Positions 1 through 64,000 of a stretch of DNA of 64,000 nucleotides are shown in pieces. How positions within the stretch are numbered: the stretch's first letter is position 1; each line of letters opens with the position of its first letter. The translations under genes and the position numbers were made by a program. The DNA is from Candidatus Aminicenantes bacterium. Lineage in GTDB: Bacteria; Acidobacteriota; Aminicenantia; S016-38. Under the pieces are notes generated by a model that worked only from the letters and a program-made list of their open reading frames with translations, ran no database searches and was not told the origin of the DNA. Where the stretch lies: NCBI GenBank assembly GCA_027068075.1, contig JAMOUJ010000006.1, forward strand, positions 346,706-410,705, read 5' to 3'.

Positions 1-905
1 TTTACCTGGTGATCCGCTACCACGGCGGGCTTTCCAGTTCCATAGAGAGGATGTATTCCGTCCTTCCCCAGCACATGCTTTCCGCCTGGTCCACGGACCT
101 TTCCGTCCTTTCCCTCTGGATTATTTCCATGGGGCTCTTCTATCTGGTGGACCCCTGGCTTTTCCAGTGGGCCTACATGGCCCGTTCCGCCCAGACCTCC
201 TTTGACGCCTTAGTGGCGGTTTCCCTTTCCTCTCCCTGGGGGGCCATATCCTTCCTGGGGGGAATGCTTTTAGCCGCCGCTGCCCGGACGGGAATACTCG
301 CCTTCCCTTCCGGCATAAGTCCTGATCAGGTTTACCTTTACTTCATAAGCAAAATAATTCCACCCCTGGCAGGGGGTTTTCTCCTGGTGGCCTTTCTCAT
401 GACGGTTATGTCCTGCGCCTCCTCCTTCCTCATGACCGGAGCCACCCTGCTTTTCAACGATGTAATTGAGAAAGCGGTGAAGAGACCCCTTTCAGAAGAG
501 AAGAAAATTCTCCTCAGCCGGGTTTCGGTCTTGATAACCGCCCTCCTGGGGGTGGCCAGCGCCCTGTGGATTCCCTTTTTGATTCCCCTGTGGATAATGG
601 GGCAGGCCCTGGCCATCGCCGGGCTTCTGGTTCCCGTGGGTGCCGCATGGTTCTGGAGGAAGGCAACCCCCAGAGCAGCCCTGTATTCCCTTTCCCTTGG
701 AGCCACCACCGCCTTCGTGTGGTCTCTCCTGGCGTGGTGGAAGGTGGGGGACCCCAACGGTTTCGTCCTGGGCATCCATGCGGTTCATGTGGGCCTGGCG
801 ATTTCCCTTCTCACCATGATCCTGGTGAGTTTCTTCACCCCCAGGGCCAGCCAGGAAATGGAGAGGGCAACCCTCTGGAAGGAAATACCCTGGGAGGAGG
901 AATGA
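1..905 (+). CDS. Sodium:solute symporter (SSF) family transporter, C-terminal portion; the 5' end lies upstream of the window
   Basis: The frame is open from position 1. About 7 predicted TM helices. The sequence is typical of SSF C-terminal halves. The ORF-track start at 9 is a GTG inside an open frame. Confidence 0.5.
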   Translation, partial: YLVIRYHGGLSSSIERMYSVLPQHMLSAWSTDLSVLSLWIISMGLFYLVDPWLFQWAYMARSAQTSFDALVAVSLSSPWGAISFLGGMLLAAAARTGILAFPSGISPDQVYLYFISKIIPPLAGGFLLVAFLMTVMSCASSFLMTGATLLFNDVIEKAVKRPLSEEKKILLSRVSVLITALLGVASALWIPFLIPLWIMGQALAIAGLLVPVGAAWFWRKATPRAALYSLSLGATTAFVWSLLAWWKVGDPNGFVLGIHAVHVGLAISLLTMILVSFFTPRASQEMERATLWKEIPWEEE

Positions 906-1126
906 TGAGTTTAATAGAAAAGACCTTCGGCAAACTTACCCCTATCAAGGCGGCGGCCTGGATTTTCGTATTTATACTTTTCGTGCTTTTTTATGTTTTC
1001 TTCTTTATAAATTCCCCGGCCCTCATGCTGTATCTGGTGGTTTACACCTTACCCCCCATATGGATAGCCACCATAATAGGGGGAACACTGGAAATGGCGA
1101 AAATTTTTAGAAGGAGGTTAAAATGA
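902..1126 (+). CDS. Small two-TM membrane protein (74 aa) following the symporter
   Basis: GGAGGAGG RBS immediately before ATGATG at 902. Hydrophobic 2-TM product MMSLIEKTFGKL... The upstream part of the long ORF 566..1126 overlaps the symporter out of frame and is not coding. Confidence 0.4.
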   Translation: MMSLIEKTFGKLTPIKAAAWIFVFILFVLFYVFFFINSPALMLYLVVYTLPPIWIATIIGGTLEMAKIFRRRLK

Positions 1127-4098
1127 GGCGACTTTTGGTTTTGCCAGTGATTCTGGCATTGGTTACGGGGATGTGGGCACAGAGGCAAACGGGAAGCCTC
1201 AAAGGAACCGTAGTCTCCCAGGACGGTTCCCCGCTTCCCGGTGCCTCCGTGCTTCTTTCCGGTTCACCTTTAATTAATCCTATCACATTTTCCACCGGAA
1301 AGGACGGGGTATTTTTCTTCGCCAATCTTCCCCCAGGGAAGTACCAACTCAAGGTTTCCCTCAAGGGCTTTGATACGGTGGTGGTGAAGAACATAGTGGT
1401 GAGGGTGGGTAAAACCTCGGTTATCCATGTAACCCTCAAGCCCAAAACCCTCAAGGAGGAAGTGGTGGTGGAGGCTAAGATGCCGGCGGTCTCGGTGGAG
1501 GAGGCCAAAAGTTCCGTAAACATAGGAAAGGAGGTGGTGGAGGACGCCCCCATCCAGAGGGACCTCTACGACATCATAAACACCTCCCCCGGCGTGGTCT
1601 CTGACAATGTCCGCTACAGCAGAACCTTCTCCACCCACGGCTCCTCCATAAGGGAGAACATCTACGCCTTTGACGGGTTCATGATGAACGACCCACGCCA
1701 CAGTTACCTTTCCACCAACCTTAACTACAATGTCATCCAGGAAGTGGAAATTGAAACCGCAGGGCACCCCGCCGAGGTGGGGGAAGGTAATGGAGCCTAC
1801 GTAAACATAGTCACCAAAAGCGGTTCCAACCGCTTCAGCGGTGAAGCCAATTTTTACCTGATCCCTCCTGGGATGTCCTCGGATTCCCCGGGACGGGGAG
1901 CCATGGAGGCCGGAGCCTTTGAGCCCTACAAGACCCTCTGGAATTTTGACGGAGGATTCAACCTGGCGGGACCCGTGGTCCACAACAAACTCTGGTATTT
2001 TCTCTCTGCCAGGAAACTGGACTGGGCCTACCACGCCCCTGCCTTTGAACCCGATGTGGAACACCACGAGACGGAGTTCTTCTCCAAACTCTCTTTCCAG
2101 CCCTCGCCGGCCCACCGTTTTGACTGGGCCTTCAGTTACCTCACCAGTTACGAGCCCTACTGGGAAGTTCACACGGGGGTGGTAACCCAGGGAGATCCTG
2201 CCTACATAGGATGGGTTTACGATAAAGACGCCGCCCCGGTATGGGACCACGAGAAGGACTTTATGACCTACCTTAAGTGGAACTGGAACATAAGCCCCAC
2301 CGCCTACCTGGACGCCAGGGCGGGATACATTTACAAGTACTTCCCCCTGCTTATGCAAAAGGGCACGGGATACCGCCACTACGACATAGGCTGGGCCAAA
2401 TTCTGGAGGGGCTATTGGATGAACGAGGTTTACCACCGGGGAAGGTTCCAGGCCATGGCCTCCCTTACCAAGTTTCTGGACAACTTCATGGGGGGAAACC
2501 ACGAGGTGAAAATGGGCCTGGAGTTTGAACTGGCCAAGGACGACTGGGATACATGGATGCCGGAGTCCTGGAACGGTCTGTACCCCGGAGTTTACTGGAC
2601 GGAAAACGGATACTACGGACTCCCCTCCTGGTTTGGCGTGAACTGGATCGGCTACTTCGTGGCCCGCTCCGTGGGAACCAAGTCCGGCGACAGCGTCCAG
2701 AAGGACCGGATGAGGAGGGTCAGCGGATACATACAGGACACCTTCAACCTGGGAAAGAGGCTTTACTTCAACCTGGGCCTCAGGTTTGACTACAGCAAGG
2801 CTTACATACCTCCCCAGTCCACCACGGGGAATCCCCAGTGGTATGCCCTCTACAGGGCCGGAATTATTCCCGCTCCCCACGGCCAGTTCTTTGCCCCGAG
2901 GGGCATAAACGAAATAAAGGACTACATGAACTGGAAGACCCTTTCCCCCAGAATAGGGGTTATTTACGATCTTTTCGGAAACGGAAGGGCTGCGCTGAAG
3001 GCCTTTTACGGAAGGTATTACTCCTACATGAACCTTCAGTACACCTCCAACATAAACCCCATGTACTACCCCTACGCCGCCTACTACTGGTACGACCTCA
3101 ATTACAACGGGAGATACGACTTCAACGGCGCCGATTATTATTACATGGTTTATTCCTGGGGAGGATACCTCAACCCCATGGACAGGATTGACCCCAACCT
3201 CAGGGCACCCCACACCGACGAATACCTCCTGACCCTGGAGGGAGAGCCGGTGGAGGGCCTCAGGCTTTCGGTGAGTTACATTCACCGCTACGAAAAGGAC
3301 ATAATTGAGGACATAGACATCGCCAGGACCAGGGAATGGTGGGTTCCCATTGAAGTTCACGACCCGGGATACGATGCCAAACTGGGAACCTCCGACGACA
3401 AGACCTACACCGTTTACTTTCTGAAGGCCGGAGCGCCGGCGGGAAAATTCTGGATAACCAATCCCCCTGAAGCCTACAGGAAATACGACGGTCTGGAGAT
3501 AGTCCTCACCAAGCCCTTCTCCCACGGATGGTCCATCTTCGCCTCCCTTACCCTTTCCAAGGCCCGGGCCACCATTGGAAACTCCTTCTACGAAACCAAC
3601 GGAGTGAGCGTTGCCTTTGATTCCCCCAACTGGATGGTAAACCGCGAGGGCTCCGTCCCCACCTTAGACAGACCCGTGGTCCTCAAGGTGGTGGGCTCCT
3701 ACATGCTGCCGGCCCAGGTGATGTTCAGTTTCAACTTCGTGTACATGAGCGGAGTTCCCCTGCAGAGGACGGTGGTGGTTTACAACCCTGGCATTCCCGG
3801 CATAGACCCCTACTTCTACACCGAGGTTCTCTCGGAGCCCGTGGGAACCAGAAGGGGGCCCGCCTACAAGAACCTCAACATAAGGCTTGGGAAGGACTTT
3901 TCCCTGGCAGGGGGGACCCTTTCCCTGGCGGTGGACGGACTCAACATCCTTGGAAATTCTTATCTGCTTCGGAAGTACGGTCAGCACCTCACCATACCGC
4001 CGGACGCCAGTTACATCGGGGTTAATCCCAGGTGGGAAAAACCGGTGGTGGGAATAGGACAGAGAATATTCGCCATAGTGGCCAGTTACAAATTCTAA
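1123..4098 (+). CDS. TonB-dependent outer-membrane receptor with N-terminal carboxypeptidase-regulatory-like domain
   Basis: AGGAGG RBS, then a signal peptide. The N-terminal domain resembles CarbopepD_reg (VVSQDGSPLPGASVLL...GKYQLKV), followed by a plug and a long beta-barrel rich in aromatic-x-aromatic strands. C-terminal ...ASYKF ends on the aromatic Phe typical of TonB-dependent receptors. Confidence 0.7.
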   Translation: MRRLLVLPVILALVTGMWAQRQTGSLKGTVVSQDGSPLPGASVLLSGSPLINPITFSTGKDGVFFFANLPPGKYQLKVSLKGFDTVVVKNIVVRVGKTSVIHVTLKPKTLKEEVVVEAKMPAVSVEEAKSSVNIGKEVVEDAPIQRDLYDIINTSPGVVSDNVRYSRTFSTHGSSIRENIYAFDGFMMNDPRHSYLSTNLNYNVIQEVEIETAGHPAEVGEGNGAYVNIVTKSGSNRFSGEANFYLIPPGMSSDSPGRGAMEAGAFEPYKTLWNFDGGFNLAGPVVHNKLWYFLSARKLDWAYHAPAFEPDVEHHETEFFSKLSFQPSPAHRFDWAFSYLTSYEPYWEVHTGVVTQGDPAYIGWVYDKDAAPVWDHEKDFMTYLKWNWNISPTAYLDARAGYIYKYFPLLMQKGTGYRHYDIGWAKFWRGYWMNEVYHRGRFQAMASLTKFLDNFMGGNHEVKMGLEFELAKDDWDTWMPESWNGLYPGVYWTENGYYGLPSWFGVNWIGYFVARSVGTKSGDSVQKDRMRRVSGYIQDTFNLGKRLYFNLGLRFDYSKAYIPPQSTTGNPQWYALYRAGIIPAPHGQFFAPRGINEIKDYMNWKTLSPRIGVIYDLFGNGRAALKAFYGRYYSYMNLQYTSNINPMYYPYAAYYWYDLNYNGRYDFNGADYYYMVYSWGGYLNPMDRIDPNLRAPHTDEYLLTLEGEPVEGLRLSVSYIHRYEKDIIEDIDIARTREWWVPIEVHDPGYDAKLGTSDDKTYTVYFLKAGAPAGKFWITNPPEAYRKYDGLEIVLTKPFSHGWSIFASLTLSKARATIGNSFYETNGVSVAFDSPNWMVNREGSVPTLDRPVVLKVVGSYMLPAQVMFSFNFVYMSGVPLQRTVVVYNPGIPGIDPYFYTEVLSEPVGTRRGPAYKNLNIRLGKDFSLAGGTLSLAVDGLNILGNSYLLRKYGQHLTIPPDASYIGVNPRWEKPVVGIGQRIFAIVASYKF

Positions 4099-4102
4099 GG
4101 AG

Positions 4103-5395
4103 GTGAAATTGTCTCAGGAACTCCTGGAAAAGAAGAACAGGCTGATTCCCCGGGGCGTTTACAACACCAATTCGGTTTTCGTGGAAAGGGCAGAGGGAGC
4201 GCTGATATGGGGAAAGGACGGAAGGAGGTACATAGACTTTGCCGGGGCCATAGGCTCCCTGAATGTGGGCCACTCCAACCCCAGGGTTGTGGAGGCGGTA
4301 AAGAGGCAGGCGGAGAAATTCGTCGGCTCCTGCTTCCACACCGCCATGCACGAACCTTACCTTCAGGTGGTGGAGAAACTCCTTTCCCTTTACCCCGGGG
4401 ATTTTCCCAAAAAGGGCTTTTTAGTGAACTCCGGGGCGGAGGCGGTGGAAAACGCCGTAAAAATAGCCCGCCACTTCACCTCCAGACCCAACATTCTGGT
4501 TTTTGAACACGCCTTCCACGGGAGGACCCTTCTCACCCTGGCCATGACCTCCAAGGTGATGCCCTACAAGAAGGGGTTTGGGCCCTTCCCCACGGGAATT
4601 TACAGGCTTCCGTATCCCTACTGCTACCGCTGTCCCTTTTCCCTTTCCTATTCCGACTGCGGCCTTCGCTGTGCTTCTTACATAGAGGACTTCTTCGTCA
4701 CCCATGTGGACCCCCAGGAGGTGGCGGCGGTGGTGATTGAGCCGGTCATCGGAGAAGGAGGATTCGTGATCCCTCCCAGGGAATACATGGTGAAACTCAG
4801 GGAAATCACGGAGAAATACGGAATACTTCTGGTGGCGGACGAGGTTCAGGCAGGCTTCTGCCGGACGGGAAAGTTCTTCTCCATTGAGAACTTCGGAGTG
4901 GTGCCGGACATAATAACCATAGCCAAGTCCATGGCAGGAGGGCTTCCCTTAGCGGCGGTCCTTGGTAGGGCCGAGGTTATGGACCATCCCCAGGTGGGAG
5001 GTCTGGGAGGGACCTTCGGAGGAAACCCCGTATCCTGCGCCGCTGCGGTGGCGGCCATAGATTTTGCTCTGGAGGAGAACCTCTGCGAAAGGGCGGTGGA
5101 AATAGGAGATAAGGTCCTTAAAAGGTTCTCCGCCTGGAAAGAGAGGTTCCCCTTCGTGGGGGATGTGAGGGGACTGGGGGCCATGGCCGCCTTTGAAGTG
5201 GTGAAGGTCGGAAGCAAGGACCCTGACAAGGAAACCACATCCAGGATAGTCCAGATGGCCTACGAAAGGGGCCTCCTTCTCATCTCCGCCGGGGTTTACT
5301 CCAATGTGATAAGGGTTCTCATGCCCCTGGTTATCCGGGAAGAGGAATTGGAGGAGGGTCTTTCCATCCTTGAGGAGGTTCTGGAGGAAGTATGA
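4103..5395 (+). CDS. Class III PLP-dependent aminotransferase (GabT/ArgD-like omega-aminotransferase)
   Basis: AAGGAGG RBS then GTG. Motifs LVADEVQAGFCRTGKFF and IAKSMAGGLP (PLP lysine). The length and overall layout match fold-type-I class III aminotransferases. It has an unusual 4-Cys insertion, YCYRCPFSLSYSDCGLRC. Confidence 0.8.
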   Translation: MKLSQELLEKKNRLIPRGVYNTNSVFVERAEGALIWGKDGRRYIDFAGAIGSLNVGHSNPRVVEAVKRQAEKFVGSCFHTAMHEPYLQVVEKLLSLYPGDFPKKGFLVNSGAEAVENAVKIARHFTSRPNILVFEHAFHGRTLLTLAMTSKVMPYKKGFGPFPTGIYRLPYPYCYRCPFSLSYSDCGLRCASYIEDFFVTHVDPQEVAAVVIEPVIGEGGFVIPPREYMVKLREITEKYGILLVADEVQAGFCRTGKFFSIENFGVVPDIITIAKSMAGGLPLAAVLGRAEVMDHPQVGGLGGTFGGNPVSCAAAVAAIDFALEENLCERAVEIGDKVLKRFSAWKERFPFVGDVRGLGAMAAFEVVKVGSKDPDKETTSRIVQMAYERGLLLISAGVYSNVIRVLMPLVIREEELEEGLSILEEVLEEV

Positions 5396-6552
5396 GAAAA
5401 CTGGCCCTGCTCCTCCTCTCTGCGGTTCTTCTGGCCCAGGAGGTAGGATACACGAGAATGGGGATATTCGCAGTGAGGGAGGGGGAGGGTTCCCCCTCCC
5501 TTTACCTGCCCCAGACGAGGGCCCTGGTGAAGTGGGCCCTGGAGTACGGATACGAACCTCTGGGTCCCGTCAGGATAGAGTTCCAGGGAAAACCCTTTGC
5601 CGTGAGGGGAAAATTCCGGGTAATGATCAGGGTGGACATCCCCGGGATTTTTCCGCCAAGGACGGGCCTTTCCACCTATTTCAAATTCATCCCTTCCCAG
5701 CACCTGGCCCTTTCCTCCCCCTTTCCCGTGGAAAAACCTCTTCCCTGGAAGGACTTCCTTTCGTGGCTTGAATCCTCCGGATGGAAGCCTGCCGGGTCCC
5801 CCTTCCTTTATCAAAAGGATTTGAAGGAACTCAGAAGGGGGGTCTTCCGCTGGGCCGTTCCGGTAAAAAGGCTTGGCAGGGCTTTGGTGGGGATTTATTC
5901 GGATCGGGGGGCCTTTCACCTGGGGCTTATAGTTTCCCAGAGGTTTTTCCAGACCCACGGGATCACCTACGCTCCCCTCTACAAGGATGACCTTAAAAGA
6001 AAGGAAACCTACGAGAAAATAACGGTTCTGTATTTCCCGGGGGGCTGGTCCGGATATTACACCGAGGACCTGAGAGGGCGGCCGGCGAAACTCATAAGGG
6101 AGTTCGTAAGTAGCGGAGGAAAATACCTGGGGGTCTGCGCCGGAGCCTACTTCGCCTCGGAGAAAATAATCTGGGAAGGGAAGGTTTATCGTCCTCCCTT
6201 GGGAATTTTCAGGGGGGTGGCCATAGGCCCCATAAGGGCGCTTGCCCCCTGGCCCCTGTATACGGTGGCGAAAATCCTGTATCTCGGCAGAGAGGTGGAG
6301 GCCTTTTACTACGGAGGGCCGTATTTTGAGGGTGAGGGTGAGGTCCTGGGAAAGTACGCCGTCAACGGAAAGCCGGCGGTGGTTTTGGGCGCATACGGAA
6401 AGGGAAGGGTCCTTTTATCCGGCCTCCACTTTGAGTACCAACTCACCGGTGAGGAGGACGGGGTGAAGTTTCCCGAGGACCACGGCCTCAGAACTTCGGC
6501 CCCCACCTGGCCGATTTTTAAAGACCTTATAAAAACCCTTCTGGGGAGGTGA
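5392..6552 (+). CDS. Secreted protein with class-I glutamine-amidotransferase-like (BPL_N/DJ-1-type) domain
   Basis: Signal peptide MRKLALLLLSAVLLAQE. The C-terminal half has YFPGGWSGYY...GGKYLGVCAGAYFAS, typical of the GATase1-like fold. The start is ATGA-coupled to the upstream gene. Confidence 0.4.
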   Translation: MRKLALLLLSAVLLAQEVGYTRMGIFAVREGEGSPSLYLPQTRALVKWALEYGYEPLGPVRIEFQGKPFAVRGKFRVMIRVDIPGIFPPRTGLSTYFKFIPSQHLALSSPFPVEKPLPWKDFLSWLESSGWKPAGSPFLYQKDLKELRRGVFRWAVPVKRLGRALVGIYSDRGAFHLGLIVSQRFFQTHGITYAPLYKDDLKRKETYEKITVLYFPGGWSGYYTEDLRGRPAKLIREFVSSGGKYLGVCAGAYFASEKIIWEGKVYRPPLGIFRGVAIGPIRALAPWPLYTVAKILYLGREVEAFYYGGPYFEGEGEVLGKYAVNGKPAVVLGAYGKGRVLLSGLHFEYQLTGEEDGVKFPEDHGLRTSAPTWPIFKDLIKTLLGR

Positions 6553-6554
6553 AG

Positions 6555-7319
6555 ATGGAATATCTGGCGGTGGGCGTTCAAATGATGATAGGGGATGACC
6601 TGGAGGAGAACTACCGCAGGATGAAGTTTTGGGCCGAGAGGGTGAAGTTCCTGTATCCCCACACTAAGATCCTGGTTTTCCCGGAACTTTCCCTTACAGG
6701 ACCGGTTCATCCCGGAATGGAGGAGGGGGAGGTGATAAAGAGGTTTTCCCCACTGGCGGAGGAATACGGCCTGTGGCTGGTTCCCGGAAGTTTTTACATA
6801 AAAAAGGGGGATGGGAAGGTCAACCGGGCGTACCTTTTTTCCCCGGAGGGGAAGGTGGTGGGCCACTACGACAAAATTTATCCCTGGGCTCCCTTTGAAG
6901 ATTCCCTTCCGGGAAGCCAAGTTTCGGTCTTTTCTGTGGAGGGGCTCCGGGTGGGGATAGAGATTTGCTACGACATATGGTTTCCCGAAGTGGCCTTGGA
7001 GATGGCAGCCCGGGGGGTGGACCTGATAATAAATCCCGTTATGACCACCACCGCTGATAGGGAAGGGGAGAGGGTCCTGGTGAGGGCAACCTCCCTCTTT
7101 ACCCAGTCCTACCTGCTTTCGGTAAACGGCCTTGGAAGGGGAGGGGTCGGGGGTTCATTGGGGGTTGGACCTGAGGGGGAGGTTCTCGTTGAGGCCCAGG
7201 GGGAGGAAGTTGCCCTTCCCCTGGCGGTATCCACGGAAAGGCTGAAGTCCGTTAGGGAAAGGGGAAGTTTTTCGTCCAATAGAATTTTGAAAGAATTTCT
7301 AAAAAGGAGGGAAAAATGA
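6555..7319 (+). CDS. Carbon-nitrogen hydrolase (nitrilase superfamily amidase)
   Basis: Motif GIEICYDIWFPE (catalytic Cys), Glu near the N-terminus, and a Lys consistent with an E-K-C triad. GGAGG sits 5 nt before the ATG at 6555. The track start at 6549 is a GTG two codons upstream. Confidence 0.75.
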   Translation: MEYLAVGVQMMIGDDLEENYRRMKFWAERVKFLYPHTKILVFPELSLTGPVHPGMEEGEVIKRFSPLAEEYGLWLVPGSFYIKKGDGKVNRAYLFSPEGKVVGHYDKIYPWAPFEDSLPGSQVSVFSVEGLRVGIEICYDIWFPEVALEMAARGVDLIINPVMTTTADREGERVLVRATSLFTQSYLLSVNGLGRGGVGGSLGVGPEGEVLVEAQGEEVALPLAVSTERLKSVRERGSFSSNRILKEFLKRREK

Positions 7320-8740
7320 GGGAATTTAAAGTTCTCCTTGGAGGAAAATGGGAAAGGGGAGACGATGTAAAGACCATCCGCTATCCCTACGACGACAGGG
7401 AAGTGGCCAGGGTTCACATAGCCGGGGTTTCCCACGCCCAGAAGGCTCTGAATGCGGCGGAGGAGGCCTTTAAAAAGACGAGTAAACTCAGCAGCGAGGA
7501 AAGATACAACATCCTGTCCCGGGTTTCAGGTATCCTGAAGGAAAGGGAGGAGGAAATCGCCAGGGAGATTACCCTGTCCTGCGGAAAGCCGCTAAAGGAT
7601 GCCATCACCGAGGTGAAGAGGGCGCAGTTTACCTTCCTCACCGCGGCGGAGGAGGCCAAAAGGATAGGCGGCGAGATATATCCTTTGGACATGAGGAAGG
7701 GGGCAGAGGAGCGGTGGGCCATAGTTCGCAGGTTTCCCATAGGCATCATATTCGGAATTTCCCCCTTTAACTTTCCCCTGAACCTGGTGGCCCACAAACT
7801 GGCGCCGGCGGTGGCCTCAGGAAATACCATCATCGTAAGGCCCGCCACCCAGACCGCCACCGTGGCCCTTATCTTAGGGGAGATACTTTACCAGGCAGGG
7901 CTTCCTGAGGGCGCCCTTTCCGTTCTCCCCTCCACCTACGAGGCTGCGGACCTTATAATTTCCGACCCCAGGGTAAAACTCCTTACCTTTACGGGAAGCG
8001 CCCAGGTTGGCTGGGGCCTCAAGCAGAAGGCCGTAAAGAAGAAGGTAGTTTTAGAACTGGGAGGAAACGCCGCCTCCATAGTGGAGCCGGATGTTCCCTT
8101 GGAGTGGTCCGTGGAGAGGAATGTCCTTGGGGCCTACAACTATTCAGGACAGGTCTGCATCTCCGTCCAGAGAATTTATGTTCACAGTTCCATATACCGG
8201 GAGTATCTGGATAAGTTCGTCCAGAGAACCCGCAGTTTGAAAATAGGGGATCCCCTGGACCCCGAGGTGAGGATAGGGCCCATGATAAACGATGCCGCCG
8301 TGGAAAAGACCCTCTCCTGGGTGGAAGAGGCCAAGAACTTGGGAGGGAAGGTGCTTACAGGAGGAGAAAGGCAGGGGAGGATAATTACTCCCATGGTCAT
8401 CGTGGATGTTCCCCACAGCGCCAAGGTGGTAAGCGAGGAGGCCTTCGCCCCCTTGGTGGTCATAATGCCCTACGACAGTTTTGAGGAGGCGGTTGAGAGG
8501 GTAAACGACTCCAAATACGGGCTTCAGGCCGGTATTTTCGCTAAAGACCTCCTTAAGGTCCGCTACGCTTACGAGAACATAGAGGTGGGAGGGGTGGTGG
8601 TAAACGATGCCCCCTCCTTCCGGGTGGACCACATGATTTACGGAGGGGTTAAGGCGTCCGGCTTCGGAAGGGAGGGCCTCCGCTACGCCATAGAGGAGAT
8701 GACCGAGCCCAGACTCCTGGTCCTGAACACCAAATTTTAG
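7316..8740 (+). CDS. NAD(P)-dependent aldehyde dehydrogenase
   Basis: Motifs FTGSAQVGWGL, ELGGNAASIV and catalytic Cys GQVCISVQRIYV. AGGAGGG RBS. 474 aa. Confidence 0.85.
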   Translation: MREFKVLLGGKWERGDDVKTIRYPYDDREVARVHIAGVSHAQKALNAAEEAFKKTSKLSSEERYNILSRVSGILKEREEEIAREITLSCGKPLKDAITEVKRAQFTFLTAAEEAKRIGGEIYPLDMRKGAEERWAIVRRFPIGIIFGISPFNFPLNLVAHKLAPAVASGNTIIVRPATQTATVALILGEILYQAGLPEGALSVLPSTYEAADLIISDPRVKLLTFTGSAQVGWGLKQKAVKKKVVLELGGNAASIVEPDVPLEWSVERNVLGAYNYSGQVCISVQRIYVHSSIYREYLDKFVQRTRSLKIGDPLDPEVRIGPMINDAAVEKTLSWVEEAKNLGGKVLTGGERQGRIITPMVIVDVPHSAKVVSEEAFAPLVVIMPYDSFEEAVERVNDSKYGLQAGIFAKDLLKVRYAYENIEVGGVVVNDAPSFRVDHMIYGGVKASGFGREGLRYAIEEMTEPRLLVLNTKF

Positions 8741-8742
8741 AT

Positions 8743-9834
8743 TTACAGGTTAAGAAGCAGGAAAACCGCTGCCGAGGAGACGAGGAGGAAGGGCAGGGAA
8801 TAGGCCTGGAAGCGGAGATAGGCCTTCCTGAGACCTCCTAAGTTGAGGGCTAAGACATTGGCCAGGGAGGCTATAACCAGGCCGTTTCCACCTATGTTTA
8901 CGCCGTAGGCAATGGCCTTCCAGGCGGAGGAGACCTTCCCCAGCAAAATGGCTGCCGGAACATTGCTTATTAACTGAGAAAGCACTATGGCGGACAGGTA
9001 TGTTTCCCCGGTGCCCCTTAAGAAATGAGTTTCCAGGAGGTGCTCTAAGGGGAAGGTTTCGCAGAGCAGGTGGACATCCATGAAGAGCACCACAAAGAGC
9101 ACTATGAGGAGCCAATTGGTCCTGGCCAGAATTTTCGGGAAGACTGCCGCATAAAGGAGAACCACCGCCACCAACGCATAATAGGTAAGGTCCTTTTCCA
9201 CCGCCAGGAGGAAGAAGACCATGAGGGCCGCAGAAAGGGCCAGGAGTTTTCCGTTCACCCGGCGGATGTTTTTCCCGGTCTTTGCCTCTATGATTCCCTT
9301 TCCGAAGGCGAAGAAGGTGAAAATGAGAAGAAGGGCCAGGGTGATGGCCCAGGCCGGGGCCATTTTCGCCACGAATTTCCAAAAGGGTATGTTCCACCTG
9401 TGCCACAGAAATATGTTCTGTGGATTCCCTATGGGAGTGAGGAAGGAGCCGGCGTTGACGGCCATGGCTTCAAAAATCACCAATTTTCCCATGTCGTTTT
9501 CCAGTTGTTTCCCCAGGCTCAGGGTTATGGGGACCACCACGAAGAGGGTAACATCGTTGGTGAGGAAGGTGGAAAGGAGGGCCGATAAGACGACGAGAAA
9601 AAGGGCGAGGTTCCTTTCCCGGTGAAATTTAAAGGCGAGTTTTCTGGAAAGGCTTATAAAAAAACCGCTTTCCTCCATGGCGGTGGTTATCAGGAGAAGC
9701 CCCGCCAGCGTGAAAATGGTCTCCCAGTGGACCGAGTCCGGCAACGATAGGATGGAGGAAGGGTGTAGGAGAGCGAGCACCAAAAAAGTTCCCAGGGAGG
9801 CCAGGAAAAAACCGTCCTTCAGGGTATCTCTCAT
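8743..9834 (-). CDS. ArsB/NhaD/CitMHS-superfamily anion permease
   Basis: Polytopic membrane protein with the TNDVTLFVVVPI re-entrant-loop motif characteristic of this superfamily. 363 aa. Confidence 0.5.
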   Translation of the reverse strand: MRDTLKDGFFLASLGTFLVLALLHPSSILSLPDSVHWETIFTLAGLLLITTAMEESGFFISLSRKLAFKFHRERNLALFLVVLSALLSTFLTNDVTLFVVVPITLSLGKQLENDMGKLVIFEAMAVNAGSFLTPIGNPQNIFLWHRWNIPFWKFVAKMAPAWAITLALLLIFTFFAFGKGIIEAKTGKNIRRVNGKLLALSAALMVFFLLAVEKDLTYYALVAVVLLYAAVFPKILARTNWLLIVLFVVLFMDVHLLCETFPLEHLLETHFLRGTGETYLSAIVLSQLISNVPAAILLGKVSSAWKAIAYGVNIGGNGLVIASLANVLALNLGGLRKAYLRFQAYSLPFLLVSSAAVFLLLNL

Positions 9835-9868
9835 GAGGGTTTATTATATACCGCAGGCGAAGTAAGTT

Positions 9869-11605
9869 TTAGTTTTGTTTCTCCCCTGTTTTTTCCTCCT
9901 CCAGAAAGAGATCCCGGAGTTCTCCGAAGGGCTTTCCACCGTAGCCGGCCTTGTTCAGAACATCTATGTAGTGGGTGATGTGGTCAATGACCCTTTCCGA
10001 AGGAGCGTATTTGAAGGTGACCCTCTTGAGGAACAACTCCGCTTCCTCGGGAACGATCCCCATTATTTCGTAACTCAACCTTGCCGCCTGTGACGGGTTT
10101 TTTACCACCCAGTCTATGGCTTTTTCCGCCTCCTCCAGGAAAATTCTGGAAACCTCCGGATACTCCCGCAGGACTTCCCCCTTGAAGAGAATCCCGGCGT
10201 TGGGAAGGTTTCCTTTGCCCGGGAAGAGTTTTTCCCACAGGTCCGCATATCTTATGGCCTCCTTCACCTGGCCCTTGCCCTCAAAGATGGCGAAACTGGC
10301 TTCCGGTTCCCTGAGAAGTCCCACCTCCGCCTCACCCTTCACCAGCATCTCCTTTATGTCCGCAGGCCTGCCGAAGGGATTGCCGAAGGCAAATTCAAAT
10401 TCCTCGGGGTCGTAGCCCAGGGCCTTCATCAGGAAGGTGGTTACCGCATAGGGAGGGGCTGCTTTAATCAGGGGCAGGTGGATGGGTTTTCCCCTGAGGT
10501 CTCCGAAATCCCTGGCTTCAAAGCCCCGGGTCAGGATGAAGAAATTGTCCCAGACCACCACCGCCTTCATCTTTATGTCCAGACCCTTCTGGTAGAGTTT
10601 AGCCACCGCCGCCACCGCGGAAAAACTTATGTCCGCCCGGCCGTTGATTATCCACCCCAGGTGTTTCTCCGTTTTATCCCATATCTTGAGTTCCTCTATT
10701 TTTATCAGGTCCATGAGCCGCTTTGACTGGAGAAGGCGCATGATGATCGGATAGACCACCGGGGTGGCGGACTGGATTACCAGGGGAACCCTTCCTGAAA
10801 GGGTTTTCTTTCTTTCCCTTTTGACTTCCTTTTTCTTGTAGAAGTAAACATGGTGCTCCAGGGGACCCCGCTTTTCTATGTGGACTTCAAAGCCCAGGGG
10901 TTCAATCATGTTTATCAGGGGAGTGGGGAGGAAGTATTGGATTATCCTGAAGCCCTCCCCGGGAGGGGTTTCGTTGGCCTTTTTAATGATGGCGGAAAAG
11001 GGGTCTTCCCTCCAGCCCCGAACATCCAGGACTTCAAACTCCTCCTTCCTCTCCAGCCAGTTTTTCTCCTCTCCTTCTTCTTTGGGGTTTACATAGAGGA
11101 TGTGGGTGTTGAAGGAAGGGTTTTCGTAGTGAAAGGAATAACCTTCCTCCTGGAGCATGTTTATCAGGGGAGCCGGGTAGAAGTCGTTGACCACCTTGAG
11201 AATCTGGTCCCTTTCCAGGGATCTGAGGCTCCTCAGAATCTCGGGGAAAAAGAAATCGTCCCTATCCCTGACATCCATCACCACTATTTGCTTGGCTTCC
11301 TTCACCCAATCGGGCTTTTCCCCTTCCGGGAGTGTTTTTCCCACCACCTCCCTGAGGCAGTCCGGGGCGTGTTTTGCCAGTTCCTCCTCCGTGCCTACTT
11401 CTCTGTTGAGACGGTGTAGAACCTCGCAGAGGGATAGTCCTCCTATTTTCGCCACATCGGCGAAGGTGGCCCATCGGGCCACCGCCTTGAAGATGAGGCT
11501 GTTGTTCAATTTTTTAAATTTTGGGGAAAGGGATATGAGAACCTCCTTCAATTGAGGATATTTCTCCAGGGCATCCTTTACCCTGGTGCTGGCAAGGATT
11601 ACCAT
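9869..11605 (-). CDS. Multidomain cytoplasmic protein: N-terminal DUF1858-like domain, two internal approx 60-aa repeats (DUF2249/TusA-like), C-terminal NMT1/SsuA-like periplasmic-binding-fold domain
   Basis: The N-terminus resembles the 79-aa DUF1858 protein at 39611..39850. The internal repeat is visible directly: YPAPLINMLQEEGYSFHYE.. and LPTPLINMIEPLGFEVHIE... The C-terminal 300 aa is an SBP-like fold (LLREPEASFAIFEG). There is no signal peptide. Confidence 0.4.
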   Translation of the reverse strand: MVILASTRVKDALEKYPQLKEVLISLSPKFKKLNNSLIFKAVARWATFADVAKIGGLSLCEVLHRLNREVGTEEELAKHAPDCLREVVGKTLPEGEKPDWVKEAKQIVVMDVRDRDDFFFPEILRSLRSLERDQILKVVNDFYPAPLINMLQEEGYSFHYENPSFNTHILYVNPKEEGEEKNWLERKEEFEVLDVRGWREDPFSAIIKKANETPPGEGFRIIQYFLPTPLINMIEPLGFEVHIEKRGPLEHHVYFYKKKEVKRERKKTLSGRVPLVIQSATPVVYPIIMRLLQSKRLMDLIKIEELKIWDKTEKHLGWIINGRADISFSAVAAVAKLYQKGLDIKMKAVVVWDNFFILTRGFEARDFGDLRGKPIHLPLIKAAPPYAVTTFLMKALGYDPEEFEFAFGNPFGRPADIKEMLVKGEAEVGLLREPEASFAIFEGKGQVKEAIRYADLWEKLFPGKGNLPNAGILFKGEVLREYPEVSRIFLEEAEKAIDWVVKNPSQAARLSYEIMGIVPEEAELFLKRVTFKYAPSERVIDHITHYIDVLNKAGYGGKPFGELRDLFLEEEKTGEKQN

Positions 11606-11615
11606 TTTTTACCTC

Positions 11616-12680
11616 CTAAATCTCCGGGACCAGGGGAAAGTTTCCCAGCCTTTCCGGTCCCCTTTCCGTTATTAAATAGGTGTCCTCTATCTTTACCGTG
11701 CCCAGTTCCAGGCTGCTCAGGGGGGCGTGGCCCACGCTGACCACCATGGAGGGTTTTACCGGTTTCATCCGGTCTCCGGGCACTATGGTGAGGATGGGGG
11801 TTTCCTCAAACCTGAGGCCCACGCCGTGGCCGAAGCCGTAGAGGTGAGCGGAAGAAAAACCCGCTTCGGCGTAAAGTCCAGCCACCTGCTCCTCCACCTT
11901 GTGGAAGGTCTTGTTGATCTGGACGAATTCCGAAAACCTTCTGTGGAGCGCTTCCATGGTCTTTAGGGCTTTTTCCCGGAGGGAGTCCCTCCGCAGAAGG
12001 AAGGTCCTGGCGAAATCGTAAAAATAACCGTTGTAAGAAGGCATGAGGTCCACAAGTACATAATCCTGGATTGGAACTGCCCTGGGCTTTGCGTGGACCC
12101 TGGGGGGACCGGAGTTTACATACACGAATACATCCTCGGCCCCGGCCTTCCTCATGGCGTATTCAGCCTCGGCGGCTATTTCCATCTCCAGGACCCCGGG
12201 CTTTATGGCCTTTGCGGCGGCCTCCATGCCCAGGGCCGCTATTTCCCCGGCCTTCTTTATGAGGTTCACCTCCTCGTCCTCCTTGAACATCCGCAATTCC
12301 ATGAGCAGAGGATGAACATCCACCACCCTTCTCTTAGCATGGATTTTCTCAAACATGCTGTAGAGAAGGGCGGAGGCGTCTATGTCCAGGTTGAAGCCTA
12401 TCACCGGATTGTCCACCTTCTTGTGGACCGAGTTTATGAGAACCTTCACATCCCTGTAGGGCAGGAAGTTCTCCATCCAGGTGTTCTTTTTCAGTTCCGG
12501 GATTTCTTCCTCAATGGCGAAGACCACCGGAGAGCCCTCCGCAGGGATTAAAAGGGCAGGGGGGTCCCAGTAGGTTCCGGTGAAATACCTGAAGGAATAC
12601 CGGTCCCGAAACATGGCCACATCAATGCCCTTTTTCTGTAAAAGTTGCTGAAATCTTTTAACTCTTCCTTCGTAGTCCAT
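11616..12680 (-). CDS. M24 family Xaa-Pro aminopeptidase/prolidase
   Basis: Creatinase-like N-domain and a pita-bread C-domain with HGVGLRFEETP. AGGAGG RBS 6 nt upstream. Confidence 0.8.
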   Translation of the reverse strand: MDYEGRVKRFQQLLQKKGIDVAMFRDRYSFRYFTGTYWDPPALLIPAEGSPVVFAIEEEIPELKKNTWMENFLPYRDVKVLINSVHKKVDNPVIGFNLDIDASALLYSMFEKIHAKRRVVDVHPLLMELRMFKEDEEVNLIKKAGEIAALGMEAAAKAIKPGVLEMEIAAEAEYAMRKAGAEDVFVYVNSGPPRVHAKPRAVPIQDYVLVDLMPSYNGYFYDFARTFLLRRDSLREKALKTMEALHRRFSEFVQINKTFHKVEEQVAGLYAEAGFSSAHLYGFGHGVGLRFEETPILTIVPGDRMKPVKPSMVVSVGHAPLSSLELGTVKIEDTYLITERGPERLGNFPLVPEI

Positions 12681-12703
12681 CTTGTCCCTCCTTTAGAAGG
12701 GAT

Positions 12704-12713
12704 ATTATACCAT
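12704..12713 (-). promoter_or_regulatory. Extended -10 promoter element (TGgTATAAT) for the M24 peptidase gene
   Basis: Minus-strand reading gives ATGGTATAAT about 24 nt upstream of the AGGAGG RBS. An upstream TTGATA is too close to act as a -35, so this looks like an extended -10 type promoter. Confidence 0.4.
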
Positions 12714-12741
12714 ATTCCTATCAAAATGGTAGGAATTAGGG

Positions 12742-12768
12742 TTAAAAAAAGGGGGGCCTTTGCCCCCC
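12742..12768 (-). terminator. Rho-independent terminator ending the ctaB-containing operon
   Basis: Minus-strand GGGGGGGCAAAGGCCCCCC hairpin followed by TTTTTTT, directly after the stop of the gene at 12780. Confidence 0.7.
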
Positions 12769-12779
12769 TGAAAATCAGA

Positions 12780-13394
12780 TCAGTCTCCCTTTACGAAGCC
12801 AATGGCGAAGAAAAGGGCCACCAAGAAGAGAAGAGGAGCCAGAATGGTCATAACCACATTTTGGGAGAAGAAAAGGAACTGTTTCCCGGCCTTGAGGAAA
12901 GCCAGGGCCATTCCTCCCAGGCTGATGGCTATTCCGCCGATGGCCACCCAGATAAAGGATTCCTTTACGGTCTTTTTGGCCACCTGAATTATGGGAACCA
13001 GAACTATGGTGATTCCTGCTATGGCGTGGAAGAGGGGATAAACCACCTTGTTCAGGGATGCCATATCCCCGAACCTTGCTAAGGCTATGAGAACGAGGCC
13101 CACCAGCATGAGCAGGAGATACCAGGTTCCGGATTTCCTGTAGAACCGGTAGATGAGCCCCGTGGCCAGGGAGAAGGGAATCAGGCTGGCCACCACAGCC
13201 ACCAGGTCGTTTCCGAGGAGTCCCCATCCTCCGAAGAGAAGAAGAACTCCGGAAATCAGTAGCACCAGGAAGGAAATGATGTAATACACATTGCAGGTGC
13301 AGGGATTGTCCTGTTGTTTCTTCCAGAAATGTCCGATAAGATAGAGGGCTATCAAGCCCGTTAAAAGAAGAAATAGACGATCCAGGATCGTCAT
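12780..13394 (-). CDS. 7-TM membrane protein, paralog A (conserved FHxxAG motif)
   Basis: About 7 hydrophobic helices. It shares blocks with the adjacent paralog: GLLLLFGG..L.N.LV.VVA.LIP and LFHAIAGIT. Confidence 0.45.
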   Translation of the reverse strand: MTILDRLFLLLTGLIALYLIGHFWKKQQDNPCTCNVYYIISFLVLLISGVLLLFGGWGLLGNDLVAVVASLIPFSLATGLIYRFYRKSGTWYLLLMLVGLVLIALARFGDMASLNKVVYPLFHAIAGITIVLVPIIQVAKKTVKESFIWVAIGGIAISLGGMALAFLKAGKQFLFFSQNVVMTILAPLLFLVALFFAIGFVKGD

Positions 13395-13436
13395 CCTTCA
13401 CCTCCTGTAAAAAATTTATTTATGGGTAGTCCCATG

Positions 13437-14027
13437 TCAAAGGTATCTGAGGCCAGCGGAAAACGCCAGGGACATGAAAAGCAGGATCCACGGCAGAAGG
13501 GAAAAGAGAAGTTTTTGTGGCAAGAAGGGCTTTCCCATCTGGGCGGTTCCCAGTAGCATCCCGCCCAGGCCTATTATTCCTGCACCGAGGCTTATGAAGA
13601 GAACGCCGGGGGAACTCCCCCTGGCCCAAAGCAGAATTGGGAGAAAGAACAGGGTAACTCCTGCAAGGCCGTGGAAGAATACGAGGACGAGGGTTCCCCA
13701 GGGTGATTTCCGCGTGAGAGCGATCAGCACCAGGCCGGATGTGGAGAAGATAAGGTAGGGAATGTGAAGGGATGGAAAGGAGGCGCATATGAGGCCCAGG
13801 GCCATGCCCAGGGGAATCAAGGCCGCCACCACTACCACCATGGGGTTGGAGAGGATGGAGTATCCGAAGATGATGAGAAGCAGACCTGCTATGATCAGTA
13901 CCCCGAAGGCCAAGGTGAAGTAGAATACGGACCATGAGGAAAACATGTTCATGCCCGCCACCACCTGATAGGAACTTACGAGAACCATAAGAAGGAGAAC
14001 CAGTTTTGACAGCACGGTGGTTTTCAT
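13437..14027 (-). CDS. 7-TM membrane protein, paralog B (conserved FHxxAG motif)
   Basis: Similar topology and motifs to 12780..13394 (VFFHGLAGVT, VVVVAALIPLGMALGLI). The start overlaps the ctaB stop (ATGA). Confidence 0.45.
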   Translation of the reverse strand: MKTTVLSKLVLLLMVLVSSYQVVAGMNMFSSWSVFYFTLAFGVLIIAGLLLIIFGYSILSNPMVVVVAALIPLGMALGLICASFPSLHIPYLIFSTSGLVLIALTRKSPWGTLVLVFFHGLAGVTLFFLPILLWARGSSPGVLFISLGAGIIGLGGMLLGTAQMGKPFLPQKLLFSLLPWILLFMSLAFSAGLRYL

Positions 14028-14881
14028 AGGACCGTCCCTGCCATGATTATGAGCATGGAGCCCAGCATGAAGAAGGAAGCGTACTTAAACAGACCGAGGT
14101 TGACCCTTTCCGATGGGTTTTTTATGCTGTAGATCGCCAGGCCCAGAAGACCCACCGAGAGGATTCCCAGAAGCCTTAGATATCCCCACGATAGGCCCAG
14201 GGCCAGGATTCCGATCCCCACGGCCAGGGCAGCCCCTATGCTGGAGAGGGCTATTATCCATCGGGTTGTTTTAAAGCCGTAAACCGAAGGAAATGTGGGG
14301 ATTCCGGCCCTGCGGTAGTCGTCGTAATACTTCATGGAGAAGGTGAGGATGTGGGTGGGAATCCACAGGAGAATGGATAGCCCCAGGAGGACCCCTATGA
14401 GGTCCACTCTGCCCGTTCCCAGGGCTCTTCCCGCCATGATGGGCATGGCTCCGGCTATTCCTCCCCATACGATGGACCACGGAGTTCTCCGCTTAAGCCA
14501 CAGGGAATATACCACCACATCAAAGAACAATCCTGCCGCCACCAGGAGACCGTAAAGGGGTGAGAGGTAAAGGGCCATAGCGATCCCCGAGGCCGATAGC
14601 AGGGCGGCAAAGGTTAAGGCCTGACGGGTGCTCAGTTTTCCCGAGGGAAGGGGGCGCTTTCTGGTTCTCCCCATGCTCAGGTCAATGTCGCTGTCTATTA
14701 CCATGTTAAAGGCCGTGCTTCCGCCTATGGCCAGGGCAAGGCTTACTACGAGTCCCGAAAAGGTGAAGAAGTTGAGGACTGGGCATTTAGCCGTGGCGAA
14801 TCCGGCTATCCCCGTCAGAAGGAGGAGTCCGCTCTGAAGCGGCTTCACCAGTTGCCAGTAGAGGTTTATCTTTCCCCTCAT
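14024..14881 (-). CDS. ctaB: Protoheme IX farnesyltransferase (heme O synthase, UbiA family)
   Basis: UbiA-family prenyltransferase. N-terminus MRGKINLYWQLVKPLQSGLLLLTG and Asp-rich region DSDIDLSMGRTRKRPLPSG, typical of CyoE/CtaB. Confidence 0.8.
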   Translation of the reverse strand: MRGKINLYWQLVKPLQSGLLLLTGIAGFATAKCPVLNFFTFSGLVVSLALAIGGSTAFNMVIDSDIDLSMGRTRKRPLPSGKLSTRQALTFAALLSASGIAMALYLSPLYGLLVAAGLFFDVVVYSLWLKRRTPWSIVWGGIAGAMPIMAGRALGTGRVDLIGVLLGLSILLWIPTHILTFSMKYYDDYRRAGIPTFPSVYGFKTTRWIIALSSIGAALAVGIGILALGLSWGYLRLLGILSVGLLGLAIYSIKNPSERVNLGLFKYASFFMLGSMLIIMAGTVL

Positions 14882-14913
14882 TTTCCTTCTTTTATATTTT
14901 GGAACCTTCGGGG

Positions 14914-15891
14914 CTAATTTTCAACTTTCTGGGACTCTCCCTCCTGGTTCCCCTGGGTTTCGGGTTTGTGGTCCCTGACGCAGCGGAATCCCACATCTAT
15001 GTAGTAATTCCAGGGCAGAGAACTGTTGTAGGACCAGATCCTCAGGTAAACATCGTAGTTCATCCAACTTCCGCCCTTCATGAACCTATCGGACATTTTC
15101 TCGTGTTTATCGGCCACCCACTGCCATACATTTCCTGCCATGTCGTAAAGGCCGTAGGGGCTGCGGGCGTTGACGGTCTGGAAGCCTTCGTAACTCCTTC
15201 CGTTGAAGAATCCCACGGGGGTGGTTATTCCGTGCTTCACCCCCAGGATTTTCCGTATTTCCTTGTTGCTGAGGTCGTAGTTGGCGTGATGGGGGGTGAT
15301 TTCGTTGCCCCAGGGATAGGCTCTGAAATCTTCGGTGCCCCGGGCCGCCTTTTCCCATTCCGCCTCTGTGGGAAGCCTCCAGCCGTAGAATTCGCAGTAC
15401 CCCCTGGCGCCGAACCAGGTCACCATGGTGGCGGGATGGTTTTCAAATCCCTTGTCCACGGTGAAGGTTTTACCGTCAAATTTTATGCGGCTCCCGGGTC
15501 TTTCCAGGGCGTAGTAAAGATAATACCCGGGGCCTATTTTCCGTTCGTGTCTGAAGCCCGTGTACTCCTCGCCAGGATAGAATCCCTTGACATCGTTTCC
15601 CTCCACCTTTATCTTGCCTGCGGCCAGGGCTTCGTTTAGGTAGCGGGCGTATTGAAGGTTGGTGACATCGGTTACCATTATTTCGTAATCGTAATCAAGG
15701 TTCTTCAGGTGATTGAGGTTTTTGAACTGTCCCTGGAAGAAGGGACCTGCGGGCACCAGGGCCCAGGCATCGGAGGAGATTCCCGTATCTATGTATTTTA
15801 CCTCTTCGTGGGTCCACTTTTCCGGCTGATGTACGCATCCGTAGAAGGCCACCGTGGTTAAAAGGGTTATAAGCACCAGGACTTTTTTCAT
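14914..15891 (-). CDS. Formylglycine-generating-enzyme (FGE)/sulfatase-modifying-factor family protein, probable lipoprotein
   Basis: Motifs WRLPTEAEWEKAARG, YPWGNE and GGSWMN. N-terminal signal with Cys (TVAFYGC). Confidence 0.75.
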   Translation of the reverse strand: MKKVLVLITLLTTVAFYGCVHQPEKWTHEEVKYIDTGISSDAWALVPAGPFFQGQFKNLNHLKNLDYDYEIMVTDVTNLQYARYLNEALAAGKIKVEGNDVKGFYPGEEYTGFRHERKIGPGYYLYYALERPGSRIKFDGKTFTVDKGFENHPATMVTWFGARGYCEFYGWRLPTEAEWEKAARGTEDFRAYPWGNEITPHHANYDLSNKEIRKILGVKHGITTPVGFFNGRSYEGFQTVNARSPYGLYDMAGNVWQWVADKHEKMSDRFMKGGSWMNYDVYLRIWSYNSSLPWNYYIDVGFRCVRDHKPETQGNQEGESQKVEN

Positions 15892-15903
15892 CTTTAACCT
15901 CCT

Positions 15904-17400
15904 TTATGCAACTGGTCCAGTGGAGGTTTTTGCCACCTCCACTTCGGGGTTTTCCTTTTCCCTCTTCCATATTCCCTCGCCCTTGAAGAGGTCAAAGAGC
16001 CTCCAGAGAAGAAGCAGGGCGAGGATTACGAGGACCGCCGCCAGTCCCACATCCATGGCCAGGAAGATTTTGGAAACCAGGGGTTCCTGATAATAGGCGT
16101 TTACGAAGAGTCTCTTGAGGGAATAAATCGTGGCGCCGGCAAAGGCCACATCGGAACCGATGAGGAGAATCCAGCCAAACCACTGCCTTACCTTGCCCTT
16201 CAGGCCCACCATGTCAGCGTAATACATGAGGATTATGGTGGCGATGAGGGCGGCCAGAACATGCCAGTGCCCTGTCAGGGTAACCCTTTCCTCCCTCCAG
16301 GGCCAGACCCTGAAGATTTCGTCCAGTTTTATCGCCATGAATATTCCCACTCCGCTGACGGTGAAGTTCATGAAAACCATCTGCCAGAGGGCACCGAACT
16401 TCAGAGGATCGTGGAGCAGGGCCTTGAGCCCCCGGAAGAATCCCGCCTTCTCTATTCCCAGTTCGTTGAGCCTTTCACGGATAAGTTTTCTCCATCCGTA
16501 AATCACCAGCATGAGGGCTGCCAGCATGATGAAGGTGGAGCCCACATAGATTATCATGTGGGCTATGAGTTCAAAGGGAACCACCATCCACACGCCCAGG
16601 GTTATCACTATGGTGCCGAAGATCATCAGCGGCATGGCTATCTTGTGGTATATGCCCTTGAAGTCCAGCCACCTTCCCACGATGAGGGTGATGGCCACGG
16701 CTATGAGGGTGAGCATTATGTGAAGGTGTCCTATGATTCCCAACTGGAGGGGAGTTTTGTGGGCAAAGCGGACGGTGTTTTCCGCCAGGAAGGTTTCAAA
16801 GCCGTTTCCGAAGTAAGCGCCGGCCACGGCTCCGAAGAGGGAAGAACCCAGGGTGGCCACCACCATGGTGAAGAAGGCCGCCCGCTCAAGGTCCATACCG
16901 GATTTGGTGTGGGCGTATTCCGGGCTTGCCACCCGGTAGTTTTTGTTCCAGGGCCAGAGGGCTACCGCCAGAAGAAGGCCGGTGAAGAACATGAGGGAAA
17001 GTCCGAAGAGGAATAATCCGTGGAGTATCCAGTTCCTTCCGAAATAAGCAAAACCAAGGCCAAAAATCATGGAACTCAAATATCCCACCGTCACCGCAGC
17101 GTTGATGGTGAGTTTGTAAAATTTCTTCATGGGGATGATGGAGGTCATTAGATAGACCTCAATGGCGATGACGGCCATGGCGATGGTGTGGTAGAGCATT
17201 ATGATTCTACCTTCCCGGAAGAAGGGGTCAAGTTTCATGCCGAGAAGCCTTACTGTTATGTCCTTTACACCCCATTCCACCATGGGGCCGGATAGAGTTC
17301 CCCAGATGGCGGTTACCAGGGAAATAAGGGATATGGCCACCAGGACGAGGCCCTTGGTGGAAGAGAAAAGATATTCCAGCCTCTCCTTGAGAAACTTCAT
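15904..17400 (-). CDS. Large polytopic membrane protein (about 13 TM, several intramembrane His)
   Basis: 498 aa, hydrophobic throughout. His residues sit in predicted helices (HTIAM, GHLHIM, IAHMIIY, GHWHVL). It lies 12 nt upstream of the FGE-like gene on the same strand. I recognise no family with confidence. Confidence 0.4.
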   Translation of the reverse strand: MKFLKERLEYLFSSTKGLVLVAISLISLVTAIWGTLSGPMVEWGVKDITVRLLGMKLDPFFREGRIIMLYHTIAMAVIAIEVYLMTSIIPMKKFYKLTINAAVTVGYLSSMIFGLGFAYFGRNWILHGLFLFGLSLMFFTGLLLAVALWPWNKNYRVASPEYAHTKSGMDLERAAFFTMVVATLGSSLFGAVAGAYFGNGFETFLAENTVRFAHKTPLQLGIIGHLHIMLTLIAVAITLIVGRWLDFKGIYHKIAMPLMIFGTIVITLGVWMVVPFELIAHMIIYVGSTFIMLAALMLVIYGWRKLIRERLNELGIEKAGFFRGLKALLHDPLKFGALWQMVFMNFTVSGVGIFMAIKLDEIFRVWPWREERVTLTGHWHVLAALIATIILMYYADMVGLKGKVRQWFGWILLIGSDVAFAGATIYSLKRLFVNAYYQEPLVSKIFLAMDVGLAAVLVILALLLLWRLFDLFKGEGIWKREKENPEVEVAKTSTGPVA

Positions 17401-17464
17401 TTTATCCTCCTGGTTGTTTTTACAAAATTATTCTAAACAAAAATGGAGGAAAATTAAAGTATTT

Positions 17465-18568
17465 TTACGAGGCTATTACGATTCTATCTCCCCCCTCCCT
17501 CTTTCCCTTGTAGAGGGCTTCGTCGGCCTTTTCCAGGAGGGCTTCCAGGTCAATGTATTCCCTCTGGAAGTTCACCTGAACTATCCCGGCGCTCAGGGAA
17601 ATGTTCAGGTCTGGAGAGTACATCTCCGAGATCTCCTTCACCTTTTCCCTGAGCCTTTCGGCTACACTTCTGGCGCCCTGGGCATCCGCATGGGGAAGGA
17701 TTACCAGAAACTCGTCGCCTCCCCACCTTCCGATGATGTCCCCTTCCCTTAGGAGTTTGCTCCATTCCCTGGAGATTTGCTGAAGTACCCTGTCCCCGAA
17801 GGCGTGGCCAAAATTATCGTTGGCCTTTTTGAAGTTGTCCAGGTCTATCAGGATTATGGAAAGGTGGGCCTGGTTCCTGGAGAAAACCTTGATGAGGAAG
17901 TTCAACCTGTCCATGAGTTCCCTTCGGTTGTAAAGCCCTGTGAGGGGATCCCTCCGCGAAAGTTCTTCCAGTCTGACGGTGTATTCCTTGAGTTTTTCGT
18001 GGGCCACCTCAAATTTTTCCATGTAGAAGAGGGCCACGATGATGACGACCAAGAGGGAGAGGATGAAACCCCAGAAGTGGTTGTAAAAAACGCATTGGGA
18101 GGATGGACAGTGCGTTATGGCCCTGGGGTTAAGCCTTTCTATCATGACCAGGAAGGAAACCACCACCACTTCACCGATCAGGAAGAAGGCCCTCCACTTT
18201 CCGGTGAATACGATGGCGGTGAGGATGCCGAAGATTATTAGAAAATAAGGGAAACCCCCAGTCATCCCTCCGTCCCTGAGCCAGAACAGGGGAGTGTAGC
18301 CGAAGAGGGCTACCCCGTAGGCCATTACTGCAGGGAAGTAAAATTTTCTGTATTTCAGGGAGATTATGTATAAAATAAGGTAAATTACGGCTCCCACCAG
18401 GCCTATCATAACCACGAATCTGCTCTTTCCCAGGGCGATGTTTATGATTACCGAGAGGATAAAGAGGATGATCATAAACAGGAGAATGGAATTTAACACC
18501 CTGTGCCTTACGCTGAACTCCCGGGGGGAGCCCAATAAGAATTCTTCCAATCTCTTCAAATATCCCAT
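17465..18568 (-). CDS. Membrane-anchored diguanylate cyclase (5-6 TM sensor + GGDEF)
   Basis: RDPLTGLYNRR ... RWGGDEFLVILP: canonical GGDEF with the active-site motif intact. Confidence 0.8.
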   Translation of the reverse strand: MGYLKRLEEFLLGSPREFSVRHRVLNSILLFMIILFILSVIINIALGKSRFVVMIGLVGAVIYLILYIISLKYRKFYFPAVMAYGVALFGYTPLFWLRDGGMTGGFPYFLIIFGILTAIVFTGKWRAFFLIGEVVVVSFLVMIERLNPRAITHCPSSQCVFYNHFWGFILSLLVVIIVALFYMEKFEVAHEKLKEYTVRLEELSRRDPLTGLYNRRELMDRLNFLIKVFSRNQAHLSIILIDLDNFKKANDNFGHAFGDRVLQQISREWSKLLREGDIIGRWGGDEFLVILPHADAQGARSVAERLREKVKEISEMYSPDLNISLSAGIVQVNFQREYIDLEALLEKADEALYKGKREGGDRIVIAS

Positions 18569-18656
18569 TTCCCCTGTTTATTTTTCATCCATTATTCATT
18601 TAACAATTATAATCAAAATTTAATGCTACCTCAAGGGAAATGCTAAAATATCCCCT

Positions 18657-19289
18657 ATGGATTGGTTGCTCAGTGAATACAGGGAAAAGAGGAGGGCCAT
18701 TGAAGGAAGACTGAGGGAATTTAGAGATGTATGGAGACGGAGGGAACCCCGGGAGGTCTTCCGGGAATTCGTCTTCTGCCTTCTTACCCCACAGTCCAGG
18801 GCAAGGGTCTGCTGGGAGGCTGTGGAGAGGATGGATAGGAGCGGAGCCCTCTGGGAGGGTAGCCCGGAAGAGGTAGCCCGGGACCTGCATGGCGTGAGGT
18901 TCAAAAACCACAAGGCCCGATACATAGTGGAGGCCAGGGAAAGGTTCTGGAAGGATGGGGAGTTCTCCCTGGTGAGAGTTCTGGGGGAGATGTCCCCGCA
19001 GGAAGCCCGGGATTACCTGGTCCGCAATGTCAGAGGAATGGGCATGAAGGAGGCAAGTCACTTCCTCCGAAACATCGGACTGGGGGAAAATCTGGCCATA
19101 TTGGACCGCCACATCCTGAAGAACCTCCTTCGCCTGGGGGTGATAGACGAACTCCCCCGAAGCCTGGGCAGGAAGACCTATCTGGAGATAGAAGAGAGGA
19201 TGAGGAAGTTTTCCCGAAAGTCTGGAATTCCCCTGTCCCACCTGGACCTTTTGTTCTGGGCCAGAGAGGCCGGGGAAATTTTCAAGTAA
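18657..19289 (+). CDS. ogg: 8-oxoguanine DNA glycosylase/AP lyase, Ogg2-type (HhH-GPD)
   Basis: 210 aa. Layout is typical of compact thermophile Ogg. HhH region MGMKEASHFLRNIGL and the catalytic Lys/Asp region. Confidence 0.7.
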   Translation: MDWLLSEYREKRRAIEGRLREFRDVWRRREPREVFREFVFCLLTPQSRARVCWEAVERMDRSGALWEGSPEEVARDLHGVRFKNHKARYIVEARERFWKDGEFSLVRVLGEMSPQEARDYLVRNVRGMGMKEASHFLRNIGLGENLAILDRHILKNLLRLGVIDELPRSLGRKTYLEIEERMRKFSRKSGIPLSHLDLLFWAREAGEIFK

Positions 19290-19298
19290 GGAGGATCC

Positions 19299-20165
19299 AT
19301 GGAGATAACGGCGGAACTTTCCGAGAAACTTAAGGAATTTCAGAAGACAGAGATAACCGAGGCCCACATCTACAGGGCCCTGGCCCGGTCTGCCAGGGGC
19401 AAAAACCGCCGTGTTCTGGAAAGGATCGCCGCCGAGGAACTGGGCCATTACGAGAGGTGGAAAAACTACACCGGTCAGGAGGTAAAACCCAGCAGGCTTC
19501 AGGTATTTCTTTACCGGATAATTTCCTTCATTTTCGGTTTGACCTTCGCGGTGAAACTCCTGGAAGGGGGAGAAAGGGAGGCCCAGGAAAAGTATTCTGT
19601 TCTTCTGGGAAAGATACCCGAGGCGGAGGAGATAATTCAGGAGGAGGTGGACCACGAAAGGGAACTCATGAATATGATAGAGGAGGAGAGGATAAACTAC
19701 ATAGGCTCCATGGTCCTGGGACTCAACGATGCCATAGTAGAACTTACCGGGGCCCTGGCAGGTCTTACCTTTGCCATACAGAAGGTGAAGGTTATAGGTC
19801 TTGCCGGGATGATAACGGGCATAGCCGCCGCCCTTTCCATGGGGGCCTCGGAATACCTTTCCCAGAAGGCCGAGGGAAACGAAAGCCCCCTCAAGGCCGC
19901 CGTCTACACCGCCATAGCCTACATCCTGGCGGTTTTTCTCCTGGTAATTCCCTACTTCCTCTTTTCGTCATACCTTCTCGCCCTGGCCGTAACCCTTCTA
20001 AATGCCCTCCTCATCATCCTTCTTTTTACCTTCTTCGTTTCGGTGGTCAGGGAGCAGAGGTTTCTTCCCCTATTCGGAGAGATGGTGGCCATAAGTTTCG
20101 GGGTGGCCTTCGTTTCCTTCCTTATAGGGTTGGCGGCCCGCCATTTCCTTAAAATAGAGATTTAA
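19299..20165 (+). CDS. VIT1/CCC1-family iron transporter with N-terminal ferritin/rubrerythrin-like domain
   Basis: N-terminal ferritin-like helices with EELGHYERW and EVDHEREL. The C-terminus has GLNDAIVELTGALAGLT and 4-5 TM, typical of CCC1/VIT1. Confidence 0.7.
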   Translation: MEITAELSEKLKEFQKTEITEAHIYRALARSARGKNRRVLERIAAEELGHYERWKNYTGQEVKPSRLQVFLYRIISFIFGLTFAVKLLEGGEREAQEKYSVLLGKIPEAEEIIQEEVDHERELMNMIEEERINYIGSMVLGLNDAIVELTGALAGLTFAIQKVKVIGLAGMITGIAAALSMGASEYLSQKAEGNESPLKAAVYTAIAYILAVFLLVIPYFLFSSYLLALAVTLLNALLIILLFTFFVSVVREQRFLPLFGEMVAISFGVAFVSFLIGLAARHFLKIEI

Positions 20166-20179
20166 TCCGGGAGGTGAAC

Positions 20180-20593
20180 ATGAAATACAAAGTGGAAGGT
20201 TCCGTTATACTGGCGGTGGGGGAGGACGGAGACAGCCTCCACGAGGTGGCCCGCCTTTTGAAGGAGTCCGGAGACACTCCCTCCACCATGGTGGTGACCT
20301 CCGCCACGGGCATGCTCAGGAAAATAAAGATGGGATACTGGGACGGGGAAAAATACCTGGAACACTCCTTTGAGGAGCCCATGGAACTTCTGGGGATAAG
20401 CGGGTTCATAGCCAGGGACGCTGAGCCCTTCTATCACTTCCATCTTACCCTGGCGGACCGTGAAGGAAGGGTGTGGGGAGGGCACATGATGGAGGCGGAG
20501 GTCTGCAACACCCTGGAACTTTTTTTAATAGGGACTTCCCTTAGAATTAAAAGGGTGCCTGTAGGCAACCTGAAGTTAATTTCCCTGGAATGA
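20180..20593 (+). CDS. PPC/DUF296-domain protein
   Basis: 138 aa. GGGAGG sits 5 nt before the ATG at 20180. The sequence pattern resembles the PPC (plants and prokaryotes conserved) domain. Confidence 0.45.
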   Translation: MKYKVEGSVILAVGEDGDSLHEVARLLKESGDTPSTMVVTSATGMLRKIKMGYWDGEKYLEHSFEEPMELLGISGFIARDAEPFYHFHLTLADREGRVWGGHMMEAEVCNTLELFLIGTSLRIKRVPVGNLKLISLE

Positions 20594-21693
20594 GGATAGG
20601 AATAAGGGTCTCCCCCCTGGCCTCCCCCCTGACGGGGATTCCCGTGTATGTTTTAAACCTGGTCAGGGAAATAGCCAGGATAGACAGGGAAAACCTTTAC
20701 TTCCTCTACACCAACAGGGAAATTCCCTTTACCCTGGACCTTCCCGAGAACTTCCAGGTGGTTCTGGTCCGCAGACCCTATCCCCGGTGGCAGTTGTGGT
20801 ATCAAATCGGTCTTCCGGTACAGATGAGAAGGGACCGCCTTGACTTGTACCACGACACCCTCTTTCTCCTTCCCCTGCTCCAGGGAAAAATCCCCGGGGT
20901 GATAACCATCCACGACCTTTCCGGTCTCCTGATGCCCGACTTTCATCAGAGGAGGGTCTCTCTAACCAGCAGGCTGATTCCTCAGGCGGTGAGGAAGGCC
21001 CGCAGGATAATAACTGTATCCCATTTCACCCGGAAGGAGGTGGAGAAACTCTTCCCCTCCGCCGCCGGAAAGACCAGGGTGGTTTACAACGGAGTGGGTT
21101 CCCAATTCCAGCCCTCTCCTCCGGAGCGGGTGGAGGAAGTTAAGGTGAAATACGGCATAAAGGAGAATTACATAATGTACCTGGGGACGGTGGAGCCGCG
21201 TAAAAACCTGAAGACCTTACTTCGGGCCTTTGCCCTTCTCAAGAATAAGATTCCCCACCTTCTGGTGATTGCAGGGATGAAGGGCTGGAAGTACCACGGG
21301 ATTTTTGACCTCCTGAGGGAATTGTCCCTGGAGGAGAGGGTGGTTTTTACGGGATTTGTCCCCGAAGAGGACCTGCCTCCTCTTTACTCCGGGGCGGATG
21401 TCTTCGTTTATCCTTCCCTCTACGAAGGTTTTGGAATCCCGGTCCTGGAGGCCATGGCCTGCGGAACCCCTGTGGTGGCCTCTAAAACTTCATCCCTCCC
21501 CGAGGTGGTGGGGGATGCAGGTCTTCTGGCGGATCCCCATTCTCCCGGGGAAATAGCGGCGAGGATAGAGGAAGTTCTCAAAAATCCCGGCCTGGCGGAG
21601 AAACTTTCCCTTCTGGGCCGGAAAAGGGCCGGGGAGTTCACATGGGAAAGGACGGCCCGCGGGACCCTCCAGGTTTACGGCGAGGTCCTTTGA
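20590..21693 (+). CDS. Glycosyltransferase family 4 (GT-B, retaining)
   Basis: The EX7E region EGFGIPVLEAMACGTPVVAS is a typical GT4 C-terminal domain. Confidence 0.8.
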   Translation: MRIGIRVSPLASPLTGIPVYVLNLVREIARIDRENLYFLYTNREIPFTLDLPENFQVVLVRRPYPRWQLWYQIGLPVQMRRDRLDLYHDTLFLLPLLQGKIPGVITIHDLSGLLMPDFHQRRVSLTSRLIPQAVRKARRIITVSHFTRKEVEKLFPSAAGKTRVVYNGVGSQFQPSPPERVEEVKVKYGIKENYIMYLGTVEPRKNLKTLLRAFALLKNKIPHLLVIAGMKGWKYHGIFDLLRELSLEERVVFTGFVPEEDLPPLYSGADVFVYPSLYEGFGIPVLEAMACGTPVVASKTSSLPEVVGDAGLLADPHSPGEIAARIEEVLKNPGLAEKLSLLGRKRAGEFTWERTARGTLQVYGEVL

Positions 21694-22022
21694 AGTTCCT
21701 CCCAGGCATCGTAGGCCCTTCGGAGGTGGGGGATGGTAATGGAGCCTCCCACCACCAGGGCGATGGCCATGGCTTCGTTGAATTCTTCCCGGGAGATCCC
21801 TTCCCGATGACACCTGATTATGTGGTAGGTTACACAGTCGTCGCACCGCAGGACCAGGGAAGCCACCAGTCCCAGCAATTCCTTGTATTTGACAGGAATG
21901 CTTCCTCCCCGATAAACCTGGGAATCCAGGCTGAAGAACCTCTTTATCTCCAGGTTGGCCCTGGAAAGGACCAGGGCGTTCAACCTATCCCTTTCCCTCT
22001 GGAATTCTTCAATTTTTCCCAT
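21675..22022 (-). CDS. Carboxymuconolactone decarboxylase/AhpD-like family protein
   Basis: 115 aa. CxxC-like motif LRCDDCVTYH in a CMD-fold context. Confidence 0.65.
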   Translation of the reverse strand: MGKIEEFQRERDRLNALVLSRANLEIKRFFSLDSQVYRGGSIPVKYKELLGLVASLVLRCDDCVTYHIIRCHREGISREEFNEAMAIALVVGGSITIPHLRRAYDAWEELQRTSP

Positions 22023-22040
22023 TTCGTTCCTCCTTTCTCC

Positions 22041-23810
22041 TCATCCCTCAAAGGAATGGGAGTAGGTTATAAGTATGGAGTTTCGTGAAATAACCCTTTC
22101 CACCCTTCCCCCTTCCTCCATAATCGGAAGTTCCCCCAGGTCCAGTTTGGTGAGTTTCTGCAGAACCATTTTCAAGTTATCCCGGGGATAGACCAGGACT
22201 TCCTCCCCGTGGGTTATAAGGTCGTGGGCAAGGACCAGGGGGAAGATGAGTTCCCGGTTTTGAAGGACAAATTCCTTTACATGGTTTATGGAAATTATGC
22301 CTGAAAACTTCCCCCGGGCGTCCCTCACGCAGAGTATGTCTGCTCTGGTTCTTGTGAAAAGGTCCAGGATTCTCTCCAGGTTTTCCCCCTCGGAGACCCA
22401 GACCGCCTTTCCGCAGTAGGGGAGGGCATCCTCCACGGTGAGGCTTTCCAGGATGTCCACGGCGAAATCCCCTATGTGGGCCGGGGAGGAAAGTTTGTTG
22501 GGAACTTGTTTCTCGTAGATGGTTACCTCTCCGCTGGCCAGAAGTCCGAAGATTATAACCACCAGGGCAGGAACTATGAGACCGTAACCTCCGGTCATTT
22601 CCATGGTCATTATGAGGCCGGCCAGGGGAACCTTGGCCACGGCGGATATGTAGCCTGCCATCCCCACCACCACCAGAGGTTCAGGGCTGACCCCCAGGGA
22701 GGGAAACAGGGCCGAGGCCACATGGGCAAAAAGGGCTCCGAAAATACCGCCTATAACTATGGTGGGCCCGAAAATTCCTCCGGAGCCTCCGGAACTTATG
22801 GTGAAGGAGGTGGCCAGCATTTTTGCGAAGGGAAAAATTAGCATTACCCAGAAGGCCAGTTGTCCTGCGATGGCTACCTGAATCCACCCGTATCCTATTC
22901 CGGCGGCGTAGGGGAAAAACATGGCCATGGCCCCCAGGAGAATTCCGCCCAGGGCGGGTTTGAAAATATTGGGTATCCTCAGAGACCGGAAGATGTCCCT
23001 TATCCCGTAAAAAACCTTCACATAGGGATAGGCCATGAGGCCCAGAAAAAATCCGAAGGCAGAGTACATAAGAAGGTGGGCCGGATTGGTGAACCGGCTT
23101 CCCTGGGTTATGAAAATGGGTTTCCATCCGTGGAAGGCTCCGAAGATGGAATACCCCATGATGGAGCCGATGAGGGTGGGGATGAGGCTTTCCATTTCCA
23201 TGTCCATCTGGGTGTAAAGAACTTCCACGGCAAAGAGAGCACCTCCGAAGGGGGCCCTGAAGATGCTTCCTATGCCGGCCCCTATCCCCACCACCACCAG
23301 GGTTCTCCGCAACTCGGTGGGAAGTTTGAAAACATCCGCCAAAAAGGAACCGAAACCGGCTCCTATCTGGGCTATGGGACCTTCCCTTCCTGCGGAGCCA
23401 CCGCTTCCAATGGTGACGGCGGAGGCCAGGGTCTTTATTATGGGTACCCTCCACCTTATTTTCCCCTTTTTGAAATGGAAGGCCTCTATGGCGCTGTCGG
23501 TTCCGTGGCCCTCGGTTTCCGGGGCAAAGGTGTATATTAAAAATCCGGCCACCAGTCCGCCCAGGCCCAGGATCAGGGGGAAAAGATACCAGTGGTGGGG
23601 GAGGACGAAGGCCGAACTCCCTTCCCCTCCGGGCTTGGGGGGAACGAACCTCATGAGACCCACCATGACGAGTTTTTCTGCCCAGCGGAGAACCAGGTCA
23701 AAGAGGAGGGCTCCTCCCCCGGCAATGACGCCCACCAGAATTGAGTAGATTACCAGTTTAGGGAGTTTTTTCACGGAGAAAATTATAAGAATAAAGGGGG
23801 AGGGAGACAA
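22041..23810 (-). CDS. ClC voltage-gated chloride channel/H+-Cl- antiporter with C-terminal CBS pair
   Basis: Selectivity motifs GSGGSAGREGP and GIFGP. Two C-terminal CBS domains. Confidence 0.85.
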   Translation of the reverse strand: MSPSPFILIIFSVKKLPKLVIYSILVGVIAGGGALLFDLVLRWAEKLVMVGLMRFVPPKPGGEGSSAFVLPHHWYLFPLILGLGGLVAGFLIYTFAPETEGHGTDSAIEAFHFKKGKIRWRVPIIKTLASAVTIGSGGSAGREGPIAQIGAGFGSFLADVFKLPTELRRTLVVVGIGAGIGSIFRAPFGGALFAVEVLYTQMDMEMESLIPTLIGSIMGYSIFGAFHGWKPIFITQGSRFTNPAHLLMYSAFGFFLGLMAYPYVKVFYGIRDIFRSLRIPNIFKPALGGILLGAMAMFFPYAAGIGYGWIQVAIAGQLAFWVMLIFPFAKMLATSFTISSGGSGGIFGPTIVIGGIFGALFAHVASALFPSLGVSPEPLVVVGMAGYISAVAKVPLAGLIMTMEMTGGYGLIVPALVVIIFGLLASGEVTIYEKQVPNKLSSPAHIGDFAVDILESLTVEDALPYCGKAVWVSEGENLERILDLFTRTRADILCVRDARGKFSGIISINHVKEFVLQNRELIFPLVLAHDLITHGEEVLVYPRDNLKMVLQKLTKLDLGELPIMEEGGRVERVISRNSILITYSHSFEG

Positions 23811-23833
23811 ATTCTGATGTTATAATAATCTGG

Positions 23834-24679
23834 ATGACCATGAAGGATTTTTTAATCAAAACGGCCGTAAGGCTCAAGGAGAGGGGTTATTACAGGCTTT
23901 CCTTCTGGTTTTTGGAAAGGGCCAAGAAAATGGGGGCCCGGGAAAGGGCCGAGGAACTGCTGGAAAAGCAAAAACACGAATACGCCGAATACCTGCTGGA
24001 AAAGGCCAGGGATTACGAAAGGAAGGGGGATTTTACCGAAGCCCTGATCCTGGCTGAGAGGGCCGGGGAGATGGGCGAAGATGTGGACGAGGAGTGGATG
24101 GAGGACCTGAGAAAGCGCTCCAGAAAGCAGAAGGAGTTTGAAACCCGGCTTCTTTTAAATCCCGCCTCCATGGGGTTTCAATTCGCCTCCAATTATAGAA
24201 AATGGCTTTTCTCCCTCACCGGAACTCCCCATTACTCGGACCAGGACGACAGTTCAAGGAAGGTTTTGCCCCCGGAACTTCTTAAGACCTGGAAGGAGGC
24301 GTACAACAAACCGGAGAATTACGAAGCACAGTATAAACTGGCCCTGAATTTTTCCGTGTACGGTTACATCTGGGAGGCCATTTCCCAGGCCCAGAGGGCC
24401 GAAGAACTAAAGAAAACTTCGGAGGTGGAGTTCCTCCTGGGGATGCTTTACATGGAGATGGGGGACAAGGAAAAGGCCGGGGAAAAATTGACCTGCGCCG
24501 TGGAATTGGACCCGGAAAATCAAGCCGCTTATTATTTCTTGGGAAAACTTTTTCTGGACCTGGACGAGGAGGCATCCCTCCATTACCTCCGCCGGTGCAT
24601 AGAGATAGACCCCAGCAGCGATCTGGCGGAGAACGCCCTGGACCTTCTGGGTGGGATAAGGAAGGAAGTGGAGGTATAA
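23834..24679 (+). CDS. TPR-repeat protein
   Basis: Repeated 34-aa helical-hairpin pattern (AEYLLEKARDYERKGDFTEAL, AAYYFLGKLFLDL). Confidence 0.6.
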   Translation: MTMKDFLIKTAVRLKERGYYRLSFWFLERAKKMGARERAEELLEKQKHEYAEYLLEKARDYERKGDFTEALILAERAGEMGEDVDEEWMEDLRKRSRKQKEFETRLLLNPASMGFQFASNYRKWLFSLTGTPHYSDQDDSSRKVLPPELLKTWKEAYNKPENYEAQYKLALNFSVYGYIWEAISQAQRAEELKKTSEVEFLLGMLYMEMGDKEKAGEKLTCAVELDPENQAAYYFLGKLFLDLDEEASLHYLRRCIEIDPSSDLAENALDLLGGIRKEVEV

Positions 24680-24993
24680 CTCTCCCTCCTGTTTTCGGCT
24701 ATTTTAGGGATAAGGTTTAAATTTTACGCCGGCGTGCCTATAATATTCTGGGGGAAGATGTGAAAAGCCTTTGTTTCAAGGCCCTTAGTCGTCCGGTTTT
24801 TCGTCTGTGTTTCAGATACGCAGGGGGGATACTCCCGGAGCCGGGCAGGGGCGCAGGAAGTGGAATTAAGTTACTCCTCGGTTTCCTTCGCCCCCATATG
24901 GAAAACTCCCCTTCAAGTGAAGTCATCCGCCACCTGAAAACTTCCCCAACATCGGTTAAGGCGGGGAGTCCATGATTTTTTCTGAAAAGAAAA

Positions 24994-26982
24994 ATGTTTC
25001 TGGATGAGTATTCCTTTTCCCTTTTCCTCCTCCTATCCTTCACCTTTATACTTGCCCTTTTTCTTATCCGCCTCAAAAATAAGGAAAAGTCCACCTATTT
25101 TCTTATCGGCTCCTACGCCAATATTTTCATGCTGTTTCTCTCCGGTTTTCTCGGTCTTTTGTTCCCTGACGGGCTGGGGGATAAATTTATCCTCCTCCAG
25201 TATGTGTTCGTTCACCTATCCCTGGTTTTTTTCATCCTTTTCGTCTACCATTTCCAGGGCCTATACCGGGGGAGGGAAGCCACGAAGATTTTTTACCTTT
25301 CCCTTCTTATTTTTTCGTTAATTTCCCTTTACATCTTGAAGTTGATATTTTCCAGGAAGGCGGTAAAGGGGGAGGAAATAGCATGGATCGCCATCGTGGC
25401 GGGTCTGGAGTTTCTTTGGGTCCTGGTGGTTCTGGTGAGGAAAACCCTCTTCTTCTTCCGGGGTGGAGCGAAGGATAAATCAAATCTTTTGAAGGCCAGA
25501 AGAACGAAAGTTTTTGCCTATTTGATGATTATTCCCATCGCCTTGAGTTTTTTGGTTTACCTGGGCTATCGGGGCGTTATCTCCAAAGAGGTACACAATG
25601 TATTTTTCACAGAGGGAACGGCCCTGTTCTTTTTCCTTTTCGTTTTAATGTATTTGAATCATTCCACCATCCCCGTGAGTTTGGTTTCCAAAATAGTAGG
25701 GATAACCCTGGTTTCGGCCTTGATCCTCCTGAATTTTACGGGTATGTTCTTCGTCTGGGAGGCCCGGAAGGCCTACGACAGCCTGAACCTTCAAAGGGTG
25801 AAACTCTGCCGGGAAAAACTGAGGACGGGTTCCCTGAAGGAACTTCCCTCGGATGTAAAGTACATTCTAAGGTTGAGGGGAGAAGAGTTTTTCCCCGGGG
25901 ATTTTGAAATAGTTTATTCTGCCCCCGGATGGGGAGGTACGGATTTTTTAAAGGAGGACAACCGCCTGAAAAGGGGGCGCAGGGTTAAATTCTTTTCCAG
26001 GGTGGAGAGGCTCGTGAAAAATACCCTCCACAGGGATCCGATGTATTTTTCCTATTTTTTCCCGTTGAGGGGAGGGGTTTATGAGGTGGGAATTTCGTCC
26101 ATGGCCTACAGGAAGCACATCCATCGTCTGGTTCTCAAGTTAATTTCGCTTTCCCTTTTCATATTCCTCTCCATTGTCTTTGTATTTCCCCGATTCTTTA
26201 AAAACTGCATAATAAATCCCGTGGACCAACTTCTCGGGGCCGCCCGGGAGATAGAAAGGGGAAACCTCAACCTGGAGGTTCCTGTGATGGTCCGCGACGA
26301 ATTTGGAATCCTCTCCGAAGCCTTTAACAACATGGCTTCTTCCCTGAGAAACTCCCGGGAGAAAATCCTGGAATACAGCAGAACCCTGGAGAGAAAAGTG
26401 GTTGAGAGAACCAGGGACCTTATGGAGAAAAACAGGATGCTTTCCCAGATGAAAAGGAGGCTGGAGGAGGCGGCCATCACCGATCCTTTGACCGGCCTTC
26501 TCAACAGGAGGGGGCTTTATCAACTCATAGAGCACGAGATGCGCAGGGCCAGGAGAAAGGGGAGTTGCTTCAGTTTGATAATCTGCGACATAGACGATTT
26601 TAAAAGAATCAACGACACCTATGGTCACGATTGTGGAGATAATGTTTTGCGAACCATAGCCCGTCTCCTTGAGGACAACTCCAGAAAGGTGGATCGGGTG
26701 GGCAGGTGGGGTGGGGAGGAATTTCTTATGGTACTTCCGGAAACCCCTCTGGACGGAGCCGTTGAGGTGGCGGAGAAGATAAGGAGGGTGATTGAGGCCA
26801 GGGAATTTCATTATGGAAAGGTATCTTTCCGGGTTACCATGACCTTCGGTATTTCCCTGTTTTCCTCTGCTACCCCATCCCTCCATCACTGCCTTAAAGA
26901 AGCCGACGACGCCCTCTACCGCGGTAAGTTTCTGGGGAAAAACACGGTGGTGGTATGGGAAAGGAATGTTCAGGAGTCCTGA
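24994..26982 (+). CDS. Sensor diguanylate cyclase: polytopic membrane sensor, HAMP, then GGDEF (GGEEF variant)
   Basis: About 8 TM N-terminal region. HAMP-like segment (EFGILSEAFNNMASSL). DPLTGLLNRRG...RWGGEEFLMVLP. Confidence 0.8.
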   Translation: MFLDEYSFSLFLLLSFTFILALFLIRLKNKEKSTYFLIGSYANIFMLFLSGFLGLLFPDGLGDKFILLQYVFVHLSLVFFILFVYHFQGLYRGREATKIFYLSLLIFSLISLYILKLIFSRKAVKGEEIAWIAIVAGLEFLWVLVVLVRKTLFFFRGGAKDKSNLLKARRTKVFAYLMIIPIALSFLVYLGYRGVISKEVHNVFFTEGTALFFFLFVLMYLNHSTIPVSLVSKIVGITLVSALILLNFTGMFFVWEARKAYDSLNLQRVKLCREKLRTGSLKELPSDVKYILRLRGEEFFPGDFEIVYSAPGWGGTDFLKEDNRLKRGRRVKFFSRVERLVKNTLHRDPMYFSYFFPLRGGVYEVGISSMAYRKHIHRLVLKLISLSLFIFLSIVFVFPRFFKNCIINPVDQLLGAAREIERGNLNLEVPVMVRDEFGILSEAFNNMASSLRNSREKILEYSRTLERKVVERTRDLMEKNRMLSQMKRRLEEAAITDPLTGLLNRRGLYQLIEHEMRRARRKGSCFSLIICDIDDFKRINDTYGHDCGDNVLRTIARLLEDNSRKVDRVGRWGGEEFLMVLPETPLDGAVEVAEKIRRVIEAREFHYGKVSFRVTMTFGISLFSSATPSLHHCLKEADDALYRGKFLGKNTVVVWERNVQES

Positions 26983-27830
26983 AGCACGGCCCTGATCATG
27001 GCCTTCAAATTGATCGTATAGGCCTCTTTGGGCTGGCGGAGTCCAAGTTTCTGGTACTCGTTTTTGTAAATCTCCTCGGCCACCCTTTCCGGGTCTCCCC
27101 ACCTGGCGTAGAGTTTTAGAATTTCCTCCCGGAATTCCCGGGTCCTTTCCATGGACTTTTCAAGAAATTCCTTTCCCCGGGGAAATATTCCCCCGTGTCC
27201 CAGCCCCAGGGAGAAGTGGGAGTAGGTCATGATTTTTTTCAGGGAATCCAGGTATTGGGAGTAATTGGAGAGAAATTGTGGCCTTATGTGCCCGTCGTCT
27301 ATAACCCCGGCGGCGTCCCCCACGAATATTATTTCCTTCTCCTGAAAAGCGAAGGATATGGAACATCTCGTATGTCCCGGGGTTTCCAGGACGAAAAACT
27401 CGTCCAGCCCCTCCCCTTCCCCCAGGACCACATCCACGGAGAAGGGTTCAAACTCGTCTTCGGAGCGGACACCGAAGACCCTTTCCGCTTCCCTCTCCAG
27501 TTTTTTTATCAACTCCACGGCCCTGGGTTTCTTAAGGACCTCGGCGGTCCTGGCAGAAGAAACGATTTTCATGTGGGGGAAGCGTTTTTTCAAAACTGGA
27601 GCGGCCCCCACATGGTCGTAATGGGAGTGGGTAAGGAGAAGGAAATGGGGTTCCACCTCCAATTTCTCCAGGTCCTTCAGGATTTTTCGGCCCATGAAGG
27701 TAAAGGCTGAATCTACGAGGTAGTTCTTTTTGCCCCGTATTAAATAGACGGGGACCTCAGGAGCGTTCAAAAGGTAAATTCCGTCCCTGAATTCTCCCGT
27801 TCTGCTGAACATGTTTTTAATATACCACAT
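26970..27830 (-). CDS. Metallo-beta-lactamase-fold hydrolase
   Basis: THSHYDHVGA motif (HxHxDH) with downstream His/Asp ligands. Confidence 0.75.
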   Translation of the reverse strand: MWYIKNMFSRTGEFRDGIYLLNAPEVPVYLIRGKKNYLVDSAFTFMGRKILKDLEKLEVEPHFLLLTHSHYDHVGAAPVLKKRFPHMKIVSSARTAEVLKKPRAVELIKKLEREAERVFGVRSEDEFEPFSVDVVLGEGEGLDEFFVLETPGHTRCSISFAFQEKEIIFVGDAAGVIDDGHIRPQFLSNYSQYLDSLKKIMTYSHFSLGLGHGGIFPRGKEFLEKSMERTREFREEILKLYARWGDPERVAEEIYKNEYQKLGLRQPKEAYTINLKAMIRAVLQDS

Positions 27831-27856
27831 AGAGCCTTATGTGATATAATCATAGC

Positions 27857-28450
27857 ATGAAATTTCTCGGAATAAACGGCTCCAGTAGAAAGGATGGGTT
27901 ATCCAACAAACTTCTACAGATCGCTTCCAGGGAGTTTTCCCGTCTCGGACACGATTTTGAGGTTCTTCACCTGGTGGATTACAGGGTTGAATACTGCCGG
28001 GGCTGCGTTTCTGAGGACATTTCCCTGTGCACGCCGAAAAAATGTTACGAAATAGGGGACGATTTTGAGAAAATAGCCCGGAAAATGATCGGGAGCCAGG
28101 GAATCGTTTTTTCCACCCCCGTCTACTGGTATGCTCCCTCCGCCAGGCTGTGGGCCCTCATAGAGAGGATGACCTCCCTGGAGAACACCCCCCGGAAATA
28201 TCTGGAGGGAAAACCGGTGGGGGTGGTGGCGGCGGCAGGGGAAGATGGAGCCCAGAGCGCCATAACCAATCTGGTGGTACCCCTTATCCACATGGGGATG
28301 CTGGTGCTTCCCTTCGGGATGACTTATTTTTCCGGGAAAGAGGACGACCCTGAAACCGTCCGCTACATAGAAAGAATGGTTAAGAACATGATTTTTGCCG
28401 CCGAAAAATTGAAAGGTTATTCGTGGTGGCAAAGCAGGGAGGCTGACTGA
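27857..28450 (+). CDS. Iron-sulfur flavoprotein (Isf-like NADPH-dependent FMN reductase, flavodoxin fold)
   Basis: N-terminal GINGSSRKDG flavodoxin-like FMN site plus compact Cys cluster CRGCVSEDISLCTPKKC (CX2CX7CX4C), as in Isf proteins. Confidence 0.6.
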   Translation: MKFLGINGSSRKDGLSNKLLQIASREFSRLGHDFEVLHLVDYRVEYCRGCVSEDISLCTPKKCYEIGDDFEKIARKMIGSQGIVFSTPVYWYAPSARLWALIERMTSLENTPRKYLEGKPVGVVAAAGEDGAQSAITNLVVPLIHMGMLVLPFGMTYFSGKEDDPETVRYIERMVKNMIFAAEKLKGYSWWQSREAD

Positions 28451-29505
28451 TGCCTATTTTAAATTACACCTCTAAAGAAATAACAGTAAAAATCGTTTAC
28501 TACGGGCCTGCCCTTTCCGGCAAGACCACCAATGTGAAGTATATTTCCAGCATCCTTCCCGAGGAGAAACGGGGAAAGATGGTCACCCTCCCCACCAAGG
28601 AGGACAGGACCCTCTTCTTTGATTTTCTCCCCTTTTCCCTGGGGGGAAAGGCGGGATACAAGATAAGGCTTCAACTTTACACCGTCCCCGGGCAGGTTAT
28701 CTACGATTCCACCCGAAGGCTGGTCCTTCAGGGGGCAGACGGCGTGGTCTTCGTGGCCGATTCCCAAAAGGCCCTTTTGGAAAACAACCGGGATAGTTTG
28801 GAAAACATGAAGGCAAATTTGAAGAGAAACGGCTTGAACTACCAGAAAATCCCCCTGGTTCTTCAGTACAACAAGAGGGACCTGCCCAACATACTTTCCG
28901 TGGAGGAACTGGATGCTGCCCTGAACGAACTTTCCAGGGAGTCGGTTCCTGCCATCGCCATAAGGGGAGAGGGGGTGGTGGAAACCCTGGCCAAGATCGC
29001 TGAACTCACCCTGCGGGACCTACAGACCCGATACACCGTCCTTGAAGACATGGATGTGGAAACCCTGATTGAGGAGTTGAAGTCCTTTGAGAGCGTGGAA
29101 AAACCCTTTGAGGCCTTCCCCTGGGAAGGGGACCTGCCCGAGGAACTTTCCGAGGACGAGCCCTTCACCGAGAGTCTTCCTGAGGAAACCCAGGAGGAAA
29201 TCTCCCCCACGGAGGTTGAGTCCATAATCTCTCCGGATGTGGAGGTGGAGGAAGAGTTTGAGGAGTTTCTGGACACATCGGAGGATTTGAGCGAAGCGGT
29301 AAAGGGTCAGGAGGCGGAAGTTTACGATTCTGATTTTCCCGTGGAAGTTCCCGAGGACCAATTTGATAATCTTCTGGGCCGTGTTGAAAGCAGGCTCAAA
29401 AAGGTGGTCCAGGAAATCCCCATTAACATCAAGGTGAAGGAAGGGGAGGAAATTGAACTGATCCTTAAGTTTAAGATAAAGGTGAAAAAGTCAGGAGAGG
29501 AATAA
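28450..29505 (+). CDS. mglA: MglA-type small Ras-like GTPase with 155-aa acidic C-terminal extension
   Basis: G1 GPALSGKTT. LYTVPGQV block, close to the MglA switch II as I remember it. NKRD (G4). The MglA-like core ends at about residue 195. The tail is dominated by E/D/S/P. Confidence 0.7.
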   Translation: MPILNYTSKEITVKIVYYGPALSGKTTNVKYISSILPEEKRGKMVTLPTKEDRTLFFDFLPFSLGGKAGYKIRLQLYTVPGQVIYDSTRRLVLQGADGVVFVADSQKALLENNRDSLENMKANLKRNGLNYQKIPLVLQYNKRDLPNILSVEELDAALNELSRESVPAIAIRGEGVVETLAKIAELTLRDLQTRYTVLEDMDVETLIEELKSFESVEKPFEAFPWEGDLPEELSEDEPFTESLPEETQEEISPTEVESIISPDVEVEEEFEEFLDTSEDLSEAVKGQEAEVYDSDFPVEVPEDQFDNLLGRVESRLKKVVQEIPINIKVKEGEEIELILKFKIKVKKSGEE

Positions 29506-30267
29506 TTCCACCGGTTCCCCTATTCCTGCATTGAGAACCTGGGCGGCGGAGCCCATTCTCACGGCAATTTCCAGGTAACCGAAACTGTTTATCACGAAGG
29601 CCAGTTCGTTGGGCGGAATTTCCATGAAGGTTCTGGCGAAGTGGGAGATCTTCACCCCCTTTATTGAACCGAAGAGGATTTTTTTATTCCCGAGGTCTTC
29701 CTGCCTTATGTTGAGGGCCAGGTTTCCAAAGCGGTCCACATGGATTACGATCCCCCGAATTTTGTTCCCCTCCCTTTTCGGCTGGGGAAGTTTGAACTTA
29801 CGGTAGTTTTCCGTCCTGGTTCCAAACCTCTCCACCGGAATTCCCTTGGAAAGCCAGGCGGCCACCGGGGCCATTTTATCCCGGGCTTCAAAGGTGGAAC
29901 TGGGTTCCGGCAGGAAGAAGTGGGTTTCCGTCACTTCGTAAACCGTCGGTTCCTCCGGCCGCTGATAAACCGGGGCGAAAACACCGTTGTCCGGGCCTAT
30001 GTAGTATTTCCCCTCGGAGGAGATGAGGAGGATCTTTCTGTCCGTTCCCACCCCGGGATCCACCACGGTGAGGAAGATGGTACCCCTGGGGAAATAATCC
30101 ATTACCCCGGAGAGGACATAGGCGGCGGATATGGGGTGAAAGGGAATAATCTCGTGGGATATGTCCACGATTTTAGCCTCAGGATTTATTGAAAGAATAA
30201 CTCCCTTCATGGCCCCCACATAGGGGTCTTTGATTCCGAAGTCGGTTATAAGCGCAATGGTTCTCAT
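29491..30267 (-). CDS. SAM hydroxide adenosyltransferase family (DUF62, fluorinase/chlorinase-like)
   Basis: N-terminus TDFGIKDPYVGAMKGVILSINPEAKIVDISHEI is the signature of the DUF62 family. Confidence 0.8.
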   Translation of the reverse strand: MRTIALITDFGIKDPYVGAMKGVILSINPEAKIVDISHEIIPFHPISAAYVLSGVMDYFPRGTIFLTVVDPGVGTDRKILLISSEGKYYIGPDNGVFAPVYQRPEEPTVYEVTETHFFLPEPSSTFEARDKMAPVAAWLSKGIPVERFGTRTENYRKFKLPQPKREGNKIRGIVIHVDRFGNLALNIRQEDLGNKKILFGSIKGVKISHFARTFMEIPPNELAFVINSFGYLEIAVRMGSAAQVLNAGIGEPVELFLS

Positions 30268-30299
30268 AGGAAAATCTTATGATATGTGGAAGATAAAAA

Positions 30300-31475
30300 T
30301 CAAGATAGGTTTTTAGATTTATCTTCGTACATTAGCCGGTCGGCCTTTTTGAAGGCTTCGTAGAAGGGGGTTTTTTCGCTGAATACGCTGATCCCCACGG
30401 AGATGGAAAGGGGAATGTGGTGGGAAGAAGCCTTGCTCAATTCGGCCTTTAACCTTTTCACTCTGCCTTTTACGGCCTCCAGGGGTCCCCCGGTTATTAC
30501 CAGGAACTCGTCTCCCCCGTAGCGGAATATTCCGTCCTCTTTCCTGAAACTGGAGAGGAGGAGTTCGGAGATCCTTCTCAGGCATCGGTCCCCTGCCGTA
30601 TGGCCCCATCTGTCGTTTATTTTTTTGAAGTTGTCTATGTCAATGAAGACGATGACCCCCTTCTTTTCCTTCAGGGTGTTTATGAAGGAGCGAAGTTTTC
30701 TTCTGTTGTAAAGGCCGGTGAGGGGGTCTATGTCAACCAGGTGACGGAGTTTTGCCCGGCTTATCTCCAGTTCCTTCACGGTGTTCTCCAGTTGGGACAG
30801 GGTCCTTAGAAAGACCACCGTGAGAAAACTTATGCCCAGTATGAGTTCAAAGCCCGCATCGTAGAAGGATATTCTGCTCATTACCCCGGAAATTTTCAGG
30901 CCAACGAAATAGGGAAGGAGCACGATGCCGTGGTGTAAGAAGACCGCGCCGTAAAGCAACAGCACCAGAGAAAGAATGAGGGAGGCGGGAGTTCCACCCC
31001 CAAGCCATTCCTTGAGGCCGAAGATCGCTCCGAGGGTGGCCAATAAACCCACGGTGAGAAACACCGTGGCCTGAATGTGAACCGAGGTGGCCCGGAAAAA
31101 CATGAATACCACCGTGGCGAAGGCCACGAGAAGGATTATCTGGGTTGTCCTCTGTATTCTTTTAGTACTGTACCCCTTTATGAATTGGAAAAAACCCAGG
31201 AGGATAAAATAGATAAAGGCCAATTTGAAAAAGGAGTAGAAAGTATAGAGCATCCTGGTGTAGGGGGTTCCCTCGTGTTTGCCCACCACCATGAGAACGG
31301 AGGTAAGGGCCAGAAGGTCGCTGCTCCACGCCACGGTCCAGTATTTGAGAATGTCCCTTTTGGTTATAATCCACCCGGTGAGGAAGAAGAAGCCGATGAT
31401 GAAGATTATTATGCTTTGAAAGAGTATGGAGGCGTGGGTGAGGCTCACCTCCATGGTAGTAGGTTCTGCAGGCAT
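30300..31475 (-). CDS. Membrane-anchored diguanylate cyclase (7-8 TM + GGDEF)
   Basis: DPLTGLYNRRKL ... FRYGGDEFLVITGG. Confidence 0.75.
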   Translation of the reverse strand: MPAEPTTMEVSLTHASILFQSIIIFIIGFFFLTGWIITKRDILKYWTVAWSSDLLALTSVLMVVGKHEGTPYTRMLYTFYSFFKLAFIYFILLGFFQFIKGYSTKRIQRTTQIILLVAFATVVFMFFRATSVHIQATVFLTVGLLATLGAIFGLKEWLGGGTPASLILSLVLLLYGAVFLHHGIVLLPYFVGLKISGVMSRISFYDAGFELILGISFLTVVFLRTLSQLENTVKELEISRAKLRHLVDIDPLTGLYNRRKLRSFINTLKEKKGVIVFIDIDNFKKINDRWGHTAGDRCLRRISELLLSSFRKEDGIFRYGGDEFLVITGGPLEAVKGRVKRLKAELSKASSHHIPLSISVGISVFSEKTPFYEAFKKADRLMYEDKSKNLS

Positions 31476-31483
31476 CTTCCCGA

Positions 31484-33586
31484 CTACTTCAAGTTCACGA
31501 GGTAAACATCTTTTCTGGAAGGGAGGTAGAGAAAGATTCTGGATACGGATGGATTGCGGAGAATTATTTTGTTGTCTTCCACATATACGGGAAGAATAGA
31601 GTCGCCCTTAAGAATGTATGCGGTGGTGGTGGGATCCTTGAGAAGGAGAAAGGAATTAAGGTTTCCCAGGGAACTCCACAGATAATCGGTTAGCCTTTCG
31701 GTATCGTCCCTTTTGGGGTCGTAGAGGTAAAGTCTCTTTTTCCCCTCGTCGTCGCCGGCGAGAAAATACAGTTTTTCGTTTAAATAAACCGCATCCCCCA
31801 TTTTTTTCTCAAGTTTCCTGAACTTCCTCTGCCTTTCCCAGAATATGTAACCCCTCCCTCCATCGTTGCGGCACACGAAGCCTGCCCTGTCCTTCATCCA
31901 GGCCAGAAATTCGTATTCCTCCTTCCCCTCCTTTATTCTTAACGGTTTCCACACCCCCTCCTTTATGTAACCCAGGAGGAATTTTTTCTCCCCGCTCACC
32001 CTGTAGACTACGGCGTCCTGGGAATCTCCCAGAAAATCTATTTTCACGGTTTCGCTGGCCACCGAAGAATGGGTGTCTATGATGCTGCGGAAATCCGGAT
32101 TTTCCCGGTAAAGGGATTTGAGGAGGGCATACCTGGAAAGGGGAAGGGGCATAAAGGGCAGGGCCTTTAAACTTCTTATTTTCCTGCTCCGGCGGGTTTT
32201 CAGGTTGTAGTCTATGAAGAGGAAGGGAAATTTTGGGGAATAAAGGGGATAGTAATTTCTTAGATTTACGATTTTTTTGAAGGGGGATTGGAAAGGCAGG
32301 GTCAAGAAATCCTCAGAATACACCAGGAGGTGGTCTCCCCTTATTTCCCCCACGAATTTTTCCTCGGTAAGGCGCATCACCACGGCCCTCCTGGGCTTTT
32401 TCATCTCATTCCATATGTAGAAACTTCTTCTTCCCCTTATTCTGTTCACCACGGAAATTACCAGGGTTTTCCCGTCCTTCTGGGGATAAAAATCCTCCAC
32501 CTCACCCCTCAGGGGAATGGGCACCTGAAGGCCAGTTTCGGGGTTCCAGAGGTAAAGGCCGTAGGTATCCGTTCCCTTTACCCTTCCCAGCACCACCAGG
32601 TTTTCGTCCCCCAGCCATTTGGCCATGTCTATTTTTATTACCCTGAGCCTTTTCACCCCGAAGAGATTGGGAACATCCCCGCCGTTGAAGAATGAGAGGT
32701 AAAGGTATTTGAGTTTTCTCTCCCTCTTTTTCTCGCACCGGGCCAACCAATCCCATACGAAGTGGTCTTCCGGTCGGTAAAGGGAAAGTTTGGTGAGTAT
32801 TTTCTTTGCCCGGCGGCACTTTCCGTTCCTTACCAGAAAATAGGCTTCAATTTCGCTGGACAGAAGGGGATCGGAGACCAGGGGCTGAACTTCCTTCACC
32901 ATGTAATCCCTCTCCAGGGTGAAGGCGAAATCCATCATCAGGGAAACCACCTGGGGGGTCTTGGGAAGGGTTTTCAGGAGTTCCCATCCCTGGATAAGGT
33001 CCCCCCTTTCCTTGTAGGCCCTTGCCAATTCCACGCCCAGTTCCGGAAACCTGTATTCTTCAAAGATCTCCCGGGCCTTTTCCAGATCTCCCTTCTGGAT
33101 GTAAACCCTGGAGAGAAAGAGGGCAAATATTCCGTCCTTGAGTTTTTTTACCGCCAGCGAGAGGCGTTTTTCCGCCCTCTTCAAGTTCCCCATTTGAAGG
33201 TCGTAGACGCCCTGAACGAAGATAACGATGGGGGAATTGGGGGCAAACTCTCTGGCTTTAGCGGCGAACCATTCCCTTTGAAAATATCCGAGTTCCGAGG
33301 CCGCCAGGGAGAGGCCCAGGTATTTAAGCCATTCGTATTTCCCGTAGTAGGAGGTTCTGCTTTCCTTGCGGTAAGAGTTAAAGGCCAGGGAGGCTTCCAT
33401 AAACTGTCCCTGGGCCAGTTTTCGGAATCCCCGGGCGATGGGGTCCCTGCGGGAAGAAAAATACTTGTTCCACAGTTCTCCGGCGGTTTGAAGGTCTCCT
33501 TTGAGATAATAAGCGATGCCCTTTTCCAGGAGGTTGGCAGATAGTGCGAAGCCAACCATAAGAATTAAAGCGAGAACTTTCCTCAT
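31484..33586 (-). CDS. Exported TPR plus beta-propeller (PD40/TolB-like) protein
   Basis: Signal peptide. N-terminal TPR-like helices. C-terminal repeated LYLWNPETG / LYLYDPKRD strand-turn motifs typical of propeller blades. It sits 8 nt upstream of the GGDEF gene. Confidence 0.45.
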   Translation of the reverse strand: MRKVLALILMVGFALSANLLEKGIAYYLKGDLQTAGELWNKYFSSRRDPIARGFRKLAQGQFMEASLAFNSYRKESRTSYYGKYEWLKYLGLSLAASELGYFQREWFAAKAREFAPNSPIVIFVQGVYDLQMGNLKRAEKRLSLAVKKLKDGIFALFLSRVYIQKGDLEKAREIFEEYRFPELGVELARAYKERGDLIQGWELLKTLPKTPQVVSLMMDFAFTLERDYMVKEVQPLVSDPLLSSEIEAYFLVRNGKCRRAKKILTKLSLYRPEDHFVWDWLARCEKKRERKLKYLYLSFFNGGDVPNLFGVKRLRVIKIDMAKWLGDENLVVLGRVKGTDTYGLYLWNPETGLQVPIPLRGEVEDFYPQKDGKTLVISVVNRIRGRRSFYIWNEMKKPRRAVVMRLTEEKFVGEIRGDHLLVYSEDFLTLPFQSPFKKIVNLRNYYPLYSPKFPFLFIDYNLKTRRSRKIRSLKALPFMPLPLSRYALLKSLYRENPDFRSIIDTHSSVASETVKIDFLGDSQDAVVYRVSGEKKFLLGYIKEGVWKPLRIKEGKEEYEFLAWMKDRAGFVCRNDGGRGYIFWERQRKFRKLEKKMGDAVYLNEKLYFLAGDDEGKKRLYLYDPKRDDTERLTDYLWSSLGNLNSFLLLKDPTTTAYILKGDSILPVYVEDNKIILRNPSVSRIFLYLPSRKDVYLVNLK

Positions 33587-33668
33587 AAAGAAAGTTTAAA
33601 AATCATTCTCACGGAAGTCAAATGGTGAAGGTTGACGGGGAAAAAACCTTTCTGATAACCTTTCCTCC

Positions 33669-35993
33669 ATGAAAGGAGAACACATTAAAAGGGCCTTTTT
33701 CGCCGTTCTGCTTCTGGCAGCCCTGATGCGAACCGCCGGACTTTTTACTTACGATTACAAAAGGCTCCCCTCGGAAGGGGATGTGAGGCTGAACACCGGG
33801 TACATGTGGGTGAAAAACACCCTGCAGTTGAGGGAATACGCTTACCCTTCCCTTTATTTTTATGTGGAATTTGCCGTGGAGAAACTGGCCTACGGGTTTC
33901 TCCGGTTTATGGGCACCGTCCGCTCCCCGGTGGACTTTTTGTATTCCAGGAAGTTCTGGCACACCCTTTACACCACCGGAAGACTCCTTTCCGTTATCTT
34001 CACCCTCCTTATATTTCCTTTTCTTTTTCGTCTCGGGGAGGGGGAATTTGGACCTACGGTGGGCCTGGTAGCCGCCGTGTTTCTAACCTTTCCCTTGATT
34101 GATGTTGTAAACTCCAGGCTGGCCAAGCCCGACAGCCTTTTGAATCTTTTGCTTTTCCTCACCGTCTTTTTCTCCGTGAGGTTTTTCCGGGAGGGCCGCC
34201 GGAAATTCCTCACCCTCGCCTCCCTGGCGGCGGGTCTTTCCCTTTCCACCAAGTATTTTTTCATAGGAGGCGTTCCGGTTTTTCTCGCCGTGGTGCTTTC
34301 CCGGGGTAGGGCAGGGGAGAAAATCAAAGACCTCCTCCGGGCAGGGGCCGTGGCCCTGATAAGTTTTCTCCTCACTTGTCCCTATTGCATCCTGGACTAC
34401 CGAAAGGTTCTGGAAACCTTCAGCGGGGCCCAGAACTTCAGCAAGGGATACATAGTTCCGGTCCACGGGGCTTACAAACAGGTCTTCGCTGATCTGGTTC
34501 ACTACTCCGGCTATGGGGTTTTCTTTTTGTTTTTGATAGGCGTGATTGTGGCCCTGGCCAGGGACTGGAAGTTGAACATCGTAATCCTTTCCTTTCCCGC
34601 CGTTTACCTCATAATGCTTTCCATTACCAAGGTTTACGGACCGAGATATCTGGTCTATCTTTTCCCCTACATCTCCCTTTACGCCGCCTATGCCCTGGTT
34701 CGGGCAGTGAGGAAACCGGTCCTCGCCCTCGTGTTTTCCCTCTTCCTGGTTTTTCCCATGGCTTCCCAGAGTTTCAAAGCCCTGGATTGGCTGGTAAACA
34801 GAATGGCCAACCGGGAGATAATGAACGATTTTATAAAAAACAGCCTTCCGGATCCCCACAGGGTGGTTTCCTACCACGCCTACTGGCTTTCCACCACCCA
34901 TTATTCCATCTTTCCGAGGTATTCTAAGAACATGGGAAAGCCCCTGTTCTTCATATACGGAGCCCACGAGGAATACTTCTGCTCGCCGGGAAGCCGATTC
35001 CTGAAATTCTGCGATCCCCTCCTTTCTTCCCTGCCGAAATACTGGACTGTCCTTTCCCTCCCTTCTCCTCCCATGCCCTTTGCCATAGATTACTCCATGG
35101 CCCTTTTGAGGAAAAGGCCAGCCCCCGGTCCCCGGAAGGAAGTCTTCCCCGCCCTAGTGAAACTTCCAGGGGAGGGGAAGTTGCTTTTCCCGGGAATTCC
35201 CTATGTGAAGGATGCCCTGGTGGGAAAACTTTCTCCCCTGGGAGGCGTGGAAAAGTTTTACTTGTATCAGGGAAAGGGAGAGATCTGCCTTTTGGTGAGA
35301 AAAATCTCCAGAAGGGTAAGATACAGGGTGTACTTCAACGGGAGAAAATCCCTTCAAAGGGGCCTTTTTTTAAAATGCGAAAAACCTGAAAGGGACTTCG
35401 GGAGAATTTCGGTCCAGTCCCTGGAGGGTTATATTGAGGTTTTCATGACCACTTCCCCCCTGAACCTGGCCCAGGTGATGGTGAAGTATGCCCCTACCAG
35501 GGCCCGGGAATTTCTCCTGACCCTCCGGAAAGATAAATACTACAGATTTGAGGCCAGCAGGCTTCTGTGGACGATATCCCGCGGGCACGGCGGGGAGGAC
35601 GGAAATCTACGGAAGGAGTTGGTTTTCAAGGCCAGGGAGTTAAAATCTCTTCTGGGGGAACATTTTCCCCCCAGGTATAGAAGGGCAGGTTTTGATCTGG
35701 GTTACCTGAAACTTTCCCAGAGAATTTATCCGGTTTTTAAACGGGGAAGAAGGAAAAGCGTCCCCTTTTATCTTTTCCCAGGGGTTTACGGGATAAAAAT
35801 GCCCCTGGATGGTTATCTGGAGATGGGGGACCGCAGGTATGAACTTTCGGGGTCTGTGAGGATTTCGGCCCCGGGATGGGCCCGGGTGGTCCTGGAAGGG
35901 GAGCACATCCCCAGGGATTTTTACCTGTTTTTCTCTCCCGGGGATACCCTGGAGTGGGAGATTCAGGAGATTCTACAGGAGGGTGGACGGTGA
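33669..35993 (+). CDS. GT-C-fold-like polytopic membrane protein with large C-terminal soluble domain (ArnT/PMT-like candidate)
   Basis: About 11 N-terminal TM helices, then a 350-aa hydrophilic domain. It is translationally coupled (GTGA) to a GT2 polyprenyl-phosphate sugar synthase, the classic ArnC/ArnT-like pairing. No clean DE motif, so the family call is tentative. Confidence 0.4.
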   Translation: MKGEHIKRAFFAVLLLAALMRTAGLFTYDYKRLPSEGDVRLNTGYMWVKNTLQLREYAYPSLYFYVEFAVEKLAYGFLRFMGTVRSPVDFLYSRKFWHTLYTTGRLLSVIFTLLIFPFLFRLGEGEFGPTVGLVAAVFLTFPLIDVVNSRLAKPDSLLNLLLFLTVFFSVRFFREGRRKFLTLASLAAGLSLSTKYFFIGGVPVFLAVVLSRGRAGEKIKDLLRAGAVALISFLLTCPYCILDYRKVLETFSGAQNFSKGYIVPVHGAYKQVFADLVHYSGYGVFFLFLIGVIVALARDWKLNIVILSFPAVYLIMLSITKVYGPRYLVYLFPYISLYAAYALVRAVRKPVLALVFSLFLVFPMASQSFKALDWLVNRMANREIMNDFIKNSLPDPHRVVSYHAYWLSTTHYSIFPRYSKNMGKPLFFIYGAHEEYFCSPGSRFLKFCDPLLSSLPKYWTVLSLPSPPMPFAIDYSMALLRKRPAPGPRKEVFPALVKLPGEGKLLFPGIPYVKDALVGKLSPLGGVEKFYLYQGKGEICLLVRKISRRVRYRVYFNGRKSLQRGLFLKCEKPERDFGRISVQSLEGYIEVFMTTSPLNLAQVMVKYAPTRAREFLLTLRKDKYYRFEASRLLWTISRGHGGEDGNLRKELVFKARELKSLLGEHFPPRYRRAGFDLGYLKLSQRIYPVFKRGRRKSVPFYLFPGVYGIKMPLDGYLEMGDRRYELSGSVRISAPGWARVVLEGEHIPRDFYLFFSPGDTLEWEIQEILQEGGR

Positions 35994-36685
35994 AACTTTC
36001 GGTGGTGATCCCTGCTTACAACGAGGAGGAAAACCTGGAAAGGACCCTCAGGGTTATAGCCCGGGAACTGGAGGGGTTGGACTACGAATTTGTGGTGGTG
36101 GACGATGCGTCCACCGATGCCACCCCTGAGATTTTAAAGGACCTTTCCCGGGAACTTCCCCTGAGGTTTTTCAGAAACGAAAGGAACATGAAACTGGGAT
36201 ACACCCTGAGAAGGGGCTTGAAGGAGGCCCGGGGGGAACTGGTTTTTTATACCGACTGCGACCTTCCGTGTTTGCCCTCCGTCATAACCTATGCCCTTAA
36301 GATTATGGAGGTTTACGACTGCGACCTGGTCCTGGCCTACCGCCTGGACCGCACGGGAGAAGGGCTCTTGCGCAGGATGTATTCTTCGGTTTATAACGCC
36401 ATGGTGAGGGTTCTCTTCGGCTTGAAGGTTCGGGATGTAAACTTCGCATGCAAACTGATGAAGAAAAGGGTGGTTGACGAGGTTGATCCGGAGTCTTCGG
36501 GATCCTTCATAGATGCTGAGATTTTAATAAAAGCCCACAGGAAAGGGTTTAAAATTCTCCAATTCGGAGCGGATTACTTCCCCAGAATAAGGGGAACTTC
36601 CACCCTGGCAGGAGTGGGGGTAATTTTTAAACTTCTCCGGGAAATGTTCGCCTTCAGGTTAAAACTCTGGTTTAAAGGCGATTGA
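35990..36685 (+). CDS. GT2 family glycosyltransferase (polyprenyl-phosphate sugar synthase, DPM1/ArnC-like)
   Basis: VVIPAYNEEENLERTL, VVDDASTD and DCDL motifs. GTG start at 35990 overlapping the previous stop. The track ORF extends spuriously upstream. Confidence 0.75.
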   Translation: MKLSVVIPAYNEEENLERTLRVIARELEGLDYEFVVVDDASTDATPEILKDLSRELPLRFFRNERNMKLGYTLRRGLKEARGELVFYTDCDLPCLPSVITYALKIMEVYDCDLVLAYRLDRTGEGLLRRMYSSVYNAMVRVLFGLKVRDVNFACKLMKKRVVDEVDPESSGSFIDAEILIKAHRKGFKILQFGADYFPRIRGTSTLAGVGVIFKLLREMFAFRLKLWFKGD

Positions 36686-37556
36686 GCATTCTCCGGGAAA
36701 GGCGTATGGCGGTGAGCATGCTTCCCTCGGAGGCTTCCCCTTTTCCCGCTATGTCAAAGGCGGTGCCGTGGCACGGGGAAGTTCTGGGCCAGGGAAGGCC
36801 GAAGGTCAGTTCCGCCCCGTCTTCCAAGTGAAGGAGTTTAAAGGGAGCGAGGCCTACATCGTGGAAGAAGGCCAGGATCCATCGGGATTCCACCTCGCCC
36901 CGGAGGAAAACAGTATCCGACGAGAGGGGGCCTTCCAGGGCAAAGTCCTGAATGATGGGGCCTATGACCTCTATTTCCTCCCTTCCCATTTCTCCGCCTT
37001 CGCCGGCGTGGGGATTTACCGAGGATACGATGAGTTCGTCCCCGGGGAAGAACCTCTCAAGGCTGGGGAGGAGGAGGTTGAGAAATTCCCTGAGTTCTTC
37101 CGGGGTTATCTTTTCCAGGGCCCTTTTCAGGGGGAGGTGGTGGGTGAAAAGGACCACCTTCATTCCCCCGGACCAGAATCCCATCACCACCCTTCCAAAC
37201 TTCTTTTCAAAAAACTCCGTGTGTCCCAGGAAATCGTGACCTGCCGCCACCCATGCGTGTTTGCTTACGGGACCGGTGACCAGGGCAGAGGCGGGTTCGG
37301 ATTTTAAAATTTCAAGAGATTTGTTGAAGTAAAGGAAGGAGAGTTCTCCGTGGGGTTTTCCCACCTGAATTTCCGCCTCCGGCTTTGGGTCCACGAATCT
37401 GTACCGCCTCCATTTAAACATCTTCAGGTTTTGAGCCGTCTGTTCAAAGGCCTTACGGGAACCGACGATTAAAAAATCGTCCTCCACCTTTTCCAGGGCT
37501 TTTATTATTACTTCGGGACCTATTCCGCCCGGGTCCCCTCCAGTTATGACGATCAT
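36672..37556 (-). CDS. pdxA: 4-hydroxythreonine-4-phosphate dehydrogenase
   Basis: TGGDPGGIGPEV, GPVSKHAW..GHTE, NPHAGEGGE and PRTSPCHGTAFDIAGKG motifs. Confidence 0.8.
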   Translation of the reverse strand: MIVITGGDPGGIGPEVIIKALEKVEDDFLIVGSRKAFEQTAQNLKMFKWRRYRFVDPKPEAEIQVGKPHGELSFLYFNKSLEILKSEPASALVTGPVSKHAWVAAGHDFLGHTEFFEKKFGRVVMGFWSGGMKVVLFTHHLPLKRALEKITPEELREFLNLLLPSLERFFPGDELIVSSVNPHAGEGGEMGREEIEVIGPIIQDFALEGPLSSDTVFLRGEVESRWILAFFHDVGLAPFKLLHLEDGAELTFGLPWPRTSPCHGTAFDIAGKGEASEGSMLTAIRLSRRMLNRL

Positions 37557-37837
37557 TTCTTAAGGGCTTCCTCGTCTTTAAGGATGTATTTAATTGCGTG
37601 CTTGTACACCAGGAGGTTGGGTTCACCTTCCCTGTGAACTTTTATCACCTTTTCGTCGTACCATTCTATCCTTCCACGGATCACCTCTCCATCCTGGAAA
37701 ACTATTATCATGGGGTTTTTATTCCGCATTTGCTTCAGATAGTAGTAATTTTCCGCGTGGGTCTGGTAAGAGGGCTTATCCTTCTTTACCCGGGTCGGGT
37801 GAGAAGGGGCCATGGGCGGTATCAATTTTCTTCCCAT
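37553..37837 (-). CDS. hfq: Divergent Hfq-like (Sm-fold) RNA chaperone with N-terminal extension
   Basis: Sm1-like ..IVFQDGEVIRGRIEWYDEKVIKV.. and Sm2 LLVYKHAIKYI, matching Hfq YKHAI. Strong RBS AAGGAGG sits 6 nt before the ATG at 37837. The stop is ATGA-coupled to pdxA. The track ORF starts 16 codons further upstream with no RBS. Confidence 0.55.
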   Translation of the reverse strand: MGRKLIPPMAPSHPTRVKKDKPSYQTHAENYYYLKQMRNKNPMIIVFQDGEVIRGRIEWYDEKVIKVHREGEPNLLVYKHAIKYILKDEEALKK

Positions 37838-37896
37838 TTTCAACCTCCTTAATGAAATTATAATTTGTTGAGAGAAAAAAATCAAATTAAAATTTA

Positions 37897-38781
37897 TTGA
37901 TGTTAATTGTGAAAGAACTCAGCATTAAAACCAGTGCTTTCCATATAATTCGGCAGGTTTCCTTTAAAATTAACCAGGGAAGGGTGAAAGTGCTTTTGGG
38001 AGAATCCGGAGCCGGAAAATCAACCCTGGGACTTTTTCTTTCCGGAGTATTGAAGCCCGGGCTTTCCTGGGAGGGGGAGGTTTTTTATCATGGAGAAAAA
38101 ATCAACCCTTTGGGGGAGGACTGGAGGGGAAGAACCGCCGGGTTGATCCTCCAGGACCCTTATTCTTCCTTTGATCCCAGACAGAGGATTCTTTCAGCCC
38201 TGGTGGAACCGTTGATGGTCCATCTTTCCTTGTCCAGGGGTGAGGCGGAGGACCGGGCCCTTTACTGGCTTCGCCAGGTGGAATTTCCCCTGGAAAAAAG
38301 GTGGAGGTTTCCCCACGAATTGAGCGGTGGACTTCTCCAAAGGGCCGCCGTGGCCGCCGCCCTGATCCTGGAACCCGGCGTACTGATAGCCGACGAGCCC
38401 ACCTCAGCCCTGGATCCCCCCCTGCGGGCCGGGATAAGGGAACTTATTAAGAAATTTTCCCACAAAAGGCATGTGCTTTACATAACCCATTTCGTGGAGG
38501 ATGCCCTCTTCTTCGGCGAGGACTATCTGGTCCTTTACGGGGGACTGGTCATGGAAGAGGGCCCCCGGTTGCGTCACCCCTATTCAAAACTTCTCATGAC
38601 TTCGGTGGTAAAGCCGGGAAAGGAACTTCCAGAAGTTACTGGGTTTTCCCCTCACCCATCTTCCCTTCCCCCGGGATGCCCCTTCCGACCGCGCTGTGGC
38701 GAGGCTTCCGATAGGTGCTATGAACTTCCACCGTTAAAAAAAGCGGGCGAAAACTTGGTGAGGTGCTGGAATGTCCGTTGA
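37897..38781 (+). CDS. ABC transporter ATP-binding protein, OppD/DppD-like with C-terminal Cys-rich oligopeptide-ABC domain
   Basis: Walker A GESGAGKST, signature LSGGLLQR, Walker B LIADEP. C-terminal PGCPFRPRCGEASDRC. Confidence 0.8.
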   Translation: MMLIVKELSIKTSAFHIIRQVSFKINQGRVKVLLGESGAGKSTLGLFLSGVLKPGLSWEGEVFYHGEKINPLGEDWRGRTAGLILQDPYSSFDPRQRILSALVEPLMVHLSLSRGEAEDRALYWLRQVEFPLEKRWRFPHELSGGLLQRAAVAAALILEPGVLIADEPTSALDPPLRAGIRELIKKFSHKRHVLYITHFVEDALFFGEDYLVLYGGLVMEEGPRLRHPYSKLLMTSVVKPGKELPEVTGFSPHPSSLPPGCPFRPRCGEASDRCYELPPLKKAGENLVRCWNVR

Positions 38782-39610
38782 ACTGGTGAAGATAGAGAAA
38801 AAATTGGGGGAATTTCGGTTGAGGGATTTTAACTTGAGGGTGGAACGGGGGGAAACCCTGGGAGTGGTAGGCGGCTCGGGTTCCGGTAAAACCACCGTCT
38901 TCAAAATTCTCCTCCGCCTGCTCAGGCCGGATAGGGGAAGTTATTTTCTGGACGGCAGGGATGCCATGGCCCTTTCCAGGAGGGCCTTTTCCCGGAGGGT
39001 ACAAGGGGTTTTTCAAAACGCTTCCCGGGCCCTGGACCCCCGGAAGACCGTGGATTTCCTCCTCAGGGAGCCCTACCTCATCCACCGGGACCTGGAGCCC
39101 AGGGTGGAGGAACTCCTAAGGGAAGTTTCTCTGCCCCCCGAAATCCTAAGGTCCTATCCTCCGCAACTCAGCGGTGGACAACAGCAGAGGGTGGTTTTGG
39201 CCCGGGCTCTGGCCCTGGAGCCGGACTATCTGGTGGCCGACGAGCCCACCTCCGCCCTGGACCCCACGGTTCAGGTTCAAATTTTGAAATTGTTAAAGAA
39301 AATTCAGGCCAGGAGGAATATGGGCCTCGTTTTTATATCCCACGACATAAATCAGGTGCTTTACATGAGCCAGGGACTTCTGGTTATGCTATCGGGATTG
39401 ATCATGGAAAGCGGCGGCGTGGAGGAGGTTCTTAAAAAACCCTCCCCGTACACCCTTCATCTTCTGAACCCCCGGCCTTCCAGGGAAAGGGAAGGGGGAG
39501 CGTGTCCCTTTTACGGTCTTTGTCCTCTGGCAGGGCCTAAATGCCAGAAGGAAATCCCTCCCCTAAGAAGCCTGGGGGAAGGTCACCTGGTCCGTTGTCA
39601 CTATATGTGA
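38771..39610 (+). CDS. ABC transporter ATP-binding protein, OppF/DppF-like
   Basis: GGSGSGKTT, LSGGQQQRV, LVADEP. C-terminal GACPFYGLCPLAGPKC. Confidence 0.8.
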   Translation: MSVELVKIEKKLGEFRLRDFNLRVERGETLGVVGGSGSGKTTVFKILLRLLRPDRGSYFLDGRDAMALSRRAFSRRVQGVFQNASRALDPRKTVDFLLREPYLIHRDLEPRVEELLREVSLPPEILRSYPPQLSGGQQQRVVLARALALEPDYLVADEPTSALDPTVQVQILKLLKKIQARRNMGLVFISHDINQVLYMSQGLLVMLSGLIMESGGVEEVLKKPSPYTLHLLNPRPSREREGGACPFYGLCPLAGPKCQKEIPPLRSLGEGHLVRCHYM

Positions 39611-39850
39611 TTATTTCTTCGGTCCTATGCCCACGAATATGGGACCGGAGGATTTTTCGGCCACTTCGTTCAGTTCCTTTAGGATGGCCTCCAGGTCCCC
39701 GCCGTTTTCCGTAACCACTTCTTCCACCGTTCCCCACACCGGGTCTCCGCAGACCAGGGCCGGGATGGCGTGTTTGACGAAGACCTGAACCGTCTGAGGA
39801 TACTTGGTCACCACCTCCTCAATGAGCATGTCCTTGGTAATGAGAGCCAT
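39611..39850 (-). CDS. DUF1858-domain small protein (79 aa)
   Basis: MALITKDMLIEEVVTKYPQTVQVFVKHAIPALVCGDPVWGT.. resembles the N-terminus of the 578-aa protein at 9869..11605. Confidence 0.5.
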   Translation of the reverse strand: MALITKDMLIEEVVTKYPQTVQVFVKHAIPALVCGDPVWGTVEEVVTENGGDLEAILKELNEVAEKSSGPIFVGIGPKK

Positions 39851-39887
39851 TTTCTCCTCCTTCAGTTTCCTCTAAAATTATAGCAGA

Positions 39888-41741
39888 TTATGGGCAGAAC
39901 TCTAATTTTCCCTCCAGAACCCTCAGGGCTAAAAGTCTTCCCCCCAGAAAGGGCATGCCCACGGCGGGGGATACCAGGGTTTCCTCCCCCACCTTTCTTT
40001 TTCTCCTGCCGTTTACGAGGACCTTTCCCCAGCCCTTCACCGTTATGGGTCGGCGGGTTATGAAAACTATGGGGTCGTAATTCCCACCGAGGAAGCATCT
40101 TCCCCGTTTTCCCTCCCAGTTGTAGACTTTTACTGCGTATTTTCCCCCTTTGAGGGTGGTCTTCTTAGCCAGGGGAATTTGTGGCAGGACCAGGAAGGGG
40201 AGAAGGAGTACGATGAAAAAGGCCGTAAGGTAAACCTTCCTTTCTCTGCCGGTTTTTTCCATTTTCAAAACTGCAAGAAGCAGAAGGGCAAGCACCAGGG
40301 GGACCCAGAAATAATTGGGGAGCCAGGAGGAGGGCATGGCCCGGGGGTGTTTGGTGAAGGAGGGTAGAACGGAGGGAAGGTAAACCGCCGGGGTTGAAAG
40401 TTTGTGGAAGAGGAGTCCCACCCTGTTGGCTACATCGTGGGTGGTGGGGCCGTAGTAGGCCATGGGAAGAGAGGCCAGCAGGAAGGCAAGCCCCGAGGAG
40501 ACTCCCACCAAAAATTTAAATGTGAATTTTAAATTTCCGTTTCGGGTACGGTGGAGGAACAGGGCGTAGCCCACCGCCAGGGCCCACACCGCCGAGGTCA
40601 GCGGCCTGGCCGGAGGACAGTATCCTCCCCGGTGGGTCTGCCACCCGTAGTTGAAGACGAAGGGAAGAACCAGGAGGAGGGAGGTCAGGGCTATTTTCCT
40701 CCTCCAGAATCTTAACAGGGCCGCCAGGGAAAGGAGGGCCACGGGGGCGTAGGGTAGAAGCCCGTCCCTCTGGTCAAACAGGTAGTCCAGGAAGGTGGAG
40801 AATCTGTAGTGCCAGGGGATTCTGTAGAGGATGTCCTTCATCACCTCAAGTCTTCTACCCGGAGGAAGGGGGCCGTAGTAAACGGAAAGCAGGGAGAAGT
40901 TTCCGTAGTTGACCTTTAAAAAATAGAGGAAGGCCGATAAGGGAAGCAGAGCGGGGAGAAGGAAATAAGGGGATTTTTTCCTGAGGAAATAAAGGGAAAG
41001 CAGGAGGAGTACCAGGAGGTAAACGGCGTATTTGGCGCCGAACCACGGAAGGGCTCCTGCCATCAGTCCTGAAAGAATGAGAAGGCCTCTATTTTTCCTC
41101 CACAGGGAGAGAAGGCTCAGGGTGATAATCAGGGCCACGGGTATTTCCGGGAAGATGTGAAAAAAATAGGGGAAGGCCGGTGCGGTGAAGGCTATCAGGG
41201 CCGTGGCGTAAAGGGAAACCTCTTCGGAAAATTCCTCCCTGAGAAACAGATAGAGTATGTACAAGAATATGAGGCCGTATAGGGAAAAACCCAGCCTCAG
41301 CACGATTTTTTTCCCCGGGGGGGCCAGTGGCCTGGAGAGGGCGTAAAAGGGAATCATTAGAACCGAGGTTCCCGGCAGGTGTATGGAAAGCCAGGTTCTG
41401 GCGCTTACCGGCCTGGCGTGGGGAAGGATTCTCACCTTCTTCCGCTGATAAAATTCCTTCCACTGTCCCTGGAGGTATTGATTTTTCACATTCAGATCCC
41501 CGTCGTATACCAGGGATTTGGTTATGAGAAGGTAGTGGGGCTCGTCTCCGCTGGGCCCCAGGTTCTGCATTTTGAACACGGAATAAACGGTGAACAGCAG
41601 GGATAGGAGCAGAACATGCCATATTTTCAATTTGACCCTGTCCCTCCGGAGCCACAGCCAGGACCAGATCCATAGGAAAAAGACCAGCCTGGCCAAATGG
41701 TTCAATGGGGCGTAGGGGAACAGGATTTGACCCATTGCCAC
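39888..41741 (-). CDS. GT-C-fold membrane glycosyltransferase (ArnT/PMT-like)
   Basis: About 13 TM. First periplasmic loop PSGDEPHYLLITKSL resembles the DE(x)RY(A)E motif of the ArnT/PMT families. Confidence 0.5.
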   Translation of the reverse strand: MAMGQILFPYAPLNHLARLVFFLWIWSWLWLRRDRVKLKIWHVLLLSLLFTVYSVFKMQNLGPSGDEPHYLLITKSLVYDGDLNVKNQYLQGQWKEFYQRKKVRILPHARPVSARTWLSIHLPGTSVLMIPFYALSRPLAPPGKKIVLRLGFSLYGLIFLYILYLFLREEFSEEVSLYATALIAFTAPAFPYFFHIFPEIPVALIITLSLLSLWRKNRGLLILSGLMAGALPWFGAKYAVYLLVLLLLSLYFLRKKSPYFLLPALLPLSAFLYFLKVNYGNFSLLSVYYGPLPPGRRLEVMKDILYRIPWHYRFSTFLDYLFDQRDGLLPYAPVALLSLAALLRFWRRKIALTSLLLVLPFVFNYGWQTHRGGYCPPARPLTSAVWALAVGYALFLHRTRNGNLKFTFKFLVGVSSGLAFLLASLPMAYYGPTTHDVANRVGLLFHKLSTPAVYLPSVLPSFTKHPRAMPSSWLPNYFWVPLVLALLLLAVLKMEKTGRERKVYLTAFFIVLLLPFLVLPQIPLAKKTTLKGGKYAVKVYNWEGKRGRCFLGGNYDPIVFITRRPITVKGWGKVLVNGRRKRKVGEETLVSPAVGMPFLGGRLLALRVLEGKLEFCP

Positions 41742-41764
41742 CGCGGCGGAAGAAATCAGGAAAA

Positions 41765-43804
41765 CTACCCCATGAGGACCTCTATTTCCTTAAGTCTTTT
41801 CAACTTATCCCTGTAGTGGGCCGCCAGTTCAAAATCCATCCGTTGGGCCGCCTCCAGCATTTTTTTCTCCAGTTCTTCCATCATCCGTTTCCTTTCCTCC
41901 GAGGTGATGTATTCCTCGGCGTTTTCCGCCACCCTTTCCGCCTCAAAATAATCGGAGGCGCTCATCTGGTAGGCGATGTCCTTTTTTACGGTCCTGGGCG
42001 TTATCCCGTGTATTCTGTTGTATTCCTCCTGGACCTTCCTCCTTCTGGAGGTTTCCTCCACCGCTTCCTTCATGGCGGAGGTCATTCTGTCCGCATACAT
42101 TATAACCCTGCCCCGAGCATTTCTGGCGGCCCTTCCGAAGGTCTGAATAAGGGCCGTGGTGGAGCGGAGGAAGCCCTCCCTGTCGGCGTCAAATATGACC
42201 ACCAGGGAGACCTCGGGAAGGTCAAGTCCCTCCCTCAGCAAGTTTATCCCCACCAGAACATCAAATTCCCCCTGGCGAAGGGCCTTTATGATCTTTATCC
42301 TTTCCAGAGTGTCTATGTCCGAGTGAAGGTACTTGGCCTTTATTCCCACGGAGAGAAGGAAGGAAGTGAGTTCTTCCGCCAGCCTTTTGGTGAGGGTGGT
42401 TACCAGAATCCGGTCCCCCATCTCCACCCTCTTCTTTACTTCACCTATGAAGTCCTCTATCTGTCCCCGGGTGGGCCTTATCTCCACCTGGGGATCCAGA
42501 AGTCCCGTGGGTCTGACCAATTGTTCCACCACCGCATCCCCCGCTTTCTGAAGTTCGTAGGGACCCGGGGTGGCGGAGACATAGAGAACCTGGCCCACCC
42601 TGGCCTCCCATTCTTCAAACTTCAGGGGTCTGTTGTCCAGGGCGGAGGGAAGGCGAAATCCGTGTTCCACCAGTTTCAATTTCCTGGAGCGGTCCCCTTC
42701 GTACATGGCCCTCAGTTGTGGGATGGTCATGTGGCTTTCGTCTACTATTATGAGGGTGTCGTCCGGTATGTAGTCCATCAATGTGAAGGGGGGTTGTCCC
42801 GGGAGTCTCCCGCTGAGGTGCCTGGAGTAGTTTTCAATGCCAGGGCAGTGGCCCGTTTCCCTGAGAAGGAGCAGGTCGTAGCGGGTCCTCCTTTCTAACC
42901 TTTCCGCCTCCAGTAGTTTTCCCCGGGAGACCAATTCCTTTAGCCTTTCCTCCAGTTCCTTTTCTATGGATTTTATGGCTTTTTCCAGCCTATCCCTTGG
43001 GGTTACAAAGTAGGTGGGGGGATAAACGGTGGCGTATTTGCGCTGGCTGAGAACCCTCCCGGAGAGGGGGTCAATTTCAAATATGGCGTCCACCTCCCTG
43101 CCGAAGAACTCTATCCTGTAGCCCGTCTCTTCGTACGGTGGAAAAATCTCCAGTTGATCTCCCCTTAACCTGAATTTTCCCGGTTCTGGAAGTTCCGAGC
43201 GGGAGTATTGTATCTCCACCAGTTTTTCCGCCACATCCGCAGGATTGAGAATTTCCCCCTGATGAATCCTGAAGGCCAGACCGAAGTAAACATCTGGATC
43301 ACCCATACCGTAAATACATGAGACCGAGGCCACCACTATCACATCCCTCCGCTCGTGGAGGGAACGGGTGGCCCTCAGGCGGAATTTATCCAGTTCCTGG
43401 TTGATGGTGGCTTCCTTGGCGATGTAGGTGTCGGTCTGGGGTATGTAGGCTTCGGGTTGATAGTAATCGTAGTAACTGACGAAGTACTCCACGGCGTTCC
43501 CTGGGAAGAACCTCCGGAATTCCTGGTAGAGTTGGGCCGCCAGGGTTTTGTTGTGGGAAATCACCAGGACAGGCCTTTGAAGTCTCTCTATGACATTGGC
43601 CATGGTGAAGGTTTTGCCCGAGCCGGTAACCCCCAGAAGGACCACATGCCGGCGTCCCCCCTGGAGGTAGTCCACTATTTTCTCTATCGCCCGGGGTTGG
43701 TCCCCGGTGGGTTTGTAGGGAGCCTTCAGTTGAAACCTATTCCAGTTTGATGGGCTGGAATAGGGTGAGGAAGTTTGCCCTGCCATATCCCATGTAGTAG
43801 TCAA
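41765..43804 (-). CDS. uvrB: Excinuclease ABC subunit B
   Basis: Walker A GVTGSGKTFT, helicase motifs, beta-hairpin region and C-terminal UVR domain (MDFELAAHYRDKLKRLKE). The true start is probably Met7 (MAGQ...). Confidence 0.95.
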   Translation of the reverse strand: MTTTWDMAGQTSSPYSSPSNWNRFQLKAPYKPTGDQPRAIEKIVDYLQGGRRHVVLLGVTGSGKTFTMANVIERLQRPVLVISHNKTLAAQLYQEFRRFFPGNAVEYFVSYYDYYQPEAYIPQTDTYIAKEATINQELDKFRLRATRSLHERRDVIVVASVSCIYGMGDPDVYFGLAFRIHQGEILNPADVAEKLVEIQYSRSELPEPGKFRLRGDQLEIFPPYEETGYRIEFFGREVDAIFEIDPLSGRVLSQRKYATVYPPTYFVTPRDRLEKAIKSIEKELEERLKELVSRGKLLEAERLERRTRYDLLLLRETGHCPGIENYSRHLSGRLPGQPPFTLMDYIPDDTLIIVDESHMTIPQLRAMYEGDRSRKLKLVEHGFRLPSALDNRPLKFEEWEARVGQVLYVSATPGPYELQKAGDAVVEQLVRPTGLLDPQVEIRPTRGQIEDFIGEVKKRVEMGDRILVTTLTKRLAEELTSFLLSVGIKAKYLHSDIDTLERIKIIKALRQGEFDVLVGINLLREGLDLPEVSLVVIFDADREGFLRSTTALIQTFGRAARNARGRVIMYADRMTSAMKEAVEETSRRRKVQEEYNRIHGITPRTVKKDIAYQMSASDYFEAERVAENAEEYITSEERKRMMEELEKKMLEAAQRMDFELAAHYRDKLKRLKEIEVLMG

Positions 43805-44966
43805 ACCCCGGGAGACTTTCTCCGTTTACATCGTCGGTGGTGTAGATGAGGGCCTTTCTAACCTGGTCGGGGGTGAGGTTGGGCTTCAGGCTCAGAAGGA
43901 GGGCGGCGGCACCGCTTATTATAGGAGCCGCAAAGGAAGTACCGTCTCCCACGGCGTATCCACCGGGATAGGTGGAGAGTATGCTTACCCCGGGAGCCAC
44001 CAGGTCCAGGTGGGGACCGAAGTTGGAGAACCAGGCCTTTTTGTCTTCCGGATCGCTGGCCCCCACGGAAATGCAGAGGGGAGAATAGGCCGCTGGATAC
44101 AGAAGGGCTCCGGCGTCGTTCCCGGAGGCGGCCACCAGGACCACATTGTTGTCGGCGGCCCTCTTTACCGCTTCCTCCAAAACCAGCGAGGGTTTATAGC
44201 CTCCCCCGGAGAGGTTTATAACTTTAACCCCCCGTTCCACGGCGTATTCTATCCCGTCGGCGATCTCCGAGTATGTTCCCAGGCCGTGGGCGTCAAATAT
44301 CTTTATGGCCATTATCTTGCATTTCCAGCAGATCCCGGCCATTCCCTTGCCGTTGTTGGTCTTGGCTCCGATGATTCCGGCCACCATGGTGCCGTGTCCG
44401 TGATCGTCCCTGGGATCTTCGTCGCTGTTTATGAAATCGTAGCCTTTGATGACCTTGCCCTTCAGGTCAGGGTGATTGTAGGCCACCCCGGTATCCACCA
44501 CCGCCACCACCACATCTTCGGAGCCAGTGGTGTACTTCCATGCGTAGGTGGCTTTGACATCGGCACCCCTCTTAAATCCTTCCTTGCCTCCGGGATTTTT
44601 CAAGTACCACTGGTCGGCAAAATAGGCGTCGTCGGGGATTACTTCTTCGTCCTCGTCGGCTATTCTGGCCGGGTAATCGGGTTCGGCCCAGAGCACCCGG
44701 GAATCGGAGGCCAGAACCTGAAGGAGGTCCTTCTGACCTTTGGCCTGAAAGACCACCCATCCCTTCATCAGGAGTTTCTTCACCGGCTTTATTCCGTAGT
44801 CCCTGGTGAGGCCCCTGATGTCCGCCTGGGGATGGAGTTTCACCAGAATCCTGGCGGAACCCTGCTTAAAGGTGGGATTAAAGTCCGGCTCCCGGTCCTT
44901 CTTTATGGCTCCCACCAGAAGAAAACTCACCCCCATGAGGGCTATTATTATGTGTTTTTTCCTCAT
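43737..44966 (-). CDS. Secreted subtilisin-like serine protease (S8)
   Basis: Signal peptide. Asp (VAVVDTGV), His (HGTMVAGIIGA) and Ser (GTSFAAPIISGAAALL) triad motifs. Confidence 0.85.
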   Translation of the reverse strand: MRKKHIIIALMGVSFLLVGAIKKDREPDFNPTFKQGSARILVKLHPQADIRGLTRDYGIKPVKKLLMKGWVVFQAKGQKDLLQVLASDSRVLWAEPDYPARIADEDEEVIPDDAYFADQWYLKNPGGKEGFKRGADVKATYAWKYTTGSEDVVVAVVDTGVAYNHPDLKGKVIKGYDFINSDEDPRDDHGHGTMVAGIIGAKTNNGKGMAGICWKCKIMAIKIFDAHGLGTYSEIADGIEYAVERGVKVINLSGGGYKPSLVLEEAVKRAADNNVVLVAASGNDAGALLYPAAYSPLCISVGASDPEDKKAWFSNFGPHLDLVAPGVSILSTYPGGYAVGDGTSFAAPIISGAAALLLSLKPNLTPDQVRKALIYTTDDVNGESLPGFDYYMGYGRANFLTLFQPIKLE

Positions 44967-44977
44967 TTCCTACCTCC

Positions 44978-45715
44978 TTAGAATGTAAACCCAACTTCCC
45001 CGTGGAAACTTAGGCCGTTTATGAAACCCACGGAAACCCCTCCGCTGAGGTGTTCTCCGCTGTAGAAATTGATGCCCAGCAAAATCTCCATCGGAATCCT
45101 CGGCCGAATTTTCTCGTCGCTCTGTCCTTCAAGGTCCTGAAATTTTTCGGTGAACTTGACGCTTCCCCAGAAGTAGTCAAAGTAAAGGCCGATGTAGGGT
45201 TCTATGTTTTCCTGGCCCTCGTACATGGCCAGAACTCCCAGCCTGAAGTCCCAGAAGTGAACCTTCCCTTCCACCGAACCGGTTAAGTAGTCGGAGCGTT
45301 CCACCCCCCACCGGTGGGAGGAAAGGTTGTAGGATATTTCCGGGTTCAAGACCAGGGAAACCTCGTCGGAAAAAACATAGGGTTCCCAATATGCCCCTGC
45401 ATACACGGAATAACTGGGCTTGGAGTAGGTGGTGGATACGGAAATGGGCAAGGAGGTGAAGGTGAGTTCCTCCCCGAAGGAAGTTTTACCGTACATGATT
45501 CCGAAGTAGAATTCGGTGAATTCGTTGATCAGCACCGAATTTTTAAGCCCCACCAATGTAAGGTTTAGAGAGGTTTCCTTTTCTCCTATTTTTGCTTTTA
45601 AACTCCTGTAACTTCCCCTGAGGCTCAGGGTGTATTCCAGGCCTTCCCCGGCCACTAAGAAGATTGAGAGGAGTAAAAACAAAATCGCTTTTTTCATTTC
45701 TCCTCCTTTTCGCAA
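44978..45715 (-). CDS. Outer-membrane beta-barrel protein
   Basis: Signal peptide. Alternating amphipathic strands. C-terminal ...GEVGFTF with terminal Phe. Confidence 0.5.
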   Translation of the reverse strand: MRKGGEMKKAILFLLLSIFLVAGEGLEYTLSLRGSYRSLKAKIGEKETSLNLTLVGLKNSVLINEFTEFYFGIMYGKTSFGEELTFTSLPISVSTTYSKPSYSVYAGAYWEPYVFSDEVSLVLNPEISYNLSSHRWGVERSDYLTGSVEGKVHFWDFRLGVLAMYEGQENIEPYIGLYFDYFWGSVKFTEKFQDLEGQSDEKIRPRIPMEILLGINFYSGEHLSGGVSVGFINGLSFHGEVGFTF

Positions 45716-46368
45716 TTAATTTTTGCTTCCCAGATTTTCCTCCAGTTTCCCTCCCATGTGTATAGTTTACACTTTATTTCGTTCCGGGAAACTTCCATGT
45801 TCCATTGGGCTTTTCCGCTGCCCTTTAGAGTGAAAATTCTGGTAATTTTACGGCCCTCCTCTTCCATTATAAGCATGAGCCTGGCCTTGTCAACCAGGGA
45901 ATACGAAGCCTCTATGAGGAGTTTTCCAGCCCTGCAGGAATATCTTTCCACCTCTATTTTCCCCGATTTGTGGGGCAGGGGTTTCATCTTTCCAGGTATT
46001 ATTCCCATGGCCAATCCGTAAAACCTAAAAACCCTGCCCTCCAGGGGGTAAACCCTCCACCTATCGGGAAAGTCCTCTTCCCTTCCCGCAAGGAATTTAA
46101 CCACCTCCTCCCTGTCCACCGTAATCTGGAGGACGGGGATCCTGAACTTCCTCAGAACCAGAGAAAACTTTTCCCCGTAGGGATATGTAAAAGCCAGGGA
46201 GGAAAGGAGAACCGAGGCCCGGGGCACCAGGTCGCCCCTTTTCCATTCCCCTGCCTCGCAACTCAGCACCACCTCTTTCTTTAATGCGAATATCCTGGGT
46301 TGCTGGCATCCGTAGTTGAGGAGGACCTGGTGGAATTCCATCAAAAGGGCGAGGATCACACCGCTCAC
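45694..46368 (-). CDS. Hypothetical protein (224 aa)
   Basis: ORF in an operon context with stop/start overlaps on both sides. I recognise no family. Confidence 0.35.
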   Translation of the reverse strand: MSGVILALLMEFHQVLLNYGCQQPRIFALKKEVVLSCEAGEWKRGDLVPRASVLLSSLAFTYPYGEKFSLVLRKFRIPVLQITVDREEVVKFLAGREEDFPDRWRVYPLEGRVFRFYGLAMGIIPGKMKPLPHKSGKIEVERYSCRAGKLLIEASYSLVDKARLMLIMEEEGRKITRIFTLKGSGKAQWNMEVSRNEIKCKLYTWEGNWRKIWEAKINCEKEEK

Positions 46369-47210
46369 TGGAAAAACCTCCGGTAAATCATTTCAAAGGC
46401 CTCCTTCATTTCCGGGGATGAGGTGAAGGGGGAAGAAAACTCCACCCTTGCCTGGGAATCGGCCCTGGTGAAGGCTTCACCCGGGGAGAGTCCCCTCTTT
46501 CTCAACAGAAGATATCGGTATAACCTGATTCCTATGGGCTTGAAGTCCCTTATGTCCACGGCGTCCCAGCCGAGATACCTGTATATCCCCGGCAGGGAGG
46601 GTTCGCTCTCATCGGCGGAAAGGCAGAACAGTCCCGTTTTTTCTGGGGCGTTTATCATGTAAAGGATCAACCTGTAGATAAAGTGGGCTTCTCCTGGGTC
46701 CTGGTTTATTCTGAAGGGGGGCACCTTCCTCAATTTTTCGTCCTCCCACCACCGGAGCCACAGGTATTTGTCCGGGAAGGGTTTTCTGGCCCTGGCCTCC
46801 ACATCGGAAAGGGTAAAAACCCCCGCATCGTAAAAGAGTTTCATTCCGTGTTTTCCCTCCCCGATGAGGTTTTGTTTTTTCACCCACCTTTTACACCGGT
46901 TTTCGTCCAGGGTGGGCTTATTCCTTTTTACCGGGCAGGAGGAAAAGAGGAGTTTCCAGGTCCCCGGTCCCTTGAGGAGGAAAAAATACCTTCCCTCCCT
47001 CAGGTAAATTTCCTTTTTCCCCGATTCCAGAAGAACCTTCCCCGAGGAATTCACCAAAAGATAGTCCTCCGCCTGGACCTCGGCGTAGATTTTTCCGGGA
47101 AACTCCAGGGCGAAGGAGTAAACCTGAACCCATCCCTTTCTTTCGGTATTGCCCTGGGATATCAAATACGGCCTGGAGCAGAGCAGGGATAGGATCAGTA
47201 GAAGGGTCAT
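46365..47210 (-). CDS. Hypothetical exported protein (281 aa)
   Basis: N-terminal signal-like segment MTLLLILSLLCSRP. Overlapping coupling to the S9 peptidase gene. Confidence 0.35.
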   Translation of the reverse strand: MTLLLILSLLCSRPYLISQGNTERKGWVQVYSFALEFPGKIYAEVQAEDYLLVNSSGKVLLESGKKEIYLREGRYFFLLKGPGTWKLLFSSCPVKRNKPTLDENRCKRWVKKQNLIGEGKHGMKLFYDAGVFTLSDVEARARKPFPDKYLWLRWWEDEKLRKVPPFRINQDPGEAHFIYRLILYMINAPEKTGLFCLSADESEPSLPGIYRYLGWDAVDIRDFKPIGIRLYRYLLLRKRGLSPGEAFTRADSQARVEFSSPFTSSPEMKEAFEMIYRRFFQ

Positions 47211-49576
47211 TTTTCCCTCTCCTGAAGGAGAGAATTCCAGAGGTTGGGATTTCCCCGGAGGTATTTTTCAAACCATCCCAGTATGGTCATGTACCATCCC
47301 CTCCTGTGTTTGTATCCGAGAATCCAGTGATTTTCCCCCTTCACCAGAACCAGGGCCACGGGCCTCCTGAGAAGTTTAAGGGCCGTAAACATCTGATGAC
47401 TTTCCCCCGGTGGAACATTGGTGTCGTCGGTTCCGTGTAAAAGTAGGAGGGGAGTTTTTATCCTGTGGGCAGAAAACAGTGGGGAGCGTCCCACATAGAT
47501 GTCCCTTCTGTTCCAGGGAAAGGAGAAGGCGGCGGAGATGGCGTTGTAGGTGTATCCCCAGTAGCCCTGTCCCCAATAGGAGGGGATCATGCTTATTCCT
47601 GCGTGGGAGACGGCGGCGTCAAAAATATCGGTCTTGGTTAGGAGGAATTGAGTCATAAACCCGCCGAAGGAGGCCCCTATTATTCCTTTTTTGGCCACCC
47701 AGGCATGCGTTTTTATGAACTTCTTGCTTGCCTCCAGAATGATTTTCCCCGAGAGTTTTCCCCAGTCGTTTACATGTTTTGCGGAGTATTCCTGGCCGAA
47801 GCCCGTGGCTCCAGGGGGGGTGAGGGCGTAAACCACAAAACCCTTGGCCGCCCACCATTCCTTGGGATACCTTCCCCCGAAGTCCCTGGTCAGGGGGGAA
47901 GTTCCCCCGTAGTAGTAAACGATCAGGGGGTATTTCTTCCCGGGATTGAATTCCGGGGGATAGTAAACTCTTCCCTTAACCGGGTATTTGCCTATCCGGA
48001 TATCCCAGTCCTCCACCTTGCCCCATTTTACCAGGGAGTACTCCTTTTCGGCTGGGAAAAGGGATAAGAGAGTTTTTCCTTCCTCCATGACCACCAGTCT
48101 GGGTGGTAGGTTTACCCCTGTTAGCACGGCGGAAATTGCCCCGGAGGGGGAGACCTGAAGGGCCCTCGCCACTTCGCCTTGGGTGGGAATTTCCTTTATC
48201 TTCCCGTTTTCGGCCGCGTAGAGACGGACGAAGGTTCTGTCTTCGGCGGCGAAGACTATTCTACCGGTTTCGGTCCAATGGGCGGAGAGGATCGAGGGGG
48301 AGAAGTCCCGGGTAAGGCAGTCCACCCTTCCAGATTTTATGTAATAAACCATTAGTTCTCCGTTGTAGTCGTTGGGAATTTCCCCCTTTTTCAATTTAAG
48401 GCAGGTCCCGGAAAAGGAAGAGGGGCCTCCGATGAGGAGGAGTTTTTCTCCCTGGGGACTCCAGCGGGCGTAGTTTATCCACGGGTCGTCTATGAGGTCC
48501 TGCACCCTGCCGGTTTTCAGATTCAGCAGCATGTATTTGTTGAGGAGATAGGGCCTTCGGGTGGGGTCAAAGTATGTGAAGGTTAAAAGGAGGCTCGTTC
48601 CGTCGGGGCTCAACTCCACCGGGGAGGCGGGGGTGGTGATGAGCCTTCTGTCCACTTTACCCCGGGGCCAGAAGATGTGTATTTCGTTCTTTCCTCCCCA
48701 TCCCTTCTGACGAAAGGCTGGGTCCTTTATCCTGTTGAGGCCGAATTCGTTGAATTCCTTTCTCCCGTGATAAACGGTGTAAACGAGGAATTTTCCGTCT
48801 TTGCTCCAGAGGTAGGAGGACAGGTCCTTAACCTCCACAAGTTTTCGGTTTTTCCCTTCAAGGTCCGAGAGCCAGAGGGCGTTTTTGAGTATGTAGGAAA
48901 TTTGAGGATGACCGGGTCTCCATCGGGGCTGTTTTATATCACATCCCCGGAAGGAACGAAGGACACCTCCGCTTTCCAGGGAATATACCTCGTACCAGGT
49001 TTCCTCCTTCCCCTCCCGGGTCCACCTTTTGAACTCCACCAGGAGAAGACTGCCGTCGGGAGAGGGTATTCCCCTGGTGACCTTCACCGTGTCCATGAGT
49101 TCCAGGAGGGAAAGATTGTGTTGGGGGGAGAGGGAAGTGGAAAAATCTCCGGACAGGGAGATGTCCAGTTCCCCGCCCTCCTTGGCGTTTATTTTAACCA
49201 GGAGGAAGTGTTTTCCCTTTTCCAGAAGTTTGGAAACCTTTACCTTCCTTCCCGTTCCCAGGGGTATGCCGTCCAGGAAAGCCTCCGCAGGATGACTGGA
49301 AGACAGGCGAATTTCCCGGTTTCCCCATCCTGTTTTAAGATAAACCGCCAGGTAATGGGTTGAACCTGGCTTAACTGCCATGGGAAGGTTTACCCTTTCC
49401 CATCTCAATAGCGTCCCTGGGCCATTTGAAACTTCCCTTCCCTCCGCCGCAGAAAAGGGTTCTATTTGAAGGGATGTCCCTTCCGGCAGGGGGCCCAGAT
49501 GTAAAAATTCTGCCCCCCATCCCCACAGGGCTACCAAGAGGAAAACCAGGATCTTTTTAAGCATTTTGACCTCCAC
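47207..49576 (-). CDS. S9 family serine peptidase (acylaminoacyl-peptidase/DPP-like): N-terminal beta-propeller plus alpha/beta-hydrolase
   Basis: Signal peptide. Nucleophile elbow GASFGGFMT. LLLLHGTDDTNVP (Asp) and GENHWI (His). Confidence 0.8.
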   Translation of the reverse strand: MEVKMLKKILVFLLVALWGWGAEFLHLGPLPEGTSLQIEPFSAAEGREVSNGPGTLLRWERVNLPMAVKPGSTHYLAVYLKTGWGNREIRLSSSHPAEAFLDGIPLGTGRKVKVSKLLEKGKHFLLVKINAKEGGELDISLSGDFSTSLSPQHNLSLLELMDTVKVTRGIPSPDGSLLLVEFKRWTREGKEETWYEVYSLESGGVLRSFRGCDIKQPRWRPGHPQISYILKNALWLSDLEGKNRKLVEVKDLSSYLWSKDGKFLVYTVYHGRKEFNEFGLNRIKDPAFRQKGWGGKNEIHIFWPRGKVDRRLITTPASPVELSPDGTSLLLTFTYFDPTRRPYLLNKYMLLNLKTGRVQDLIDDPWINYARWSPQGEKLLLIGGPSSFSGTCLKLKKGEIPNDYNGELMVYYIKSGRVDCLTRDFSPSILSAHWTETGRIVFAAEDRTFVRLYAAENGKIKEIPTQGEVARALQVSPSGAISAVLTGVNLPPRLVVMEEGKTLLSLFPAEKEYSLVKWGKVEDWDIRIGKYPVKGRVYYPPEFNPGKKYPLIVYYYGGTSPLTRDFGGRYPKEWWAAKGFVVYALTPPGATGFGQEYSAKHVNDWGKLSGKIILEASKKFIKTHAWVAKKGIIGASFGGFMTQFLLTKTDIFDAAVSHAGISMIPSYWGQGYWGYTYNAISAAFSFPWNRRDIYVGRSPLFSAHRIKTPLLLLHGTDDTNVPPGESHQMFTALKLLRRPVALVLVKGENHWILGYKHRRGWYMTILGWFEKYLRGNPNLWNSLLQEREK

Positions 49577-49614
49577 AGGGGAATTTTAATATAATTCCCG
49601 GCGGGAGGGAAACC

Positions 49615-49980
49615 ATGAGAAACAAAAGCAAAGGAAGTTCGGCTTTATTTAACCTCATACTCCTGGCCCTGCTGGGTTACGGAGTGTATGTATTGTATGT
49701 TTACGGGAAAATTGAACTTGACCGGAGGGCCCTGGTTTCGGATATTACGGAAGCCGTAGCAGGAAGGGTTTATCTTTCCATTCCTCAGTTGAAGGAGAGG
49801 GTTCTCAAGGTGGCGGAGAAAAGGAATGTGGACATAGACCCCGACTCCGTCTACATAGAGAAAAGCAAGGACACCATCCATGTGGAGTTCACCTATTATG
49901 TGGAAAAAAACATGCTGTTGTGGCATCTGGACAAGGAGATTTTCGTTAGTTTGGACCTGCCAGCGGTGGCCGGTCTATGA
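49615..49980 (+). CDS. Small membrane-anchored protein (121 aa)
   Basis: Single N-terminal TM. Overlaps the start of the hybrid kinase gene (ATGA). Confidence 0.4.
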   Translation: MRNKSKGSSALFNLILLALLGYGVYVLYVYGKIELDRRALVSDITEAVAGRVYLSIPQLKERVLKVAEKRNVDIDPDSVYIEKSKDTIHVEFTYYVEKNMLLWHLDKEIFVSLDLPAVAGL

Positions 49981-52235
49981 AGAAGTATTTTCTTCCTCTC
50001 CTCACGGTATCCCTGGAGAAGTCGCTGGAGGAGGGGGTCCGGGAACTTCTCAGCCAGGCGTGCGGTTTTCTGGGGGCTAAGGGTTATTCCCTTTTCATCT
50101 CCTTGGAAAGAAAGGGAAAATTTTTCCCGCTCCACCGGGGCATTTCCCCAGGGGTTCAGGAAAAAATAAGGGCAATGGTGGAGAAGGCCGGAGAGGAGGT
50201 TCAGGTTTTTGAGGGTCTCCGAGAACTTCCGAGCCGTGACCTCAAGCAGGCCCTCAGGGATGAAGGGATCTCTTCCTTCATAATTTTTCCACTTAAGTGC
50301 CGGGGAAGGGCTTCTGGAAAACTGGTTCTTTACTTCAGGAAAAAAAGAAAACTCAAGGGGAAATTCAAGGAAAGGCTTGAGGCCATGGCCTCCGTCCTCT
50401 CCGCATATGTGGACAATTATTTTCTCTTCTCCGCCCTGCAGGAGAGGGAAAAGACCCTCAACACCATCTTTGAAAGTTCACCGGCGGCCATATTCGTAAT
50501 GCAGGACATGAGATACAAGGTGGTCAACCCTGCCTTTGAAAAAATCACCGGGTTTTCCGCAGAGGAAGTTAAAGACATGTTCTTCTGGGAGATAGTCCAT
50601 CCGGACGACCGGGAGGAGGTTAAGGAAAGGGGAATCAGGAGGGAAAGGGGCGAGAGGGTGGAACCCGAACTATACGAAATGAAAATAGTGGACAAGGAGG
50701 GCCGGGAAAAATGGGTCCTGTTCCGGGGAACCCCCATCCAATTTGACGGAAGGTCCGCCAACCTGGGCATTGCCTTTGACATAACCGAGAAAAAGGAACT
50801 GGAGGATAGGCTCAGTTCCCTGAAGGAAAACCTCAAGGCCATCTACGAATCCACGGTGATGGGCATATATCTCTTTGACTTTGAGAAGGGAATTTACGAG
50901 ATGGTCAACCCCAAGGGAAAGGAAATACTGGGTCTTGATCTGGAGAACAAAAGCCCCGGGGAGGTATTCCCCCCTGAGGAGGCCGAGAGGATAGACGAAA
51001 TTTTAAATTACATAAGGAAAACTAAAAGAACACTGACCACCGTGGAGAAATACCACACCGGTCTGGGGGAAAGATTCGTTTTCGTGAGCCGGGCCCCTGT
51101 TTTCGGAAGGGATGGAACCGTAAAAAAGGTGGTGGGCATTTTCCGGGACATAACCGAAGAGGAAAGGGCCAAGCACGAGTGGGAGAAGAGGGCAGATTTC
51201 TCTATGATGGAAAAAACCATAGAGGTGGTGGCCAAGGAACTTAACAACATCCTGAGCATAATCCTGGCCACCTCCGAGATTGGGCTGAAATCCGGAATAG
51301 ACGAGACCAACTGGCAAAGGATCCACCAGAAGGCCAAGGAGGCCCAGAACTTCATTTATCAGTTGATGGAAATAGGCAGGGGAGAAGGCGGTAAAAAAAC
51401 TGCGGTGGAATTAAACGATTTCATCCGGAATTCCCTTCTTTTATTCCGGAGCATACTCCCCCACGACATAGTGCTGGAATTTTCCCCCTGGCCCGCTCCG
51501 GTTTACATCCTGTGCAATCCCTCGGCCCTGAAAACCGCCCTTTCCCACCTTCTCATAAACGCCAGGGAGGCCACAAAGGGAGGGGGAATAATCCACATTC
51601 TGGTGGAAAGCCACGGAGGATTCGCCCTTTTAAAAATCCGGGACACCGGCCGGGGAATGAGCCAGCAGGAGATTTCCAGGGCCTTTGAGCCCTTCTTTTC
51701 CACCAAATCCCTGGAAAGCGGCTCCGGTCTGGGTTTGACCTTCGTGAAGAAATTCGTTGAAAAAATGGGAGGAAGCGTCTCCATTGACAGTTCCCCAGGA
51801 AGGGGAACCACCGTGATCCTCAAAATTCCCCTGACCTCGGAGCCCCGGGAGGAAGAAAGGAGAAGCGTGGTCAAACCTTCGGGTCAAAGGGTCCTTCTGG
51901 TGGAGGACGACCACGATGTCCGGAGGGTGGAGCACGAACTTCTTACCATCCTGGGCTACAGTGTGGAGGAGGCCTCCTCCGCCAGGGAAGCCCTGGAGAG
52001 CATTCAGCGGAGTCGCCCTTCCATCGTCATAACCGACCTCTCCATGCCGGGAATGGGAGGAGCCCAACTGGCCCGGGAAATAAAGAAGATAGACCCCTCC
52101 ATCAGGATTTTGCTCATAAGCGGATATGTGGGGGAGGGCGAAGCGGAAGAATTGAGAAAAATGGGCATAGACGAGGTTCTTCACAAACCCTTTGGCCTGG
52201 AGGAGTTAAAGAAGGCCCTTCATAGCCTATCTTGA
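49977..52235 (+). CDS. Hybrid sensor histidine kinase (GAF-like, 2x PAS, HisKA, HATPase_c, C-terminal receiver)
   Basis: PAS-like blocks (FESSPAAIFVMQD..; YESTVMGIYLFD..). HATPase G-boxes (RDTGRGMS, GSGLGLTFV). Receiver D-box (VLLVEDDHDV ... ITDLSMPGMGG ... K). Confidence 0.8.
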   Translation: MKKYFLPLLTVSLEKSLEEGVRELLSQACGFLGAKGYSLFISLERKGKFFPLHRGISPGVQEKIRAMVEKAGEEVQVFEGLRELPSRDLKQALRDEGISSFIIFPLKCRGRASGKLVLYFRKKRKLKGKFKERLEAMASVLSAYVDNYFLFSALQEREKTLNTIFESSPAAIFVMQDMRYKVVNPAFEKITGFSAEEVKDMFFWEIVHPDDREEVKERGIRRERGERVEPELYEMKIVDKEGREKWVLFRGTPIQFDGRSANLGIAFDITEKKELEDRLSSLKENLKAIYESTVMGIYLFDFEKGIYEMVNPKGKEILGLDLENKSPGEVFPPEEAERIDEILNYIRKTKRTLTTVEKYHTGLGERFVFVSRAPVFGRDGTVKKVVGIFRDITEEERAKHEWEKRADFSMMEKTIEVVAKELNNILSIILATSEIGLKSGIDETNWQRIHQKAKEAQNFIYQLMEIGRGEGGKKTAVELNDFIRNSLLLFRSILPHDIVLEFSPWPAPVYILCNPSALKTALSHLLINAREATKGGGIIHILVESHGGFALLKIRDTGRGMSQQEISRAFEPFFSTKSLESGSGLGLTFVKKFVEKMGGSVSIDSSPGRGTTVILKIPLTSEPREEERRSVVKPSGQRVLLVEDDHDVRRVEHELLTILGYSVEEASSAREALESIQRSRPSIVITDLSMPGMGGAQLAREIKKIDPSIRILLISGYVGEGEAEELRKMGIDEVLHKPFGLEELKKALHSLS

Positions 52236-52287
52236 AAAATCTCCCCTCCCCTGTTATCCTATTAACTCATTTTTTCAGGAGGTAGAA

Positions 52288-52980
52288 ATGGCCGAGTTGA
52301 AGGAAATTGGAGAAGAGACGGTCAAACTTTTAGTTCCCAGGGACCTGGTGGTGGTGGCGGGCCATCCCAGGAGCGGAACCTCCCTTACCTGTCAACTTCT
52401 GGAAAGCGCCGGTGTGAAGTTCCCCTCGGACATAGGCCCGGATAGGTACAATAAAAAAGGGTATTACGAACTCAGTTTCGCCAAGGAACTGGAAAAGAAA
52501 CTCATAGAAGAGGCCATGACGGTGGAAAACACCAGGGCCCTCAACCGGGTCATAGAGACCCTGAACGAGGCAGGCACTCCCAGCGGGCTGAAAATCGTCA
52601 TCGTCCCCGCCATATTCTTCTACAGGCACATAACCAAGGGGGACATGAGGGCCGTGTTCGTTTTCCGTCGTCCAGCCGATTCCAAGGCCAGTATGCTGAG
52701 GAGGGGAATTTCCCAGTTCAGGCTTTCTTGGTTTGAAAACAACAACGCCATAATAGCCGCCCACGAAAACATAAAGAGGAGCATAGTCGTAAGTTACGAG
52801 ACTCTGATAGAGGGAAAGCCCTGTATTAAGAAGGCGTTTAAAAAGATAGGGTTTGATGTGGACCTGGGGGTGGTGAGGAAGACCTACCGAACCCAGAAGG
52901 GTAGTGAAATGGTGGTTACCGACGAGGAGATGAAGGTTTACAAAAAACTCAAGGAACTGGAAAAGAGGTCCTGTAGATAG
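52288..52980 (+). CDS. Sulfotransferase-family protein
   Basis: PAPS 5'-phosphosulfate-binding-like loop GHPRSGTSL. Size and pattern match cytosolic-type sulfotransferase domains. Confidence 0.55.
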   Translation: MAELKEIGEETVKLLVPRDLVVVAGHPRSGTSLTCQLLESAGVKFPSDIGPDRYNKKGYYELSFAKELEKKLIEEAMTVENTRALNRVIETLNEAGTPSGLKIVIVPAIFFYRHITKGDMRAVFVFRRPADSKASMLRRGISQFRLSWFENNNAIIAAHENIKRSIVVSYETLIEGKPCIKKAFKKIGFDVDLGVVRKTYRTQKGSEMVVTDEEMKVYKKLKELEKRSCR

Positions 52981-54165
52981 TTAAAAAAGTTTCCCCGCCC
53001 GGCGGAAAACGAATAGTTTGCTTTCCTTCTCCTGCTTTTCTCCCAGAAACCTTACCGCGGAGAACCCGAACCTCCTCCTTATCCTCTCCACGGCATCCAT
53101 CATCCTCTCCTCCCGGGGAGTGAAAAGCAGGGTTTGTTCGGCATAGGTGAGGGAAGAGGCTTCCACCGCCAGAAGCCTTACGGGCCTGCCGTCCATCATT
53201 TTTTCCGCCAGGGAAATTGCCTTGTGGTATATTCTCAGGGCATCGTTGCCCGGAGGGGATAGGGGAAGACATTTCTGGGATTCGGAAAAATCCGACCACC
53301 TTATTCTCAGGCATACCCTTCCTCCCCTGGCGCCCTCCTCCCGGAGCCTCATGGCCACGCAATCGCTGAGGTGAAGGATATGGGGTTTTGCCTCCTTAAG
53401 GGTAAAGATGTCCCTTTCCAGGGTTTGTCCCCGGGATACCGACCTGGGTTTTTCCGGTGAAAGTATGGGAACCTGGTTCTCCCGCCGTAGCGTTTCCCGG
53501 AGGTTTTCCCCCTTTCTCCCCAGGAGGCCTCGCAGGTTCTGGACCGAGACTCCCCTTAGGTCTGCCACGGAGGATATTCCCCTTTCCCTCAGCAAGGTGA
53601 GGGTTTTTTGGCCTATTCCCGGGATTTCCTCCAGTTGGAAACTCTCCAGGAATTGCTCCGTTTTTTCCGGGGGAATGTGAAGAAAGCCGTCGGGTTTTGC
53701 CCGGGAAGCCGCCAGTTTTGCCACCAGTTTGGTAGGACCCATCCCTGCGGAGACCGTGAGACCCAGTTGTGTTTTTATCTCCTCCCTTTTTTCCCGGAGG
53801 GAGGCCACGGGATCCCGATAAATAAGGCCACAGCGGGAGAGGTCCACCACGCCTTCGTCCTGGGAGATGATCTCCAGGTCCGGGCTTATGGAGTAGAGGA
53901 GTCGGTAGAATTTTCTTGAGAACTCCTGATACAGGGGAAAATTCGGTTTTACTACCAGGCACCGGGGACAAAGCCTGAGGGCCTGAAAGAGGGGCATGCC
54001 CGATTTTACTCCGTAGGCCCTGGCTTCGTAGGACGCCGAAGCCACCACCGACCGGCGGAGGGAGTTCCCGCCCACTATTACGGGTTTTCCCCGCAGGGCA
54101 GGGTTTTTGACCTGTTCCACCTGGGCGTAAAAGGCATCAATGTCAAAATGAGCGAACAACCCCAT
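52981..54165 (-). CDS. dinB: DNA polymerase IV (Y-family translesion polymerase)
   Basis: The N-terminus FAHFDIDAFYAQVEQVKNPALRGKPVIVGG is the Y-family signature. I chose Met65 of the track ORF as the start, because the longer N-terminal extension is Pro/Lys-rich non-domain sequence and would run across an intrinsic terminator. Confidence 0.8.
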   Translation of the reverse strand: MGLFAHFDIDAFYAQVEQVKNPALRGKPVIVGGNSLRRSVVASASYEARAYGVKSGMPLFQALRLCPRCLVVKPNFPLYQEFSRKFYRLLYSISPDLEIISQDEGVVDLSRCGLIYRDPVASLREKREEIKTQLGLTVSAGMGPTKLVAKLAASRAKPDGFLHIPPEKTEQFLESFQLEEIPGIGQKTLTLLRERGISSVADLRGVSVQNLRGLLGRKGENLRETLRRENQVPILSPEKPRSVSRGQTLERDIFTLKEAKPHILHLSDCVAMRLREEGARGGRVCLRIRWSDFSESQKCLPLSPPGNDALRIYHKAISLAEKMMDGRPVRLLAVEASSLTYAEQTLLFTPREERMMDAVERIRRRFGFSAVRFLGEKQEKESKLFVFRRAGKLF

Positions 54166-54190
54166 CGGTAATATTTTATCCCCCGGGAGT

Positions 54191-54224
54191 AAAATAAAAA
54201 ACCCCGCCCTCCGAGAGGGCGGGG
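54191..54224 (-). terminator. Rho-independent terminator after the FmdB-like gene
   Basis: Perfect 9-bp stem CCCCGCCCT/AGGGCGGGG with a 5-nt loop, followed on the minus strand by TTTTTTATTTT. Confidence 0.75.
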
Positions 54225-54256
54225 CGAGGAGGTGGGAGTGAGAAGGATTCAGGAGG

Positions 54257-54514
54257 TCAGGTTGGGTTTTGGGGTTTGGTTTTGGGGGGAGAATCTTTGG
54301 TTTTGTTTTTAGGGGAGTGTTTTGTTCCGTTGTCTTTACCCTTGTAGTCCGTAACATACCATCCGCTTCCCTTGAAGTGGATGGCAGGAGGTGAAAGGAT
54401 TTTCTTCAGGGGTCCGCCGCATTTGGGGCAGACCTTTAACGGCTCGTCGTCAAATTTCTGAATGACTTCAAATCTATATCCGCACTTCTCACAAGTGTAT
54501 TCGTAAAGCGGCAT
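54257..54514 (-). CDS. FmdB-family zinc-ribbon protein
   Basis: MPLYEYTCEKCG...CPKCGG: the two CxxC pairs of the FmdB putative-regulatory family. Basic, low-complexity tail. Confidence 0.7.
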   Translation of the reverse strand: MPLYEYTCEKCGYRFEVIQKFDDEPLKVCPKCGGPLKKILSPPAIHFKGSGWYVTDYKGKDNGTKHSPKNKTKDSPPKTKPQNPT

Positions 54515-54552
54515 CTTTACCTCCCGGCAAAATTATAACATTCTGGTCAATA

Positions 54553-54580
54553 TTGACAAGGGAGCCAATTTTGATAAAAT
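54553..54580 (+). promoter_or_regulatory. Sigma70-type promoter for tRNA-Arg (TTGACA-16-TAAAAT), with the -35 inside the palindrome GTCAATATTGAC
   Basis: TTGACA at 54553..54558 and TAAAAT at 54575..54580. The tRNA 5' end is 10 nt downstream. Confidence 0.55.
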
Positions 54581-54590
54581 ACACTTCGGT

Positions 54591-54664
54591 GCGGCTGTAG
54601 CTCAACAGGATAGAGCGTGGGATTCCTAATCCCAAGGTTGTGGGTTCGATTCCCGCCAGCCGCA
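54591..54664 (+). tRNA. tRNA-Arg (anticodon CCT)
   Basis: Hand-folded cloverleaf. 7-bp acceptor stem (GCGGCTG/CAGCCGC), D stem GCTC/GAGC, anticodon stem TGGGA/TCCCA with loop TTCCTAA (CCT), T stem GTGGG/CCCGC with TTCGATT loop, discriminator A. No encoded CCA. Confidence 0.9.
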
Positions 54665-54669
54665 CTTAA
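54621..54669 (+). repeat. Direct repeat copy 1 (49 bp): tRNA-Arg 3' half plus 5 nt; attL-like
   Basis: GATTCCTAATCCCAAGGTTGTGGGTTCGATTCCCGCCAGCCGCACTTAA. It is identical to the copy at 56339..56387. Confidence 0.85.
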
Positions 54670-55031
54670 CCTCCTTCCTGCTCCGCTATGATTTTTCTCC
54701 AACAAAATAAGGAACTCCCTCTCTTATGTGCTACATTTATGTCATGCGGATGATGATCTTTCTTCCGGGTCTATGCTTTCATCAGAATTTTTGCTTCAAG
54801 CTTTCGTATAACTTTGTTAAGGAGGATTTAAAGGATGCCTAAATCCTCTCTCTTTTTTCGAAAACTTCCTTATTGCGTCCTGGGGAAATCTATATTGCCA
54901 AGAATCTTTGGTAATGGACTATATGTTTGGTTTGCTCAACTCTTTTAATGAGCTTAGGGCAAGGCAATCTTTTCCTCAATAGAGAAAAAAGAGGATGAGA
55001 TATTACCTCGTTTACAAGGCTTCCATCGAGC

Positions 55032-55466
55032 TTACTTTATCATTTTTATTATAGGAAGAACCAATGGAGGTAATCCTGCTCTTACGGTTAAATCATGGAC
55101 TAGTTGACGGAAATATGGCCAAATATGAAGAATTAGGGTACTTTTAGCAAAAATCTCAAACATTTTCTTTGTGATAGAAACGCTGGTTCTATAATGAACC
55201 TTATATGAGGCATTTATTGCGAACTTTTCCCCGTTATTTCTTTCCGCCAACAAGAAAAAAGAGATATAAGCTGCGAAACCTTCTTCCGTTTTTTTGTAGC
55301 TGGTTTCTTCGTTTAAGGTAAGCTCAACTCCTGTAGGCTTAAATTCTTCATCTTTTTCCATAGAACATTTGATTAGTTGAATGCTATGCAGCTCCAATCC
55401 TTTTATGAAGTCTGCATATTTTTCCCTGAATTTCTTATCTAATTTCACGCTGCCCCCTCCTCCCAT
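55032..55466 (-). CDS. SecB-like chaperone (TAC-system chaperone candidate)
   Basis: Collinear similarity to SecB: LELHSIQLIKCSME vs SecB FQIQRIYTKDISFE, and C-terminal ILHIWPYFRQLVHDLTVRAGLPPLVLPII vs SecB [29 protein letters not shown]. 144 aa. It overlaps the hicB stop by 22 nt. Confidence 0.6.
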   Translation of the reverse strand: MGGGGSVKLDKKFREKYADFIKGLELHSIQLIKCSMEKDEEFKPTGVELTLNEETSYKKTEEGFAAYISFFLLAERNNGEKFAINASYKVHYRTSVSITKKMFEIFAKSTLILHIWPYFRQLVHDLTVRAGLPPLVLPIIKMIK

Positions 55467-55972
55467 TTATCTGTATATTCTATCTTAAGCGGTCGTTCTT
55501 CTATCATCCTCCACTCAAATTCTTCTAAGGTGTGGTGAAAGATATCTTTCAATTCTTTCTTGAGCTCATTTACTATTTCTTTCTTAAGATTATCTACCAT
55601 CTCTCTTTCTTTTAGAGCCTCTGAAAGTAAAGCTACAACTAATTGATTCAAGCTTATTCCTTCTCTTTTAGCTCTTTGAACTAACTTGCGATGAATGTAT
55701 TTGGGAATTCTTACAAGGAATTTTCCGCTGTATTCTTCCATCTCATAAGGAAGCGGAATCTTTCTGCCCATTTCTAAGGCTGTTTCTATCCACAATTCTT
55801 GAGCTTCTCTTATAGCATTGATTACATCTTCATAGCTGTCTCCTTCGGTCATACACCCAGGAAGTTCTGGGATTTTTGCAAAGTAGCCTTTTTCTTCTGG
55901 AATAATCACAATAGAGTAAGGTAAACTCATGAAATACTTAACTTTTTCCTTAATGTCATTTTTGGCTCTCAT
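55445..55972 (-). CDS. hicB: HicB-family antitoxin (UPF0150 RNase-H-like N-domain plus RHH-type DNA-binding domain) with about 50-aa C-terminal extension
   Basis: YSIVIIPEEKGYFAKIPELPGCMTEGDSYEDVINAIREAQELW is the UPF0150/HicB fold signature. SGKFLVRIPKYIHRKLVQRAKREGISLNQLVVALL is the HicB C-terminal DNA-binding motif. It is followed by a charged extension KEREMVDNLKKEIVNELKKELKDIFHHTLEEFEWRMIEERPLKIEYTDKWEEGAA. Confidence 0.8.
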   Translation of the reverse strand: MRAKNDIKEKVKYFMSLPYSIVIIPEEKGYFAKIPELPGCMTEGDSYEDVINAIREAQELWIETALEMGRKIPLPYEMEEYSGKFLVRIPKYIHRKLVQRAKREGISLNQLVVALLSEALKEREMVDNLKKEIVNELKKELKDIFHHTLEEFEWRMIEERPLKIEYTDKWEEGAA

Positions 55973-56213
55973 ACCATTCCTCCAAATCTAGTAAATCTCT
56001 GAGATGTTTTATGTATATCTTTTCTACCATTCGGCCCTTCCTAATTCTTATCGTTATCTCATATTCCCCTTTCACATAAATGAAATGATCTCCTCTTACC
56101 CGTCCTCTTTTATATCCAAAAAATTTAAGCACTGTTTCGACCTCCTCTTTTCTCATTTGGGAAGGTAAGTTTAACATCTTTCTTACAAGTTTTATTACCT
56201 TGCTCTTTGACAC
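55956..56213 (-). CDS. hicA: HicA-like mRNA-interferase toxin candidate (85 aa)
   Basis: Small basic protein immediately upstream of and overlapping hicB, the canonical hicA-hicB order. FFGYKRGRVRGDHFIYV loosely matches the HicA GSHH region. GTG start with a GGAGG RBS. The family assignment is weaker than for hicB. Confidence 0.45.
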   Translation of the reverse strand: MSKSKVIKLVRKMLNLPSQMRKEEVETVLKFFGYKRGRVRGDHFIYVKGEYEITIRIRKGRMVEKIYIKHLRDLLDLEEWYESQK

Positions 56214-56224
56214 TCACACCTCCA

Positions 56225-56252
56225 TTATACTAAATATGATACCAGTGTCAAC
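56225..56252 (-). promoter_or_regulatory. Sigma70 promoter (TTGACA-16-TATAAT) driving the hicA-hicB-secB-like operon
   Basis: Minus-strand TTGACActggtatcatatttagTATAATggaggtgtgaGTG. Consensus hexamers are immediately followed by the GGAGG RBS and the GTG start, giving a very short leader. Confidence 0.6.
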
Positions 56253-56338
56253 ATTTTGGTCTGCTCAGATGATTAGATGAAAGTTTAGTAAATTTTTTGG
56301 GTTAAGTAAAGGCATATTTGCGGTAAGCTACCTCCTTC

Positions 56339-56387
56339 GATTCCTAATCCCAAGGTTGTGGGTTCGATTCCCGCCAGCCGCACTTAA
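56339..56387 (+). repeat. Direct repeat copy 2 (49 bp): partial duplicate of tRNA-Arg 3' half; attR-like
   Basis: Identical to 54621..54669. The upstream 20 nt (GCGGTAAGCTACCTCCTTC) looks like a decayed tRNA 5' part with the D-arm deleted. It cannot fold into a cloverleaf. Confidence 0.85.
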
Positions 56388-56788
56388 ATTGAGTCCCCCA
56401 GGTCTTCCCGATAGATCGCCTTCACCCAGTAATGAACTTCCTCCCCCGCCGACGGAGGGTTAAAATCCACCAGGGCCTCTTCTCCCTCAAAACCCCTGAG
56501 TCTCGCCGTCCATTCTCCGGCGGGGGTTTTGAGGAGGAATTCTTCCCCTTCCTTGAGGTCCCCTGGAATAAGGTGGCGGGGGATTCTCTTTATTTTCCTC
56601 TCGTCGTAAGGAACCCTTATCCAGAATTCCTTTTCTTCCCCGGGTTTCATATCCCTGAGTTTTTCCTCCAGTTCCGGCCAGACCTCTCCGCTTCCTATCC
56701 TGAGTTTCAGCGGGCCCTGGAACCGGGAATTGCCCAGGACCCGCCCTTCCCGGTCGGTTATCCTGTATTCAAGGACGAGAACGATCAC
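56384..56788 (-). CDS. FKBP-type peptidyl-prolyl cis-trans isomerase (SlyD/FkpB-like)
   Basis: VLEYRITDREGRVL...GPLKLRIGSGEVWPELEEKLRDMKPGEEKEF, the FKBP domain pattern. 134 aa. Confidence 0.75.
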   Translation of the reverse strand: MIVLVLEYRITDREGRVLGNSRFQGPLKLRIGSGEVWPELEEKLRDMKPGEEKEFWIRVPYDERKIKRIPRHLIPGDLKEGEEFLLKTPAGEWTARLRGFEGEEALVDFNPPSAGEEVHYWVKAIYREDLGDSI

Positions 56789-58272
56789 TTTATTTCTTCC
56801 CAGATGGCCACCTCAATAACCCTGTAATCGGTGCTTCTGGCCTTCACTTCGTGGGAGAAGTTATAGGTCCAGCCCAGGGACGGCAGGGGGCCGACGGCTT
56901 CGGTGGTTACCAGAAACTTCGCCGGGAGAAAGCCGAAGCCTGTGGCTGCGTCCAGGGGATTGGGTTTGTCCCCGTGCTGGGCGTCCACGGGAACCCATCC
57001 GTAGCCCGGGAAGTAAACCTCGGCCCATCTGTGAAAGACCCAGTCGTAGCCCGTCCCCCTCTCTACCACGGACCCCACATATCTTGCGGGGATTCCTGCA
57101 GCCCGGAGAAGGGAGATGAAGGAAAAGGTGTATTCGGAGCAGGAGCCGGAACCCCTTTTCAGGACCACCGGGGCAGGGTTCCATCCCCCCGCCAGTTCGT
57201 AGTGAAGTCTTTCTCCCAAAAACTGGTAAATTTTCCTCACCTTCCGATAGTAGTTGTTTTCCCCCTTCAGGACTTGGTCCACCAGTTTTCTTATGTAAGG
57301 GTTTTTGATGTCGTATTTTTCTCCGTCCCTGAGATACAGTTTTTTTACCCTCTCCGGGATCTCTCCTTTCACGCTGGAGGGGGAAAGGAAGTAGTGAACT
57401 TCGTGGAGGACCACATCCACCACCAGGCTACAGTAGCGAACCTCTCCGGGTTTTATGTCCTTGAGACGGCAGGTGGCTATTTTTTGATCGTCTTCCACGG
57501 TGTATGTGGGGGAGAAGTCGGGTTTTATTTTCAGTATTTCCTGGAAATCCCTGTTCCTGGGCACGGCGAAGTGGAAGACCGCCTCCTGAACCCCTCCTCC
57601 GCCGGCTATTATCCCCTGGCGGAGGGTTATCCTCCATCTTTTCCCCGGTCCCTTTTTCACCTTTTTCTGAAAGAAGGAGTTTATGTCAACTTCGGCAATT
57701 CTGCCGGAAAAGTCCAGGATTTTTGCCTTTCCCCCTTCGTAGGAAAGGCCCACGGGAAGAGGGAGGTCCAGGGGAAAGAAGTTGAGCACCCAGCCGGTTT
57801 CCGGATCAATTTGATAGAGGAGTTTTTTCTTAGAATCCAGGGCCCAGATGTATCCATCCCCGTAGTCGGCGGCGGAAACGGTCCTGGAGGGGGAGGGGAA
57901 GGCGCCGAAGGAAGTCCCGTCCTGGGGGGAAAGTTTGTATATTTTACTGGAAGAAAAGCCCCAGAGGCATTTCCTTTCCGGGTCCCAGGCCACCGCCAGA
58001 AGGGGAGAAGGTCCCTCCAGGAGAACCCTCTGAAAGATACCGTTTTCCGACAGGGCTGCGATTTTGTTCTCCATCCTGGATACCACCCACCACCTTTCCC
58101 CGTCCCATGTGAGGTCCGTGGGAAGAACCAGGTCAGCCCTCAGTTTTTTCCCGTTTACTTCCAGGTGGGAATCCAGGTAAAGGGTGGCTTTGAAATTCCC
58201 TTTCCAGAAAAGCCCCACCGGTTTTGAAGCCCACAAAGACAAACTGAGCAGAATTATTAATGCCCTTCTCAT
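56785..58272 (-). CDS. Exported transglutaminase-like cysteine-protease-fold protein with N-terminal beta-propeller-like domain
   Basis: Signal peptide. C-terminal GSGSCSEYTFSFISLLRAAGIPARYVGS ... VFHRWAEVYFPGYGWVPVDAQH, the Cys-His-Asp transglutaminase-core motifs. Confidence 0.65.
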   Translation of the reverse strand: MRRALIILLSLSLWASKPVGLFWKGNFKATLYLDSHLEVNGKKLRADLVLPTDLTWDGERWWVVSRMENKIAALSENGIFQRVLLEGPSPLLAVAWDPERKCLWGFSSSKIYKLSPQDGTSFGAFPSPSRTVSAADYGDGYIWALDSKKKLLYQIDPETGWVLNFFPLDLPLPVGLSYEGGKAKILDFSGRIAEVDINSFFQKKVKKGPGKRWRITLRQGIIAGGGGVQEAVFHFAVPRNRDFQEILKIKPDFSPTYTVEDDQKIATCRLKDIKPGEVRYCSLVVDVVLHEVHYFLSPSSVKGEIPERVKKLYLRDGEKYDIKNPYIRKLVDQVLKGENNYYRKVRKIYQFLGERLHYELAGGWNPAPVVLKRGSGSCSEYTFSFISLLRAAGIPARYVGSVVERGTGYDWVFHRWAEVYFPGYGWVPVDAQHGDKPNPLDAATGFGFLPAKFLVTTEAVGPLPSLGWTYNFSHEVKARSTDYRVIEVAIWEEIK

Positions 58273-58333
58273 CTATCCCTCCTTTTTCTTAATCAACTAT
58301 TCCATTATAATCCACTCCGCTTACAAAGAAAAC

Positions 58334-58362
58334 TTGACAAATTCCCCACAAATCCTTAAATT
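58334..58362 (+). promoter_or_regulatory. Sigma70-type promoter upstream of metK (TTGACA-17-TAAATT)
   Basis: TTGACA at 58334..58339 and TAAATT at 58357..58362. AGGAGG RBS at about 58383. The leader is too short to hold a SAM riboswitch. Confidence 0.5.
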
Positions 58363-58393
58363 TTTTATTTAACCCTAAATCAAGGAGGTTTCC

Positions 58394-59539
58394 ATGGGAA
58401 GGAGACATTTTTTTACATCAGAATCCGTAACCGAAGGCCATCCCGATAAAATAGCGGACCAGATTTCCGACGCCATCCTTGATGAGTTGATCAAACAGGA
58501 TCCCCAGTCCAGGGTGGCGGTGGAAACCCTGGTAACCACCGGGCTGGCCTTTATAGCCGGCGAAATAACCACCAGAGCCTACGCCGACCTTCCCTCCATA
58601 GTCCGCAGGACCATAAAGGAGATAGGATACACCAGGGCTAAATTCGGCTTTGACTACGAAACCTGCGCCGTAATATCCTCCATCCACGAGCAGTCTCCGG
58701 ATATAGCCATGGGGGTGGACACCGGGGGAGCCGGTGATCAGGGGATAATGTTCGGATACGCAGTGAGGGAAACCGAAGAACTCATGCCCCTTCCCATAAT
58801 GCTGGCCCACAAACTGGCCATGAGGCTGGCCCAGGTTCGGAAGGAGAAGGTGGTGGATTTCCTTCGCCCCGACGGAAAAACCCAGGTTACCGTAGAATAC
58901 GAGGACAAGAAACCCATCAGGGTGGATGCCATAGTGGTTTCCACCCAGCACAACGAAAAGGTTACTGCCGGGGAGATAAGGGAGGCCATAATAAAGCATG
59001 TGATAACCCCCATAATCCCTTCGGATATGATAGACGGCAACACCAAGTATTACATAAACCCCACGGGGAAATTCGTCATAGGTGGTCCCATGGGGGATAC
59101 CGGCCTTACCGGAAGAAAAATTATAGTGGACACCTACGGGGGAAGGGCCTATCACGGAGGAGGATGCTTTTCCGGAAAGGACCCCACCAAGGTGGACCGT
59201 TCAGCCTCCTACATGGCCCGTTACATCGCCAAGAACATAGTGGCGGCGGGATTGGCAGACGAAGTTTCCGTTCAACTGGCCTACGCCATCGGCGTGGCCC
59301 AACCGGTTTCCATCTTCGTGGAAACCTTCGGCACCGGGAAGGTTCCAGAGGAAAGGCTGGAAAAGGCCGTCAGGGAGGTCTTCCCTCTTACCCCCAGGGG
59401 CATGATTGAGCACCTGGACCTTCTCCGACCCATCTACAGGAAAACCGCCGCCTACGGTCATTTCGGGAGAAAGGATCCGGACTTCACCTGGGAAAAAACG
59501 GATAAAATAAAGGACCTTCTGGAGGCAACCAAGGCATGA
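58394..59539 (+). CDS. metK: S-adenosylmethionine synthetase
   Basis: [40 protein letters not shown] and GDQG motifs. 381 aa. Confidence 0.95.
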
Positions 59540-60792
59540 AATACCATGTAAAGGACCTTTCGTTAGCCGACAAGGGAAAACTCAGGATAGAATGGGCCGA
59601 TGCCCACATGCCTGTTCTGCGCAGGATCCGGGAGGATTTCAGGCGTGAGAAACCCCTGGAAGGAATAAGAATAGCCGCCTGCCTGCATGTGACCACGGAG
59701 ACGGCAAACCTGATGATAACTCTGAAGGAAGGGGGTGCTCAGGTGGTTCTTACGGCTTCCAATCCCCTTTCCACCCAGGACGATGTGGCGGCGGCCCTGG
59801 TTCGTCATTACGAGATTCCGGTTTTCGCCGTGAAGGGAGAGGACGAAAAAACCTACTACCAGCACATAGAGGCTGCCCTTTCCATAAAACCCCACATAAC
59901 CATGGACGACGGGGCGGACCTTGTCTCCACCCTTCACCGCCGGGGTGGCGATGTCTTGAAGGGGGTTATAGGCGGCACCGAGGAAACCACCACCGGGGTC
60001 ATAAGGCTCAGAGCCATGGCCAGGGAAGGGGTCCTGGCCTACCCCATAATCGCCGTGAACGATGCCTACACCAAGCACCTTTTTGACAATCGTTATGGAA
60101 CGGGTCAAAGCACCATAGACGGAATTCTGAGGGCCACCAACATCCTCCTGGCCGGGACGGTGTTCGTGGTGGCGGGCTACGGATGGTGCGGCAGGGGAGT
60201 GGCCATGAGGGCCCGGGGCGCCGGAGCCAAGGTGGTGGTAACCGAGGTGGATCCCCTGAGGGCCCTGGAAGCCAACATGGACGGGTTCATGGTCATGAAG
60301 ATGGAGGAGGCCGCCAAAATAGGAGATGTTTTCGTTACCGTCACCGGAGATAAACATGTTCTGAGGAGGGAGCATTTTGAACTCATGAAGGACGGAGCCG
60401 TGGTGGCCAACGCCGGCCACTTCAATGTGGAAATAGACATACCCGCCCTGGAAAAAATGTCCATTTCCAGAAGGAAGATCAGGGAATTCGTGGACGAGTA
60501 TAAACTTCCCGACGGTCGCAGAATTTATCTTCTGGCCGAGGGCAGGTTGATTAACCTTTCCGCCGCCGAAGGTCATCCTGCGGTGGTCATGGACATGAGT
60601 TTCGCCAATCAGGCCCTCTCGGCCCTTTATCTCAAGGAGAATGCGGATAAACTGGAAAGAAAGGTTTACAGGGTTCCGGAGGATATTGACCGCAGGATTG
60701 CCAGGATGAAACTTGACGCCCTGGGGATAAAAATAGACGAACTTACACCGGAGCAAAGGGCGTACCTTGAAACCTGGAAGGAGGGAACATAA
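59536..60792 (+). CDS. ahcY: Adenosylhomocysteinase
   Basis: NAD-binding [18 protein letters not shown] and RLINL motifs. 418 aa. ATGA-coupled to metK. Confidence 0.95.
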
Positions 60793-61547
60793 TGGGAGAC
60801 AACCACTGGACCACGGAAATAACCAAAATTGAGCCCAACAAAATAGCGGTGAGGGGTTATCGGGTGGATCAACTTATGGGAAGGGTTAGTTTCCCCCAGG
60901 TTATTTATCTCATCCTCAAGGGGGAACTCCCTGACGAGAGGACGGGAAGGATGCTGGATGCTATCCTGGTCTCCTCCGTAGACCACGGAGCAACTCCGCC
61001 CTCCACCCTGGCGGCCAGGACCATAGCCTCCACCGGTTCCCCCCTTAACGCTGCCCTGGCAGGGGGAATTTTGGCCATCTACAAATATCACGGCGGAGCC
61101 ATAGAAAACGCCATGCGGCAGTATCTGGAAATCGTTGAAGAAGGCAAGGACCCCCTGGAGTGGGTAAAGGGTAAACTGGAGGCCAGGCAGATAATATACG
61201 GCTTCGGACACCGTTATCACAAGAACGACCCGAGAACTGCCAGACTTTTCCAGTTGGCCGAGGAACTGGGATTTGCCGGAAAGTATGTGAAGGTGGCCCG
61301 GGAGATAGCCCAGGCCATTGAGAAGGTGAAGGGTAAGCGTCTCCCGGTGAATGTGGACGGAGGTATTGCCGCCGTTCTCTGCGAGATGGGTTTTCCCCCT
61401 GAACTGGGAAACGCCTTCTTTATAATGGCCAGAACTCCCGGCCTCATCGCCCACATATACGAGGAGCAGACCAGGATGAAGCCCATGAGGAAAATTGACC
61501 CCGTGGACCACGAGTATGTGGGCCCGCCGGAGAGGGATTTGACTTAA
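60792..61547 (+). CDS. Small citrate-synthase-family protein, citryl-CoA lyase (CCL)-like
   Basis: 251 aa carrying only the citrate-synthase catalytic core: YHGGAIENA (HGGA) and GFGHRYHKNDPR (GFGHRVYKNYDPR in citrate synthases). The size matches Aquificae-type CCL. Confidence 0.6.
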   Translation: MGDNHWTTEITKIEPNKIAVRGYRVDQLMGRVSFPQVIYLILKGELPDERTGRMLDAILVSSVDHGATPPSTLAARTIASTGSPLNAALAGGILAIYKYHGGAIENAMRQYLEIVEEGKDPLEWVKGKLEARQIIYGFGHRYHKNDPRTARLFQLAEELGFAGKYVKVAREIAQAIEKVKGKRLPVNVDGGIAAVLCEMGFPPELGNAFFIMARTPGLIAHIYEEQTRMKPMRKIDPVDHEYVGPPERDLT

Positions 61548-61573
61548 TCCAGCGGGTAAGTTAGAATTGCCAG

Positions 61574-62098
61574 ATGTTAATTCCGGTTGAAAAAATAGGC
61601 CCTAAAGGATTAGAACTGAGCCTTTTTCTGATGGTTAATCAGGGGAGGCTCACGGAGGGAAGAACTGAGTCCCCCGTTCATCTCAAGATAAAACTCCGCA
61701 GAAAGGGCAAGGCCATAAAGGCCGTGGGAAGGGTGAAGGGAGAGATAAAACTGGTGTGTAGCCGGTGCGCCGAAGAATTTCCCTTCCGCATAAATTCAAG
61801 TTTTTCCCTGGATTTGCTCCCCCTGGAGAGTTTGACCAGCGGGGAAGTGGAACTGGAGGAAAAGGACATGGATACCGCCTTTTACCGGGATGGCATCCTG
61901 GACCTGGACGCACTGACGGCGGATCAGATAAACCTTTCCATTCCCATGAAGCCCCTTTGTAAATCCAATTGTAAGGGGATATGCCCGGTATGCGGAGCCA
62001 ATAGAAACAAGGTCAATTGTGGTCACAAACCGGAATCAAGGGATCCCAGGTTTTCCCAATTAAAATTTCTCCTGGAGGTAAAAAATGGCACAGCCTAA
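61574..62098 (+). CDS. yceD: YceD/DUF177 large-ribosomal-subunit accumulation protein
   Basis: Two CxxC pairs (CSRC...; CPVCGAN). Conserved position immediately upstream of rpmF. Confidence 0.75.
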   Translation: MLIPVEKIGPKGLELSLFLMVNQGRLTEGRTESPVHLKIKLRRKGKAIKAVGRVKGEIKLVCSRCAEEFPFRINSSFSLDLLPLESLTSGEVELEEKDMDTAFYRDGILDLDALTADQINLSIPMKPLCKSNCKGICPVCGANRNKVNCGHKPESRDPRFSQLKFLLEVKNGTA

Positions 62099-62279
62099 GA
62101 GGAGGCATTCCAGATCCCGCAAGGGCAAGAGGCGTTCCCATCACCACCTCAAAATGCCTGCGGTGGCCATATGCCCCAAATGCGGAAATCCCTACATACC
62201 CCACAGGCCCTGCCCTTATTGCGGGTATTACAACGAGAGGCTGGTGATTCAGCCCATGGAAGAGCATCTTGAAAAATGA
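62085..62279 (+). CDS. rpmF: 50S ribosomal protein L32
   Basis: MAQPKRRHSRSRKGKRRSHHHL...CPKCGN..CPYCGYY. Confidence 0.9.
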   Translation: MAQPKRRHSRSRKGKRRSHHHLKMPAVAICPKCGNPYIPHRPCPYCGYYNERLVIQPMEEHLEK

Positions 62280-63337
62280 AAATAGGCATTGATGGTATGG
62301 GGGGGGATTTTGCCCCCCTGAACATCGTGGAGGGGGTGAGTCTCGCCGCCCGGAGGGTGGACGATATCGAGTTCGTAATTTACGGTCCCGAAAATCTCCT
62401 CAGAAGGGAACTGGAGAAATACCCCCCCATGTCTAATGTAAGTCTGGTCCATGCCCCGGAGGTGGTGGGCATGGGAGACAGCGTTCTTTCCCTGCTCAGA
62501 AGGAAGAGAAAAACCTCGCTCCACCTGGGCCTTGAAGACCTGGCCCGGGGCGAGGTGGATGCCTTCCTATCCGCAGGAAACACCGCCGCGGTGGTGGCCC
62601 TCTCAAGGAAAATAGTGGGCACCGAGGAGGGGATAGAAAGGGGAGCCATCCTGGTGGTTCTTCCTTCCATGAAGGGGGAATTTGTGATGATAGACGCCGG
62701 GGCCAATGTCTACGCTAAATCTCCGGATTATAGGAGAAACGCCATCATAGGTAAAACCTTTTCCCAGATTATTCTGGGGAAAAAGGAGCCCCGGGTTGCC
62801 CTTCTGAACATAGGGGAGGAAGCCAGCAAGGGGCACAAAATTTTAAAGGAGGTTCACAAGTCCCTTCAGGAAGCCCCCTTTAAATTCGTGGGGAATGTGG
62901 AAAGCAGGGAGATTTTCTTCAACAAGGCCGATGTGGTAGTTACCGACGGGTTCGTGGGCAACATAGTGCTGAAGTTAGCCGAGGGATTGGCGGAACTCTT
63001 CGTTCGCTATCTGAAGGATGCCCTCCGGGAGAAGTTCCTGTACAAAATGGGTTTTCTTCTTTCCCGGGGTGCCTTCAAAAAACTGAGGGATAAACTGGAT
63101 TACTCGGAATACGGAGGAGGACTTCTCGTAGGATTCAAGGGGAACATAGTGGTAGCCCACGGAAGAAGCAGCGGCCGGGCCATTGAGAATGCCATTCTCT
63201 TTACCCGGCGTCTTCCCATGTCAAAGTTCAGGGAGGTGTGGAGGCAGGAGGTCTTGAAGCACATTGATTGGGTAGAAAAAGGCGAAAGGAGGAAAAATGG
63301 GAGTAATAGTAACGGGACTTGGAGCCTCGCTTCCTGA
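62276..63337 (+). CDS. plsX: Phosphate acyltransferase PlsX
   Basis: MKIGIDGMGGDFAP N-terminus. DAGANV and HGRS motifs. 353 aa. Confidence 0.9.
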   Translation: MKIGIDGMGGDFAPLNIVEGVSLAARRVDDIEFVIYGPENLLRRELEKYPPMSNVSLVHAPEVVGMGDSVLSLLRRKRKTSLHLGLEDLARGEVDAFLSAGNTAAVVALSRKIVGTEEGIERGAILVVLPSMKGEFVMIDAGANVYAKSPDYRRNAIIGKTFSQIILGKKEPRVALLNIGEEASKGHKILKEVHKSLQEAPFKFVGNVESREIFFNKADVVVTDGFVGNIVLKLAEGLAELFVRYLKDALREKFLYKMGFLLSRGAFKKLRDKLDYSEYGGGLLVGFKGNIVVAHGRSSGRAIENAILFTRRLPMSKFREVWRQEVLKHIDWVEKGERRKNGSNSNGTWSLAS

Positions 63338-64000
63338 GCGCAGGCTCACCAATCAGGATCTTGAAAAAATGGTGGACACATCCGACGAATGGATCACCAC
63401 CAGAACGGGAATTAAGGAAAGGAGAATTGCCGGAGAAGACGAGCCCAGTTCCAAGTTTGCCATCGGGGCGGCCAGGCAGGCCCTGGAAGATGCGGGAATG
63501 AAGCCCGAAGACATTGACCTTGTGATAGTGGCCACCGTAACTCCAGACATGATGTTTCCCTCCACCAGTTGCATAGTGGCCAGCGAATTGGGGATGGGGG
63601 AAATCCCGGCCTTTGACATCTCCGCCGGATGCTCGGGCTTCCTCTACGCCATGAGCGTGGGAGATTCCTTCATCCGCAGTGGCAGGGCGGACAATGTTCT
63701 GATAATAGGAGTGGAAACCCTCAGTAAAATCACCGATTGGACCGACAGAACCACCTGCATCCTCTTCGGAGATGGAGCCGGAGCCGCCGTCCTTAGCCGG
63801 TCGGAGGAAGAGGGAATCCTCTCCATAGAACTCAGGGCCGACGGGAGCAAGGGAGAACTTCTCTACATGCCCGCCGGCGGAAGCCGCATGCCCGCCTCTG
63901 AATACACCGTGAAGAACAGACTTCACTATTTGAAAATGAACGGCAGGGAGGTCTTCAAGTATGCGGTTACCAAGATGCCGGCCATTTCCAAAACGGCCCT
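63297..64000 (+). CDS. fabH: 3-oxoacyl-ACP synthase III (5' portion; continues past window end)
   Basis: GGAGG RBS then ATG at 63297. MGVIVTGLGASLPERRLTNQDLEKMVDTSDEWITTRTGIKERRIA and active-site region AGCSGFLYA (Cys). Open to the window edge. Confidence 0.85.
   Translation, partial: MGVIVTGLGASLPERRLTNQDLEKMVDTSDEWITTRTGIKERRIAGEDEPSSKFAIGAARQALEDAGMKPEDIDLVIVATVTPDMMFPSTSCIVASELGMGEIPAFDISAGCSGFLYAMSVGDSFIRSGRADNVLIIGVETLSKITDWTDRTTCILFGDGAGAAVLSRSEEEGILSIELRADGSKGELLYMPAGGSRMPASEYTVKNRLHYLKMNGREVFKYAVTKMPAISKTA

Follow-up and report, generated by a model that had tools for sequence, protein, structure and literature searches.

A HicAB-type toxin-antitoxin-chaperone module with a probable chaperone-addiction tail on HicB in a Candidatus Aminicenantes genome

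Results

The window analyzed here, a stretch of 64,000 nucleotides from a Candidatus Aminicenantes bacterium, encodes on its minus strand an operon that runs from hicA, through a hicB gene with an extra C-terminal tail, to a gene for a SecB-like protein. We read this module, with a probability of about 80%, as a three-part, HicAB-type toxin-antitoxin-chaperone (TAC) system in which the tail is the chaperone-addiction (ChAD) segment. What we observed here is the gene architecture, the fold and family of the three proteins, the characteristics of the tail sequence, and an association between tail and chaperone among homologous loci. HicAB-SecB systems were already described and tested in 2016, and the module is a further example of them rather than a new type of system. 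Coordinates are collected in Table 1.

Table 1. Features of the module and its insertion site, in positions of the window.
Feature	Position	Strand	Details
tRNA-Arg(CCT), insertion site of the module	54591..54665	+	ARAGORN; Rfam tRNA 72 bits
Direct repeat, copy 1 (tRNA 3' half)	54621..54669	+	perfect 49-nt direct repeat, 1718 nt spacing
SecB-like chaperone gene	55032..55448	-	138 aa from GTG 55448; longest ORF from ATG 55466
hicB antitoxin gene	55445..55972	-	175 aa including tail; stop codon 55447..55445
HicB C-terminal extension, candidate ChAD	55448..55609	-	residues 122-175, about 54 aa; absent in short homologues, no family match
C-terminal Glu-Gly-Ala-Ala, ClpX-degron-like terminus	55448..55459	-	read directly from the sequence
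Aromatic patch F145, F152, W154, Y166, W170	55463..55540	-	proposed chaperone-binding part of the HicB tail
Charged helical spacer with 8-residue tandem repeat MVDNLKKE / IVNELKKE	55553..55600	-	residues 125-140
hicA-like toxin gene	55956..56213	-	85 aa, GTG start
Sigma-70-type promoter before hicA, TTGACA-16-TATAAT	56224..56251	-	12 of 12 hexamer positions match consensus
Direct repeat, copy 2 (duplicated tRNA 3' half, far boundary of the insert)	56339..56387	+	perfect 49-nt repeat

Operon and toxin

The three genes lie on one strand, overlap at their start and stop codons, and follow a single consensus promoter, whose hexamers and spacing recur upstream of hicA in a relative (locus L098). 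The arrangement that a ChAD/TAC reading calls for, a toxin followed by a tailed antitoxin and then a chaperone, is borne out by the order of the genes and the families of their products. As a single sequence, HicA scores below the cut-off against Pfam HicA_toxin (E 1e-3, 19.5 bits; cut-off 27). A profile built from 12 HicA orthologues finds the solved HicA structures 1WHZ, 5YRZ, and 4P78, and both G41 and H43, the latter at the catalytic position, are invariant across these orthologues. The motif reads Gly-Asp-His in the window and Gly-Ser-His in most of the orthologues.

The antitoxin and its extra tail

The translation of the hicB reading frame matches exactly the sequence quoted earlier, and the identical protein is present in independent assemblies. 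It is recognized by Pfam models HicB_lk_antitox (PF15919, residues 19-121, 47 bits) and RHH (PF05534, residues 79-116, 44 bits), both above cut-off, and a profile of its family finds the solved HicB structures 6U0I, 6HPB, and 6G1N. Residues 122-175 have no credible Pfam match. Short members of the subfamily (P0026, P0042, P0113, and P0111, of 121-126 aa) end 14-23 residues past the SLNQ motif, while the HicB of the window ends 69 residues past it. By our own calculation, the chance of 54 stop-free codons at 35% GC is about 0.02. The extension is real: the Pfam domains stop at residue 121, and the short relatives stop at the end of the domain. The initial annotation had located the correct segment, at 55445-55610, with a start displaced by 2 nt, as the quoted residues begin at K121, whose codon starts at 55612. 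Its description of the extension as charged also holds, with 49% charged residues in the 55-residue segment (11 Lys/Arg, 16 Asp/Glu, net -5) against 30% in the HicB core.

The AlphaFold2 (AF2) model of HicB predicts one continuous helix, residues 108-158, that extends the second helix of the RHH domain; its pLDDT exceeds 90 as far as residue 140 or so. Within the tail, residues 122-148 are predicted confidently as helix, while pLDDT falls to 52-63 past residue 150 and the last 25 or so residues appear poorly ordered. The helical spacer is encoded by a 24-nt tandem direct repeat whose copies are 79% identical. Only W154, E165, E172, and A175 are invariant in the tail among the three closest relatives, and in the closest of these (P0003) W154 and the C-terminal motif persist although the helix has lost the greater part of its second half. 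Recognition of ChADs by their chaperones is known to involve aromatic residues (PMC6377645, PMC8165232, bioRxiv 10.1101/2024.02.24.581848). A C-terminal aliphatic degron of the ClpX type has precedents in the Val-Ala end of M. tuberculosis (Mtb) HigA1 and the Ala-Ala end of CmdA, and is not universal among ChADs (PMC8165232; bioRxiv 10.1101/2024.02.24.581848).

The tail is hypervariable. With only the tail as query, phmmer gave no match at E <= 1e-3 among 1.84 billion representative proteins, and BLASTP of the tail against that of the closest relative gave no meaningful match. Tails recognizably related by eye occur only in P0002/P0004 and P0003, all of them encoded in front of SecB-like genes. 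The initial annotation had named similar tails in stand-alone HicB proteins as the finding that would speak against a ChAD; the tail-only search retrieved no relative at all, and the relatives seen by eye adjoin SecB-like genes.

The SecB-like protein

Two start codons may be considered for the third gene, ATG 55466, which gives an overlap of 22 nt with hicB, and GTG 55448, which gives an overlap of 4 nt (GTGA). The GTG appears the more likely start, because public gene calls give a product of 138 aa, relatives share the same 4-nt overlap, and a Shine-Dalgarno sequence, GGAGGAGG, lies upstream. The overlap between the 3' end of hicB and the start of this gene, noted previously, is real with either codon.

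Against Pfam model SecB (PF02556), the protein scores 24.4 bits, below the cut-off of 26; several members of its clade score above that cut-off (L003, for example, at 27.1 bits), as do many precomputed entries. The PADLOC model PD-T4-9_C matches it at 7.8e-8. The AF2 monomer (pLDDT 93) shows four strands followed by a helix at residues 104-123, which is the SecB fold. Foldseek places the model closest to 5MTW (TM 0.80, E 2e-8), the structure of Rv1957, the TAC chaperone of Mtb, in complex with a ChAD peptide, followed by the SecB proteins of E. coli and H. influenzae (TM about 0.7). On the predicted structure, then, this is a chaperone of the TAC type, SecB in fold and closest to Rv1957. The family profile likewise finds 5mtw_C (E 1.4e-6) and aligns L126-P127-P128-L129 of the window protein, nearly invariant in 87 relatives, with Mtb L154-P155-P156-L157, in the conserved peptide-binding loop that follows helix 1. 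Mutations of these Mtb residues rank with those that do most harm to control of the toxin-antitoxin pair (PMC6377645).

Members of the clade are often unannotated or misannotated; the one on Thermus plasmid pVV8 is labelled "helix-turn-helix domain-containing protein". Plasmids carrying the clade are mainly those of Thermus. An origin in phages or plasmids was considered and rejected; the clade is almost absent from viral contigs and from phage genomes, with two weak matches in each. This one clade serves three different antitoxin architectures. The antitoxins encoded before it include HTH/HigA-like proteins and HicB without the RHH domain, and they bear Trp-containing tails that end in Ala.

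Association of tail and chaperone across homologues

A SecB-like gene lies directly downstream at nine of 33 HicB loci with a tail of at least 30 aa and at none of 43 with a shorter one (Fisher p = 2.7e-4; the 76 usable loci include related ones, so the p-values overstate independence). The three closest relatives all keep the arrangement of tail and SecB-like gene. A tail alone is not diagnostic of a chaperone and does not imply one, because 24 of the 33 tailed HicB proteins have no SecB-like neighbor that the SecB model can detect; other kinds of tail occur there. Additional C-terminal elements among HicB relatives include LuxR HTH fusions and a long "WPGLK" domain. Divergent third reading frames follow the tailed HicB genes at loci L037, L045, L061, and L072. 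These have no Pfam match and were not counted as SecB-like; their hhalign probability against the SecB-like family, only 52%, is suggestive.

Sequence identities of the HicB core and of the SecB-like protein co-vary (Mantel r = 0.83, p = 2e-4), and mean identity is 27% for the tails against 49% for the core. Tails associated with the chaperone are enriched in Trp and other aromatic residues. Trp is found in 20 of 22 tails next to the SecB-like clade and in five of 15 tails without it, and a terminal Ala in 12 of 22 antitoxins compared with one of 15. Charge complementarity between tail and chaperone was rejected as a line of evidence, since 19 tail-chaperone pairs showed no negative correlation (Spearman +0.40, p = 0.09). 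The proposal of the initial annotation that the tail is a ChAD thus agrees with the features that sequence can address, namely SecB-like neighbors only beside tailed HicB proteins and a hypervariable tail with aromatic residues and an Ala-Ala end.

The insertion at tRNA-Arg

The module is a 1.7-kb insert at a tRNA-Arg gene, bounded on either side by perfect 49-nt repeats, with a GC content of about 35% compared with 50-58% in its flanks. Between the repeats there are three genes only, and no integrase among them. No notable reading frame, Rfam family, or unusual structure (z = -1.5) lies in the 362 nt that separate the SecB-like gene from the tRNA. The second tRNA repeat of locus L098 would fall just past the end of its contig, which stops some 20 nt too early. 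A 1729-bp Logan contig containing the module alone was considered as an excised circle and rejected. Its length equals the 1669 nt of unique sequence in the island plus 2 x 30 nt, the length expected of a unitig with k = 31 that breaks off at the repeats.

Discussion

We infer physical binding, the residues involved, the protease, the toxicity, and the trigger as follows. HicA would be the toxin and presumably acts as an RNase through a catalytic histidine; the N-terminal domain of HicB would neutralize it, and the RHH domain would repress the operon. A charged helical spacer (residues 122-148 or so) would hold out a poorly ordered end (about 149-175) as the ChAD, with aromatic anchors F152, W154, Y166, and W170 and the final Ala-Ala. 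The SecB-like protein, probably coupled in translation to hicB through the GTGA overlap, would bind the aromatic anchors and so keep HicB stable and active. The most likely route is that the chaperone would hide the ClpX-type Ala-Ala end, only four residues from W170. Titration of the chaperone by unfolded clients or by a phage protein, as in HigBAC and CmdTAC of E. coli, may then expose HicB to degradation and free HicA.

The initial annotation had expected the tail to make the antitoxin both prone to aggregation and sensitive to protease. The first part is doubtful for an acidic tail with 49% charged residues, half of which is predicted helical; the second is better supported, by the Ala-Ala end. 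Shielding of a degron thus appears to fit such a tail better than prevention of aggregation. The same composition also counts to some degree against a ChAD. Aromatic and basic residues characterize the classical motifs bound by SecB, as they do the Mtb ChAD, and acidic ones are disfavored (PMC5105189). The net charge of -5 departs from that preference, and the first half of the tail is confidently predicted as helix rather than disordered.

That helix argues for a reading which we consider improbable, that the tail is a structural part of HicB, a long charged extension of RHH helix 2 serving in higher-order oligomerization or operator spacing, and that the SecB-like protein has some other role, such as only sensing a phage protein or acting on HicA. 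The helix predicted to run unbroken from residue 108 through residue 158, its pLDDT staying over 90 until residue 140 or so, would suit it, as would the 8-residue tandem repeat, typical of helical linkers, and the many other kinds of C-terminal addition among HicB relatives. It leaves unexplained, however, why SecB-like neighbors occur only beside tailed HicB proteins and why unrelated antitoxins before the same clade should bear Trp-containing tails ending in Ala; the shortened helix of P0003, in which W154 and the C-terminal motif survive, also argues against it. We give slightly less credence still to the tail being a generic labile degron that no chaperone specifically recognizes, with the SecB-like gene a passenger on a small island. 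Ala-Ala often serves as a ClpX signal, disordered C-termini occur in many antitoxins (PMC8165232), and the window tail shares no sequence motif with the core of the Mtb ChAD. A passenger gene would nevertheless hardly account for the 4-nt coupling of the hicB stop to the SecB-like start conserved in relatives, the co-inheritance of HicB core and chaperone (Mantel r = 0.83), the conserved LPPL peptide-binding motif, and the enrichment of aromatic residues specifically in chaperone-associated tails.

The absence of an integrase from an island of only three genes might also suggest an inactive relic of an old insertion. This is very improbable, given three intact reading frames, a promoter matching consensus at 12 of 12 positions, a Shine-Dalgarno sequence, overlapping start and stop codons, and retention of both the His at the catalytic position of HicA and the invariant chaperone residues; the 49-nt repeats, still perfect, speak against long decay. 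The HicAB-type TAC with a ChAD tail remains our preferred reading. A bolder form of it seems to us doubtful, though worth stating: the ChAD might be acidic and soluble, unlike that of Mtb, with a rigid repeated helix and a short aromatic patch directly beside Ala-Ala, so that the chaperone would only hide a degron and have no role against misfolding, and the 1.7-kb module might be a self-contained cassette that inserts at tRNA-Arg(CCT) without an integrase of its own, a minimal mobile switch sensed through the chaperone and possibly serving in phage defense.

With this module an uncultured lineage contributes a clearly bounded TAC of the HicAB type. SecB-like chaperones are known to partner three families of antitoxin, of which HicB is the least common. 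For annotation, a tail marks a TAC antitoxin when it contains Trp, ends in Ala, and has a stop codon that overlaps the start codon of a gene with the SecB fold; a tail alone does not. The acidic tail would also be a useful contrast case for client recognition by SecB-like chaperones.

Comparison with known systems

Two-component HicAB systems (E. coli 6HPB, Burkholderia 6G26/6G1N, Yersinia 4P78, and subfamily members P0026, P0042, and P0113) share with the window the Gly-His motif of HicA and the toxin-binding and DNA-binding domains of HicB. They differ in having neither a C-terminal extension nor a third gene; of the 43 loci with tails under 30 aa, none had a SecB-like neighbor.

The antiphage systems HigBAC and CmdTAC (PD-T4-9) of E. 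coli resemble the module through the chaperone, which matches the PADLOC model for that of PD-T4-9, and through CmdA, a ClpXP substrate with an Ala-Ala end. Their ChADs are recognized through spaced aromatic residues, and their chaperones also sense phage structural proteins, a plausible trigger for the module in the window as well. Their toxins are different (HigB, and the ADP-ribosyltransferase CmdT), and the HigA ChAD has 96 residues and four anchors. Unlike these systems, the module shows no sign of a defense role: its island holds no other genes, and the clade is almost absent from viral contigs.

The Mtb TAC HigB1-HigA1-SecB-TA (Rv1955-Rv1957; 5MTW) gives the best match to the chaperone in both structure and sequence, although the two chaperones are only about 20% identical and the Mtb toxin-antitoxin pair belongs to another family (HigBA, whose antitoxin is of the HTH type). 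The LPPL of the window aligns with residues that contact ChAD Y114. The Mtb ChAD is a C-terminal extension of about 45 residues with Trp/Tyr anchors and an aliphatic Val-Ala ClpX degron; unlike the window tail, which is acidic and by prediction half helical, it has a basic core prone to aggregation, W-x-R-x-x-x-Y.

The nearest parallel in organization is the Mmet-TAC of Methylomonas methanica MC09 (Metme_2813 HicA, Metme_2812 HicB, and SecB-TA; Bordes et al. 2016, PMC5105189), a HicAB-type TAC that has been tested experimentally and has the same three-gene order and antitoxin family as the window. ChAD tails are variable in both length and sequence (PMC5105189). The tails of these two systems are unrelated in sequence, that of the window being longer (54 aa), strongly acidic, and equipped with a repeated helical spacer and an Ala-Ala end. 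The Mmet-TAC HicB extends about 42 residues past its SLNQ RHH region (159 aa in all, where a two-component HicB has 116 aa) and, judging from a published primer, ends in ...EKQYA, with a small aliphatic residue at its terminus as in the window. That extension is transferable and confers chaperone dependence (PMC5105189).

HicB carries a true C-terminal extension

Three tightly packed open reading frames on the minus strand (55032-56213 by ORF reading) encode a HicA-like protein, a HicB protein and a SecB-like protein. A profile built from 12 orthologues of the first matches the solved HicA structures 1WHZ, 5YRZ and 4P78. A Gly-His motif is invariant among the 12, appearing as G-D-H in the window and two relatives (L001, L098) and as G-S-H in most HicA proteins, other TAC (toxin-antitoxin-chaperone)-linked ones included. 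In HicB, Pfam HicB_lk_antitox covers residues 19-121 (47 bits) and the ribbon-helix-helix (RHH) family HicB covers residues 79-116 (44 bits), both above cut-off; residues 122-175, hereafter the tail, have no credible Pfam match.

The initial annotation took this tail for an extension beyond the usual HicB end and proposed it as a chaperone-addiction (ChAD) segment. Among 595 relatives from a search with whole HicB, short proteins stop 14-23 residues past the invariant SLNQ motif (P0026 from Alicyclobacillus and P0113 from Nostoc, both 126 aa; P0042, 125 aa), whereas the window HicB ends 69 residues past it, which bears out the extension. Solved HicB structures matching the family profile have 138-148 residues. 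The tail is 49% charged with a net charge of -5, against 30% charged residues in the core. By our own estimate, 54 stop-free codons at 35% GC would arise by chance with a probability of about 0.02, and an identical HicB protein occurs in independent assemblies. ORF and Pfam analysis also confirmed the peptide, coordinates and gene overlap first reported, except that the segment starts at 55612, not 55610, since it opens at K121. hicB and the SecB-like gene most likely overlap by 4 nt, the GTG start at 55448 and the TGA stop sharing GTGA, because GGAGGAGG is found upstream of this GTG, public gene calls give a SecB-like protein of 138 aa, and relatives have the same overlap.

Coordinates of features in the window and at related loci
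Feature	Sequence	Position	Strand	Remarks
Consensus promoter	window	56251..56224	minus	TTGACA-16-TATAAT, 12/12 match, before hicA
hicA-like gene	window	56213..55956	minus	85 aa; weak Pfam HicA_toxin match, E 1e-3
hicB	window	55972..55445	minus	175 aa; Pfam HicB_lk_antitox and HicB
HicB tail	window	55609..55448	minus	residues 122-175, 54 aa
24-nt tandem duplication	window	55553-55600		79% identical
SecB-like gene	window	55448 or 55466..55032	minus	138-144 aa; Pfam SecB 24.4 bits, just under the 26-bit cut-off
tRNA-Arg(CCT)	window	54591-54665		insertion site of the hicA-hicB-SecB-like module
Direct repeat of tRNA 3' half	window	54621-54669 and 56339-56387		perfect, 49 nt; brackets the insert
Insert, with tRNA and repeats	window	54591-56387		insert of 1718 bp
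hicA promoter region	L098	60-100		perfect inverted repeat
Third ORF	L037	3513-4016		approximate
Third ORF	L045	896-1303		approximate
Third ORF	L061	3511-3927		approximate
Third ORF	L072	3457-3909		approximate
Four-gene array	L101, NC_017767.1	11414-13180		plasmid pVV8
Second SecB-like ORF	L001	1813-2184		123 aa
SecB-like ORF	L047	3450-3752		100 aa, partial match

The third protein resembles a TAC chaperone

With a profile search, the SecB-like family grew to 237 proteins. An AlphaFold2 model based on 87 of them (pLDDT 93, pTM 0.85) shows a helix at the N-terminus, then four long strands, and a long helix at the C-terminus. Of the solved structures, the one it matches best is 5MTW (TM 0.80, E 2e-8), the M. 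tuberculosis (Mtb) TAC chaperone Rv1957 in a crystal with a ChAD peptide; the export chaperones from E. coli and from H. influenzae rank next. The 5MTW chain is also the only significant sequence match of the family profile (E 1.4e-6), and the PADLOC model of the chaperone of PD-T4-9 (CmdTAC), an E. coli antiphage TAC, matches the window protein at 7.8e-8. In the family-profile alignment, window residues L126-P127-P128-L129, nearly invariant in the family, correspond to Mtb L154-P155-P156-L157, which touch ChAD residue Y114 and whose mutation most impairs toxin control (PMC6377645).

Association of tail and chaperone

Eighty genomic loci, seeded on the HicB core only, were fetched and scored for tail length and for a directly downstream SecB-like ORF, recognized with a chaperone-family HMM. 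Among the 76 loci with enough downstream sequence, a SecB-like gene follows hicB in 9 of the 33 whose tail reaches 30 aa or more and in 0 of the 43 whose tail is shorter (Fisher p = 2.7e-4), the loci being phylogenetically related, so that p-values for this association overstate independence. A tailed antitoxin precedes the chaperone clade in every chaperone-seeded metagenome locus with a readable upstream gene. It is a HicB, a HicB without RHH (111 aa; L090, L092) or an XRE-type helix-turn-helix (HTH) protein of the HigA kind (L086, L089, L091, L093), and the antitoxins of these six loci all have Trp-containing tails, mostly Ala-ended. Since the same clade follows all three kinds, one SecB-like chaperone clade serves at least three antitoxin architectures.

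Gene order is kept in the two closest relatives, whose HicB proteins are 59-65% and chaperones 49-56% identical to those of the window. Across 13 pairs, identity between HicB cores closely tracks identity between chaperones (Mantel r = 0.83, p = 2e-4, a p-value that likewise overstates independence), and mean tail identity is only 27% at aligned positions. BLASTP aligned the window tail with neither tail of the two closest relatives, and a tail-only search of 1.84 billion representative proteins returned no relative at E <= 1e-3. Stand-alone HicBs therefore do not commonly carry extensions of similar sequence, the observation that the initial annotation named as counting against a ChAD. Tails of like length and other sequence are common among HicBs, and because 24 of the 33 tailed loci have no SecB-like neighbour by the family HMM, a tail by itself is not diagnostic; tail and chaperone together are.

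Anatomy of the tail

In the AlphaFold2 prediction from the HicB family alignment, RHH helix 2 continues unbroken to about residue 158; pLDDT exceeds 90 to about residue 140, is 83 at 141-150 and falls from 63 to 52 between 151 and the end. The helical half contains an 8-residue tandem repeat, MVDNLKKE/IVNELKKE, encoded by the 24-nt duplication. Local duplication appears to have lengthened this spacer. The poorly ordered half, LEEFEWRMIEERPLKIEYTDKWEEGAA, holds four of the five tail aromatics (F152, W154, Y166, W170) and ends in Ala-Ala. Only W154, E165 (within a strand-like K/E-I/F-E-Y/F/V motif), E172 and the final Ala are invariant in the tails of the three closest relatives. In the relative P0003, where about 15 residues are missing at the spacer repeat and with them much of the helix, all four are retained.

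Tails preceding this chaperone clade were compared with 30-75-aa tails lacking a chaperone. Trp is present in 20/22 of the former versus 5/15 of the latter (p 7e-4), a terminal Ala in 12/22 versus 1/15 (p 0.004), and aromatics number 10.5 versus 5.4 per 100 tail residues.

A cassette at tRNA-Arg(CCT)

The three genes form an insert of about 35% GC between flanks of 50-58%, containing no integrase and no other gene. In L098, the locus of the closest relative, a near-identical tRNA-Arg(CCT) directly follows the SecB-like gene, and because it has the same relative position, the cassette appears tied to this tRNA site. The hicA promoter is conserved in L098, where its spacer carries a perfect inverted repeat, ATACTA-TATT-TAGTAT, that extends into the -10 hexamer. 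In the window this repeat, possibly a HicB operator, is imperfect.

Other HicB and SecB-like loci

Tails without a SecB-like neighbour include LuxR/GerE-type HTH fusions to the same HicB subfamily (222-240 aa, mostly Dehalococcoidia/Chloroflexota), a long conserved domain that opens with 'WPGLK...AAGL...ELDERLFA.W' (250-400 aa), often followed by a TPR-like protein, and short tails of other kinds. The fusions and the 'WPGLK' proteins, among them P0028, P0045, P0046 and P0056 and loci L009, L013, L019, L025 and L034, both lack a SecB-like neighbour. After four of the 24 chaperone-less tailed HicBs, all from Bacillota/Clostridia MAGs (L037, L045, L061, L072), lies an overlapping third ORF of 135-167 aa with no Pfam match. 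It ends in '...TERFTN(V/L)P(F/I)ILPP', a '...P-x-I/L-L/V-P-P' motif, and aligns end to end with the SecB-like family in hhalign at a probability of only 52%; it may represent a very divergent chaperone class.

On Thermus thermophilus HB8 plasmid pVV8 (L101), hicA, hicB, a tailed HTH regulator and a SecB-like gene lie in a row, with a DUF1156 gene on one side and a Swt1-family HEPN gene on the other, an arrangement repeated in L089 and L091. RefSeq labels this SecB-like gene 'helix-turn-helix domain-containing protein', apparently a misannotation. SecB-like homologues occur on 23 Thermus plasmids. At the WOR-3 MAG locus L001, another and shorter SecB-like ORF, with no obvious antitoxin before it, lies 1.2 kb upstream of the HicAB-SecB module. 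The Chloroflexi locus L047, with a 34-aa HicB tail, may be a decaying TAC.

Proposed mechanism

Beyond the observed architecture, protein families, tail-chaperone association and tail features, we infer a course of events for binding, protease, toxicity and trigger. HicB would keep HicA inactive, and would itself survive only as long as the aromatic end of its tail is gripped by the SecB-like chaperone, which coupled translation yields from the same message. Loss of free chaperone, drawn off by unfolded clients or a phage protein as in CmdTAC and HigBAC, another E. coli TAC, would leave the tail exposed, so that HicB is removed and HicA set free. The Mtb model is one of aggregation, and the initial annotation likewise expected an unbound tail to be both aggregation-prone and protease-sensitive. 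The ChAD/TAC reading is supported, and its aggregation part is doubtful: with W170 four residues away from the Ala-Ala terminus, and the tail acidic, soluble-looking and half helical, the chaperone is more likely to shield HicB by covering a ClpX-type degron than by stopping aggregation. A simple test for charge complementarity between tail and chaperone gave no signal. Acidic residues are reportedly unfavourable in the motifs that SecB classically binds (PMC5105189), so recognition of the window tail must differ in detail.

Comparison with known systems

In its aromatics and its Ala-Ala end, the tail resembles ChADs already described. The Mtb ChAD peptide is anchored by W108, R110 and Y114 (PMC6377645), and that of E. 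coli HigA by four spaced aromatics (bioRxiv 10.1101/2024.02.24.581848). The Ala-Ala end of the antitoxin CmdA is a ClpX signal (bioRxiv 10.1101/2024.02.24.581848), and Mtb HigA1 ends in Val-Ala, a ClpX degron located in the region that also holds the chaperone site (PMC8165232). Three antitoxin families in all, HicAB, HigBA and MqsRA, have been tied to SecB-like chaperones; the HicAB TAC of Methylomonas methanica MC09 is chaperone-dependent with a transferable ChAD (PMC5105189), and TAC HicBs have 159-162 aa versus 116 aa for a two-component HicB (PMC5105189, Supplementary figure 1). Judged from sequence, the window system fits this HicAB-type TAC class on every testable criterion. Its tail differs from those of known HicAB TACs (PMC5105189) in being unrelated in sequence, acidic, built on a repeated helical spacer and Ala-Ala-ended. 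The module is ordinary in kind but clean.
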